DNA of 63,994 nucleotides, counting the filler, from Basidiobolus ranarum (taxonomy: Eukaryota): NCBI GenBank assembly GCA_040143965.1. It is 6 parts of 6 records of this genome, joined end to end, with 100 filler letters (N's around TTAATTAATTAA, not from the genome) between each part and the next. Parts side by side here need not be neighbours in the genome. Positions count along the whole stretch, not along the records: positions 1 to 10,734 come from JASJQH010007546.1; 5 more parts are not named here. One strand, 5' to 3'. Positions 1 to 63,994 of this stretch are shown here, piece by piece; the first letter of the stretch is position 1, and the number at the start of each line of letters is the position of its first letter. The notes beneath the pieces were generated by a model. The model worked only from the letters and a program-made list of their open reading frames with translations, was not told the origin of the DNA and did not search any database. The position numbers and the translations under genes are program-made.

Positions 1-814
1 TTGGTATTGGAGCATACGAAGTGTAAATAAATATCTCTGGTATACATCCTAGTTTTCATCAATTACCACGGTATTTGTCATCTTTCTTATTCTAATGGAA
101 TTCTCTTGTGTTAGAGGTTAGCTACACCCACCACACCTGTACAAAGTTTTATTGAACCGCAGTGAATATATGGAAGTTATTTTATTGCGTACACACCACT
201 TTTTATCAAATGTTACTGAAATAAGGTAGGAATGACTCAAAGATCTTAGTTAAAATAGAGTAGGCCATTACAAATGATCCAGAACCAATATATATCCAAT
301 ATTATCGCTACTCACTTGCCCAATTGAATCAAGTGAACATACATGGCATTAACGAATTATAGTCGGTCACAGATCTTACTTTGCCTCTTCGCGTGTGGCC
401 AACATCCCACCAAATTTGAAAGATATAAATACAAAGAATTGACAATTTTGTTTATATCATCTGACAATAGCAGAGTGAGGTGTTTAGCATTCGGATGCTA
501 ACTAGCAATCAAATAACTTATGTTCAAGTCAAGTCATGTTTCATACCAAATGTTGACAATTGCTTTGTAGTAGTTGGTGCAGGCTTGATTGGACTGGTAT
601 TTACCATGAATGTGAATCAATTGTTACATATATGCTATTCAAGTGCTATTCAATATATATAAGAGGAAAGGTAGATCCAAACTGGCAAGGTAGATCTAAA
701 TATATAAAAACATCATGGCCATTAAATCCGTGCACGATGGCTGACTTCTTATTAGCAGGTTAATTTACTCTACTAATTTCCTCCATTTAGAATAAGATCA
801 TTTGAATGTGCTTA

Positions 815-887
815 CTTCCAATTGAACATATATATAAGAACTGTATTAATCCTTCCAACTGAATATATATATAAGAACTAGATTAAT
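815..887 (+). repeat. Two-copy ~37-bp tandem repeat
   Basis: cttccaattgaacatatatataagaactgtattaat followed by cttccaactgaatatatatataagaactagattaat. Confidence 0.7.
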
Positions 888-996
888 AGTACAAGTGGAA
901 AGCTGATCAAAATGTTGGAAGGGCAAACCGGTAAACTTAACATCACCATTTATGCTAAATCTTCTCAAGAAAATCTCTTTAATTTCCTATTTCTAC

Positions 997-1215
997 TAGT
1001 TCTCAGATATATGGACTTTTTCAAACTTGTGCTAGAAGCCCCAAACTTGGCACACATGTTTCTGAAGCCTTCCTTAACACACTCTACATCTTAGTTTGTT
1101 TACATCTTGACCAAAGTATAAATGGCAACTTTCAACTCAATAAATCCATCAGTGAAAACCACCAATTTCTCTAATTTTCCAAACCACTTGCAACCAGCTC
1201 CCAAATACTTTAATA
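997..1215 (+). mobile_element. 5'-truncated copy of the ~340-bp LTR family
   Basis: Aligns by eye to the 3' two-thirds of 2076-2423 (ttttcaaacttgtgctagaagccccaaact...ctcccaaatact). Ends in tttaata, i.e. ttcaaca with C>T decay. Confidence 0.8.
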
Positions 1216-1649
1216 CTATCAAGCCCAAAACTTTTGGAAATATACAAATACTCAGTTAAGCCTTTGCTTCTAGATACCAAAAATTAATAGGAGCCAGTAG
1301 TTGCAGAACTTTTTTTCCCTATTGATGAATAAAACATAAGCTGTCACATGAGGGTATGGTGAAGTATTCTTCATTAGTGTTAATGGCTTCGTAAACTCTA
1401 CTGCAGTATCAACTCCTGACGGATATAGGTATTGGCAAGTAAAGTTCCCAAAAATATATTTAATACTTTTGCAAAGAGCTAATAGAGAAAAATATATTCT
1501 GAAGCTTCAATAGCGATGAATTTCCAGATATGATAAAATGAGTATCTGATAGATTAGTCAACCAAGAGCTCAAAGTGACAATTTTAACATCAAGAGTTGG
1601 GTACAGGGTTGACTAATTTGCAATATACACTTGATTCTGGTTGATTAAT

Positions 1650-1780
1650 GTCAATAAGTAATCCACATATATTACAACCCAGTCTATAACATTCACAGCC
1701 ATAGAGCAAGACTAATGGAAATAGTCCATTTAAGTCCAAAAATTATTAATTTAGTAACCTGAAAATATTCTTCTAATTAC
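1650..1780 (-). pseudogene. Possible reverse-transcriptase relic (Gypsy/DIRS-like)
   Basis: Minus strand reads ...IFGLKW... and, after a frameshift, WVVIYVDYLL, resembling the xPFGL and YxDD RT motifs. Heavily degraded. Confidence 0.3.
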
Positions 1781-2075
1781 AAACAAAGTTAAAGTACTGG
1801 TTTTAGAACTTATTAACAAACAGTTGAGCTATCAAGATGTTGACTTCCAGCCAAAATTAAGTTGTGCCTGATTTGCATATCAGCTATACTTCCTGGGCTA
1901 CCTCTGTCAGTGGGCTAAGACCAAATTGAGCAAGCCTAATTTGAATCACTATTTATAATTTAGTGCTGATTTAGCATAAATTCTGATCTCATTGATCATG
2001 AACCCTGATGGATCTGAATTGGACAATATTTTGCATTTCCCTCCCCTTTTCCTCACAAATAGTGCATGTAGTCTT

Positions 2076-2423
2076 TGTTGAAATTAACATTGCCTAAACA
2101 ACTATATATTCATATATAGCTAAGTACTTAGTTATCTTATAATTCACTAAGATATTATCCTTTATTCTCATGAGGAATTTACTTAGAATATTTTTACAAA
2201 CTTAGAAGTTCTCAAATATATAGATTTTTCAAACTTGTACTAGAAGCCCCAAACTTTGCACAAATGCTCCTGGGACTTTCCTTTACACATTCTACATGTT
2301 AGTGTATTTACATGTTGACAAAACTATAAATGTCAACTTTATCCTCAATAAATCAATAAGGGGGAACCACCAATTCCTCTAATTCTCCAAGCCACCTCCA
2401 ACAAGCTCCCAAATACTTCAACA
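2076..2423 (+). mobile_element. Solo LTR (348 bp) with 5-bp TSD GTCTT
   Basis: Starts TGTTGAA and ends TTCAACA (inverted termini, TG...CA). GTCTT at 2071-2075 and 2424-2428. Internal TATA-like ctataaat. Five further copies in the window. Confidence 0.9.
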
Positions 2424-4151
2424 GTCTTCTCATATATACAGAGATTCTCCTCTGCACTAGAGGTCAGGGAAAACAGCAAATAAATGCTTCCATTTAGTTG
2501 ACAGTAAGAAGAAACTTGTGAAATACAGAGAGTTCATGGACCAATAGATCAGTGATATGCTTAAATACATGGTATAAAAGCTATCAGGCATTGATCTATA
2601 CTTACTAAAATATGAAATTTATAAGTCTCTCAGTGTCTTTTCATTTAGCCATGAACAAATTTGAAAATATATCAAAGGATATTCTCAAGTATGTCAATTA
2701 TATAGATACACTCTTTAGCTACATTAGAATTGATAAATGCTTTGCAAAGAAGAACATCAATAGAATCAATTTTCCAAAAAGCCAACTTTCTAAATTAATT
2801 TTGTGGTAAATTTATAATGGTATCAATGGAGTGCAAATAAATATGCTCAATAAGAAAGTCCAAATTGTTTCAGAATACCAACATTACATTCAAAGGTCTT
2901 GTTTATTTTAGAAAAAAAATTGAGTATTTTGAGGAAGTGTTCACTTTGAATGCTAATTTATTTCTTCAAAATGCTGCCAAACTTCCAAACAATTCCATAG
3001 TTTAACACATATAGTAGCTAGCACAACAATGCTTATATTTTATAGCTCAAGAGTGTGACTCTATGCAGCTTTAGAAAAACTACATATTAGCTGTGTAATC
3101 CTATCAAAAAATGACATTTTGAAGATCATGCAATTTTCCTACTATTTCTTAATGGTATTCCAATGGTATTTCACTAATCCCTCTCATGGTAAATCCAAAT
3201 TTTTAAGTTTCCTTTGATTTTCTGCTGGTATTCCAAGGCCTCAGCTTTTACTTCCTCAAGTTTTACTATAGTATTTATCTACATATTTTTTATAGGTCAA
3301 ATGTAGCAAGTAAATTAACCTATTCAGTTATTTTGCAACATTTCAAAATGGATAGATGTTCTATATCAGTACATATGAAAAGAAAGGCTGTATCACTAGA
3401 CTGGTATGTAATTGGTATAGTGTATATATCATTCCACTCTGTGCAGAATCCTGGGCTATATCTTGATATACACTTTGAAAAATTTAGTTATCAAACATTT
3501 CCAAAGCAATTGGGCAACATCTACCAATGGAGTAAATGTGTTTCTGATGTATACAACTTTGAATTTATCTCCTTGGGCATCCCTACATCTAGATATACCA
3601 TTCTATCTCTAAGCCCCTCCTTGGAGTTATAACTCCTTAACAATTAGATATTCTCAGAAACACTCCATAGTTGTGGTATCGGCAGAAAAATCGAGAGTGA
3701 TTGCGATATTACTGTGCTAAACCGAAAACTACAAAATTATGCCTCCACAACTCTAATCTTTAGTGCGACTCCATAGATGTAACCGTAACATAACGCATAA
3801 GGCACAACCCTATATTACCGTATTAGGGTAGGGTCATTATTGAATTTGGACCTCTTTGTTGTATTGGTGTATGCTCTTTGTTATATGTCTCGATGCGAAT
3901 TTAGACACAGCGACCCATGATAAGGAGACGTATAATGAATTGGAGAAAAGGGGGAGATGGGAGCTGAATTGCTACTGGTTAATTAGATGTAATTGGTGAA
4001 AGGGGTACATCGATAGCGTCGTCATTTTGAACGATAAAGTCAAGCGAAAGACTGTAAATTAACCCCTCTATTGATATTCGGTACAAATTCCATCAAGATA
4101 ACTGTTTAGAAGCACTTTGAGAAGAGAAAGAATTTCATTGAGACATTAGTA

Positions 4152-7100
4152 ATGGGCAAGAAGAAATCCCCATCAGCACACGGGAATCCAGCAAAAGGTC
4201 GTAAGAAAAACCGGAGAAAGCAGACAACCTCCAAAACTGTACAGGAGGAACCTCCTTCCGCTGAAATTGAGCAAGTTTTAAATGCTGCTGAAAGCATTCC
4301 AGAGACAAGCACCCATAGTGATATATCTACTCCAGTAAATTCAAGCACTGCGCCGCTAAATACTGGCGATAATACCCCCACTACTGAATTTCTTGAGATA
4401 AGAGAAGTACCAAAGTCGCACGCCGATCTAGAAAATGCAGTGCCTCCTGTGGCAAATAACGATCCTTTACCCTCTACTTCAAGTCTACACCATCATCACT
4501 TGTCCAGCGGAATAGGGCGAAGGTCTGTACTCAAGCCTGTAGTCAGTGAAGAAGAGAATATTGATGATGGAGGTGTTTCTCACATTAAAAAGATGCTTAA
4601 AAGGCCTGTTACTCTCATAGAAACGAGTAGCAAGCCTCGATCTAATATGGCGCGGAAATCCATTACGATAGGAGCCTCACAGGGAAAGACAGGACTATAT
4701 ACTCTAAGTCCAACAATGACAAATTGCGACACGGAAATGGAGTTAGGTAGTGAATTTGAAGTTGTTCTGGAAGATGGGACGCATAAGAAACGGACTGTTT
4801 CTTTAACAACCAATCTTACAAGCCATCGGTAAGACAATTGATATTGGCCTCAAGGGAATTCTAACTAATGACTGCTTTTACCAAATAGTTACTCAACCTC
4901 TCCTTATAAGGTGCCAACAGCCCACCAATCACGTGATAATGATCCGCTATTGTCATATTCTAACATCGGCAGCTCCGATGAAGAGAGCGACCCTTTGAAG
5001 AGAAGAAGCAGAAATTCATGGAATCTGTCAAGACTCAGACTGTCCACTATTCAAAAGAATGTACTTAAGGGAGCATTGGCATATTTCCTAACAGCCATGC
5101 TTACATTTGTCCCGTACATTCGCAACAATCTATTTGACGAGCAAAGTACACATGTAGCGGCCATTTCGGTGTTGTTTTTCAATCCTGCTCGCCCTCTGGG
5201 AGCATTGCTTGAGGAAGCAAAATATGGCATATGTGGGATTATTTTTGGAACTTTAGTGGGAATATCAAGTCTTCTTACAACAATTGGCTGGAACATGTAT
5301 TTTCCGTTGGAATTGCAATGGTGGACCAAAGTAATAAATTTGGTTTTTTGGTGCGGCGGAACTGCCTTCATAATGGCATATTATAAGGCCAGGATTGGGA
5401 AACCTACAATTTACACTGGTAGAGTCATTCAGTCCCTCATCTACTAATTTCTCAGTCCCTCATCTACTAATTTAATACTAATTGTGGGCTTCTATTACAG
5501 GAGTAGCGTGTGCCAACATTTTGATTTTCATCTTACTTGTGAGGTGCACGAGCAAGCCTGAGCCTTTCCTCGATACTAACACCATCATAGCTACGGTTAA
5601 AGGAATGGTATCAGGTGTCCTCATTGCTCTCTTTGTTTCATTCAACATTTTTCCTGAAAATGCCAGTGACAACCTACGGTATGGAATTTACTAGCTCATC
5701 CCTCTCACCAGCCGCTTCCTTTTTATTAACAAATTCCTTTCCTAATTAGCACCGATATTTCAAAAACACTACAGTCATTTCGCACACTCTTGAAATTGCT
5801 GACAAAGACTTTTTTGATGGATCCAGGGCTGGATCATGCAGCCATCCAGAAGCTATTGGATGAGCATCGGAACTCCATCACATCTCTGAAGAAGTCCCTT
5901 GGAGAGGCTAGCAACGAGTTTCATAAGCCTCAAGTATCATCGCGCATCAATATCTACAGTCAAATTGTGGCCTCCTTAAATCAATTGACTCAACACTTAG
6001 GTGGGCTATCTAGTAGTGTAAGTCATCAAATGGAGGTGCTAGGAAAGCAGGATTCTGAGTACGGTTCCACTTCTCAAAAGCGAGCTGAAGCTGAAATGCT
6101 ACAAGAATTTATTTATTATGTGGGCCCACCAATGCGTTCACTTGCATTCACCTGTAAACAGACTATTATGAAGTTGGAGGACTGCTTTCAACAGAGTAAA
6201 CATATCCCCGATGTATCTCCCTTCCATCAGCTAAGTGTCAATCTGAGTGAGGCCTTGGCTGTTTTTGAACGATCACAGTCGCTAGCTGTAACTGGATTAT
6301 ATAAGAGGGCCAAGTTTGATGGAAGACCCAATGAAGAAGTATTTCTCGTGTATTTTTTCGTCTTCTCTTTACAAGAGTTTACGCGAGAATTAGGCTCCGT
6401 AGTCAAGTCGGTAGAGTCGCTTTGGAAATCTCACCGTATGCCCGAAGCGTATCATCGCGATCAAGAATATTACAACTATATTACAGGTATGATATTTTAA
6501 TATCGATCGTTTGACCAGCCACTAACATCTACATAGATGAAAAATACCCCGCGTTAGACCTCGGAACTACTCATGGTTTACACACTCCGGAACCGCATTC
6601 CGGTGCTCTAAAGCTATCCCACTTTGCTTGGAAATTCTTCAGTTGGTTCCGAACTTTCGAAGCCAAATTCGCCTTAAAAACTGCAATTGCCACGACACTC
6701 TTGATGTTACCTGCCTTTCACGATGAATGGCGAAGTACTTACTATGGGTATCGGGGTGAATGGGCACTTATTTCGGTATTTTGTCATGAATTAGATCTTG
6801 TTTGTTCTCATCTTCTAAATAATCTTCAAAAATAGTTAGGAGTGGCAATGGTACCATCGGTTGGCGGAAGTAACATGATCGGCATGTACCGTTTGTTAGG
6901 AACATTTTTTGGTGGAATCTTTTCGTATGGCGTTTATGCACTATTTCCAGCTTACGGACCTGTTATGGCTGCTATAGTTTTCTTATTTGCAATTCCCTGC
7001 TATTATATTATATTATATACAAAGCATCCATTGGGTGCCCAATTTTCCCTTTTGACTTTGGCTAACATTTTGCTAAATGGCTATGCCCCGGCCAAAGGAG

Positions 7101-8050
7101 AACCTCCACATGATATTGGCACGCTTGCCTTTAAGCGTGTGTTAGCTGTGAGTACTGGAGTTATCTTCGGGCTTATATTTACAAAGTAAGTGAAAGAATC
7201 TCTATTTTTAAGGATCTTATTAATTCATGAAAATAGCTATGTTTGGCCGTATGAAGCACGAGTTGAACTTCGGAAGGAGCTTAGCCAGTTTTTCTTGAGA
7301 ATAAGTGAATTATATCACAAATTAGTGGCCATGTACAGCTCTGAAGATAATGAATCGAATGGAGATACTCTCGAAGGATCAAGTAATGTTCCTATCAACA
7401 TTGATAAGAACCGTGAAATTAAAGAATTCCTTGATTTGGAATTACAATTACAATTGGCATTATTGAATTTACATGTACTGTTATCTCAAACCAGTCATGA
7501 ACCGCGACTCAAAGGACCATATCCACAATCAACATACAAATTGATCCTAGTCTCTTGTCAAAATTTACTAGATAAGCTACTTGCGATGAGAATTGCCGTT
7601 ACTAAAGAGGTGTGGTTCCAGTCGGTCCGCGAAGATTTTGTTATGCCGGTTAATGATGAACGAAAGCAAATGGTTGGATGTATTTTACTTTCATTTTACA
7701 TATTTGCTTCTGCTCTTCGAATCAAAACTCCATTACCGCCCTATCTACCTCCAGCTAATGAAGCCCGACAGAGACTAGTAGCCCGAATTCGAGAACTTCC
7801 AGTGGTAAAAATGCGACATGTGTACGGTAATGATGCACATTATATTTTCTACTACGCCTATGTGTTGGTACTAGAAGATGTCATTCGAGAGATTGATAAA
7901 ATCGGTACCTATATGAAGTTACTTTTTGGCTGCGTCGGAGGGGCTCAGTTCGAAGGTTACTTCCGAACACCAACATTTAGTGATGATTTTAGTCGTAAGC
8001 ACTCAGTTGCCAGTATCAACTCTCAAGATATTCAGAGTTATAGGTATTAG
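4152..8050 (+). CDS. Multi-exon membrane protein of the FUSC/aromatic acid exporter (ArAE_2, Bre4/YGL140C-like) family
   Basis: About 7 exons joined by GT-AG introns (first intron 4829-4888). Disordered N-terminus and two TM clusters. Motifs KFALKTAIA, YRGEWALIS, PSVGGS...RLLGT, YVWPYEARVELR, EPRLKGPYP, ALRIKTPLPPYLP. Confidence 0.8.
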
Positions 8051-8219
8051 TATTTCGAGGCTTTGGAGTGGATTGTTTATCATGGTAATATCAACCATTG
8101 TCACTTTATCAAAATTTATGTTAGTATACTCAAATAAATATATATTGTAATCTATTAAAATTAAATGGAAGCTCCTCTGAAATCTCAATTTCTAGATAGA
8201 TTAACAGTATAATAATTGA

Positions 8220-8597
8220 ATGGATCACGTGATTATCATAACTAATCTCTTCACATGTAAAAATAATCAGGTTATGCAAGAAATTGATCAAGTCAGGAAT
8301 ATCACGGTAGCATTACTGACTATTAGAGTATGTAACATGAAGGAATACCAACTGCTAAGCCATGCAATACGACCAACGATTAGAGTATGTAACATGAGGG
8401 AATACCAACTTCCAAAAGCCATGGGATATATTCAACTATTAGAGGATGTAACGTGAAGGAATACCCGAAGCTGTTTGACGACAAGCCGGGAAATATAACT
8501 GGATTTAGCAAGAACTCACCACAAAAGAAAGTGCTTCAATGCACGAAATGCTATTGATATTTTAATATAGAGTACTGCATGCGAGCACGTTTGTAAG
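8220..8597 (+). pseudogene. Frameshifted ORF relic with three TIRxCNxKEY repeats and a degenerate C2H2-like finger
   Basis: The ORF at 8220-8456 continues after a frameshift as TIRGCNVKEYPKLFDDKPGNITGFSKNSPQKKVLQCTKCY*YFNIEYCMRARL*. Confidence 0.4.
8319..8465 (+). repeat. ~57-59-bp tandem repeat, 2.5 copies
   Basis: Core acKattagagKatgtaacRtgaRggaatacc starts at 8319, 8376 and 8435. Confidence 0.85.
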
Positions 8598-8877
8598 CAT
8601 CAGTTCAAATAGAGTCGGGCCAAATGGTAGAAGTGGAATGATGTGAGTGTAATTTAGTGGTTTGAAGAGAAAAAGATACGACTTGTGTTCAGAATGAAAT
8701 TGGCTACTCCAAGATTATGTCATTCAATTTATGCGGGCTACTCTTTTCCTTTTGTGAGAAGTTGCAAACACTTGAAAAAAAATGCATCGGTGGGTCGAAT
8801 GTATATAAGAACTATGAATGCAGTCTACTTTTACCATATTGTAGAGATACAATTGAGCAGGAAACCCAAGTTAGAGA

Positions 8878-10719
8878 ATGGCAACCAAACTAGTGAAAAA
8901 GATATTCCAAACGAATCTAACCAATTCGATACCCGTGGATGAATTTGTTAGAGAAATGCGAACTGCTAGAATCTTAGAAAGATTCGGGACTTTTATCCAG
9001 GATTGTGACTTAGTAGAGGTGCCGAACAATGTTCTTCTGGTAAAACCGCTTCTTGATAGCTTGAAAAGTTGCTTTAGTGCCGTACAACTTCAGAAGGAAA
9101 TGACTTGGATTTTACAACCCCAGGCAATGTTTGTATCCTATATTACGGACGAGACCAACGGCATGCAGAGTACCATTAACGGCGAAACCAATGGCATACT
9201 AAGTACTATTACTGAGCGAGAAAGCTATGCAATTAGTATGGAAAGTGATAGCCTTATTCAAATATATACATGGCCTAACAATCACGTATATATCTTGGAT
9301 TTACTCAGCCTTACGAAATATCGCAATGAAATTTTATCAATGCTTGGTCAATTGCTAAAGAACGAGTCTCCCAAATACTTCTATGATTGTGGACCAGTAT
9401 TTTCGTTGCTTGAAGAACTCCTCGAAATATCTTACCAAGAGTTCAACGGTTGCATTGATGTTCAAGTAGAGAACAATACAATGTCAGTGTTAATAAGGAA
9501 GTTGGGCATTAAGCACTACCTGAAGGAAACTGTAATGTCGATTACTGCTCAAAGTAGTCAGGTGTGGTCTCATAGGCCTATGCACAGAGATTTGGTCATC
9601 TATGCTGCATTGGATGCATATTGCATTCATCAGATCTCCGATGCTATCAAGTCACACAACGCGTTGATGAGTGCAGCAGATACCATCAAAAAATACGAAA
9701 TTTACAAGCTTGGAGTTTTCGTAGCACCAATTAACCTTGAGATTGAGTGTGATACCGACGTTATTGGTCGAGCGATAGGCTATGACTTGATAAAGGAGAT
9801 TGAGCTGTCGGATACAGACGTGTTTCTCGACATAGGAAGAAAGACAAGACTAAACAGGCATTCTTCTAGTAGAATAGTCTCCGGTTATGATATCAGTGCA
9901 GAGATGCTGCATTCCATTCTTGAAAACTATCCAAATACAGTAGGGAACAGAGTAATTTTGGGACCAACACTTCACAGATTATCTCGAGTAATGTACGAGG
10001 ATAAGCCCGTTGGGTTGACATGGAGACTGGGCAGAAAAATCAAGGGACTTGCTCCGATATTTCTAGAGAAAGTTGATGCATCCATGAATATCCTTATCTG
10101 TGGTCCTCCCAACGTAGGAAAAACTTCTTTCCTAAGAGCTCTGTGTGAAGACATTTCGATGAACAAGTCCCTGTGCCTAATTGACACTTCAGGAGAAGTA
10201 TGTGGTAGCAGCGGTATACTTGGAGATTCCAGAATTTTTAAGCCAAGTTCGCCAGAGAAGCAGTATGATCTGATGATGGATATCGTTAAAAACCACTCCC
10301 CTAGTCACATCGTAATTGATGAAATACACACCAAAGAAGAAATGAAATTATGTTCGACCATCTCGAAGAGAGGCGTCAAAGTTATTGCGTCGGTCCATGG
10401 TTTGTTTCATGACTTGATTTACAATCAGGAACTCAATGCCAGTATTGGGGGAATCCATAAAACAATTTTATCTGACGCTAGAGCTGATTTGATAGCCACA
10501 GGGCGAAAAACCAGGATAGAACGTCAAGAGAGGTCCCTTTTCGATGTTGCTATTCAATTGACCCATTCGTCAGGACGCTTTGAGTACTGCTTCATCACCG
10601 ATATAAGTAATGCGGTTGATAGAATACTCAACGACCAAACAGTTAAGACCGTATATAGATATCTTACTGAAGACGGAGTATATGAAAAACAGTCATCTAT
10701 AGATCCTAGCACTCCATAG
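8878..10719 (+). CDS. Intronless 613-aa fusion: DEDDy 3'-5' exonuclease-like domain + Ycf45/SpoIIIAA-type P-loop ATPase
   Basis: Exonuclease-like motifs AISME, LIQI...VYILDL, KYFYDC, WSHRPM, YAALDA. ATPase motifs LHRLS, GLTWRLGR, Walker A GPPNVGKTS (nt ~10102), IDTSGEVCG, HSPSHIVIDEI (Walker B), RGVKVIASVHG, ER...FD. Confidence 0.85.
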   Translation: MATKLVKKIFQTNLTNSIPVDEFVREMRTARILERFGTFIQDCDLVEVPNNVLLVKPLLDSLKSCFSAVQLQKEMTWILQPQAMFVSYITDETNGMQSTINGETNGILSTITERESYAISMESDSLIQIYTWPNNHVYILDLLSLTKYRNEILSMLGQLLKNESPKYFYDCGPVFSLLEELLEISYQEFNGCIDVQVENNTMSVLIRKLGIKHYLKETVMSITAQSSQVWSHRPMHRDLVIYAALDAYCIHQISDAIKSHNALMSAADTIKKYEIYKLGVFVAPINLEIECDTDVIGRAIGYDLIKEIELSDTDVFLDIGRKTRLNRHSSSRIVSGYDISAEMLHSILENYPNTVGNRVILGPTLHRLSRVMYEDKPVGLTWRLGRKIKGLAPIFLEKVDASMNILICGPPNVGKTSFLRALCEDISMNKSLCLIDTSGEVCGSSGILGDSRIFKPSSPEKQYDLMMDIVKNHSPSHIVIDEIHTKEEMKLCSTISKRGVKVIASVHGLFHDLIYNQELNASIGGIHKTILSDARADLIATGRKTRIERQERSLFDVAIQLTHSSGRFEYCFITDISNAVDRILNDQTVKTVYRYLTEDGVYEKQSSIDPSTP

Positions 10720-10734
10720 GATTGTGTGATTGGT

Positions 10735-10834
10735 NNNNNNNNNNNNNNNNNNNNNNNNNNNNNNNNNNNNNNNNNNNNTTAATTAATTAANNNNNNNNNN
10801 NNNNNNNNNNNNNNNNNNNNNNNNNNNNNNNNNN
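10735..10834. other. Artificial contig spacer
   Basis: 44 N + TTAATTAATTAA (stops in all six frames) + 44 N. Confidence 0.98.
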
Positions 10835-12597
10835 CGTTCATTTCCACATCTTCAAGAATATACCGGATTGAGTCGGCGATCCCCGATTTACCGTGTTCGA
10901 GGAGTGTAACATAGGCTGTGAAATAAAGTTAGCACATAGGGTGGAGAGGTGAGTGCCAAGTCAACGACAATACCTTCACTCAGCGCTTCCGGTTTATCGG
11001 TATACAGTTTCCATTTCAATCCAAATACCGCAGGTGAATGTTCTCCTTCAGTAAGCAAAGGTGCATGCTTCCTGACCATATTCAAATCATTTCTGCAAGT
11101 AGACATACCAAAGTGTCATTAGAGATTCAATTGTTACTAGCAATGATAAATACTTACGTATGGCCATGGCGTTGAATCTCAGTGTTGGATCGCATGTCAA
11201 TGATGCGCTTGACTCCTAACTTACTCAGCACTTGTTTACCAACATCACTAGCTTGAGATGGACTGGTATAGAATTAGTAGAGTTTTTGGGTGCGCTTTTA
11301 AGAAAAATTCGCTTACTCCCCGGAACGGAACAGGTATCTTGGCCTTACAACACCATATTTGGAAGCATAACCACCAGCATCTCTGAAGTTTTTGATTCCC
11401 TCTACCGCAATCACTCTAGTATATCCAAAGAGCTGGTTGGATTGAATCTGTGAAGGAGTGGGCTCAATGTCCAGAATAAAATTTCGCACATATGAGATTA
11501 CTTCGGGAAAGAGTCCATCATATCGGTGGTTCGCCCCTTCAACTAAACGAAGTGTATGGTTGGGAATATAGTTGGCAAACGCTGCTGCGTGAGAGACATC
11601 CAGAACCTATATAAAGGTATTGGTGTTAGTATTGGTCTACATATATTTAAATGTCAAACTATCACCTCATCCTGAAGTCCATGACATGTGAGCACTTTTA
11701 CAGTTTTGGGGATCCGATTAACTGAGGCAAAAAGGCCGATTAGCGGGAGAAGTAGAGATATTCATCTGTGAGGAACTTACCGTAACTCAAGTCCTGTTGT
11801 GTTTCATCAAAATTCTCCAACGTCTTACGTGTCAGCTTAAACTCGTATGTTTTCCGGTTGGTTTTTACTTGGAAAGTATTCTCATCCTGTAGTAAATTAG
11901 TTCAGGGAGCTTTAATTGACCTTAGAAGAGAGAATAAGCTCACCTTGTTGTCTAGCCATTTTCTATAGTTCTCAAAAATTGCCTTGAAATCAAAACGTCC
12001 ACTTAAATTTATCACATATTTAAGGTCAGGCAATTGTTTGGTGGCCACATAATGGAGGACGGAGGAACCCCCTGATAAGAATACCCGCTAGTTGGTAATC
12101 ATTTTCCTTTCATACTCAGCAAATAGAATTACTAACCTCTGGAATGACCAATTAACCCGTGAATCGTGTAACCCTGCTTAGTAAAATGACCTACGACTGC
12201 GTCTATATCATTTTGTTCAATCTATTCGACAAATCCCTTCCAATTTAATATCTAAACAACCAGAAAACAAAAGAAAAATACTCTCATCACCTCAAGGCCT
12301 CCAAACGAAGGGGACCCTTCACTTTCACCATATCCACTAAAGTCAAAGCGAAATATATCTATTGGTAGAGATTTCGCAAGCTCAGGAAAGAAGGCGTAAT
12401 TTTTGGTGGCTAGTTGAGGTTAAAATCCCATTTAGACAACTGATACGAGAGTAAACGTGAGGAAAGAAAGGAAGCTTACCTATATAACCGTGACATAAAA
12501 TAACTAAGGGCTTGATACTGTCACTTGTGGTATCATTCTTTTCTAGAATTCCAACTAGCTTCAGTCCGTCTGGCTTATAAATTTCTACACGAGACAT
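10835..12597 (-). CDS. Alpha/beta-hydrolase fused to a Y_phosphatase3-type tyrosine-phosphatase-like domain (3' end cut by contig edge)
   Basis: Multi-exon. VILCHG, FRFDFSGYGESEG, nucleophile GHSRG, CHGLQDE, EGANH. The same exon continues in frame into VEGIKNFRDAGGY...LFRSG, and the next exon has LGVKRIIDMRSNTE. Confidence 0.8.
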
Positions 12598-15426
12598 GAT
12601 AAATGAAAGGGCAGTCGATTTGATGATAATTCCTTATTGGGTTACGAGAAATCAACCCTTTAACCTGGGTTTATAAAAGAAACCTGATGTTTGAAAAAAG
12701 AGGTCATAGTTACAATTCCTTGTAAATGGGAATTTATTCATCTTGGCTAACCGAAGGTGGGAATTAGTTCCATTAAATTATTTGATTCTTAGTAAGCGTA
12801 ATTACCTGTGAGAGCAAGTCGGTAAATTTTGAAACGATAAATATCGGAATTCGAAAGATGATTTATAATGAGAAATATCAAGCAAGTGCTTTTGATTCAC
12901 GTGCTGATTTAATGGCTGTCAGGGAGGTAAGCAAAATTACGGAAGTACGGCTACGGCTATACGAGGATTGGAAGGAACGCTTATTGATTGAACGTGAGCC
13001 ACGATGGGTGGGGGAGCTAGAGCGTGTGCATAGGTGGATTTGTTTGTCATAGATTCAATTACGAGCAGAATCACACTATCTATTAGGCTATCACCTTCTA
13101 AAACTAATACTAGTTATTGACCGTTGTGTACGAGTTGTTACCAATAATTGATAGCTGCTTCAATAGGGCACTCTGTATGTATCCGTCTTGGGTGGCCAGG
13201 TTGGTAACTGGGCCTTATGTTACTTCTTTATGTGATTGCAGCTGTGCAGAATGACCTCAATGCCATAACTGAGCGCTCTAAGTTAATATGTTTCTACACT
13301 ATCGAAGTAGAAGGTACTGGTAGAAACCATGTGTGGGATAGTTGGAATTATCCCGCTAAGCGTGTAGAAGATAGTAGCCACCAACACAACCTTTTCTAAT
13401 AGCAAGCATAGCTGGTATCTATCGAAACCTACATCGTCATCCTCATTACTTCATCTCTATTATGTAGAATGTCATCCTAGTCTATTGTGAAGAAATACTA
13501 CAGATCTGGTACATACCTGTCATACTGAACTATTAAAGATCTAGTCCGTCCTGTAATGCTCGACACAAGTCTGAATCATGATGTCGGTTGGATCTAGATG
13601 GCATGGGAGTTTGGCGCTGGGATTAATGATCTTAAGACCGATTCAATTCCAACGCGTGAGCCGAAAGATTATCTTTAAATTTCCAGTTTTGCAAAGTGTC
13701 TCTATAGTCCTTGTATGTTAGCGTTATACAGAGAATGTCCATTGTTCGTTCTATTTCATCGAGAGATACTTCATAATACAATCTCATACGTAGATACTCT
13801 TCGATAAGATTTATTTCGTTGTAAGCTATATAATTTAGTCTGAATGAAAATATTTTACAAAGGTGATTTAGCGAGAGAGGGAATGGCTTCAATTGTAGCT
13901 AGTTTTTAAGAATTGGTCCTCAATATACTGTTCGATTTTGGCTGGATCTTGGTCCGCCTTGGAGACTACACAATCAATCACCGGAACAGCTTTCTCGTGT
14001 TTAGATTGTCTCATGTGTCTATCGCTTGTCATGGTGGATATGTCGTCAGAGTTAGCGAAGGAAGACATGTTATTCTCCTCAGAGGTTTGGTAGTGTCTTT
14101 CTGGATGCTCGAAGCGAAACTCCATTTTACGTCAAATTGTTCGGAGGTCAGGTCGACCCGGTCTTTTCTTATATCATTTTGGTATTATAATCATGGACTT
14201 AAATGTCCAATGGGGAGTCTTTATCAGGAACATTCTTAAGCCCTACGAAGGTCTGGATTATCGGGGTCTTCATCAAGAAATGCTCCAATTCACCCCTCCC
14301 TTGTCAGAGCTGAAACTTACCAAACTATTGCAGTCCAAATCCCGTGGGTAGCAGATCAGGTGGCTTAGGTTTACTCAATTTGAGCTTCAGAATCTCCGAT
14401 ATTAATCGATCATAGCATCAAGTGCAAATCACTTCCAAACAGTCAATCATCGGAATTCCAGATATGAGCCTATTCCCGCCCAAAGAATTCCCATATTTGT
14501 GAGAGATTAATGTTGGAATCCATTGAAACATATCCCATTCGGGTATTAAGTTGAAACGCGTGTACTCGGGTGTTAAATCACTATATACGTAAAGAATGCT
14601 TATGCATCCTGTTCAAGTGATTCGAGACCACATAAAGCTTCGCATTGGCTAGGCTCTCTCTTGGTCCATTTGACACGTAAAGTACACCATCTAGTATGAT
14701 GTGGCTGTCACATGTATCTAACCATGATGCTAACAAATCGCAGTAGCAGCTGCCATAAAAAGACACGCTACGTCTGTTGGAGCTATCTCCGAGTGCTCAA
14801 TAATGGCGGACGTTGTAGCTTCAAACCAGAGGCAACTGGGCACTTGAAGGTTTTGTGGGTGTGGGTATTCTTGAGTTGGCTTCGTAGTCAACCGACGCTG
14901 AACTATAGCTATGCCACTAAAATAGTCTAATCAAATCAAACTCTAGAAAATCTCCCTATGGTCAGCCACAGCTAGTGTGACGGCTAAGATAATCACATGT
15001 TCACATCCAATCTTACTCACCTCCTCATCTATGCAGCTTCTGGTTTGTTCTGTGTCTACATTTGATCTTAGTTCCACAATTACTCTCCCACTGTCGTGAG
15101 CCTCTTCATATTGGATCGGTTCTTCATCCTCCTACCGCTTAGGCTGATGTAGAAGAGTGCACTTACACACGGGTGGAGAATGGTATCAAGTTACGTCACC
15201 TGAGTTCAAATGGTCTCATTAAATGAGTATGGATTGAGTCCAACATGATTTTTAGGAGAGTGAAGGGGATGAACCTGTATAATCCTAGTGCGTTTGACTT
15301 GAAGTCTACTTTAAAAGGTGCCATGAAAACATGTCTTTCATTACATAAATAGTTTTTAACGACTTTCAGCCGATTCATACACAAAGCTGAGTACTTTGTA
15401 AACTCACTTGTGGAGTGAAACCGATT

Positions 15427-16951
15427 ATGACTGAACCTGACTCCTTTAAACCTTATGCAAGCTTCAATCCCTCCAGTAATTCCTCTCTGTCACCGGGTTC
15501 TACTGGCTATCAACCATCTAATCCCTACCTCAACTACGACCTTGACCATCGGAGTATTCATGTCGAAAGAAGAATGAGTGCCAAAGGTTTGGCTGCCTAC
15601 GCTGCTCTTAAATACTTCTCCACCGCACTGGTAAATCCTTTTGAGGTTGGTCAGACTCTACTTCAAGTTCAGTACCTGCCGAAGGATGATGGGGAGGAGA
15701 AGATAGCGCTAGAACAACATGATACCCAGGATAATGACGAGGTAAGTGCTCTTGATGATGTGTCGGAAGAATTTCACACAAATTAAATTTATCTGAGCAG
15801 GACATGGATGAAGATGAGTTGGAGTATTTTAATGTACAGTTAAACTCCACCATTGACCCAAGTTCCGGTCAGTCAAAGATGCCTGCAGATCATATGGGCT
15901 ACTTGATACGTAAGAGTGTGTATGACGACTCTACACGCCCCGAATATCAATTGTCCCCTTTAGATACTAACATCTGGGGAGTCATTAAAGCATTGGTAAA
16001 ACAACCAACTGAAGGATGGCCTTCTCTCTGGAAGGGTGAGAATTTGGATGGTTTCACCATGACTGCTATCTTATCAAAACTAACCCTGTATTTATGAAAG
16101 GTCAACTCGCGAACTGGCTTTATGACATGGCTCACCTATTTCTGCAACCTAGCTTGGAAGGAGTATTGAACGATGCCTTTGATTTTCATGACACTACGAC
16201 TGCTCTAGTGCATCCAGACAGCGCTAGCTCTAGTGTAACAGTGCTGGTAGCAAGCCATCTAGCTATTGGTATACTTCTCAGTCCACTGGAGTTGGTCCGC
16301 ACTCGGTAATAATCATTTGTAGCGCCATGTGGTAACTTTGAAAGCTTATCTTTTTACACTTTGAATATTAGTTTAATCGTCCAAACCTCCTCTAAAAGTC
16401 ACCGAAAATACGAAGGGTTGTTCGATTGTTTGAAAACGATCATTACAGAAGAGGGCTTTAGATCACTTTATTGGTCACACAATTTTCTTCCGACTGTTCT
16501 TTATCACACCTTGAGCCCGTTAATTAGTAACACAATTCCTATTGTTATTGACCGAGTGTTTCATATCGACTCTTTAGAATCACCCTTTGTTTATAGTTTG
16601 ATTGAATTGGCTTTGAATACACTCGATATTTTAATTACACTGCCTTTGGATACCATCCGTAAGCGTCTCCAATGCCAAATTCATACACGTATTCCGGGTA
16701 AAAAGTTCGAAACCGTCGTAGAAACAGGAAAAATCTCTTACACAGGTATAATTCATTGTGGAAGGAGCATTTTGAAGGAAGAGTCGGCGAGCTTCCGTAG
16801 AAAGAAAGGAAAGAAGAACCGAGATATCCAAGGAATTCAAATGTTGAATTGGCGTGGACTGTACCCAGGAGTAGGAATGCACCTCTCTTCTAACCTAGCC
16901 ATGTTCGCCGTGAACTTGGTAAATGGGATTCAGGTCGAAGAGGAGTGGTAA
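15427..16951 (+). CDS. UGO1: Ugo1-like mitochondrial fusion protein (mitochondrial carrier fold)
   Basis: 4 exons. Carrier signatures PFEVGQTLLQVQ, PLELVRTRL, PLDTIRKRLQ, EGWPSLWKG, WRGLYPG, plus the acidic insertion after the first signature typical of Ugo1/SLC25A46. Confidence 0.75.
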
Positions 16952-17467
16952 ACCTTTCGAGGATTTGTAAATCTTCGCAGGTAGATTATCGTGGTATATC
17001 ATGTGGAGTTCACCTCATCACTTTATACCAGCTTGCACACCTCGAATAAAATATGTTATCCATGTAATTCTAGATAAAATCAATGAGCTTTCTGCACATT
17101 GAATTCCTTAATTTTACGAAGACACGATCGATACTTCCTGAGGCTCAAATGTCCCTATACAGTACAGCTTCCTACGGGCATTAGAGGATATGGGAAGATT
17201 GTGGTCTATCATGAAGCATTGAGCTGATAAGAGCCATTTGAACTCCAAATCCGCTCTTCATTTAAGACATCTAGTTCTCATGCTATGGATGGAGGTATTC
17301 TTCTAAAAACAGCTGCGAATGTTGACTTATGGTTTGCTTAGAAGACACAATGGTTGAATTCTTTATTCAATCGATCTCGAATCAGAAAGTACCTAACATT
17401 CACGGATTCCTCAAAGATATAATGACTAATGGTCATCAAGATAGGCGCTGAATCTATTTCTAAATCT

Positions 17468-18412
17468 TTAGATCAAATTGTTTTTGACCAATTCATTCAA
17501 TTGTTCGAAGAATTTCTGTGCTGGGAAACCAACCTGATGTAATGATTGTTTAATGAGTAAATTATCGGAATCTATGGATTATATAAGCTACATACCACAT
17601 TGTAATAATCCCCGTTGATCTTCGATACCAAGAAAGATGCTAATCCTTGATAACCGTAACCGCCAGCTTTATCCCTGATAGCACAAATAATGGAAGTGAG
17701 TAATTTCATAGCCATTGCATTGTTAACGGTTTAAAGGTAAAGTTTGAATGAAAGATTAACACACAGAATGTCACGTACATTGGTTCTCCACTATCAACAT
17801 ATGCCTGGATCACCTCTGCAGACGAGTTAGCAAAAGTAACTTCAGTACCCTCACAAAAAGTCAAGATTTTTGGTTGTGTTGCATGGGGTAACACGAAGCA
17901 TACACCAGTATAAACATAATGGGAACGTCCGTTCAAACGGGTGATTATTTCCACTGCGTGTTCGACCGACTTGGGCTTTTCCAAAATATCCTCCTCTATC
18001 ACTACTACCGTATCCGCACCAATCACTAAGGCAGGTGGTTCGCTTTGACTCTATGAGAAAAAGGATAAGTGAATTCGAAAGGTTTAAATGAGGAATTATT
18101 ATGATGTAGTACCGCTTGTAACCGGGTGAAAACCTCTATTGCCTTCTGCTTGGCTGTTTCGGTAACATAATCTTTAGCATGGGCAAAGGTACTTTTATCT
18201 AAAGTTTCAGGGAAGGTACTGGGTACCACTTCGAACTTAAGACCCTATTAAAGTAGTAAAGCGTAAATAGTTAATAGTGAAGACTCGTCACATTTGAATT
18301 GAGAGGTGCCAACCAGTTTGGACAGTATCTCTTGACGTCTAGGTGATCCAGAAGCCAAGACAATTTGTTTGTTTTCCAAACGTTTTATGCTAGGAATGTT
18401 GAAAGTAGTCAT
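17468..18412 (-). CDS. Maf-family nucleoside triphosphate pyrophosphatase
   Basis: IVLASGSPRRQEIL, IGADTVV, ILEKP, HYVYTGV, DKAGGYGYQG, GDYYNVVGFP across 5 exons. Confidence 0.92.
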
Positions 18413-19278
18413 AAGAAAAATGAATACTTGGAATTAAAATTTTACATGAACTTTATGGGTCATAGTGTACTTAATACATTATGATTGGAGCCAATCAACT
18501 ATCAACCAACCATAGATATTTCGAACAAATTGAAATAATGACTTGTAAAGGTGTGAAAGTGAACGAACACTTCTTGTAGCTGAAAGATAACGGTCTCCCT
18601 AGTAGGTTAATAAACCAACTCAGATGATTATCGAAGAACGCTTCAATCTTAAAGTGTCCTATTCTATATTTGATTTAAACGTAACTAAAGAGCGGTAGTT
18701 TTCTTATCGCCGAAATGATTTAGTACCACAGCAATTTCAAGAAAGTTTACCCAAGAGAATGTCACTTCTTACTTTAGTAAGCTGAGGGCTTGACTAAACA
18801 TCCTAAATACTGAACATTTAAGTCAACTCATAGGTTGTGTATTAACTCACTACCTGGTGATGACCTCTCTAATCTTCAACTAGAGTTGCTAAGATGCAAA
18901 CCTTTCAGTTATCTAAAGCATGAGATCTGACAGTCGATGGCCCTCATTTAATACTGCTTAAACTCTAGGTTTGATAATGGAATTATACAATTTGAATGTA
19001 ATGGTGTCGAAACATTTTGAAAGTCAGGATCCACAGAGGGTTTATTTTAAAGTTGAGGAGGAAGTTAGCTACCACCGAAAGTGACATTTGGTAAACCAGC
19101 TACAACATGCTCCTATTAAATAGTTTGTGAGATAACCATTATTATATGATGAATTTACAGTGACATCTGGTGAGGCAAGCCACCACCCCGATGATAATAT
19201 GTCACGTCCATCGTTAGAAGCAAGTGCAAGTTACATCCACCTCGATAAACGAGAGTAGTATAGACACTCTAAATTACG

Positions 19279-20956
19279 TTACATAATTCGATGCTTAATC
19301 ATGATGGCCACTCCACAAATGAATGTGAAGACAAGAAATCCAACCAGTCCGTAAAACCATGATAGACTCGTCGCATCTTGTCCAGGAACATGAACATTCA
19401 TTCCCCACAGGCCAGTGATGATGTTCATAGGAACGATGATAGAAGCGACAGCGGTAAGCTTCGCAACTACATCATTAGTGCGATTGCTGGATTGTGTGAT
19501 TTCAATGGAAATCTGAGTGAGATAGTTCGAATGGGCCCTTGACAAAATCTTCTCAAAATGGGATGCATTTTGGACCATGGTGAGAATATGATCTAGTAGA
19601 AAGAGATGTTTAGAACAAAGTCGAAAGACGAAAACAAAGGGCAATCCAAACCTTGTACATCTCCTAGGTACAAACTCATATCGTCGCCCTGTTTGGCGTG
19701 CTCCGATAGAGTACTCCCAGTTCGCTTGATCACTCCCTTGACAACATCTCCTTTTGGCTTCAGTAATCGGAGAACACCAGAGATGGCTTTTCGGGCATTC
19801 CCTATACGACGTAGCAAGTGTGATTGTTCGGACTCTTTTAGAATAAACACTAACTCATCAATAGAGTCCGATTCCATTTCAAGATTCTCCACTAAAGGTA
19901 TCAAGGCGTCGACAACTGAATCCATTAACGCGTAGTTGATCCAATCTGTGAGAAGTGCGTTAGTTGCAACCTATCTAGCGGCAATTGAATCACCGTGTTA
20001 CCTGGTGTTACATGGATGTAATCTTTCAAGTGCTCAATACGGTTGAGTACATTTTGCAGATGTGGTGTCGGCCGGTAATGAATCTATAACGAAGGATCTT
20101 AGCTCCTTGGATATAGTGCTTGAAATTAATACAAGTGACCCACCGATATAATGGAATCTTTACGTATTATATTGAATAAACTGACAGAGTTTTCCACATA
20201 TGCCTCTGCCATATTGAACTGTTCGTACGTGTCAAAAGTCTGAAAGTTGACAAAATAGTAATTCTTGAAGGATTCACATTTCTCCCGAGTTTCTTCGGCT
20301 TGAATATCTTCGGCAGTCAGTGGATGGATGTGAAAAATCTGTTGCTAATAAATACCCGATTGTTGAAAGTCATGATATTCATATTGATGTACCTTGCTGA
20401 GCCATTTCAATTCACTGTCACTAGGTGATAATATATCCAGCCAAAAGTCTCCCCCACGAAGTAAGTCTTCTGTAGAAGTCTTTTCGGTAGCAATCTCCGA
20501 CATGTTGTAGGCTTTAAGAGTGCCGATCTTGGAAGAGAAGAAAGTGAAACGAGGTTCCTCATTATACTAGAAATTTGGAACTTAGTCCATTTTACGGGAA
20601 CGTAGATACAGGCAGAAGAGCACATTACTTACCAAAGAGTAATCAGAAATACTGCGTTTTCTTGAACTAGAGAGTTTCCTTTGGTGTGGTTCAAACCTAC
20701 CGTGATCCAGAAAGTCACTTAATGCTTTATATTCAATCTCGTTTGTATTTTGGCTTGGAGTTACTGAGGGAAAGCATACGTCTTCTTCTGCCTTTGGTAA
20801 GGAGCCCTCCAATTGTGCGAGGGGTTCAGGTTCAACAAATAACTCTGAGCATGGATCATGCAGAGCGGTATTATCTTCATCTATTGATAGGATAGTACTC
20901 ACTGCATCGGTTGACTGGGGGTTGGCTCTTTCTTCGTGGTCTGAATGTCTGTCCAT
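19279..20956 (-). CDS. CorA-family Mg2+ transporter (Alr1/Mnr2-like)
   Basis: FHIHPLTAEDI, REKCESF, DWINYALMDSVVD, YLGDVQDH, GLWGMNVHVPG signature and two C-terminal TM helices. Multi-exon. Confidence 0.92.
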
Positions 20957-21560
20957 TTCCTACCGACAAAATAAAGAACGATAACCGCCGTCGAATCTGA
21001 CTTAGTTTATTCTGTATAGGGGTGTTGCCGTGTATAATAGGAAATTATACTAGTCCTGATTAATTCTTTTGACCAAATCAGATGGTCTGATTCACTTAAA
21101 GCATCAACTGATTATTCAATAAGATCTAACCAATACCAAAAGAAAACTTGGATTATATTGGTTATTGAACTAAGCCGGTTATTCCAAAGCAGAAATCGAC
21201 AATGTCTCATGTGCTCCTAGATCAGCCTTGGTTGGTACAGGGCATCACAGCGATGATTATCTTGAGGGTTTAAATGTATAGGCTAACTGGCATTCAGACA
21301 AATCTAAAGATTGTTCTCTGACATAATGAATATTTGCTCACCACAATTCATATTCTCTAGTGTGGTGAGTTGGTGAAGCTAGGGGTTAGGTGCAAGCAAA
21401 CTGATCCGAGATTCAGAGCTTTATTATGGCATGCAACCTGTATCATCACGAGATTTATGTAGGAGGAACTGTATTCTGGCGGGGTCGTGGTTGACGTCCA
21501 ACATAATGATCCACTACACTGCCCAAGTCAATATCATATGGTGGGTGTGGAAGAGCATCC

Positions 21561-21660
21561 NNNNNNNNNNNNNNNNNNNNNNNNNNNNNNNNNNNNNNNN
21601 NNNNTTAATTAATTAANNNNNNNNNNNNNNNNNNNNNNNNNNNNNNNNNNNNNNNNNNNN
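21561..21660. other. Artificial contig spacer
   Basis: N44-TTAATTAATTAA-N44. Confidence 0.98.
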
Positions 21661-21731
21661 CTCTTGGCCAGAACGGAGGTTTGAATGAGGGCCAAACCAA
21701 GCACAGCAATGAGAAGTAATTTTGATAGCAT
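21661..21731 (-). CDS. N-terminal signal peptide of a secreted protein, truncated by contig edge
   Basis: MLSKLLLIAVLGLALIQTSVLAK. TATA-like tataaaa about 60 nt upstream on the minus strand. Confidence 0.5.
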
Positions 21732-24700
21732 ACCGGATATCTTTAAACTGAATGTTTTTAGGATAAGGGATTGAAAGGCTCTCGTCTTGGTTTTATACAC
21801 GTAATGTTTGAGGTATGGGACTTAGCATACACTAGAAAATCTCTAGTAGTCTTTGAACCTACCAAAAACAGCTCAGTTAAATCTATACCTAGTAAGCTGT
21901 TGGACTGGGTTACTTTCCTAAGCTTATACTGTTTTCCCCTTTCCTCACAGTATAAACAGTCGCTATGACGATGATTTTTTTACACTCTTGCTGGTGTTTT
22001 TGACTATTTACAGAATAACAGTAAGGTATAGTGATACAAGAAGCACATTGATGCATTTCACCTCTCCGTTCAAGGCTAACGTACAGTATTGGTAACAAAA
22101 AAAATCTATAACAAATCTATCGGCAGTGAAATCGTGAGATAACCCCATTATTGCAATAATATATTATGAAATCAACCCCTCCATTGGCAGCCAGTTAAAA
22201 AAACTGTCGCCTTTACAATTCAGGCAGTAGCCCATCAAAATATAGGACGAAGTATCTGCGTGGCCCAGTATACGACTCGTGCATACGTAGGCGATCGAAA
22301 GATTTACATTCATAATATAGATTTGCCATTTGGCCCACTCTGGTTGTTTATCGTGTGGCAGCTACGTAAACATTCAAATGGTGGGCGATCTGAGTGTAGA
22401 AGTGGTTAATGGATGAGCAATGATAGCTGTGGCCAGATCTATTACTTCCAAATTGAACTCGTAGCATCTCGGTTAGGAGATCAGCATAGCCTAAAATACT
22501 CTTGCGACCTACCATACAGAATCAACCAATTTAGAACAATTCGGTCTTTATTAGGCAGTGTTTGTGGCGCAGAATGCCAACTTATTCCGCGTTATTCAAT
22601 ATTTTCATATCAGGCGCGCATTGACATCGATTTATGCCGTGATTAATATTTTCACTTGGATCTCGATCTGGAAAATCTATTACCATTCTTGGTTGCTTAC
22701 TACCTAGTACCATACTTACATATTCGAGAATGTTGCAGTCGCTCTATTTAATTCTGGAATATCACGATCCCTATTTTTGCACATATTGAAAAGATAAAGA
22801 AACCAATGAAGAGGCTACATTTGATATGGATCCCGTGTATATGAGACCATAAAAACCGTTGCCATCACCAAAACGAATCGAATCGTCTGAACAGTGGCCA
22901 AAATGTGAAGGATCGCTGTGAACTTACTGTCCCTGATTGGCTCAAAGCAGTGACGATGTTGGCGGTCGCAAATAATCTCCGTTTGCTAGCATTGAGTAAA
23001 CTTGTTGAAATTTCAATCAACTAATTCTGCTTGTCAAGTTTGTTTCAAGTATTTTTATCTATTCGCTAAATGCTACTAGCCACAGTACGAAGATGGTGAT
23101 TAAGGAGGGGCATTAGTGTTGTTCTGCCAAGTCTACCCCATAGAGGTTTATAACTATGCCAAACTCTATGTCCTATACGATATCTTTTCATAACCGACTT
23201 TAATGCCTGCCACCTTAAAGATGCCCTTTATCACTAGATACCTTGAATGCTGGGAGATTCTACTAACAGAACTTATCCCCAACAGATGTAATTGTGAGCT
23301 TCCATTTGTATTCATTGACTGGTGGATTTCTCATTCCAGTTCATATGAAATTCCTCGCCAGCTCTATTTAGATACGTACATTCAAATGAAAAGTCGCTAC
23401 TAGAAAGCTCCCAAAACTTCTCCAAGAGCTGCCCATTTTGGAATATATGTCGCCAACGATTTCCCAGCAAGTGGACTTATGTTAAAAAGCCATAAAAATC
23501 GTTTCATCATACTTCATTGGTGCATCGTACATAAATATATATATATGAGTGGATGGTTACCAAATGCTCATCTTTAACTCTTGCAATATGCGGGAAAAAC
23601 CAAGGACACTCTTCACCAATACAGTAATAATGAAGAAACTCTTACAATGGGTATTGGATATTCATACATGCTTCCCTTACTTGGTGCCTTCAGCTTGATC
23701 CATCCAACATTGATGCAAATGCCATGTTTAATCGTGGCTATCCGTAGGAATCACCAACAACACTGCAATATTTGGTGACTCGATTATTGCTGAACTCAAC
23801 CAAAGTTAGACCGATGGTCGCATATCGGAATATATGTATAGCCTACTTTTGCTTTCCCAATAGTTACACCTCCTCGCTGTTTCACTGCAGCTTGCAGGTG
23901 ATTCGTGGTGTGGAGTAGTGATACAGTGAATCTGTACAAGATCTCACGAGTGAGGCTACATAACAGTCACCAGAACAATATCAGCTGCTATAATCTGATT
24001 TATGAGAGTCAGGTACGCACAAGTTTTATAAGGATCCAAACGTCCTTCAAGGTTACGGAATGGTATATTCTAGTTGATCTTATGGTAGATCAAATACTAT
24101 ATTGGGACATGGATGTTTTACCATGAATCATTTGAATCTCTGATATTGAATCTCAACTGCTTGATGGACTAATATGGAAGGTGACCAGGCATTTCCTCCT
24201 CTTCACTTACTCTATGTCCGATTCGAATTTGCATGTAAACCGCCTTGGCTCTCAACCTGGTAGAATGTTTTCCAAGAATTCTTTTTTTACTTCGTGCCAT
24301 TGCTGCCCACCTTCCATTCATGCTCCCTGTGCAGAATCACACCCAATGAAAACAACGGTGCCAGCTCGTGCGACAGCGAGAAGGAAAATCCCTAAATGTT
24401 GTCCAATTCTAGTTGCTAGCATAGGAACACAGAGTGTAAAGACATTTACATGGTCTTTGAGAAACGCTCTATGACTTTTCAATGGGCATGATCATATGCT
24501 TTTTATGTAGATGTAGGTGGTAAGAATATAACGCACTCTTTAGAAATGGGAGTGTTGTTCAAGTAACAAGATTGCCGTGATACAGATATCCATTGCTTCA
24601 AATCCGATATCTATCGGTTTGGAATAACAACCACACAGTAATATCAAGTGAATGCATCAGCTGCTTAGTCACACTTGTTTGCGATTATGGCAATCAAGTG

Positions 24701-25410
24701 CTTGGGGCTATGATTCCACAGTCGAAATCAAATAGCTGAACAGCAATCATACTACGGCATAATCAACCTACATAGCACAGTTAGATATCAGCAAGCGTGG
24801 CCTGAAAACACCCCACTCTCAGCAACATATCTGATCTCAAGCAATGATCGAAGAAGAGCTGGCTCATTATCCATTATTTTAGATCATTGTTTCTGGATCT
24901 GGGGACATGGTGAATGCTACCAGGGGTATCCAAGTGTATCAATATTGCATAATTCGGGAATACGGGCCGATTGGGAAGCTGGTATTAAGTATTGGATGAT
25001 TGCATGGAATCAGCACTGGCAATTGTGAATATACTCCAAGTCAGTATTGATAGACTGCGGAGTTCTAAGCTGAATTTTGTGACTATATGGAATGTGAATA
25101 GATTCTGGAGTGGAGTTAGTGAATATTGACTGGTGAAGATGGTATCGCAAGAAGTACTTAGATGGTTACACATACTAGTATAGCATTTGATTAATGGACA
25201 GCCAGAGTCAGGCTCTTGAAGTCACACTCATTTACTTGTTGCCATTTACTATTAGTTGCCTGAATTTCCTTAACTGTATGTTCATCTTGCATCTCTGAAA
25301 TTAATAAGCTGACTATGAACTTGTCAATAACCGAATGAGTGGTCGCTATATCAGGTTCTTTTCTAAAGGTACAAGATAGAGCTCTTAATATGCTCCCTAT
25401 ATGTGCTATC

Positions 25411-25751
25411 GATTGAAGTATTTTGGGAGTTTGTTGGAAGAGGTTTGGTGAACTAGCAGAAGTGATTTCACTTATTGATTTGTTTCGTGGAAAGTCGACA
25501 TTTATAAATTTGTTAAGTTGTAAGCAAAAAGTGCCCAACATGTTAAGGAGGGTCCCAGGAAAATGTGTGCAAAGTCTGGGTCTTCTTAGAAAAGTTTAAA
25601 AAATCGATATTTCTGAGAACTTCCCAGTTGATAAAAGCGTTCTAATATATTCTTTTTGAGAATTGTGGGTGCTATCTTAGTGAAATATGGAGTTACTAAG
25701 TACTAAGCTATATATAACCATATAGATGTGTAGGCTATGCAAGTTTCAACA
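25411..25751 (-). mobile_element. Diverged solo LTR (341 bp) with 5-bp TSD CTATC
   Basis: Reverse-complement homologue of 2076-2423. CTATC at 25406-25410 and 25752-25756. Right terminus ttcaaca intact; left terminus mutated to gattgaag. Confidence 0.8.
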
Positions 25752-27059
25752 CTATCTTTGGAAGAACCATTTGTTGCCATGCATATTGGGAATGAACTCA
25801 AAGTGTTCAAGACAATGTGAAATAGTATGTGATTTCCACTTGTTGCTTCATTGAATTGAAGATGTACAAGTATTTATGATGTAGATGAGTAGAGGTACCA
25901 GCGGTGATATGCCTCTAATGTGTACAGGAAAGTGGGTAAGAAGAGTGGAGCATTTAGATCATGTTTGAAACTCTCTATCACTTCCAAATATTTGGGACAT
26001 TCTTATATGTATCCCAGATTTATGTAACATGTTGGCATTAAACGGTTCATCCAAATAGGTGGCAAATATGCTAAGCAAGATAGATTATGGAACTTGATCA
26101 GAAGAAATGCATTTAACTTTTTTGCTAAAAATATCTTCACATTATTCTGAAACACTTTGAAATTTCATGCTTATTATTTCTAATTCTTCATTCATGGAGA
26201 TCAAAAATATGCGCTACAGTTCTTAACTACAAAGTAACTGGCTGAATACTCTTATGTAACCAGGATTTAGCAAATAGCGTAGTAGCTTTTAGGAAACTTA
26301 ATGATTCCAACAATGAATAACTTTCACTAGTTCGTGGATCAGCTTGAAAGCTTGTATTTATGCCATCATCTGAAATATTGCAAACTAATAATTAGCTCAT
26401 GGTGAGAAATATATCAAGATTAAATGTATCCAGTTTGGGGCTACAACATGACTTCAATATTTTTACTAAATTCCAACATTCCAGATTGTCTTTAAACATT
26501 ATTATTTAGTACCAAATTGCTCCAACTTAGTATCTCCTAAAATATTATAGTTGACTTTAATAATGGAAAAAAAAATAGGTCCACATTTCAACAGTCATGT
26601 GTATTAACATATACATACCATATATGATCAAGATTAGAAACTTCAATATGTAGATGATGCCATGATAGATCCTGATGCTGCCAGCTTATGCAGTATTTCA
26701 TAATAGTATATTTACTGTTAAAGCTAATATATATATGTATAGAGTATTTAATTGAGAATTGAGGAAGTATATGGAAGCAACCAAACAAAGAAAGCCATGT
26801 ACCTTATTTAATTCAAGGTGTACTATACATTGAAGCCTAACCAATTAGTATATTCAGTAGCTTTCTGTGGTATTGGACTAAATGCTGTTGCCTCTTTTAG
26901 ATTTCGTATATGCAATAACTAGGCATACGAAAATAGGGATAACAAGGAAAGTCAACAATCATTCCTTGGCTGGCATCTAATAAATACAAAGAGTGGTTGA
27001 TAATTGAGAGGGTCAACATAAAGGCTACCAGCCAACAAATCAAGTGTTAATTTCTCCTC

Positions 27060-27590
27060 TCTAACATATATGGCAATCCGAACTTCAGCTCCACGCTATT
27101 AGTCTCCATATTCCACTAAACTAATACAATACCGTACACTTCCATACATTGGGAAAATATACCTTCAAGTTCGGTGAAACCAAACTGGAATTTAAGGACA
27201 TATGGTTACGCAACAATAACGTCATCACAATATCCCAAGGCTCTCCATGTACTTACTGGGAAGGAGCAATCTTCAAAAAACGATGTAAAATATGATATTA
27301 GTCACCTTCAACTCACTAAACACATCATATAAAACCTATGGACATTAGCATCACGATCTGATCCATCGTGTGCTTTGAGCATGCATATATTTCGATCTCG
27401 CACTTTGGATCCAAGTATTTCAAAACTGCTTGCTGCAAGCTCACACATAATCTTGTGACCAGCTTTTCAGTAAGATACGCCCTTGTACCATGTAACAGGG
27501 ATAGTAGTGTATCAGCTTTTCTAAATATGTTACAACTCGGAGTCCCCGAAACGAGCTTCAAGTCACTAGCAGCGATCCTACCACCCTAAA
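27060..27590 (-). pseudogene. Possible non-LTR retrotransposon RT relic
   Basis: Minus strand reads WRALGYCDDVIVA at ~27210-27250, resembling the LINE RT motif LAYADD. Surrounding frames are broken. Confidence 0.3.
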
Positions 27591-28147
27591 CGTTGATAGG
27601 CTCCTACATGAATTGATCAAGACACGTTAATTTAATGTTTAAACAGTAGCTTGTGGTTGATCCTCATCCTCCTTATGCTGGTGGATTTTGCAACATTATC
27701 GTCACACATCCCATCAACATCTCACCCAAGCACTCGAAATCTGGTTGGATCTCATCTCTCTTTCTGGGACAACCTCAGCCAATCCTGAATATCTATGTCT
27801 ACGTAAATCCATTACTTCCTCATACACTACTTGTATTACTATTCGATTTTGCAAATCTAGCTAATTGGTTCACTGAGAAAGGTTTCCTGGATGCACAATT
27901 GTGATTGATAATGGTAAATACTGGTCATATCGAAACGAGTCCTGCCTTGATGTAATACAATTTTAACTAGAAAAATGTCCCCGAATTCACTTGACGGCAT
28001 ATGCCATATGGTACATGGTATCACTCATTATTTACTTTTACATATCATTATTACCTAGTTGCGATTCACCAATATAAATAGTATCTATTGCCACTCTTTC
28101 CCTCACTTTTGGCCTTATATAATCTAAACCACCTGAAACTAGTAGTA

Positions 28148-29341
28148 ATGCAGCTAAAAATCTTCATCACTGCTCTCCTGCCAATTCTTGTCCTTGGCCA
28201 AAAGGAGAGCCAACTCGCTTCTTCAATTAATGCTAACTCTGAGGCACCCCTGAATACAACCGCTACTTCAGTGCAAGCCTCGTTGCCATCTGGTGATCTA
28301 GGTCGCGGAGGCTTTCGTGGTTACCCCTTGAGGAAATTCTATAAGCAGTTTCCCGTAGGCGTAGCAGTTTCCAAAGGAGGTAGAACATTTGTGAGTTTCC
28401 CTCGTTGGGAGCAGAACAAAGGCAATCATATCGTGGAACTAGTCAACAATCGTGAGGTTGCTTATCCCAATAAGGATATGAACGACCTCACTAACCCGGA
28501 TGCCTTTAATCAGATCCACACTATTGTCATTGATGGTTATGACAGGCTGTGGTGCCTGGACACCCGTAAACCCACTAATGGTGCCCGTCCTCAGTCTCAG
28601 CACCGCTTCTATGTAATTGATATTAAGACTAACAAGATTGTTCGTACTTACACCTTCCCTCCTGGAGTGGAACTTCCCAATTCAGTAATGCAAGATATCC
28701 GCTTTGATGCCAAAATGAAATACGGCTTTATCACTGACACTAACGAAGCTGGTATCGTGGTACTCGACCTTGAGACTGGCCAAAGCTGGAGACGCCTAGC
28801 TAACCACTACTCCACTCTCCCCATGAAGAGTTTCGTACTTACCATAGAAGGAGTTCCTCTTTACCCTGGTGGAAAACACTTCGCAGCTGCCTCCAATGGT
28901 ATTGCCATCTCTGCTGATTTTGAAACGGTTTACTATGCCCCTCTCTCCTCCCGCTCTCTCTATTCTGTTCCTGTTAAATCTCTTATTGATACCAACATGA
29001 CTGATGCCCAAGTGGGAGCTCTAGTCCAGACACCTCTTCCCGATAAGGGAAGCGCTACTTCCGGTCTCGCTACTGATTCCAAAGGTTGCATATATCTGGC
29101 CAACTTGGAGAGAAACTCCATTACTCGCTACGACCCAAAAACAAACAAACTAGAACTAGTTGCTCGTGACCCTAACTTGTTATGGCCCGATACTCTTGCT
29201 ATCAGCAATGGCTATCTCTATGCTACCGCAAATCAGTTGCATCGCCGTGCAAGTTTCCAGAATGGCCCTGATGCGCGAAAAGCACCTTATTATCTATTCC
29301 AGTACGCTATTAATGAAGATGCTCCTAAATACTTACTTTAA
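28148..29341 (+). CDS. Secreted major royal jelly protein (MRJP/Yellow) family beta-propeller, intronless
   Basis: Signal peptide MQLKIFITALLPILVLG. Motifs PVGVAVS..GRTFVSFPRW, AYPN, DRLWCLDT, GIVVLDL.TG.SWRRL, NGIAISAD, DPNLLWPDTL, NQLHR. TATA-like tataaata at ~28073. Confidence 0.88.
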   Translation: MQLKIFITALLPILVLGQKESQLASSINANSEAPLNTTATSVQASLPSGDLGRGGFRGYPLRKFYKQFPVGVAVSKGGRTFVSFPRWEQNKGNHIVELVNNREVAYPNKDMNDLTNPDAFNQIHTIVIDGYDRLWCLDTRKPTNGARPQSQHRFYVIDIKTNKIVRTYTFPPGVELPNSVMQDIRFDAKMKYGFITDTNEAGIVVLDLETGQSWRRLANHYSTLPMKSFVLTIEGVPLYPGGKHFAAASNGIAISADFETVYYAPLSSRSLYSVPVKSLIDTNMTDAQVGALVQTPLPDKGSATSGLATDSKGCIYLANLERNSITRYDPKTNKLELVARDPNLLWPDTLAISNGYLYATANQLHRRASFQNGPDARKAPYYLFQYAINEDAPKYLL

Positions 29342-30249
29342 GCTGTTAGAATATTGTCTTTATTTCATAAATGAGTTTTCTCATATTAAGGGATTGTCAA
29401 ATAATTACCAAAATTAAACAACAATCAGATGTTTTCCAATACTGTTAATCACATTATTTGAATATCTTTACTTCGCAAAAATGAAATTCAAGGAAGATAC
29501 GAATTTATGCAAACAATAACTATTTTTTTGAAGTCACTAGCGTTCATTTATTACACTGTTACTAACATTTGGCTGTATATGCATGATGCGTGAGAGAGTA
29601 CTTCGTTGTGAGACATAAATTTATAAATCTTCTCTAAATTAGCATTTCACACCAGCGTTATGCATAGAGAAACGTTACACCTGTAAAATTGATATAGCAC
29701 CATTGGTACTATATTGCCTGATTTTGATATACACTAATACTTGTCATTACTTTTGCCATGCACACTGTTATACTCGACATGCCTATATGACTGGAGTACT
29801 TATCTTACCCTACATCATAGTACTTTTTCATTATAGTTGTATAAGGGACTTGTTCTCTGTGATAGTGCCAGATTGTGCTGTATATATCATATTGGATAAA
29901 GTATTCTAAAATCTATGCGGCACAATTTGGCACTATCCATCACCCTCTGGCATGATCAATTTCAATCACATTTACTTTAATATATTGATCCAAGGTCCGA
30001 TAAATCCTGGCACAATGGAACAAGTCCAAGGATCAGCACTATTCCAGTGGGTGGAGCTGGGCCGAACCAAATCAGGCAGAATCAGTTCAACTACTGATCT
30101 AACATTGGCTGTAGCTGTAAATTTGTCACGTTAAGTAGAGTTAATCACAAAGCAGAATTAGATGTACAGTGAATTCTTATTTATGTTGCGATTGGTGCAG
30201 TTGTTTATATATAATCTGTATCATGTGGCATCAGGGGTTCAATTGTTAG

Positions 30250-32379
30250 TAAGAGCTAAATTCAATAGATTCATCCTACCACACAAGATTAGTCAGTTGA
30301 ATGTAGTTCTCTTTTGCAAAGTGAGATGCAAGTAAGTTATAGGAGAATTCACAAGAAAACCTTGATCCTTCTGATTGTACCAAGACCATCTATCCTGAGA
30401 CAAGCGCCATGAGCCTACAAAGCATTCATATCACAGAAGTTACAGTAATGAAAGTTGGAAAGCATAGAGGCTTCAAAGTCAATCATTCCATTTCTCACAA
30501 TCGTCTGCTCACTCCACTCATTGATAAGCACATTCACTTGCTCTTTGTAGCTTTGTATATACTATTGAATTCAATGATTGAATACTCTCTCCACAGTTGT
30601 TACATATGAGCAACACTGATACTTTGAGAAAAGATAAATGCAGAAGCAAGATCATTGGAGAGGTTTTATCTGCTGAGTCTAACCTAAAGTTAGTATACAG
30701 GAAAGGTTAAAATAAATACCACAACTTGCACACTGTCCAGAGTCATGTGTTGGCTTTGTGCATGGGAAATGTCCAACTGAAAAGTTAGAGGTAAAGGTTT
30801 GGTTGCTTAGCAAGGGTATAGATGTTCTGGTAAGGGTAAGGGAGAGTAAGGATGAAAAGAGGGGGCCTGGTGGATGGAGTCCTCCCAGTATAAAAGAAAG
30901 CTGGGGTTTGGGGGATGCAATCCCCCATGTACACCCTTCTGTCACAATATACTCAAGTCACTAGTACATGGGAAGAATTGGGCTTGCCCAAATTTTCCAA
31001 AGGCCAGATCTCTGACCTTTAACCAATCTGCGGAAGAAACAATGTTTCTATCATAATAACACAGCCTATTCTAGCTTTTATATATTTTATGATTATGAAA
31101 AATTTCCCAGATATTTAATATTTTTTAATTTTTTATTAATTTGCAAGTCTCTAGGAAACTAAAGTGAAGAAGTTCTCCTTCATACTAAAAGCTTTTTAGT
31201 ATTTTAATTTTATCATAAGTAGACTGGCTACTCCTTAGGTTGTTATTTCACAAATTACTTATTGAGAATTTCTTTTATATACTTTTGAGAGTAAAGAGGA
31301 GAGTTGATTAATATAATGGATTTGTAACATTTGGAAGAACTTTGTGGAGAATAAATAATTAAATAAAGAAGAAAGCGAATATTGGAGATAGTATTTATAT
31401 TGTAAATATAAAAATAATGAAAGTGTAGATAAAATGCTTTCTACTTATGGTTGGCTACTAATATTTTACAAATATTCATATATCACTAGCACTAAGCTTG
31501 ATTTAGGGGGGGGGGAGATAGTCACCAACAGGTGAAATCTTTATTTCAAACAAAACAAAGAAGGCATAACTACTTTTGTAGTTTCTGAATCAAAGAGTGA
31601 AGTTCTGGAATATTGGTATGAATATTGCAAAGTAGAAAAGTTAAGTCAGTAGGGTCTAAGACACTAGTACATAGAGTGGGAGGGAGCAATAGAGATAAAA
31701 TGGTATATCAATAATAGAAATAAGTTGAATGAGGCTAGGACTAACATAAAGCATAAAAGGAGTGTGTGTTGAGTTCAAGAGAAAAGTGAGATAAAAAGTC
31801 ATGAGCTTTAGTGAACCAAAGAAACAGTTAAGTGCAGAATCTTAGAACTGTTTAAGCAGGATATATCAGCAGAGCAGATCAAACTCATATATATCTTGGG
31901 AATAGCACTGGGTTGCTATGTTATGGTAGAGAGTAGGTTTGCTATGCAGCTAGGCAGCTAGGCTTGGCGTTCTATAGATGCTAGTGGATGTTGAAGTTTA
32001 TTGTCTTTATCATATATGTTATCCCTATCTTTATACACCTAACTATTTCATATATCACATATTAGTTAGTCAACATTATTTAGTCAAATATCACTTAGCT
32101 GCAAATCGGAACATATATTTTATATATATGTGAATTATGTGAGAATTAGCAATTACATATTGGAAATTTCAAACTCATCCAAATTGCCCCAAAGATAGCT
32201 CATTTTACTCCCACAGATGTTCTGAACACAACCCCAGTGTTAGTTTTCTGTATTTCCACCAAAATGTATAAATGCTTAATTTCTGGTCAATAAATAATTA
32301 TCTCACAAAGCTATTCACAACTCCACTTTTCTAAAGTTCCTCCAAACAGCCCATATTTTCCCAATAGGTTATGAGCCCC
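30250..32379. repeat. CpG-depleted decayed mobile-element block with hairpin cluster and PHD-like relic
   Basis: AT-rich, very few CpG, no intact ORF. Hairpins at 30867-30998. Confidence 0.5.
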
Positions 32380-32479
32380 NNNNNNNNNNNNNNNNNNNNN
32401 NNNNNNNNNNNNNNNNNNNNNNNTTAATTAATTAANNNNNNNNNNNNNNNNNNNNNNNNNNNNNNNNNNNNNNNNNNNN
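32380..32479. other. Artificial contig spacer
   Basis: N44-TTAATTAATTAA-N44. Confidence 0.98.
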
Positions 32480-33207
32480 GGGCTAGATGTGGGTATGGTA
32501 CTTGCAGTAGTGACAGTCGAAGTGTTAGCTGTACTAGTAGGCTTAGAAGTACTTGTTGGAGCAGAGGTTGTAGTGGGAGTAACATCCTTTCCGGGTCGGA
32601 TTGTTATGGTTGGTCGTGCAGCCAGCAAGTCTCTACCATCATTGGGACCATCATTTGGGAATTCAGGAATGGTAGAATAACCCGGAAGATTAGCAACTAA
32701 AAGCTTTGGACCGGTTATATAACCATCGGCAGATCCTTGGATCTCAATGTCAGCACAATTCATGTAATATTCCCGATTTCCAATCTTGTTAATCCATGTC
32801 CAAGCAAAGATTACATTCTTACTGGAGCCAGCAGTACTTGGGATAGGTACCGTATAATCCAAGCCAGAGATAATACAGTTACTATATATTGTGTCTAAAA
32901 CCGCGAATGTTTGACCAGCATCATACGAGATTGCAAATTGACAATGACCTCCACTATGAGTAGCTACTCCACTAAGTTTAACGCTTATTGACCCGCCAGC
33001 CTTAACAGTTTGAACAATTCCACCTTGCTCATACCCTTTGCAAGGGAATACACCTAGTGGATCCACCATGTTATAGTCCGGAACGCCAGGAAATGTAGGG
33101 TTATACTTAGAGTGGCGTGGAGGAGGTTGAACCATTTCCATATGAGCGACGGTCAACGCTGCAAAGCTTAAAAGAACTGTAGCTGATTGGAAATAATTCA
33201 AGAACAT
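32480..33207 (-). CDS. Secreted AA11-like lytic polysaccharide monooxygenase with Thr/Ser linker (C-terminus truncated)
   Basis: Signal peptide ending TVA followed by His1 (HMEMVQPPPR). FPCKGY, second His in ATHSGGHCQFAISYD, and WTWINKIGNREYYMNCAD. Confidence 0.82.
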
Positions 33208-34344
33208 TGTTAGCAAATTAAGGAACTGCACTGATGTTTAAACCTCGGAGTCTCTGATTTTTATATCCAACTCGAGGAATTAAGCGCCTAAAGCTCTCTA
33301 CAAAAATTAAACCATAAGGAGATTCCAAGTCCAGCACATGAACAGATCACCGGTTGGAAACCGGTTAATACTAACCAAAATGGCCATATGAATGAAATAT
33401 CTCGGAAAAGATGATTATCAGGTGATGCACACGTTAGTACTGAGTTCATAATGCGCGGAATATGGTTATTAACTTACTGGAAACCCTGGAACGCTAGAGC
33501 ATATCATTACCCAAAGAGTTAGCGTGAATCTCAGGACAACCAATTTGGCATAATTAAACCCAATGTAGTACTTCGGAGATATTTGCTGAATTAGGATTAT
33601 TAGCAAGCAGATATTCACCACGTTAATTTGTACTCGTTCAAGATAGTGTCACACAACTTCTCTAGGTTAGCTAGTCCCTGATTGACGGCTTGAACTTCCG
33701 AGAGTTAATCACTAACCTGTTCCTGCCTTTACTCAGGGGAATTATGAATGTTCATAGCAACTTTACTACTGAGATTGTAGATACAGCCAATCAGTATTTG
33801 AACACGTTTTAATGTCCGATACTAACATCGGATCAGAATGGTGGTTCTTCATAGTTAGCGACTATGGAGGGCAGGAGATTGGTCCCAGTTGATAATAACA
33901 ATTAGAGTTGTGAGGAAATCTGCTGAAGAATATCCTCATGAGCAGGCGGCGGTGTAGGAGTGAGAAAATGAAGTCAAGACGCAGTCCTAAAACACAACTT
34001 CGAAAATTCATAATACTATTAATGGATTGAGAAACCTGTTACGTCGTTACTACCCATAAACACTTTAGAGCATATTCACGTAGTACCAATTTGGTAAAGT
34101 CTGCTTATCAAATAGTCTCAATGAACACTTAACAGGCACCTAAATCAGTTTAGATTCTGCTAGTATCTGGAGATTCGTTCTGAGTCCACCATTTAGCTTG
34201 CCACAAATATCCTCTATGAGTAACCTTTTGCACTCTGTTATAGGCAAATCTAGAGCTCCATGCAGGTGCGTCCCTGTAAGCTCTGATTCCTTTAGTAGGT
34301 GTAACTTGAGAAGACGTGGTTGTTGTAATACTAGGGATTTTGGT

Positions 34345-34900
34345 GAGTGTTGCACTGGTAGGAGTGGCGGTATCTTGTTCCGGACGGATCCATTGTTAGG
34401 ATTATCTGGAGCAAAATCAGGTATGATGGATAGCCAGAGAAATTGACAACCAACAACCTTGGACCGGCTATATAACCGCTGGTAGCTCCTTGAATTTTAA
34501 TATTGGCGCAATTCATGTAATGTCCACAATTACTAATTCTGCTAATCCATGTCTAAGCTAAGAAAACGTTCTTACTGAAACTTGTAGTACTAGAAATATT
34601 CAGTACTTGCAATCAGACAATTTCTGTAGACGGTTTCTAGCTTGGCAAAGGTCTTGCTTTTGTCGTAAGAAATAGCAAATCAGCCGTGGCCTCCGCCATG
34701 AGTGCTGCCACCATTAATCTTCACTTGAAATGGGCCACCAGTGTGCACCATTTGAACAACCCCACTTTGTGCATAGCCCTTGCAGGGGTAAATGCTGAAG
34801 GGACTCGCCATGTTGCAATATGTAATTTTAGTTTTACAAACTTCAAGTTATTGATGTCGTTAGGTATTATTGAAATAGGTGCCATTGGTATCTTCTTCAT
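34345..34900 (-). pseudogene. Pseudogenised tandem paralog of the AA11-like LPMO
   Basis: YPCKGYAQSGVVQMVHTGG..VKINGGSTHGGGHG*FAISYD...A*TWI...YMNCANIKIQG..SGYIAGPRLLVVN, with in-frame stops and frameshifts. Confidence 0.8.
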
Positions 34901-35451
34901 TAAAAGTATTTCAGATGTATGTTTATCATTTGCAACTCTAATAAGATAATACTCTAATTCATGATCACACTTCTGGATCAACATAAACCTTGTGATATTT
35001 GAAGAAATTTTATAAAACCTTTAAAGTTATTTCTCTATTTGGTGATGAATAGATGTCAAGCTTATGATTGAACGACCTGCATATCTTTTGTTTCAAAGTA
35101 GTTGTCCTCCGTAACAGTATATTTCCAATGTGATATGCTCAAAATTGCACACCTACTGATGGAATTATGCCCATTAATTTGCGACATAAGTTTAAATGTC
35201 CATCTATACACAGACATGTAAGCTACAATATCTATCAAGCAAGGATGGCCACCCTGTCCATGAAAATCATTCAAAGCACCAACGCTAGTACTGCTCGTAC
35301 AGACAAAGAGGCAGTAATGTACTAGTTTAATAGGATAGTCTGGTACTTCCTAAATCCAGTAGTCAATCAAAGCCTTTACACAGCTACTTAAACACGTTTA
35401 AGTTATCACCTATACAATATTTATTGACTTCATTCTTAACAATACAGAGAA

Positions 35452-36877
35452 TTATTGACTTTTTACAATACTAGCTACTAATGGTGTCTCTGTTAGACCT
35501 GGATTTGCTACTATTTGTGATTTACTACTGCTTCTAATTGAATCGAGTACTGAGAGCATCCGATTCAAGCCTATTTGTAACATGTCCCAAGGAAGCGCAA
35601 AAGTTACGCGGAAATAGCCAGAAACTTCCGAGTGAAAAGCGTCACCAAAGGCAGTGTATACACCCTGCGTAATGAACGCGTTCCATAATAAAAGTTCGGC
35701 ATCTTTAGAGTCACTAGTGGTTAGCATCTGTACCTCATCACGGAAATCGAACCAAACAAAATGACCAGCTGAACTAGGACGGAATTTAATATTGTGTTGA
35801 TCACAAAATGATGTCAAACGCTGATAGCTCCTCAAAAGTCTTTGCTTATTTTCTGCCACAAACCAGTCCATCCACTTTTCATCCTTGAGAAGGGAGCACA
35901 TTAGACTATCGGTTGTTGTAGAAATACTTGTGAATAAAGCCACGGATTGAAGTGCTTCGATCAACTCGGAGTTGTATGGAGATAGAACAACTCCTACTCG
36001 CAAACCGTTAGCGCAGAAGTCTTTGCTGAAGGACCAAACCAAGTGCACCAACTTTGGATCAATCAAGGCTTCGAGATTCGGCAAAGAGTAAACTGATACA
36101 AATGGGGTTTGATCAACCTCGTTGAATGCTGAGAGTGCATAGATTTCATCCGAAATCACATGTAAGCCATTCCTATTAGCGAAACGTAACAATTCTTCCA
36201 GGACTTCGACTGGGTAACACTCCCCAAGTGGGTTATGAGGGTTGCAGATACACAGTACTTTGACGGGGATATTCTTACTACGAGCCTCGTTGACAGCAAT
36301 TTCTAGTTTCAAGATATGATCCATTTCGAATGGCGAGGTTTCTTGAAGCTCAACAGGAATAAGCCGGGCTTGAGCCTTAGCAACAAAATCAAAATCAAAG
36401 CCACCTAAGAAAAAACTGGTTGAGAAGAGGTTGAGAGGAACAGAGGAGATTGTAGTAAAACCAACCGTAGTAAGGTGTTGTTATGAGAATTCCATCTCCG
36501 GGATCACATAACGCAAAAGTCAATTGATCTAATGCTGGACCTGCTCCGTTATGGATAGTAAGATGCTTACTGCTGATAGGCTTTGTAGGATGTAGATTGC
36601 GGTTGAATAAGCTTGCGACGCACTTCCTTAATTCCTCAGAACCGTAGTAGGTTCCATAACACAGGAGCTTCTTTTTAAAAGTCATCAAGGTGGACAACCT
36701 TTTGGACAGATCCTCATGCATGAGGGAATTCTCGGCAACACCGAGACTGACTATGCCGGAGGGGTTTTCTATCGGATCATATGAGTTTTGAGCGAATCTC
36801 GTCGTACCTTTGATCAAAGGTGTTGGGATGTTCTTGGCTAATTGCGAGCGCTTTGAGAGTTGTGGAGTGCAGGTCAT
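35452..36877 (-). CDS. PLP-dependent class I/II aminotransferase, ACC-synthase-like
   Basis: NPSGIVSLGVAEN, LCDPGDGILITTPYYGGF (split by one intron at ~36406-36466), CNPHNPLG, ISDEIYALS, PLP-lysine motif SFSKDFCANGLRVG, GYFRVTFA. Confidence 0.9.
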
Positions 36878-37027
36878 GTTTTAATATGTTTACAAACATG
36901 GGCCGTCTCTTTTTATAGTTTTTGTCTTTGCCCAAGCTTGGAATATCATATTCTAGCTCTAGCCGTCGAGATCGAACTAGATTGTCTCTTTCTTACTTTA
37001 GTCACTCTAGACTAATGGGATGAGCAA

Positions 37028-37071
37028 CCAATCAATGGATGACGCCTTATGGCGTCATAATATCAGCCAAT
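37028..37071. promoter_or_regulatory. Palindromic TGACG element flanked by CCAAT boxes upstream of the ACS-like gene
   Basis: ATGACGCC-ttat-GGCGTCAT at 37039-37058. CCAAT at 37028 and 37067. TATA-like element on the minus strand at ~36911-36917. Confidence 0.45.
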
Positions 37072-37972
37072 GGAGTGCCCTGTGACTTTCAATCAGATTG
37101 CAATCGTACCTCCTGAGCGACATTGTCAAGAACAAAATGCTTCCTTGATTAGACGGAACAGATATCGCTGGGTAAATGATAAACGAATTTTAATGGCAAC
37201 AAACACCGTCCCAATCCTAAGCAAAATTGTATAGTGAAGACTAACGGTCTGGAATTTGGCCTATGTGGCCATGCACCATGTATCTTTCTTACTCATAGAT
37301 ACATATATGGGCGCTTGAATTATTTACCCAGCTCAAATGAGATAATCCCATATTTGATTTGATACGAAGAATTAGTATCGTGCACACGAAACTCCAACGA
37401 ACCCCAAAATCTTAGTAGGATAACCAAATATTATTGCCAAGTCAAAGAAACACTAGAGCCACATAATTATAACGAGTTAGGCTTTTTATTTGCACAAGAC
37501 TGAGTTCTTAAAGAAGTGGAGGATGAGCACCCATCATCATTTACATATTTAAACGAAATTTAGGAGATCACCAAGTTCAAGTAGTAGATTTTAACTGCTT
37601 TCTTTCGTAACCCTTAGATCATGAGGACCTCGATAAAGAGCGATTCATCTTTAGAGAATAACTTGTATTGAGAAAGCGAAGGAATTTCAGACAACACAAG
37701 TACATCATCTAGGATCTCCCTACTCGTACTGATTCAACCATCGTTGAAGTTTATATTTTCTAAAGAGCACAAAGCTTGCTTATTGTATGGACTTGAATGA
37801 AAAGGTAGACTTCGAGTAGTTTATCAAGTTGTTAGTTGAAGGCATACAAGTCGCAGTTGACTGCCAAAATTGGTAAATTGCGGTCCGAAGTCTCATTAAT
37901 TTTGTATTACGAATATTAATTATGTTGAAATCTAAATAATTATGATACTTGGAATTAAGGGGAGCGAAGTAT

Positions 37973-37992
37973 TACGTGAGCAAGCTCACGTA
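37973..37992. promoter_or_regulatory. Perfect 9-bp inverted repeat ~150 bp upstream of Blm10
   Basis: TACGTGAGC-aa-GCTCACGTA. Confidence 0.4.
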
Positions 37993-38141
37993 GCCAAAAT
38001 ATTGATTTCCTCAATTCACTGAGGGTGACATGAACTATACATTCTCAAAAATTACCATTGAGTAGAATTAAAAAAGTTTCCGCATATCCATAAGCATACA
38101 ACTGTAGGACAAGTCAGTTGAACTTGCCTTAACTATTAAAA

Positions 38142-41100
38142 ATGAGTACTGTTGGGAAGGAACCTACAGTAGTGCCAACTTCGTCTTGGCATAGTAAACC
38201 CGACTACAATCAGTTATTACCATACTCGATTTCCGATCGGGAGGATCCAACATCTGAGCCATCAGCATTATTAGCAGAAATTGAGACTGGACTCGCTTCT
38301 TGCGTTCTTTCAGGTGATATCACCCTTGGTGCTAATTCTTGGACCAAACGTCTACATGCGTATGTATAGTTTCTACTTTACCATTTGAACAGTCTAGTGA
38401 TGATCTTGGCTCTATCTTGACTAGTTAAAATAGATTTACAATAATTCTCTAAATTTTCTTTTAATACTAAACCAGATACTTAAATTTGAAATACCCTCTT
38501 CCTCTCGAGTCTCGTCTAAAGCTAGCAGACTTGTACTTTCAGCTTCTGGTTGCCCCCAGAGTGTATGATTCTTCTATGACTCAGTATTGGGCAGTCTATC
38601 TATTGAAGTTGGTCAAGTATGTAGATTTTTGATAATGGTTTATTAGCTAGCACAATCTAATTTTTTTTCGTTAATAGAAAACAACACCCAGATTTGCCCG
38701 ATAATGCGTGGTCCATCCCTTGGAGGCCACTTCATAGTACGATCGAGAGTATTATCCAGCAAAAACAGCGCGAGAAAGCACATGAAAATGATCGGTATGT
38801 TGATGTAATAAGCAGATACACGAGAGATAGCACCATTTCTAACACTTTGATATTAATGTGTAGACGAAATGTCACTACTGTGATGCGTACAGTTGAGTTC
38901 ACTAAGCGCTTTTTTCAACCTGGCTCCACTCAGGAGATTCTTGAAGAATTTTTACCATCACTTTACCCCTTCTCTCATAAAGTAATACCTGGAGCTTTAC
39001 CTAGCATACTCTCTTCACCAAGTGCTACTTTGTCAATACTCTCAGAGACTCTCTCTACATTCACACCCACTATGTTGCTTAGAGCTCAGGCTTACTTAGT
39101 ACTATTTTTGCCTACAAATGTCTCCGATGTTTCCTTATGGTTTGATACCTTTTTATCTGTCTGGGGATGGCAACGAAACTCTTCACTTTGGGACACGCTG
39201 TGGTTAGACCTATACTCTAGAGTAGCCAGAGATCGTATAGGGCACATAACATGGGAACCGCGAGTAGTACGACACATGTTCACTGTAACTTTAAAAACCC
39301 TCGAGGTGCCAGTTGGACGCGGAACTGGCATAGCCGGAAGGTTAAAGATTGGCTCCAAAGATAAGCTGCTATCTTTCATGAAAGATAAGGTAGGTCCTAT
39401 TGATGAGTTTGTTTCACTTTGGATTGATTTGACTTACGATGATATACTCTATTGTAGGATGTAAGAGCCTCCTGTGCCCGATTAATTGTTTACATGATGT
39501 CTCCACATGAAGATAATCATGTTCTCTTTGAGCTCAAGAAGCTGATACAAGCGGTGGAAACATTCTTCCATCCATCTAATCACACTCACAGACTCTCATC
39601 GGTTTTAGCAGGATTCTTGAGAAACTTGACTACATATTTCTTGAAAAGACTTTCTGAAGGTAAATCATCCACAATCTAGTCAAGCGACTCGGCTAACGCT
39701 AGAATTTGCATTATGAAACCTAGAATCTGAACCTGATTGCAAAACTCCTGAAGAATTCAGAATTACTGAAGAAATGAAGAACGAGTTTGTAACTACTCTT
39801 AAGCATGTTGCATTCTTGTCGATGTTCGGAAAAGACGACATGGTTGTTAACAATTCCATTACCGCTTTAAGATGTTTGGGATGTAATATATCGCAGTTTA
39901 TACCCTTTTTTCTACCGTCGATATGATACTGACATTTGGATTTTTTAAGACGTGAAACCCGAGCTTATTGTGCCACCGTTGATGGAAAAAGTTTCATATT
40001 CATTGGAATCATTAACTGAAGTAAACTCTATGTTACTCCGAGAACTAGCCTCATTCTATATTGTACTAACTTCTCTACCTCACATTACAGACTCATCGAA
40101 CGAATTCGTCCATTATCGCACTTTCTTCGTTGGCACGGATCATCCTGACTCGGAAGATGTACCCAATGGGAGCCACACATATTCTGGACCTCTTCAATAT
40201 GGTACTTCCAGGGATTGATGCGAATGACAGTATCAAAACAATCACGACATTCAAATTCATCAGCAGTTGTTTGTTCTGCCTTCCACTAATGGAGGCTGAC
40301 AACCCTAACTCCACTCTCACCGTCCCCTCGTGGTCTGATGAGCTGATAGAGGAGACAGTGTTCTCAGTGACTAAAGGATTTGAGGAATTCGCCATCAACT
40401 TCATTGAGAGAATCTTCGCATTGGTATGTCTGTTTGTATACAATTCAGCAGTGTTGTAACTTGAAACTTATCCCACTATAAATTAGCTCGAGAACATGCC
40501 GGAACGAGAGGCTGGGATGACACATATGATGCTCTATTGTGCGGATCTATTTTTCCAATCACTCTCACCCGAGATATTCGAGCTCGTCCTTGCAAAAACC
40601 ATCGCATTCATCTCGAACAATGTCATTGCCAGTGCCATCAAAACCATTGGTAGGTTGGCCATTAGATTTTGTTTATTAAGTCACACTCTCAAATACATTC
40701 CATTTTTTAGGAATTTTTTGTTGCACTCTGACTACAAGCAATCGTAAGTCGGCTTTGGCAAAGTTCATTCCTCTTTGTTGCTCGTCGATCTTGGAAGAGA
40801 TTGAGAATGGCGCTGGCTCCGATGTAAATGCCACATCTCAATCGGATTTGAAGCTCACGTGGTTCCAATCGATATTCGCAGGGGTTTTGAGATACTCTGG
40901 ATCGGAAGTAATGAAATATCAAAAGCAAGTACTAGAAACCATCGCCACCATGACCCAACTTAAATCCAAGCGTGGTTACAAGTATGCTGGAAAAGCATTA
41001 AGAAACCTGATAAGAAGTCTCACTTGGACCTACACTCTTGACGAAAGAAATTTCTCAGTTAGTACTATGAACGATCCTAACTTTAGGAAAACCCATTTTC

Positions 41101-43190
41101 AGCAGTGGGGTACGATCGAGGATTCTCATGGACTCTCTTTGGAATGGCATGTGCCAAGTGATGAGGAGATCAACTTTGCCCTTCACATGGTTGAAATCTT
41201 TTTGAAGCCGATGATGCTGGATCTTACGCAAATCGCCGATGGAAGCAATGCCTCGGCTGTTGATAAGAACGACTTTATTCGCAAACTTACACTATGTCGC
41301 TATGTTGTCAAAGGAATATCTACCTTGACCATAGATGTTCCATCGAACACTTGTGAGGCTGATCAGGAGATTCATGAGGACGACAATTGTACAAAGGGAG
41401 CCCATCCTAAACGTAGATTCATTAACGCTGGATATTGTCTTACGGATAGCAACGACGCCAGGTGCCAAGATATTCGTAAAACTAGACTAGAACTTGGGGT
41501 TCTACTTCATAAACTCGTCCACTACCTCAAAAATGAAAGAGAAGACGACACAAAATCCATCAAGATTGTTCTCAAGATCATCAATGTGTTCTTGACCAAC
41601 AGAGGCGAAACGAAAGAAAAATACGAGTCTCGCCGAGCTGTTGTAAAACTTCTCAAAATGGCCTCTCAAGATTACTCCACTCATACTAAACGCAGTCAAA
41701 GATATCCTAGATATGTGCTGGCTCGTAGATTGCATATGCTTCATACGGAGCGGTTATTTTTGAATGCTACCATTGCTCCAAAACTGGGTATTCATCAAGA
41801 ATTAATGGAAGATCTCTTGGACATGTCAATGAGCCATTACACAGCCATTCGAAAATTGGCTCAATCGATTTTAGATACGGCCATCTCTTGCTTCCAGTCA
41901 TCCAAGTATAGTTTATTGGAGAGGATTTTCAAACAGATAGAATCAAATAAGCTTAGCCCTGATGGACTTAAAGGGGCGCTATATCTTTTACGCATGCGTC
42001 CGTTCCAAAGCGCATACCTTCGTGATTGGAACACCATGGCCAGCTTTATGAAAGTTATATTTAATGGTCGTCATGAAAATAAGGAATCAATTCAGAAGTT
42101 GATTGAAGTCGTTTATTTGGAGTTTACCTATCGCTATGTGTCGCCTACATTAACCTTCAACATCACGGAAGAGATCGTCGAAGCTGCTGGAAAAATACTA
42201 AATCGTCAAGATCTAGAAATCCTTTCAAAGAACGCCTCCGAACAGATCAGTGAACGAAATTCTACAAATGTTCAAATCTATAAAGATTTGATCAATGATC
42301 TTCTGGCTATTGTTCATGCAAACAATCTCCATTGGAGATTTGCAAGAATGGCCATTTTGTTTCTTGGTTTGCTTCTAACTAGGAAAGATCAACCTGTAAA
42401 TTGGGAGGTGGTACAGTATCTGGCCAAGACAGCGGTCTCTGAGCTGATTGTTCTCCGATCTGTAGCGCTCAAGGCCTTGAATAACAATATTTACGTGCAC
42501 AAACAGCAAGCTCTGAGTGCACAAACGCTAGCATATAAAACTCAGATCAGCCCTTCACTCACTCTTGAAGATTACTTGCGACAATTGAACACCCCTATCC
42601 AATCGGAAGAGGAATATACCAGTGCCCACTTTCAGGATCAAGAGTATCTGGGTTGGTATCAGTTCACCAAACAATATAAAGTCTACACTCCGAACAACGG
42701 ACAGATAGCAGCTATTTTACGTGAACCTTTAGAGAGTCACGCCCCTCTATTTCTGTCAGAAGAATTCTGGGATAAATGTATGGTCTACATGTCCCAGGAA
42801 CAAGGGGATAGCGATATTACTGTCTCAGTACATAATCTGTTGTTCTTTAAAGGACTTTTTGAGATTTATGATACTCAATTGTTGTCGATCTTGAAGAATT
42901 TCATCGAATCAAATGTCAACAATTACACGTACAAGAATGTTCAAAAGACGGTAGCGGAAATCATTGCTGGTATGCTCCGTGGAAGCAAGCATTGGGAATA
43001 TACCAAATGGAAATCTATGCTTGACTTTATTGCTCCGTTATTGACCGAAAAAATCTTTCCCAATTTAACTCTTGAAGTCATTCCATTGTGGACTGCTGCT
43101 TTACAGTGGGCCATGACAAACAGAGACCCACGTCGCTTCTCTACTATTATTGAGCGTCTGATGGAATATCCATTGAATTTGGAAACATCG
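38142..43190 (+). CDS. BLM10: Proteasome activator Blm10/PA200 (PSME4), 3'-truncated
   Basis: Multi-exon helical-repeat protein. YNQLLPY, YLNLKY, IPWRPL, ETFFHPSN, SLESLTETHRT, LPGIDANDSIKT, LEWHVPSDEEI, AEIIAGMLRGSKHW, RDPRR. Confidence 0.92.
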
Positions 43191-43290
43191 NNNNNNNNNN
43201 NNNNNNNNNNNNNNNNNNNNNNNNNNNNNNNNNNTTAATTAATTAANNNNNNNNNNNNNNNNNNNNNNNNNNNNNNNNNNNNNNNNNNNN
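43191..43290. other. Artificial contig spacer
   Basis: N44-TTAATTAATTAA-N44. Confidence 0.98.
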
Positions 43291-43428
43291 GAGAACTTCT
43301 AAGTTGGTAAAAATATTCTAAGTAAATTCCGATTGAGAATAATTGATAATATCTTAGTGAATTATAAGATAACTAAGTACTAAGCTATATATGACTATAT
43401 AAGTGCTTAGGCAATGCCAATTTCAACA
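43291..43428 (-). mobile_element. LTR-family copy cut by contig edge
   Basis: Reverse complement begins TGTTGAAATTGGCATTGCCTAAG and matches the 5' part of 2076-2423. Confidence 0.85.
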
Positions 43429-43892
43429 GCTAAATGCAGATTTTGAGAATAGGTGTCAATGTTGGACTGGTTTTAAATAGCTCTAGCTTCTTGTACAGAG
43501 CAGATGGGATATGATGAACAGTTTTGAGAAAATCTTGAGCAATGATAACAGTGATCAATTGTTATGGTGAGTAAATATGAAATGCTTTTGCATCTGAACA
43601 TATCTTTTGCACTCAATACTATTCGAGGTGAGCTAGCCAGTAACTGCCTGAATTGGTAAATTCAAGTAACAGTGGGCTTGCTTTGATGCTGCACATACTT
43701 ATTTAGGTTTATTTTATGATGATGGTTACACTTGGCTTATACAGTCAACTATCTCATATACCACATTTAAGCTGACTAAAACTTGTCAGTCAAATTTCCC
43801 TTTGGCACACAAATTTGGTGTCAGTATGCAGTATCCAAATACTAGCATAGTTGAGTTTGATATTTGAGCATCAATTGAATTAAATATAGGAC

Positions 43893-44227
43893 TGTTGAAG
43901 TATTTTGGGAGTAGTTGGAAGTGATTTGGAGAACTAGAAGAATTGGTGGTTTTCACTGCTGATTTATTGAGTGCAAGTTGACATTTAAGCTTTTGTAACG
44001 AAGTAGATAAACTAATGTGTAAATTAAGCTTAGAAAGGCCCTAGAATTATGTATACAAAGTTTGGGGTCTCTTGGACAAGTTTGAAAAATCATACAATCT
44101 GAGAACTTCCAAATCAGTAAAAATATTTGAACTAAATTCCAAGTGAAGTTATTGAATAATAACATGGTGAAGTCTAGGTAGCTAGCTATATAACTATATA
44201 GGTGCTTAAGCTATGTCATTCTCAACA
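43893..44227 (-). mobile_element. Diverged full-length LTR-family copy
   Basis: Termini tgttgaag...ctcaaca. Homologous to the reverse complement of 2076-2423. Flanks aggac/ggcac are only an imperfect TSD. Confidence 0.75.
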
Positions 44228-44776
44228 GGCACATTATACACATGCAGACGTGTCAAAGACAATCCCTATCTTTATTCTTAAACATATCTAAAAAAGCATA
44301 TTTCTATCTATGGTGGCATCAAGCAGTGAATGAATGGGATGAAAAGTATAGGACATAGATTGAAATTATCTGAGTGTATCTGAAAAAGGGATATACTTTT
44401 ATACCATGGAAGTGCTTACTGAACTTGGGTCCAAATTTCAGATATAGCGAGAATTTACCAAAAAGTGCACAGGGTCAATGATTTCATGTCCTATACTTGC
44501 AGTTGATTGGCATATGGCCAAGATAAACAAGGAGATTTCTTTCACGTCTTTTGAGACATTACCTAATCAGTGCTAGTTATGTAAGGTAGAGTGAAATGAA
44601 TGCACTACGCTATTAATGGTTGGATTTATTTGGCTGTTTGGAAGTGCAAAATTAGGATAAGAATAGAAGAGAGTAATCTGATGGAGTGATATAACAATCA
44701 ATTGCAAGCGATGGCTTCTATTACGGCACAAGGATGAAAAGTTGTATAGGCAGGGGTTGAATGATCTGGCCTTGTT

Positions 44777-47294
44777 TTATTCCTTCCGAGTAGTTTTGGA
44801 AATCTGCCGCTTATGATGATCCAAGAGTTGCTGTTGTGCCAGATTCGTGCTCGCCAGATAAGCTTCCCAGAGCGAGACAATCTGATTTACTGAATTTAAT
44901 CACTTCTGTAAAAATAGAAGCCAAAACTTAACTTACTTCCATTTGGGTGGAGATGGTCGATCTCAAGTACTTTTCTAAGGATATCTTGAAATCATTTGCT
45001 TTCTCTTCATCGAAACGAATCAATTCTTGCTTTAGAACACTTCCAACATTATCGAATTCCGCCTTGTCCTGGTCAACTCTGCTTCTTGCCTAGAAGTTAA
45101 TCGAATTAGGTTCGCAAACTCATTCCCCTATCAATTCATTTTGATTTTCAATACCTCCATAGTTTCCTGTGCTAATTGGGATATACGTTCTTGGTTGGGT
45201 TGGGATTGACTTCGCAGTTTTTCTAATTGGGATCTTTTCTTGTTGAAATCTGCGACGCTATTTTGCCAATTCTGGTTTGATTTGATTCTAGCATTGAAAG
45301 CAAGCTTCAACACGTAGAGATAAGAAGATTTCGAATGTTAATCTTACATGTCCTATCTTCCACAAGCACACACACTTACTCTAATCGAGCCAATTGTTCG
45401 AAGATACTCGTCTAGAGTGCTCTCTAATTCAAGGTCATTATGTGTCGCCTAAATCCAACAGGTCAATAACATAACCATGGGACTTTCAAACGACAATCAC
45501 GTGCACAAACCTGCTGATCTTTCAACTCCTTGATCTTCTTCTGTACTTGAGATAAAGCCATAAGGTTGTTGGTAAGCGGTTGGTTTGGCTCGGCAATGGC
45601 CAACATGTCAATACTCTGGCCAAATTCGAGATGGGTTCCGCCGAGTTCTGAAAAGATTGAATTAAATCAATGGTTATAGTAAGTCATCATGACGCATGAT
45701 TTTGAAGATAAGTTTTCAACGGATTGTAACCTTTCCTGTGCTTAATAAGATTGTCAAATATCTTTATCAACGGTTTAAGCTGCGCCTCCAATGTGTCGAC
45801 CTGTCCTCGTTTATTTTCTAACCACTGAAGAGTAAAAGAATATCGAGCTCAATATCTGTAAGCTTTCCTCACAGCACTGATACATTAACCAAGTACCTCA
45901 TCTGTTTCCACAAATTTTGAGAAATTCGTCGCACTAGACACCACATCGCCAAATACTTTCATTAACCCTTTGGGGCTGGCGTTCTTACGCTCCTTGATCT
46001 ACAAGAGAGTTGGGTTAGAACAAACATTCCATAGCAATGCTCATTAAGGATCTTACTTCGATACTAAAGTTGTCAGATTCTAAGAAGAATTTGAAATCTG
46101 AGTCATTGTTTAGTTTGGGGTGAGCTGCGATTTTACGCAAACATTTCTCGAGTGCTACTCGACGCGCTTCGATGAAATCGTCCTGGAATCTACCTAAGAG
46201 GCCATGGAACACGCTATTATTTAACGAATGTATGATAATTGTAACTGGATTATGTGATTTACCTAGAGCATGCTTCTCTGGGACAGGGGGGATTATCACG
46301 CCAGGATGGCTACTCACTAACTGATCATAAAGCCATAGGAAATCCCGATATCTACGAGTCACCGACAACTCGGGACGTTTGAAGGATGGAAAGGTAGACT
46401 GGTTCAGTCAGTTTTGAGTGTATTTTGATTAGTAGTGAGAAGAAATGAAACTACCTTAGTTTTGACTTTATAAACAATATATGGGTTAATCGGATCTCCG
46501 ACCTTTTGTGGTTCGCCAACGGATACTTCGAGGTTAGGCTGCATACCATCTTTATCCGTATTATTGTTAAATGTGTTCTAAAAAGGCTTTCAGAAATGAT
46601 TTTCTCACTTAGGCTAGTATCACAGTAGACTTACTTCTCTTTGACTATTTTGTATCTCGTCTTCTGGTAAATATACATCAGCTAAAGTCACTTCTACGTT
46701 ATCCACAGGTATAAAGGACTTGACTGATGCCTCTTTCACTTTTTCGGTAGGTTTGGATACCATCTTGGGTGAGGTTACTTCCCCATCTAATATATTATAA
46801 GTAGGCTCACGAACGCTAGCTTTAAAATGTGTAACTGGGGATGAACTATAGTCCTTAAACGAAGAAAATGGCGAACTAGAATATATTTCATCACCAGGTT
46901 CTGAAGTAGGAAAGTCTTTCTGGGAGGGTGAATCATAGTTCTTGGTGGGAATAGAACTAACTGGTAGCGTTTGCTCTTCTTCTTGAGTGAATGTAAATGG
47001 AGAGGAAGCATTCTTTCTTTCAAGCTCCTCAAAAGTGCTCGAAGTAAATCCATTTGAGTTGGTAATAAGTTCGTTCTCTATAAAGTTTAGGTTTGAAAAT
47101 GAAGTCTGGAAGTACTCTTCCTGATGAGGATCAACGTATCCGGCAGGCTGAAAAGAGTCACTAGGTCGTCTAGTGGAGGAGGCCAAAGGTGAGTATACAT
47201 CAGCGAAAGGGTTCACTTCTTCATATTTGATAGAAAGGCCGTCTTTGGAGGAAAGCAAATCAGAAAAATCGTCGTAAAACTGATGGCTGTTCAT
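44777..47294 (-). CDS. VPS5: Sorting nexin Vps5/SNX1-2 (PX + BAR)
   Basis: VSVGEPQKVGD, YIVYKV, RRYRDFLWLY, HPGVIIPPVPEK, GRFQDDFIEARR, LDEYLRTIGSI, ELIRFDEEK. Many short introns. Confidence 0.92.
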
Positions 47295-47974
47295 CTCTGA
47301 ATTTTCCCAACAAAGTATGATGTGGAAAGGAAATATTCGTCTTAAACTGTATCGAAAATAAGGGTTATATATTTTTGTCTTGGTTTTACTAGAGGGAGAA
47401 TATACGCTTGCGAAACCTTCCTATTTAAGCTTTGGAGTTGATAAGTAGTGTTAAAGTCGTGTTTAAACCTCTTTCTAGCATTTAACTTCGAATCGGTTGT
47501 CAAGACGTCTCCAAGTTTCCAAATTGGGATGTCCTTAACTGCATTTAAATTCCAATTTGATTTATTTCCTCTTCAGTATGCCAAGGATTCTGTATTACAT
47601 GGCAATCTTGCTACTCATCCCCACGAACATAGCTATTTTAATAAAAGTCATCAAGTTTATACTAAATTATTCGAATCCCACAACTCTGTATTTATTGAAA
47701 GAGTTGCTCAACTTTTGCTCAGTATACGGTTGATACTTATGTTAATTGAATTCTGGCTCATTCAAGCTGCTCGTTATGTAGTGATGTGAAAAGATTGGAC
47801 ACCAGAGTAGAGTGATAAATAACTGACCCTAACTCTCAGTCAGTACTATCTCCAACTTCACCCTGGGCCACGAAAATCTCATGTATGCACGCCACCCTAA
47901 AAATGGATTCGATAAAATTCTTAGACTGTCAATGTCCGAAATATAAAGCGATCAATAGCAACAATATTCTTAGC

Positions 47975-50237
47975 ATGAATCCTGCTTCATGGTATGAAAA
48001 AGTCAAGAGCGCCTTCTCCGACTACCGGTTTCTACATTTCCCTGTTACTCCTTTCACCCTATTACTGCTATTTTTAATATCTCTTACGAGTGGATATTTG
48101 TTGAAGGTTTTTTTCAAGACCACTATTCATGAAACTGTCATCAGACCTGTTGTCGAAGCGATGAGTTTAGTCAAACAGCAAAAGCATTATCTAACATCTT
48201 ACGATTATATTTCACGTGGATTGGACCTGGAAGGAAAATCGGAAATCTCAGCCGCCGTAGAGTGCTATCTTCAGGGTATGCACGAGTTGAACAGCGGTTT
48301 ACGTTTAGTATTTACTGAAGAAGAGTGGTACGTGTGCACGATTAACCTTTGAATCGTACCAAACGAGGAGTACTGCATACATGTTTTGAAATGGCAGTTG
48401 TCGCTTTTACTTCATATCATTTTATTGAAGCAGCCGTTTTTTCTTCTTTTCTTCCATAGGCGAGAGGCAGAAGTGTTCGAAGTAAAAATGAGAAAGATGT
48501 TACGTGTGGTACAAGATAGAATACGTGAACTCACGGGAAAAAGTAAGTTTACTGACTTCAATTTGTTTATATAAACTTTTGATTCTCATGTGACAAAGGG
48601 TGTACTTATAAGAACCAAGATTCTTCTAGTTACGGCGCCAGTAATGCCGGGACGTCAAAAAATACTGAAACTAATAGTCAAGCATCTGGACATACCATCA
48701 TAAAAAAACCAATCGCTACAATCCCCAAGACGACAAGTACTACTATTCCAAGTAAACGTGGTTTGCCTGAGACTTTACGCAAGATGGATTCAAAGCTGGT
48801 ACATATGATTCTTAATGAGGTGGTGGTTGAAAATCCTGGAGTCGATTGGGAGGATATAGGTTATTATTTCCAGCATGATCATAGTATCCAGTAGATCAAA
48901 TACTTACTATTACTTCAGCTGGATTGAACTATGCCAAACAAGCACTAAAGGAAATTGTGATATTGCCTGCACTACGGCCAGATCTATTCACCGGACTTCG
49001 GGCGCCTGCACGAGGTATCTTCATTTTTTTGCTTCGTTTGCTCGTTGTATAGTACTCATATTTTTCAACGTGAAGGGCTACTCTTATTTGGTCCACCAGG
49101 GACGGGAAAGACCATGTTAGCAAAAGCAGTAGCCAACGCTGGCAAACTGAGATTCTTTAGTATAAGTGCAGCCACACTGACCTCGAAATACGTTAGTAAA
49201 AAAAAGCAGGTAGTTTTCCTCGAAACCGAATATTAACCATCCTTTAATGCAGCTTGGTGAATCGGAGAAGCTTGTACGGGCATTGTTTGCCGTCGCACAA
49301 GAGCTTGCACCCTCCGTAATATTTATAGGTAAGCGTAGTGACGCCAAGTATGGACTATCAGTTTATTTTTATTAACATAATTGAACCAGATGAAATTGAT
49401 TCGATTCTCAAAGAACGGTCGGAATCTGAGCACGAAGCATCCCGTAGACTGAAGACAGAATTCATGTTACAGTTCGATGGGATATCTAACAATTCCAATA
49501 AGAAAATCCTTGTTATGGGCAAGAAAGAAATCATCTCCATCATTTTGCCTAAACAGTATAATTTATATTATTTATTTTAGGAGCCACTAACCGCCCTCAA
49601 GAATTGGTATAAACCATGTTTCCTAATGGACCATCATATTAGAAGCCTCACCTGATTAATAGTTACACTTTTGTAGGATGAAGCAGTTAGAAGGCGTTTT
49701 GTAAATCCCCGGCCATTTTCCTTTACTGTCATACTTTTTCTGACCGACACATATTCCTTAGGTAAAACGAATCTACATCCCATTACCAGACCCTGAGGTG
49801 CGTCGACAGCTGCTTAAGCATCTTCTGCAAGATCAAAAAATCTCGCTAACATCCAAGGAAATGCAAAAGCTGGTAGATTTAACTGAAGGTACAGCATTAG
49901 CAAGTACAAGCCATTTGTCAGATTTATTTTAATTATCTCTATACTCCCATTAAGGCTATTCTGGAAGCGACCTGACAGCTTTAGGTATACGAACAAAGCC
50001 ATCTAACCCGTTTTCTTACCTATCTCACTAACCCATTACCGTGTAGCCAAAGATGCAGCTTTGGGGCCGATTCGCAATCTGGGAGATCAAATCATGAATA
50101 CACCGACCGACAAGATTCGCCCTATTGAGATGAAGGATTTCATTAGCTCCTTGAACTTCATTAGGCCCTCGGTGAATCAGGCTACCCTAGGAATCTACGA
50201 AAGGTGGAATGCAGAGTATGGTACATTGGGAAAGTAA
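47975..50237 (+). CDS. SPAST: Spastin-like microtubule-severing AAA ATPase with N-terminal hydrophobic segment and MIT domain
   Basis: [95 protein letters not shown]-like [11 protein letters not shown]...AVECYLQG. Confidence 0.88.
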
Positions 50238-50822
50238 ATGGTTCATGAGTATTACCCATGCATGTATAATACTAGCCACAACTTAGATTCTCCAACGTCA
50301 TCAAGTTTTACAGTACAGTGATTACTTGATAATAAACCAAGGTTTACCATATAATGATGGTCTTGTACTTTTCTTAACAATCGGCTAAATCTGGATTATT
50401 GTGTTCAAACATGAGTTGATCAACAAGCTAAGTGAACCCCATCACTATATGCTTCCAAATCTCACATGTCAAGGAGAGGATAGCATCGAATGAACCTAGC
50501 AATCTTACAGTAAATACTGCAAGCTTCCTTGATCAATTTTCTGGTAGTTTGTTGGCTGAAAGGAATCTGTCAGATAGAAGGTATTAACAGTAGCTCCATC
50601 ACATTGATTCATCATACCAATCAACACAAGGCAATAGGGAGTAGTAGCGTCGATCCTTAATCACCCTGTATTGATTTGTGAATGATGTTGCGTTAGATTA
50701 ATGAAAGTTCACGGCCAACAGCTCCACTCTCAAGGTATTTATAGACGCATTCAAGATGGTCAATGCTTATCTCACTATCTTCTCTTACCATCAACTCTCC
50801 ATTTGACTTTCAATCTTTCTCA

Positions 50823-51361
50823 ATGATGAAATTCGTATGCATTCTCTTGATCAGTGCTCTCCTTGTCCAAGCACAGAAAGGTATGTCTAAATATACGTGT
50901 TTATAGGTAACCATTTGGATTGTTTAAAAACACTCTTTATAGCTCCTACTACTACTGCTCCAATGGTTCCTGCAGTCCGTACCAATTCAGCGGTAGTACA
51001 GCTCCCACAACAACGTAAAGTCACCGCCGTTGCACGTGCAACTCGTGCCGATCAAACCGTTTTCGTCACTCTAACCACAAGTGACCCCCTCCCTGAGCCT
51101 ACCGAAGCTCCAGTAACCAGAGTAAGATCTAAACCCAGACGAACCACTGAAAAGGATGAACCTGAAACCAAATCCGAAAAAAGTTCCAGTACTACCAGCA
51201 CTACTACCAGTACCAGCACAAGTTCTAGCACCAGTACAACCAGTAACACCCAATTTTCAGTTTCAACACCAACAGCCACTCAGTCAAGTGGTGATATTAG
51301 TCATGTTGAAAACCCATCACTTCTTTTGGCCGGGATCTTACTTGGGTACCTCTTTTATTGA
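50823..51361 (+). CDS. Small secreted Ser/Thr-rich, probably GPI-anchored surface protein
   Basis: Signal peptide exon 50823-50881, intron to 50942, S/T tract, hydrophobic C-terminus LLLAGILLGYLFY. Confidence 0.75.
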
Positions 51362-52204
51362 ACAGACTAAATTCCTCACCTTGACTCGCCCAAATATCCG
51401 GAGAATTTTATGGAATGCAGAATGATTCGATTGGTGTTTGAATAGGAGTTTGAGGGAAAAGATGTCTATGCTTGTTTACATTTACGCTTATGTCTACCAT
51501 TTTATTTTCATATTGACTTTTATCAATTTTATTTCCAATCGATCAACATCATTGAATTTACCATATCAAGCAATTATCCAATTATATATGTATACATATC
51601 ATCACTATACTATCGGTTGGATATTTCGAATAATAAAATCAACAATTCCCTTGTTTTAACGAAGGGATGAAATATACTCTGAAATTGTTTCATTTAATTT
51701 CCCGATCTTTTCCACTCAGTTTAGCTTGCTTTAGGGTTGTTTCTTAACTCTACCTGACACATGTGGCATAAAAACTGGTTCATGCGTCAAATGATGGGAT
51801 ATTGAGGTGAAAGATTCACATGTAAGATGATGTAGGATTTCATGGCAATAGGAGATCATTGGTTTCATTAATTATTATTTACATTCACTGGATGAAAGAA
51901 AGATCAACCAAATATATAGAGATGTATACATGGCATGTTAATGAAAGGGGAAGGGGAAAGGGGAATGGAAAAGTAGAAGATTGATTCTTTCTTAACTCTT
52001 TACTACGCGAGAGTTGCAATCTTGTAAAATATGGAAAGAAAAGAGAGGGAGAGGAGCGAAGTTCGTGTTAGATATACAACAGATTGGCGGGATATTACGC
52101 TGAGGTTTTTCAATTGAAAGTATACGAATAAAGAAGGGATTTACTTATGAGAGGATGTGCAACCTCAAATATAGCAATACGTTGAAAATTTGGTGAATCC
52201 CTTT

Positions 52205-53994
52205 TTACATCGTTCTCCCCGTTCCATTCGACCTTAGATTAGGCCCCGGTCGAAACCTTGGATTGCCTGGCTCCATCTGTTCTCTAAACTCCATGTGTGA
52301 GGGATTGATGGGATATCTCGGTCTAGGTTGATGATTTGGATCGAAGAATTGGTTAGGTGCCGCCCCTGGAAAGAACGGTCTTTCATATGCATATCCTTGG
52401 TTTGGCGGCACCCCTTGGTAGAAGTGAGGATTGTAGTAGGGAGAAGGGACTCCTGGCCCGGGTGGGATTCCATTTGGAAATCTTTGGAAAGCTCCGCGAC
52501 GATTCATTTCGAATTCATTCAAAGGTGGTCCCCTCATCGGATTTGCCAACAATGGATCAGGATAGCCCGGACCTGGACCTGGACGATATTGGCGCCCTTC
52601 AGGAGGCCAGTTATTCATACCAACAGAACTAGGCCGCGGGTTGGCTGGGTTCATTCGTCCTCTCGGGTTAGATTGTGGCGAAGTATCTAATGGTCTGAAG
52701 TTTGGATGTTCGTACGAGTGTGCTAATGGGTTGAAATTATCTGGCGGTTGATTTGACATGGGAAGTGATACTGGTGCATGGAACGGCTCATGATGAGGCT
52801 TTTTCAAGAAATCGTCAACGTGAACCGATGGTAGACGAGCAGCATTGGCTTTCCGTACCCCATACGGATTCCGAAATTCATTATTCTGGTACGCTTTCCC
52901 TCCACCCAAGTTCTTCCGGTGTGGCTCCTCACGAGCTAGCGTACTAACATGGTGTGGTTCGAATGGAATGATGACCGGAGCTCCCTCCTCATCGCTCTCC
53001 TCCTCATAAACCTTCACTCGCTTTCGGGAAGAAAACCCGGGGAACATTCTGTGCGCATACACTTTGAAGTCCTGCACCTCTTTCGAGAAGTAGAACATTT
53101 CTTCGTAATCATCATGATATACAAAATCTTCCCATACTAAATAAAGTGGTGGTTTAATCAGCAATTCATTCAAGTTATTCTAAATGGAAATTACAACTTA
53201 CTTGGCGAACTGGTCCAATCGCGAGATTTCAAAAAATCGGCTAGACTACGTTTGCGTGTTTGAAAGATTCCTTCTAAACCAACAAAGCAAGCTTCAATTC
53301 CATCGAATCGCTCATCAAATCTATACGAACCTGAATTACTCTCCAAATGCAACGATTGTGTCACTTCTAGAAGCCAATGGAGTAATTCACATAACGGCTT
53401 CAACAGTTCAGTTGCTTCATCCATGCTATTCTCGCTGGACTTCAAAACTTCTTGACAGGCCTGTCCCAACTCAATGCAAGTCTTAAACGGACCCAGTAAA
53501 TTTGCAAAAAGGGTGATTTTAATGTCTTCGTTGGTTTGGTTAGCGGTAGCATGACTTCTCCATTGATCGTAGAGTTGTTTAGTCAGGCCAAGTGTCTGCT
53601 TCAACTTCTCCAAGACGAAAGGTTGCTGGCTACCAAGAGACAATTCCTTCATCGTGTCGTTCATGATAGCATTGATTGCGTAACAGAAGTCAGGATTGCT
53701 CAGAATTGTCAGTGTGCCAATGACCGAATGGGATATGTCTGTCAACATGTCGAGCGCTCTGGTTCGTAAGCGTGCATGCTTCTCGCTCTGAATCCATCCC
53801 AGAAGATTGGAGATCAGTTCGGAAAGTTGTGTAGATTGGATGTCGAATTCAACTTTGCTATGTAACAAATCCGCGCTAGGATCATTTAAGTAAACACGTC
53901 GATCGAATTGATCCCAATGACTCGAAAGTAAATGAATGACTTCCATCGCTAGATCACTAACGAAATGGCTGGTACCGAATAGCTCTGCAATATC
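52205..53994 (-). CDS. 3' part of a Virilizer/VIRMA-like protein (m6A writer-complex scaffold)
   Basis: Helical-repeat exon, intron 53137-53201, then FRNPYGVRKANAARLPSVHVDDF (cf. VIRMA FRQRKQNTSRPPSMHVDDF) and a Pro/Gly/Arg-rich tail. Confidence 0.7.
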
Positions 53995-54094
53995 NNNNNN
54001 NNNNNNNNNNNNNNNNNNNNNNNNNNNNNNNNNNNNNNTTAATTAATTAANNNNNNNNNNNNNNNNNNNNNNNNNNNNNNNNNNNNNNNNNNNN
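53995..54094. other. Artificial contig spacer
   Basis: N44-TTAATTAATTAA-N44. Confidence 0.98.
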
Positions 54095-55114
54095 TTTAAA
54101 TTAGGCGGAGAGCAAGATGGGGCTAACAAAATTAAAGGTGGCATTAAGATGGGGGTTGTTAAATTCATCTTGCGTGCTTTAACCTCTATGGGTTATCAAA
54201 CCAGATTTAGTGTACAGCAAGCTGGACATCATGGCCTTCCGCAAAGTCGTCGTCGCCTATTCTTTTGGGGAGCCAAACGTGGATCCAATCTACCGATGTT
54301 CCCGCAGCCTTCGAATTGCTTCCCCAAACGAGGTACTCTTAATGTTAACCTACCTAACGGAGGACATTCCATCGCCATTAAACGTACGATAGGACATGCA
54401 CCACATCCACCTGTTACTGTGGCCGATGCTATATGTGATTTACCAGGATTTGAATATCGTAATCCAGCAACCATTTACAAAGTTAAGAATGAACGAAAAA
54501 GCATATTCAAAAAACTTTCAGTGAAAAGTGGTGGATACATAGGTGACATGGAAACCGAATACAGTCATCCGCCACTCACCGAATATCAGCGCCAACTTCG
54601 TAAACACGCAACGAAGTTATACAATCATATTACTAGAGGTTTTAACGAACTCACAACAGAAAGAATATGCGGGGTTCCTATGTGGGCGGGAGCGGATCAT
54701 TCTAATTTACCAGAGAAATTAAAGCCATGGTGTTTAAGTAGCCCAGACTCTGCAGCGAGTAGACATAACGGCTGGAAAGGGCTATTTGGTCGGTTAGACT
54801 TTGATGGGCATTTTCAAACTGCTTTGACGGATATTCAGCCAATGGGTAAACAAGGCACTGTGATTCATCCCAATCAAGAGCGAGTACTTTCAGTACGAGA
54901 ATGCGCTAGAGCCCAAGGATTCCCAGATGATTTTATATTTTATAATTTCAACAAGCAAGATGTCAAAGATTTACATCGACAAGTTGGCAATGCGGTTCCT
55001 CCACCACTTGCTGCCGCCCTTGGTGAACAATTAAAGTTAGCATTACTAGAAACCATTTCTGACGAAGCAGACAATGAAGCTAATAGTGCCGAGCAGAACT
55101 ACCGGTGTACATAA
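54095..55114 (+). CDS. DNMT1: C-terminal part of a DNMT1-type cytosine-5 DNA methyltransferase
   Basis: Frame open from the contig edge. MGYQ, motif VIII GLPQSRRR, TVADAICDLP, LKPWCL, WKGLFGRL, PMGKQG.VIHP.Q.RVLSVRECARAQGFPD, RQVGNAVPPPLA. Confidence 0.92.
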   Translation, partial: FKLGGEQDGANKIKGGIKMGVVKFILRALTSMGYQTRFSVQQAGHHGLPQSRRRLFFWGAKRGSNLPMFPQPSNCFPKRGTLNVNLPNGGHSIAIKRTIGHAPHPPVTVADAICDLPGFEYRNPATIYKVKNERKSIFKKLSVKSGGYIGDMETEYSHPPLTEYQRQLRKHATKLYNHITRGFNELTTERICGVPMWAGADHSNLPEKLKPWCLSSPDSAASRHNGWKGLFGRLDFDGHFQTALTDIQPMGKQGTVIHPNQERVLSVRECARAQGFPDDFIFYNFNKQDVKDLHRQVGNAVPPPLAAALGEQLKLALLETISDEADNEANSAEQNYRCT

Positions 55115-55751
55115 TTGTTGCTCAGGAACTATAATTTTATGGGATATCGAATTTCGACCTTTCAGTAGATACATTTTAACCCTTTCGTCTGGGACTTCGA
55201 CCTATGTAAATCACTTTATATGTCAGTTGTATTTTTATCTTTAAGAATTCACATCAAGCGGGTGGACCATTCCAACCTATTCATGAGGTTAGAAATGCAG
55301 TGGAATGATTATGCAGCCAATATCGCTTTATTAAATGGAAGACAACACTCTTTTGAGCCAGTGAGAAAATTGACTACTTTGATATAGAGACACAGTACCT
55401 GTTTTCAGTACAGTTTAAAGATCCGTTCAACAACCATACTTAGTGCACCATGTACCCAGTTGAAAAGAGTCAAGGAACAAACAAGGTTGGGCTATGTGCA
55501 TAAGATTCAGTCCATTGCACTGTATTAAGAACTGAATTTAATCACATGTATGGTAAGAAGAATTGAGTTCCAAAATAGATAATTTGTTAATAATATATTA
55601 GAAGTGAAAATTACTAATTTAAAATAGTTTTCTAAAATAAATGATCATCCGAGTATTATTGAACACCAAACAAACCCCACTCGATAAGATAGGTTTCAAT
55701 AGGGTAAATATCAATGATTCCTAGATAGACTATGCTCTATATTTGTTAATC

Positions 55752-56850
55752 TCAATTGATCTTCTTCCCTGCTAATTTGGCTTTTTGCATGGCTTGTTGC
55801 TTGCGATAGGTTTTGTATTTGTTATCTGTTCCGAACAAATGATCCCAAATACGGAATGAGGAAGAGTAGCAATTGACGAAGAACTGATGATGATAGTCAT
55901 GATGTTCAGCTCCTCCCCAAAATGGTACCCAGTTGTGTAGAGACCAAGGGAAATCATAACCTGAATGGGCGTCAACAGCTTGTAATAATCTGCATCCCAT
56001 CCAAGAAAGAACGGTAACAACATGCATATCTCCAGTAAAACCAATCCAAATAAGAGGTCCTCCAAATGTACCCATAGCGAGGATTAAAGTCTCTAAAGGA
56101 TGAGCATACTCAGCGGCCTAAAGATAACGGAAGATTATTAAGTGTAAACTTGGAACGCGAAATATAGTGTAACTTACCAATCCACAAGGGGCAGTGAATT
56201 CATGGTGTTGCTTGTGGATAAATTTGTAGAAAACTCCATAATGTAAAAGACGGTGCATCCAGTAATGATAGAAATCTTCGATGACAAAGAAGAATGCGAT
56301 CTGTACAGCCATTTCAACCCTAATCGAAATAACCATTATTGATTTGATTCGCCTGATAAACATCAAATGTAGACTTACAGAGATGGGAAGGGTACTTCAG
56401 TAATTTTCATACCCAAGGCAGAGACAGTAGGATGGAAGGCCATAATCATGGGAAGTTGAATGAAATGATTTTGAATCAAAACACTCTTCAAACATTTCCA
56501 GCGAACTTCATTGCTGACGGGCTTGGTCTGAATAATGAAACAAGATAAGAAACTGAACTGGATAAGGGTGAGAGTGGAACATAACAAACCTCTTGGAGCT
56601 TATACTTCTGTAAAGAAGGAATATGTTCGATAAACCAGAATGGAACATAACGACCATAATAGATGACCTGGTGAGTTATGAAGGTAATCATAGCCAGAAC
56701 GATAACATGATTCCTGCCTTCGAACAGGGAAAGCCAAAAGCTTTCAATAGCATTTGGCTGGTATTCTGAACCAACACTAGACCTACAAAATACAACTGGC
56801 AGATTAGTTTCTGGTTCTCAAACGTAATCCTTCCAAGAAGCCACTTACAT
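55752..56850 (-). CDS. ERG25: C-4 methylsterol oxidase (sterol desaturase family)
   Basis: His boxes [50 protein letters not shown]. Start codon split AT|G by intron 56783-56848. Confidence 0.92.
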
Positions 56851-57969
56851 TCTTAACGCAAGTTATACCAGGAAACGTGAAGCAAAGAAAAACGTGGAAA
56901 GAAAGGAAGTGAAAGGTACAAAGAAACTGAAGGGGCAAGGAAGTTTATGTGGGGAATTTATTTTATTTATTCTGTCCAATAACGAGGGTACTTCAGATAG
57001 GAGCAACTACAGGTTTGGTTTTAGTGTAACACTAGTACCAATTATCGAAGCTCAGAACATTCATGTATTATTTACTACTATGATTTAGCTTGTATTCCAA
57101 TGGAATAAATATTAGCTCCAAATTGATATGGTAGTGATTGGAGCTTCGATGATGGTTGATGGATTATTAATTGGTACAATGCGTTTTGCTTATATGGTGC
57201 TACGTGTAAGAAAAGAGTAGAGGCAGCACATGCCGCAATATGAGTTTAGGCGCCATCTGTTAGATATATATATTGGTTTCAATTTTAATTTGTTGCCCTA
57301 AGCATGAGAACTAAATAGCGTAGTGATGTGGGGAAGGTCCACGGTCTAGACCCTATCATCTATAATAAATAGAAATAAACATTCCTATTTGCAGCCTGTA
57401 ACGAAGGTGATATCAGACCAATGTGGGGTATATACTAGTATAAGCAAAGTGTTAAGCAGCCTAAAGTTCGCATTAATTTTCACTGAGGAATACTTGAGGA
57501 CAGGAGTACATTTATTTGATATCAGGATACATGCACATAAAATGGATAATATTGATATCGGCTATTTTGAGCCATCAATAATGGATAGATTGTAGCAGTC
57601 AACCAGGCTGAACACTGTGTTATCAAGCCAAGCTGATAAACTTAGTTTTATTACACAAGTCCAGAATAGAGTTCACACTTCACACCTTTGTAGGAAGCAC
57701 GTCTCTTGAAAGAAACTGCTCGTATTCGCAACCAGAGTCTTCTATTTAAACAAGCATTTCTAGATGGCTTGCTTCATACTGATATGATAATTTTTCATGC
57801 TTTGATGGTATTTATTCGATTCACAGATAATTTCTTAGGGATCACGTTGATTCATCATGGGTAGCAAAATTTTCCTAGTGGCTTAGTATATCATCAATTT
57901 GGTTGACCTCAAACTAGTCCAACTATAACGTGGAGCTCCAGAAACAAATAATAGAACTAAGTAATCTTA

Positions 57970-59679
57970 ATGTCGTTCCTACGTAAAAATACGCACCATC
58001 TTCTACGTTCAAATGCCTTCTCGGCCAGACGTTTGTGGACCATTGCGAGCTCTTCGCATACTAACTTACCCAAGTCCTTAGATTCCTGTTTGACTCATCT
58101 TTTCCCAAAGCACGATTCGACAGAGAAACCTAATTGTGATTTATGTCTGGTATTTGCCACGCAATCATTCAACTCTTCAGAGCTAGAGAACCTCCCCTTG
58201 GAATTGAAAAGTAAATTGAATTCCAAAGTCACAATGGGTTGTGTGGTTGATAAGATTCTCACTAAAGAGGGGTATGTTAATGGAGTTGGCCTTGTAATCG
58301 GAAACTTTGAAAATGCACAAATACAACCCTTTTACGACGATAGCAGTAAACGAAAAGCAATGAAGGAGAAATCAGTTGGACGTTGGAAGAGACCGTCTGA
58401 AATCAAAAAAGAGAGTATGGAAACTTTTGATTGGGCCAAATTCACCTCTATCTCCAGTGCCACCAATTCTTACGAACTTCCCGAAGGTTTAGATGGGTTT
58501 GTTATTTTTAATACTGCCTGAAAAGATTTTTTAATTGTATAGCATGAGCACTTCTTTCTAATTGTGACGTATATAGTGCCAAGAAAATAGAGTCCCCTTT
58601 GATTCTCATGGCTACTGATAAGGAGCCTGATCAGCTATTAGAGACTTTAGATCATCATTTTCCAGCTAGTATCAAGGTGTGAACTGTTGCTCCAAACTTG
58701 GTTATTTTCGAATAATTTTCTAACTAGCCATTTACAGTTTGGTCTCGTTGGATCTTCTACACCGTTTTCCACCGGACGGCCCGCCACACTCTACCTTAAT
58801 GATAGAGTATTTTCTAGTGGTGCAGTAGGCGTAGCCATTGTGGATAAAAAAGCGAATCTGCCAAAGGCTGCTCTTCAACTTCAGTTCCCCTCACTTAAGC
58901 ATCTTGGTAAACCGATGCAGATCACCAGGTAATAATGAATGAAGCCAACGATCACGCTGAACGAGGACCCCTGACTAACTGTCTCTCCTTAGATGTCGCG
59001 GTAATGTGATTTTAGAGTTGGATGAAGCCAATGCTACCCAGCTGCTCCTGAACAGTCTCAAAGCTGATCAATCATATAATATCAGTAAGGAGATTGATAT
59101 GTACTTGAAAATTTTCTCCATGGAGGATACGGAGGTATATCGCGCTTTCACCTCTTTTACACACTTCAAACTAACACTCGTACATATATCCTAGGGCAAT
59201 GAGTCTGCAGTAATCCATAAGATAACCTCCGGAGACCCAAGCAAAGGAACCATGTCCATCGATACCATTGCCGATCTAAAAGTTGGCCAATACGTTCAGG
59301 TATGGCATGTTTTTCTGATACATCTTAGCTCAACTTTAACAGTAATTGTGTGTGTAGTTCTTGTGTGAGAAAAACCGCGAACCTACTTTCCCTGACGACG
59401 TCACCGCAGGTAATTGTTGTAGCGATATGTTGTTGTTATTTGCTCTGGACTGATGTAGTGTGAATAACATGTCTAGGTCCCGAGTCGTTTTCTCTTTCGT
59501 TAGGTACATCTTCTGTCGAGCATATGGGAGAAGAAATCCCACGGAGTTCAAAGCACAAAGGATTTGCTGCTTATAGTGAAAATGGCTTCCATGCGAGTAC
59601 ATTCAATAAAGAATCTCGAAAGGCTACTTCGTGGACTAGCATGGCTCCTTGGAGCAACGGGAGACTTGCACTCCCATAA
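57970..59679 (+). CDS. Conserved fungal protein, FIST-like, probably mitochondrial
   Basis: Presequence-like N-terminus. GCVVD, SVGRW, GLVGSSTPFSTGRP.TL, GAVGVA, ITRCRGNVILELD, ITSGDPSKG, AYSENGF. About 7 exons. Confidence 0.6.
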
Positions 59680-60177
59680 CTATGTTTAATAAAATGTGCT
59701 ACATTCATTAATGCTACGTGAAGTTTGTAACTGTAGAACATTCGATAGCAATCAGTTGTCCACAAGGCTGATTGTTTATGTGTTTCGAGAGATCTGGTTT
59801 AAGGGATCACTGTTACTGAGGAATATTCTTTGGTCATCATTTGGATACAGTATTATATATCTGGAGAAACTCGACACACAGCTGTACGAGATTCACTCGT
59901 GCACAAACTAACCAACCTCACATCATGTCATATTGATGATTCATTCAGCTCTCGAACTCAATAGATTCTCCTATTGAAGATTTTTCATTTTTGGGAATCT
60001 TATCAATCCTTTCCTAGTTTGGCAACTCTATCCGCGATTTCCTTTTTTTTATCGATTCACTGAAATGTTACACAACGTGGAACAGAGTTAGGATAGCAGA
60101 GTTTATCACTTAGTATCGCTTTTCTGCGTGGTTAAATACCTCTCTTGTACAGTCATCTTACAGTCAAGACAGCAACT

Positions 60178-61347
60178 ATGACTTTCCTTTCTGACGCCGA
60201 ATTCCCTCCTCTCAAGAACGACTTGATTATTCGTGCAGCTCGTGGTGAGCCAACTGAGCGCATTCCCATTTGGGTTATGCGTCAGGCTGGCCGTTATTTG
60301 CCAGGTATTTCTTTAACTAGTATGTCACAGACTATTTGACGAACATTCACTCATTGTGCTTTAGAGTATCTTGAGGTCTCCAAAAAGCATCCTTTCTTCG
60401 AGGTATGCCGTACACCAGAATTAGCCACCAAGGTCACTTTACAACCTATTGACCGTTATCCTGGACTTTTGGACGCTTCCATTATTTTCTCCGATATCCT
60501 TGTTGTTCCTCAAGCTCTTGGCATGGAGGTTCAAATGATCCCCGGAAAGGGACCCCATTTCCCTTCTCCTTTAGGTAGCCCACGCGACATGGAGCAGTTG
60601 AAAAAAGAAGTTGACGTTAATGAATCTCTTGGTTACGTTTTCGACGCTATCACCATGACCAGAAAGGCACTTGATGGCCGTGTTCCTCTCTTTGGCTTCT
60701 CTGGAGCTCCTTGGACTCTTATGGCCTATATGATTGAAGGTGGCGGTAGTAAGAACTATGCCAAAGCCAAAACTTGGTTTTACCAGTATCCTGAGGCAAC
60801 TCACCAGTTGCTCCAACGTCTCACCGATGTGATCATTGATTATTTGGTGGGTCAGGTCAAAGCGGGTGCCCAGATGCTACAATTATTCGAATCATGGGCT
60901 GGTGAACTTTCCCCCGAAGATTTCAAAACTTTCTCTCTTCCATACCTTAGTCAAATCGCCACTCGTGTTAAGAGTGAATTAGAGACTATCGGTGCCAATG
61001 TTGTTCCTATGTTTGTCTTTGCTAAAGGTGCTCATTTTGCACTCGAAGAGCTTTCGGAGAGTGGTTATGATGTAGTCTCACTGGATTGGACTATTGATCC
61101 ACTGGTCGCAAAGGCCAAGACTCAAGGACGTGTCACTTTACAAGGAAACCTGGATCCTTGCATGTTGTTTGCTCCTGAAGAGGCCATCCGTGATGTTACT
61201 CGTACTATGTTGGAGAAGTTTGGCACCAAGCAACGTTATATTGCCAATCTTGGTCATGGCATGCTTCCTACACATACCCCAGAAGGTCTTAAAGCCTATT
61301 TGCAAGCGGTCAAGGACATCAGTTTGGAAATGAACGCCAAAGAATAA
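60178..61347 (+). CDS. HEM12: Uroporphyrinogen decarboxylase
   Basis: [46 protein letters not shown]. One intron at 60305-60365. Confidence 0.97.
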
Positions 61348-62301
61348 GTCCAAGAAAAAGTTTATGGATGAATTAACATTTCTGATCCCTCAGCATTATA
61401 CCCTATTTCATCGAGTAGCACTTGATTTCGTACTTAGATTTTTTCTAATTTACATGAACCACGTAACATACACATTAATAAAAGGAATATAAACTGTAGA
61501 GAAGCTTTTCTAACCAACCATGGCTATCCAAGTATTTGACTCCTTTCGGATTGTCGGAGTAATCCTTTTTTAGGGTGAAATAACCCACGGACATCAAATC
61601 TTCATTTGGGACAGACTGATTGTGTTAAGGAGATGTCGCAACAACATGACACCAGAATTCCAACGACCACCACAAATGTGTCTGTACTACTACTGAGTAT
61701 TTATGCCATACACAAGACAGTCTTGATTTAATAATTGGGACTACAGAGGAATGAACATATATCAAGTGTGGCACTCATACATAACACAGTACTCACCAAG
61801 CAATTTGATCTATGTTGAGAGTTAAGAAACACAGCATCAATAAGATATACATCTATCATGAAAATCACCAATTCCAATGAGTATTTATCAATCTTCACTA
61901 ACTGGCACTGTTTACATTTGTTATTGCACTTTACTATATTAGTTATTTAATGGAATTTATGAGACCTCTGTGATGGATACTTGTATCTATGAGATTCCCT
62001 CAATTATATGGTAACTCTACCGCACTAACAACATCAAAATGTGGAACCATTCGCTCCTTGTATGATTAAGTTTATATAGTTACATGTTCAAAGTATAGAT
62101 AGTCCTTAAGGATATGGCAGAATGAATTTCGAACTACTTAGTTATTATCTCCACAATATGTGTAGCTAGACTTTGAATATATCTTCATTATGATTGAGAA
62201 TTAAGTGGCATAATATGAGGAAGCATTTTCCTGAAGAATTTTGTGGTTTCTTGAGTTATATGCAGTGAACAGAGATAATTGTCTTCTGAAAAGACAATAG
62301 T

Positions 62302-62640
62302 TGTTGAAATTAGCATTACCTAAACACCTATATAGTCATATATAGCTTAGTACTTAGTTATCTTATAATTCACTAAGATATTATCCATTATTCTCATGAG
62401 AAATTTACTTGGAATATTGACACCAACTTAGAAGCTCTCAGATATATAGATTTTTCAAAGAAGCCCCAAACTTTTCACACATGTTCCTGGGACCTTCCTT
62501 AACACACTCTACACGTTAGTTTGTTTACATCTTGACAAAACTATAAATGTCAACTTTCTACTGAATAAATCAATAAGTGAAAACCACCAATTTCTCTAAT
62601 TCTCCAAACCACCTCCAGCAGGCTCCCAAATACTTTAACC
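62302..62640 (+). mobile_element. Solo LTR-family copy
   Basis: Starts TGTTGAAATTAGCATT and is colinear with 2076-2423 apart from a small deletion. Ends tttaacc. Flanks atagt/atatc are an imperfect TSD. Confidence 0.85.
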
Positions 62641-63247
62641 ATATCTTGGGTATACATTCAGATTTTGAGCTGTGATATTTGACCAAAGAATGTTAGGTTA
62701 GATGTGATAGATGATATGGTTGGGTGTACAAAGAGAAGGATGGCTAATATGATAGAGATAATGCATATTAATGGCTATATCACCCACTCCTTGACATATC
62801 GTTAGTACTGTGTAACATTCCTCCTATGATATCTTTGTAAGATGCAGTAGAGATTTGCTACAGTTTTCTTAACTCCATACCACTATTCTCATAAGTACCA
62901 GATATTCCATTTTGGGTGTTATTACCATTGCACTGATAACATATTGCGGTCACTAATATGAACAAGATTTACGCATTCACGTAGTGATGGCCGGTTCTTG
63001 GCCACCTCTTAAGCGATATCATACTCATATCAAGAGGATATATTGCTAGTGCATATCCGGCAGTCCAGAAGCATGGATACTTTATTTACACAGTAATGAT
63101 CTGCTTTGAATTTTATGCCAACTGGGAGTGATTCCAGGTTGCAGTGCATGATGTACACCTCACCAATGCATCTAGTTTGCTCTATTTGAAGAGAATGTAT
63201 GCAATGTTAGCGATGTTTATGATAAATACCCTCGAATATTCATCCAT

Positions 63248-63640
63248 TTATATTTGATCCAGTACTTGTCCTGACTGATTTTTGGAATTCACTTCCATAC
63301 TTAGAGAAGCTAGGAAAGATCTGAGAATTGAACGATTTGGAGTCGCTCTTTGCTCAAAATAGCATCCGAAGAAGACCATTGGCCCAAGCAGCGCACTTCG
63401 AGTAACATAAGCTATCCAGTAAAAGGTCAACCCAGCAACGGATTAGCGATTAACAACCCAGATGGGGTATATGAATGTACTCCAGTTACCACAAAATATG
63501 TACACTAAAAATACCTACTATGTACTTATTTGAGGCCAGATATCTCGTAAAATCGAGAAAGCGACAGTGAGCATGACCAATGGCGCAACCAGAATCCATG
63601 CCCTCACGCCACACGAGCGGCTATGGGCCGTCGATTCAAT
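63248..63640 (-). pseudogene. Possible degraded multi-pass membrane protein gene
   Basis: One minus frame reads AWILVAPLVMLTVAFSIL..**VFLVYIFCGNW..*SVAGLTFYWIAYV..LLGPMVFFGCYF: hydrophobic, with in-frame stops. Confidence 0.3.
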
Positions 63641-63994
63641 CCTTATGGCATAACGTAGATGGCAAATGATGCCACCTCTCTGGCCACAGGATCAACGCCG
63701 TGGATGCTACGTAGGAGGAAGAAATCTAGGTTTCTGGCCTCTGGATGTTTAACCTTTAATTAATTAACACCAGTTTGTCACCGCCATTCCCCTAGAGGAC
63801 GATATCAGGGTGCAAGAGCAACACTACCTGGACGGTGATCAGATTAATATAATACTGGCGTCATGGATACCAACGATAAGGGTTTAGGACCGCGGCCACC
63901 CACCAGCTTCATGGTTACCTCATTCGAATCCAAAGCTAGGCGTATAATTATACTGGATTCATGATATCGCGCTGTTTTAGGAGCCGGTTGCTAG

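Follow-up and report, generated by a model that had tools for sequence, protein, structure and literature searches.

Fusion of a probably inactive DEDDy exonuclease fold and an intact Ycf45-type ATPase in the fungus Basidiobolus ranarum

Why would a fungal gene join the fold of a 3'-5' exonuclease to an ATPase of a mainly bacterial class, and what might such a protein do? The question is raised by a gene of Basidiobolus ranarum in a 63,994-nt stretch of DNA (the window), which an initial annotation had described as an intronless fusion of a probably inactive DEDDy exonuclease and a Ycf45/SpoIIIAA ATPase. All the motifs quoted there, from AISME (residues 118-122) through ASVHG (504-508), are found in one 613-aa ORF, the window protein P0001 (Table 1). 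An in-frame TAG is present at 8872-8874, one codon upstream of the ATG at 8878, and the choice of this ATG is backed by P0004, a paralogue in B. meristosporus whose sequence opens with the same 26 conserved residues. The identity of P0001 to two B. meristosporus paralogues is 52-55% by BLASTP and 53-57% in a MAFFT alignment, and the ORF is intact over 1.8 kb, suggesting that it is under selection. No second copy of the gene was found by tblastn within the window. The upstream neighbour is broken into several ORF pieces, with an intron of approximately 60 nt (GTAAGA...TAG), and the 4.6 kb downstream of the gene contain only ORFs below 110 aa. The gene is indeed a single exon with intron-bearing neighbours, but the significance attached to this in an intron-rich genome is only partly borne out: a single long exon is unexceptional here, because the same stretch has 13 stop-to-stop ORFs of at least 250 aa, one of which is an 852-aa exon of a PSME4-like gene.

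Table 1. Features of the P0001 gene, in window coordinates.
Feature	Residues	Position	Strand	Evidence
Complete single-exon CDS (613 codons + stop), P0001		8878..10719	+	One intact ORF; 52-57% identity to B. meristosporus paralogues
Small alpha/beta domain	1-60	8878..9057	+	AF2 secondary structure; aligns with N-termini of Mortierellomycotina relatives
Degenerate DEDDy 3'-5' exonuclease fold	62-266	9061..9675	+	PF01612; VIA-align structure matches
ExoI remnant AISME	118-122	9229..9243	+	Alignment with 17 non-fungal relatives
ExoII remnant YDCGPV	169-174	9382..9399	+	Alignment; Val174 at catalytic Asp of HDCRxD
ExoIII motif YAALD	242-246	9601..9615	+	Alignment; Tyr242 and Asp246 retained
Linker with one helix	267-295	9676..9762	+	AF2 model; approximately 80 aa shorter than in non-fungal relatives
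N-domain of Ycf45/PilT-class ATPase	296-390	9763..10047	+	VIA-align; NR...LHR.S...G.T.R.GR motifs
RecA-like ATPase core and C-terminal beta-rich subdomain	391-613	10048..10716	+	PF19568; VIA-align; Foldseek
Walker A GPPNVGKTS	409-417	10102..10128	+	K415 invariant in 150 sequences
Asp box IDTSGE	435-440	10180..10197	+	D436 and E440 conserved 100% in 137 non-fungal relatives
Walker B VIDEI	479-483	10312..10326	+	D481, E482
His box ASVHG	504-508	10387..10401	+	H507 conserved 100%

Both proposed folds are present. Pfam matches PF01612 (DNA_pol_A_exo1) to aa 112-258 with 26.3 bits (cut-off 23.6) and PF19568 (Spore_III_AA) to aa 383-517 with 30.8 bits (cut-off 27), and an AF2 model built with 150 sequences (pLDDT 83.4, pTM 0.67) gives structure matches for both halves, confirming that P0001 is a fusion of a probably inactive nuclease fold with an intact Ycf45-type ATPase. 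For the exonuclease part of the model, the top VIA-align match is apPol (9qsc, Z 12.7), followed by Nibbler, the nearest among exoribonucleases (7jw2_B, Z 12.3, with 166 residues aligned at 24% identity; 7jw6, Z 12.1), RNase D (1yt3) and Exd1 (5fiq; both Z 11.9), Egalitarian (9rvy, Z 11.8) and WRN (2e6l, Z 11.6). A search of PDB sequences with a Basidiobolus profile returned Nibbler as the sole match (E 0.0037), confined to the ExoIII region.

To obtain the state of the active site, the exonuclease was aligned with 17 non-fungal relatives. Ser120 occupies the ExoI Asp column, with Glu122 kept, and Val174 occupies the ExoII Asp column (Phe in the paralogue P0003 and Leu in P0004). Together with the retention of Tyr242 and Asp246 in ExoIII, this leaves P0001 without two of the four DEDD carboxylates, in agreement with the initial reading. 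None of the three Basidiobolus-branch proteins (P0001 and the two B. meristosporus paralogues) retains these two Asp residues, and in P0003 the ExoI Glu has given way to Lys as well; DEDD and Tyr are kept in 23 of 35 other exonuclease domains. Glu122, Asp170, Asp194, and Asp246 are still present in P0001. Both replaced positions are metal ligands of the DEDD site. Since two of the four metal-binding carboxylates are thus lost, the fold most probably serves to bind structured nucleic acid or 3' ends and no longer cleaves them, a reading made from residue identities.

The ATPase, by contrast with the exonuclease, is complete in its motifs, and here too the first description holds: Walker A, Asp box, Walker B, and His box are all present. 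P0001 retains the conserved residues K415, T416, D436, E440, R452, H473, D481, E482, and H507, with K415, E440, and H473 invariant across 150 sequences, as well as the conserved residues of the ATPase N-domain. Over aa 296-613, the model has the two-domain PilT-class fold, with DotB as best VIA-align match (Z 17.1, 276 residues aligned, rmsd 4.4), PilT (Z 16.6), GspE (Z 16.1), and PINA (Z 15.5) behind it, CpaF also in the Z 15-17 range, and VirB11 also among the ring-ATPase matches. The alignments to DotB, PilT, GspE, FlaI, and PINA start at model residues 294-313 (297 for PINA). Foldseek ranks 5f4h (PINA) first, with 8rkd and 4ii7 among the top matches. AAA (PF00004) scores 27.8 bits, but the match is limited to positions 1-68 of the 131 in the profile, and by structure the domain falls with the RecA/PilT class. 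More specific identities were rejected, both for SpoIIIAA proper (TIGR02858 equivalog, 45.8 bits versus a cut-off of 281.3) and for the PINA equivalog (NCBIfam NF053733, 16 bits versus 800), so that the resemblance to PINA is one of fold only. Pfam detects no PTPase-like (PF25516) or R3H (PF01424) domain in P0001 at E <= 1. Of the 98 relatives without the exonuclease, 25 carry one or both of these domains, supporting the suggested kinship with bacterial and plastid Ycf45 proteins that bear R3H. A homo-oligomer prediction with three copies of aa 296-613, run without controls, scored 0.26 against a mark of 0.32 and says nothing either way about ring formation.

The N-terminal 60 residues are predicted to be winged-helix-like, in the order helix-strand-helix-helix-strand-strand (AF2, pLDDT 55-80), and aa 1-75 give no Pfam match at E <= 1. 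A LOTUS/OST-HTH identity (PF12872) was considered and rejected, given the lack of a Pfam match and an hhalign probability of 0.1% against the LOTUS domains of relatives. Among family members, OST-HTH is matched only in P0052 (E 3.6e-13), the one member with a LOTUS domain, and weakly in P0067 (E 0.025). The N-terminal domain has no detectable similarity to the N-termini of non-fungal fusion proteins.

How unusual is this architecture? In a library of 1.84 billion proteins, the same exonuclease is found in 45 of the 149 best representatives, nearly all of them fused to the ATPase and most with intact DEDDy residues; Pfam confirmed PF01612 in 21 of 31 exonuclease-bearing proteins scanned. An Atlas cluster of 60 exonuclease-ATPase proteins is 100% eukaryotic, with Oomycota as the commonest phylum; the taxon of the non-fungal fusion relatives (Oomycota) comes from the Atlas only, as searches with the protein P0059 and with an alignment of 33 sequences gave almost no named proteins. 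The best PDB match of the family profile is Egalitarian (E 6.4e-44), and the closest sequence relatives of the family exonuclease are Egalitarian, T. brucei RNase D, Rrp6, and EXD1. Over the ATPase, the identity of non-fungal fusion proteins to genes of cyanobacteria and Chloroflexota is 41-51%, and the Atlas structural model of P0001 matches Ycf45 clusters from the same two groups with target-normalised TM values of 0.75-0.81. Maruyama et al. (2009) tabulated YCF45 among genes of cyanobacterial ancestry for Phytophthora ramorum and Naegleria gruberi (PMC3087521). The combination is thus far less of an oddity than had been supposed. The initial annotation had allowed that this might turn out to be a fungal family that is widespread, passed on vertically, and characterised before; we find it widespread, but patchy within fungi, and not characterised. 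Our literature search, in which Ycf45 papers were mostly plastid-genome reports, brought up no paper on an exonuclease-Ycf45/SpoIIIAA ATPase combination, which supports the earlier impression that no fungal protein of this architecture has been characterised.

P0001 is part of a fungal branch that is very divergent. Within it, the relatives from Mortierellomycotina share the N-terminal domain of P0001 and have no exonuclease. They also share with P0001 the derived ATPase substitutions G412N, R453V/I, V456P, E468D, and E560Q/N. A further protein with a fungal-type N-terminus, P0041, keeps DIE, YDCRND, and YSMLD. The exonuclease is therefore intact, degenerate (Basidiobolus), or lost (Mortierellomycotina) across the fungal branch. 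In a free IQ-TREE tree of the ATPase, this branch falls outside the exonuclease-bearing clade; its stem measures 1.5 substitutions per site, and it is joined to another long branch. A tree in which it was constrained to the fusion family is 14.39 log-likelihood units better (p-AU 0.773), with a very long stem and for a group chosen after the tree had been seen. Because the ATPase tree places the fungal branch loosely, the case for a common origin of the fusion is made by the shared architecture and an AU test that does not reject it. An exonuclease HMM built without fungal sequences proved non-discriminating for a specific kinship to the family, with plain RNase D at 90.7 bits and P0001 at 45.1 bits; since RNase D outscores P0001, sequence alone does not link the exonuclease of P0001 specifically to the fusion family. 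We nevertheless regard P0001, jointly with the mechanism proposed below and with the same modest confidence, as a divergent fungal member of a widespread, unstudied eukaryotic family in which the exonuclease is usually intact.

What, then, might the protein do? The reading that we somewhat favour is that P0001 is an ATP-driven remodelling ATPase for nucleic acid, probably RNA, in which the nuclease has turned into a binding module. It would consist of three parts, namely a winged-helix-like N-terminal domain, a fold of the Egalitarian/EXD1/Nibbler type, and an ATPase of the PilT/VirB11/PINA class. By analogy with its structural relatives, the ATPase may form a ring, and ATP hydrolysis would drive translocation or remodelling of a single-stranded substrate, probably RNA rather than DNA. 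Ancestrally, the 3' end delivered by the motor would have been trimmed by the exonuclease; in the Basidiobolus lineage, the domain would survive only as a module that holds the substrate, and in Mortierellomycotina it would have been dropped altogether. Because it is degenerate in the former and gone in the latter, the conserved core activity in fungi appears to lie in the ATPase and the N-terminal domain. There is precedent for action of this ATPase class on nucleic acid in the R3H domains of bacterial relatives, the LOTUS domain of one family member, and PINA, an ATPase and DNA helicase that carries a KH domain and forms a hexameric ring (PMC6061704).

Several other explanations have to be weighed against such a remodelling ATPase. 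The exonuclease could still be catalytic, with a reduced or one-metal site formed by Glu122, Asp246, Tyr242, Asp170, and Asp194, which would make P0001 an ATP-coupled nuclease of the kind seen in its intact relatives. The retention of Glu122, Tyr242, and Asp246 in a well-predicted fold (pLDDT 85-91 across aa 110-190) is compatible with this, as is the presence of Asp170 and Asp194 at family-conserved positions. However, the positions that were replaced are ligands of the DEDD metals, P0003 lacks even the ExoI Glu, and the sister lineage has deleted the domain entirely. Moreover, the exonuclease is the least conserved folded part relative to the B. meristosporus paralogues (43-47% identity, versus 65-69% for the ATPase core), and we consider residual catalysis quite unlikely. 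The choice of RNA as substrate is less secure, since no evidence distinguishes RNA from DNA, and DNA is the substrate of both PINA and WRN. P0001 could be a branch-migration ATPase like PINA, with a WRN-like domain for binding DNA ends, and work in repair, recombination, or fork remodelling. This would fit the position of PINA (5f4h), a DNA helicase (PMC6061704), as top Foldseek match, and the example of WRN, in which this exonuclease fold is coupled to a motor for DNA. Against DNA, though not decisively, stand the nearest sequence relatives of the family exonuclease, which act on RNA, and the LOTUS domain in one family member, a domain tied to RNA pathways; we find a DNA role unlikely. A role away from nucleic acids altogether, in a protein or membrane machine like those of SpoIIIAA and PilT or in an organelle-type Ycf45 function, would make the exonuclease fold a scaffold for protein interactions. 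The best structure matches are indeed secretion and pilus ATPases (DotB, PilT, and GspE), the Pfam family is named after SpoIIIAA, and our literature search found no paper on the function of Ycf45. Yet P0001 is not a SpoIIIAA equivalog, the partner domains in the family (R3H, DEDDy exonuclease, and LOTUS) are nucleic-acid modules, and there are no transmembrane or secretion partner genes near the locus, which makes such a role very unlikely.

A remaining alternative concerns origin rather than function. The gene could have been acquired horizontally, and recently, from a bacterial or (giant) viral source, a horizontal or viral route being among the possibilities raised in the initial annotation. 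This would account for the absence of introns, and it is favoured by the single exon beside intron-bearing neighbours, by the mainly bacterial distribution of the ATPase class, and by a Ycf45-like ATPase encoded on one giant-virus MAG contig (L007). However, the 13 viral loci in IMG/VR all have the ATPase alone, with 27-37% identity over long matches and one 25-residue match at 64%, and the same is true of all 80 prokaryotic loci taken as the best of 576 matches; at none of these 93 loci did the flanks contain an exonuclease ORF. As the fusion was absent from every viral and prokaryotic locus examined, transfer from either source is unsupported. In addition, the GC content of the gene region (0.376-0.393) is that of the whole stretch, the adjoining genes are ordinary eukaryotic ones, the fungal branch falls outside a clade of the bacterial-type R3H/PTPase proteins (support 92 and 86 in two trees), and the same derived form is common to two fungal phyla. 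The main text of a survey of horizontal gene transfer in early-diverging fungi does not contain "sporulation", "exonuclease", or "AAA", while its supplements could list the gene (PMC11291939). We judge recent acquisition to be highly improbable.

If the remodelling reading of P0001 is extended to the family, a bolder proposal can be made, which we put forward tentatively and think more doubtful than not. Exonuclease-Ycf45 proteins may be an unrecognised class of ATP-driven machines for RNA 3' ends in eukaryotes, in which a PilT/PINA-class ring translocase of cyanobacterial-type ancestry passes RNA on to an exonuclease of the Egalitarian type. In zygomycetes, the machine would have become either an ATPase that holds RNA by means of a dead nuclease (Basidiobolus) or a motor left with nothing but a winged-helix adaptor (Mortierellomycotina). 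A place in RNA surveillance or silencing is a guess. If true, this would give the secretion-ATPase superfamily its first eukaryotic member directed at RNA. Each of the two domains is well known by itself, and their combination, for which we found no paper, is common in eukaryotic sequence data. Ycf45 is a long-recognised, conserved gene of plastids and cyanobacteria with unknown function, and a partner domain suggestive of 3' ends of nucleic acid provides a testable clue to its activity; the fungal series from intact through dead to deleted nuclease separates the role of the motor from that of the nuclease. Should P0001 be merely another poorly conserved paralogue of an unstudied family, the result would be a useful annotation and nothing more.

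Among known systems, the eukaryotic PF01612-PF19568 fusion family, rich in Oomycota, is most like P0001, having the same order of N-terminal region, exonuclease, linker, ATPase N-domain, and core, and the same ATPase motifs. It differs in its low identity (22-27%), and P0001 differs from it in the shorter linker, the missing ExoI and ExoII Asp residues, the fungal-specific ATPase substitutions, and the dissimilar N-terminal domain. The Ycf45/R3H ATPases of cyanobacteria, Chloroflexota, and plastids, as well as SpoIIIAA, belong to the same Pfam family and share its motifs, but P0001 lacks the PTPase-like/R3H C-terminal domain of the former and is nuclear-encoded among eukaryotic neighbours. PINA and PilT/VirB11/DotB have the same two-domain arrangement of N-domain and RecA-like core (Z 15.4-17.1), at 10-15% identity and with different accessory domains. 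WRN likewise combines a PF01612-type exonuclease and an ATP motor in one chain; its nuclease is active and its motor is of the SF2 RecQ rather than the PilT/RecA-like type, making this an analogy and not a homology of the whole protein. Nibbler and Mut-7, which are active small-RNA trimmers, have a fold like that of P0001 and no fused motor. Egalitarian and EXD1 also have the exonuclease fold in common with P0001 and lack an ATPase, with BicD/dynein and TDRD12, respectively, as partners. In the profile alignment, Egalitarian keeps DCEG, HDCRND, and YAAGD; in P0001, by contrast, two of the acidic residues are gone. Both proteins work without catalysis, and this use of an exonuclease fold may serve, by analogy, as the model for the Basidiobolus domain.

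In P0001, the product of the gene at 8878..10719, two informative Pfam families exceed their curated cut-offs: PF01612 (3'-5' exonuclease; 26.3 bits, cut-off 23.6, residues 112-258) and PF19568 (Spore_III_AA; 30.8 bits, cut-off 27, residues 383-517). PF00004 (AAA) also exceeds its cut-off, but only the P-loop half of the profile is matched. The NCBIfam equivalog for stage III sporulation protein AA was rejected, its 45.8 bits lying far under the cut-off of 281.3. An AlphaFold2 model (alignment with 150 homologues; pLDDT 83.4, pTM 0.67) was subjected to an exhaustive structural comparison. Residues 296-613 resemble PilT-class ATPases (DotB, Z 17.1; PilT, 16.6; CpaF and GspE, 16.1; FlaI, 15.8; the archaeal Holliday-junction ATPase PINA (5f4h), 15.5; VirB11, 15.4), with the match extending over the N-domain as well as the RecA-like core, and Foldseek gave the same assignment. 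Residues 62-266 resemble DEDDy exonucleases (Aedes Nibbler, Z 12.3 with 24% identity; Drosophila Nibbler, 12.1; E. coli RNase D and Exd1, 11.9; Egalitarian, 11.8; T. brucei RNase D, 11.7; WRN, 11.6). The DEDDy fold and Ycf45/SpoIIIAA ATPase proposed in the initial annotation are thus borne out, and each motif it quoted is found where it had been placed (see table). Residues 1-55 are modelled with modest confidence as helix-strand-helix-helix-strand-strand, an order that resembles a winged helix. A LOTUS identity for this segment was rejected, as there is no Pfam match and profile similarity to the LOTUS domains of relatives was undetectable.

Features of the window and of P0001 (aa, residues of P0001)
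Feature	Position	Strand	Remarks
P0001 ORF	8878..10719	+	single uninterrupted frame, 613 codons
ExoI remnant AISME	aa 118-122		motif in P0001
ExoII remnant YDCGPV	aa 169-174		motif in P0001
ExoIII YAALD	aa 242-246		motif in P0001
GPPNVGKTS	aa 409-417		motif in P0001
IDTSGE	aa 435-440		motif in P0001
VIDEI	aa 479-483		motif in P0001
ASVHG	aa 504-508		motif in P0001
BRE4-like upstream neighbour of P0001	4110-8050	+	multi-exon, at least 4 ORF pieces; last piece matches PF10334
Intron of the BRE4-like gene	~4829-4888	+	short, canonical GTAAGA...TAG
PSME4/Blm10-like proteasome activator, middle and HEAT regions	40680-43238	+	852 codons, uninterrupted

The alignment upheld the reading that two exonuclease aspartates are replaced: the ExoI position is Ser120 (Glu122 is kept) and the ExoII position Val174 (Phe and Leu in the two B. 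meristosporus paralogues), while Tyr242 and Asp246 of ExoIII are retained. Judged on its residues, P0001 does not qualify as a catalytic DEDDy nuclease. In 35 other exonuclease domains aligned, the DEDD residues and Tyr are complete in 23 and at least one is substituted in 12, indicating at sequence level that catalytic residues have been lost more than once in the fusion family. The ATPase motif set is complete, as initially annotated: every residue conserved among 137 non-fungal relatives is present, including K415, T416, D436, E440, R452, H473, D481, E482 and H507, so that the ATPase is probably active.

A word-indexed search with P0001 returned only 11 proteins: P0001 itself, two full-length paralogues from B. 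meristosporus (identity 55% and 52%), seven Mortierellomycotina proteins matching the ATPase half only, and a single protein from JGI data that bears R3H. When 1.84 billion representatives were searched exhaustively by HMMER with a Basidiobolus profile, 2402 proteins were found at E <= 0.001. P0001 itself ranked best, followed by two ATPase-only proteins that fall within the Mortierellomycotina clade of our trees, beyond which scores drop from 274-289 bits to about 180 bits. PF01612 and PF19568 occur together in 21 of the 31 best matches scanned, and our own exonuclease HMM detected the domain in 45 of 149 listed representatives. These exonuclease-bearing proteins are 500-1150 residues long and largely come from short assembled contigs. 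A PTPase-like domain, an R3H domain or both, as is typical of Ycf45 in bacteria and plastids, is present in 25 of 98 non-exonuclease representatives scanned. One fusion protein (P0052) also has a LOTUS domain according to Pfam. Against solved structures, a non-fungal fusion profile matched Egalitarian best (E 6.4e-44), then T. brucei RNase D, Rrp6 and EXD1. In the ESM Atlas, one large cluster shows the fusion architecture (60 members, PF19568 in 97% and PF01612 in 70%), all eukaryotic and most commonly Oomycota (phylum known for 19 members). This agrees with Maruyama et al. 2009 (PMC3087521), whose lists of genes with cyanobacterial ancestry include YCF45 for both Phytophthora and Naegleria. 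Among the relatives, P0018 (1753 aa) contains tandem Spore_III_AA modules (residues ~587-709 and ~1461-1547). Four others (P0034, P0040, P0077 and P0102) appear to share a beta-rich N-terminal segment, ending in PxNPNP, upstream of the exonuclease; the three scanned gave no Pfam match for it, and it may be a further nucleic-acid-binding domain.

Within the fungal branch, the N-terminal domain of the Mortierellomycotina proteins can be aligned with that of the Basidiobolus proteins, and both groups share derived ATPase substitutions (G412N, R453V/I, V456P, E468D, E560Q/N). A low-complexity linker occupies the place of the exonuclease fold in Mortierellomycotina. P0041, a 398-residue relative with a fungal-type N-terminus (30% identical to P0001 over residues 10-361), retains intact exonuclease motifs (DIE, YDCRND, YSMLD). 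It ends inside the ATPase N-domain and may be a fragment or a truncated paralogue; its source organism is apparently AT-rich, judging from sequence. With P0041 intact, Basidiobolus degenerate and Mortierellomycotina lacking the exonuclease, the branch comprises by sequence three nuclease states, across all of which the ATPase is conserved. Between P0001 and the two B. meristosporus paralogues, identity is 65-69% for the ATPase versus 43-47% for the exonuclease.

The claim of an intronless gene in an intron-rich genome held in part. The reading frame is single, with a TAG stop one codon upstream of its ATG, and the upstream neighbour has an intron; however, the PSME4/Blm10-like ORF demonstrates that the genome does contain long exons, which are thus not peculiar to this gene. 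The gene region matches the window in GC, and no second copy was found within the window. The surrounding genes are ordinary eukaryotic ones, with mitochondrial carrier and CorA genes downstream and PSME4-like, aminotransferase, DNA methylase and URO-D genes farther along. The methylase ORF (54047-55114, +; 355 aa) carries a C-5 cytosine DNA methylase domain (PF00145, E 1.7e-25); a Pfam scan of the adjoining minus-strand ORFs (52205-53179 and 53191-54042) gave no match. A 419-residue ORF at 28082-29341 (+) belongs to the major royal jelly protein/yellow family (PF03022, E 3e-34), found mainly in insects and bacteria, and may be notable for a fungal genome.

In a FastTree analysis of 149 ATPase modules, Basidiobolus groups with Mortierellomycotina in a single long-stemmed clade (support 100), outside the clade with all R3H/PTPase proteins (support 92). 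In a quick IQ-TREE search (LG+C20) on 69 of these rows (32 exonuclease, 17 R3H, 8 fungal, 12 ATPase-only), a branch with support 86 separates the R3H rows from all others, and a 37-row clade (support 80) takes in all 32 exonuclease-bearing rows. The fungal clade lies outside this 37-row group, on a stem of 1.5 and beside another long branch. Constraining the two together, a group named after the tree had been seen, gave a likelihood 14.39 log units above the free search (p-AU 0.773), so that these sequences allow and even favour the fusion having arisen once, though they do not demonstrate it.

The suggested horizontal acquisition, or acquisition via a virus, found no support in the viral and prokaryotic loci scanned. 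An IMG/VR scan yielded 13 loci, all limited to the ATPase and showing 27-37% identity over long matches; one, on a contig labelled giant-virus MAG, encodes at 5001-5738 of that contig a Ycf45-like ATPase 32% identical to residues 357-599 of P0001, with no exonuclease nearby. Among 185,579 prokaryotic species genomes, 576 relatives were found, the best 80 being mostly from Cyanobacteria and Chloroflexota, sharing 41-51% identity with a non-fungal fusion protein and all matching from residue 312 onward only. None of these 93 loci has a DEDDy ORF in its flanks, leaving viral or direct bacterial transfer unsupported by sequence. The fungal occurrence may equally reflect vertical descent with many losses or eukaryote-to-fungus transfer.

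Beyond the folds and motifs, the two lost metal ligands and the conserved motor that P0001 displays, we propose that its ATPase would form a ring, by analogy with PilT, VirB11 and PINA, the last described in PMC6061704 as a DNA helicase and ATPase that forms a hexameric ring and has a KH domain. Single-stranded nucleic acid would be the substrate of the P0001 ring, as the partner domains across the family (R3H, DEDDy exonuclease, LOTUS) suggest. We favour RNA, since the nearest sequence relatives of the fusion-family exonuclease act on RNA; DNA would be compatible too. The Basidiobolus exonuclease fold would most likely only hold substrate, by analogy with Egalitarian and EXD1, in which the fold does so.

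The architecture, initially regarded as unusual, is less surprising given its wide occurrence; the fusion family itself appears to be unstudied. In the literature searched, no paper joining a Ycf45/SpoIIIAA-type ATPase with an exonuclease was found, although supplements of HGT surveys may mention the gene, and the Ycf45 papers listed are mostly reports of plastid genomes. The family offers a handle on Ycf45 function. Compared with known systems, P0001 belongs at Pfam level to both the Spore_III_AA/Ycf45 ATPases and the PF01612 fold and is the equivalog of neither SpoIIIAA nor PINA. Unlike bacterial and plastid Ycf45, it lacks the R3H module; like WRN, it would combine a nuclease fold with a motor, but the motor is a different one.
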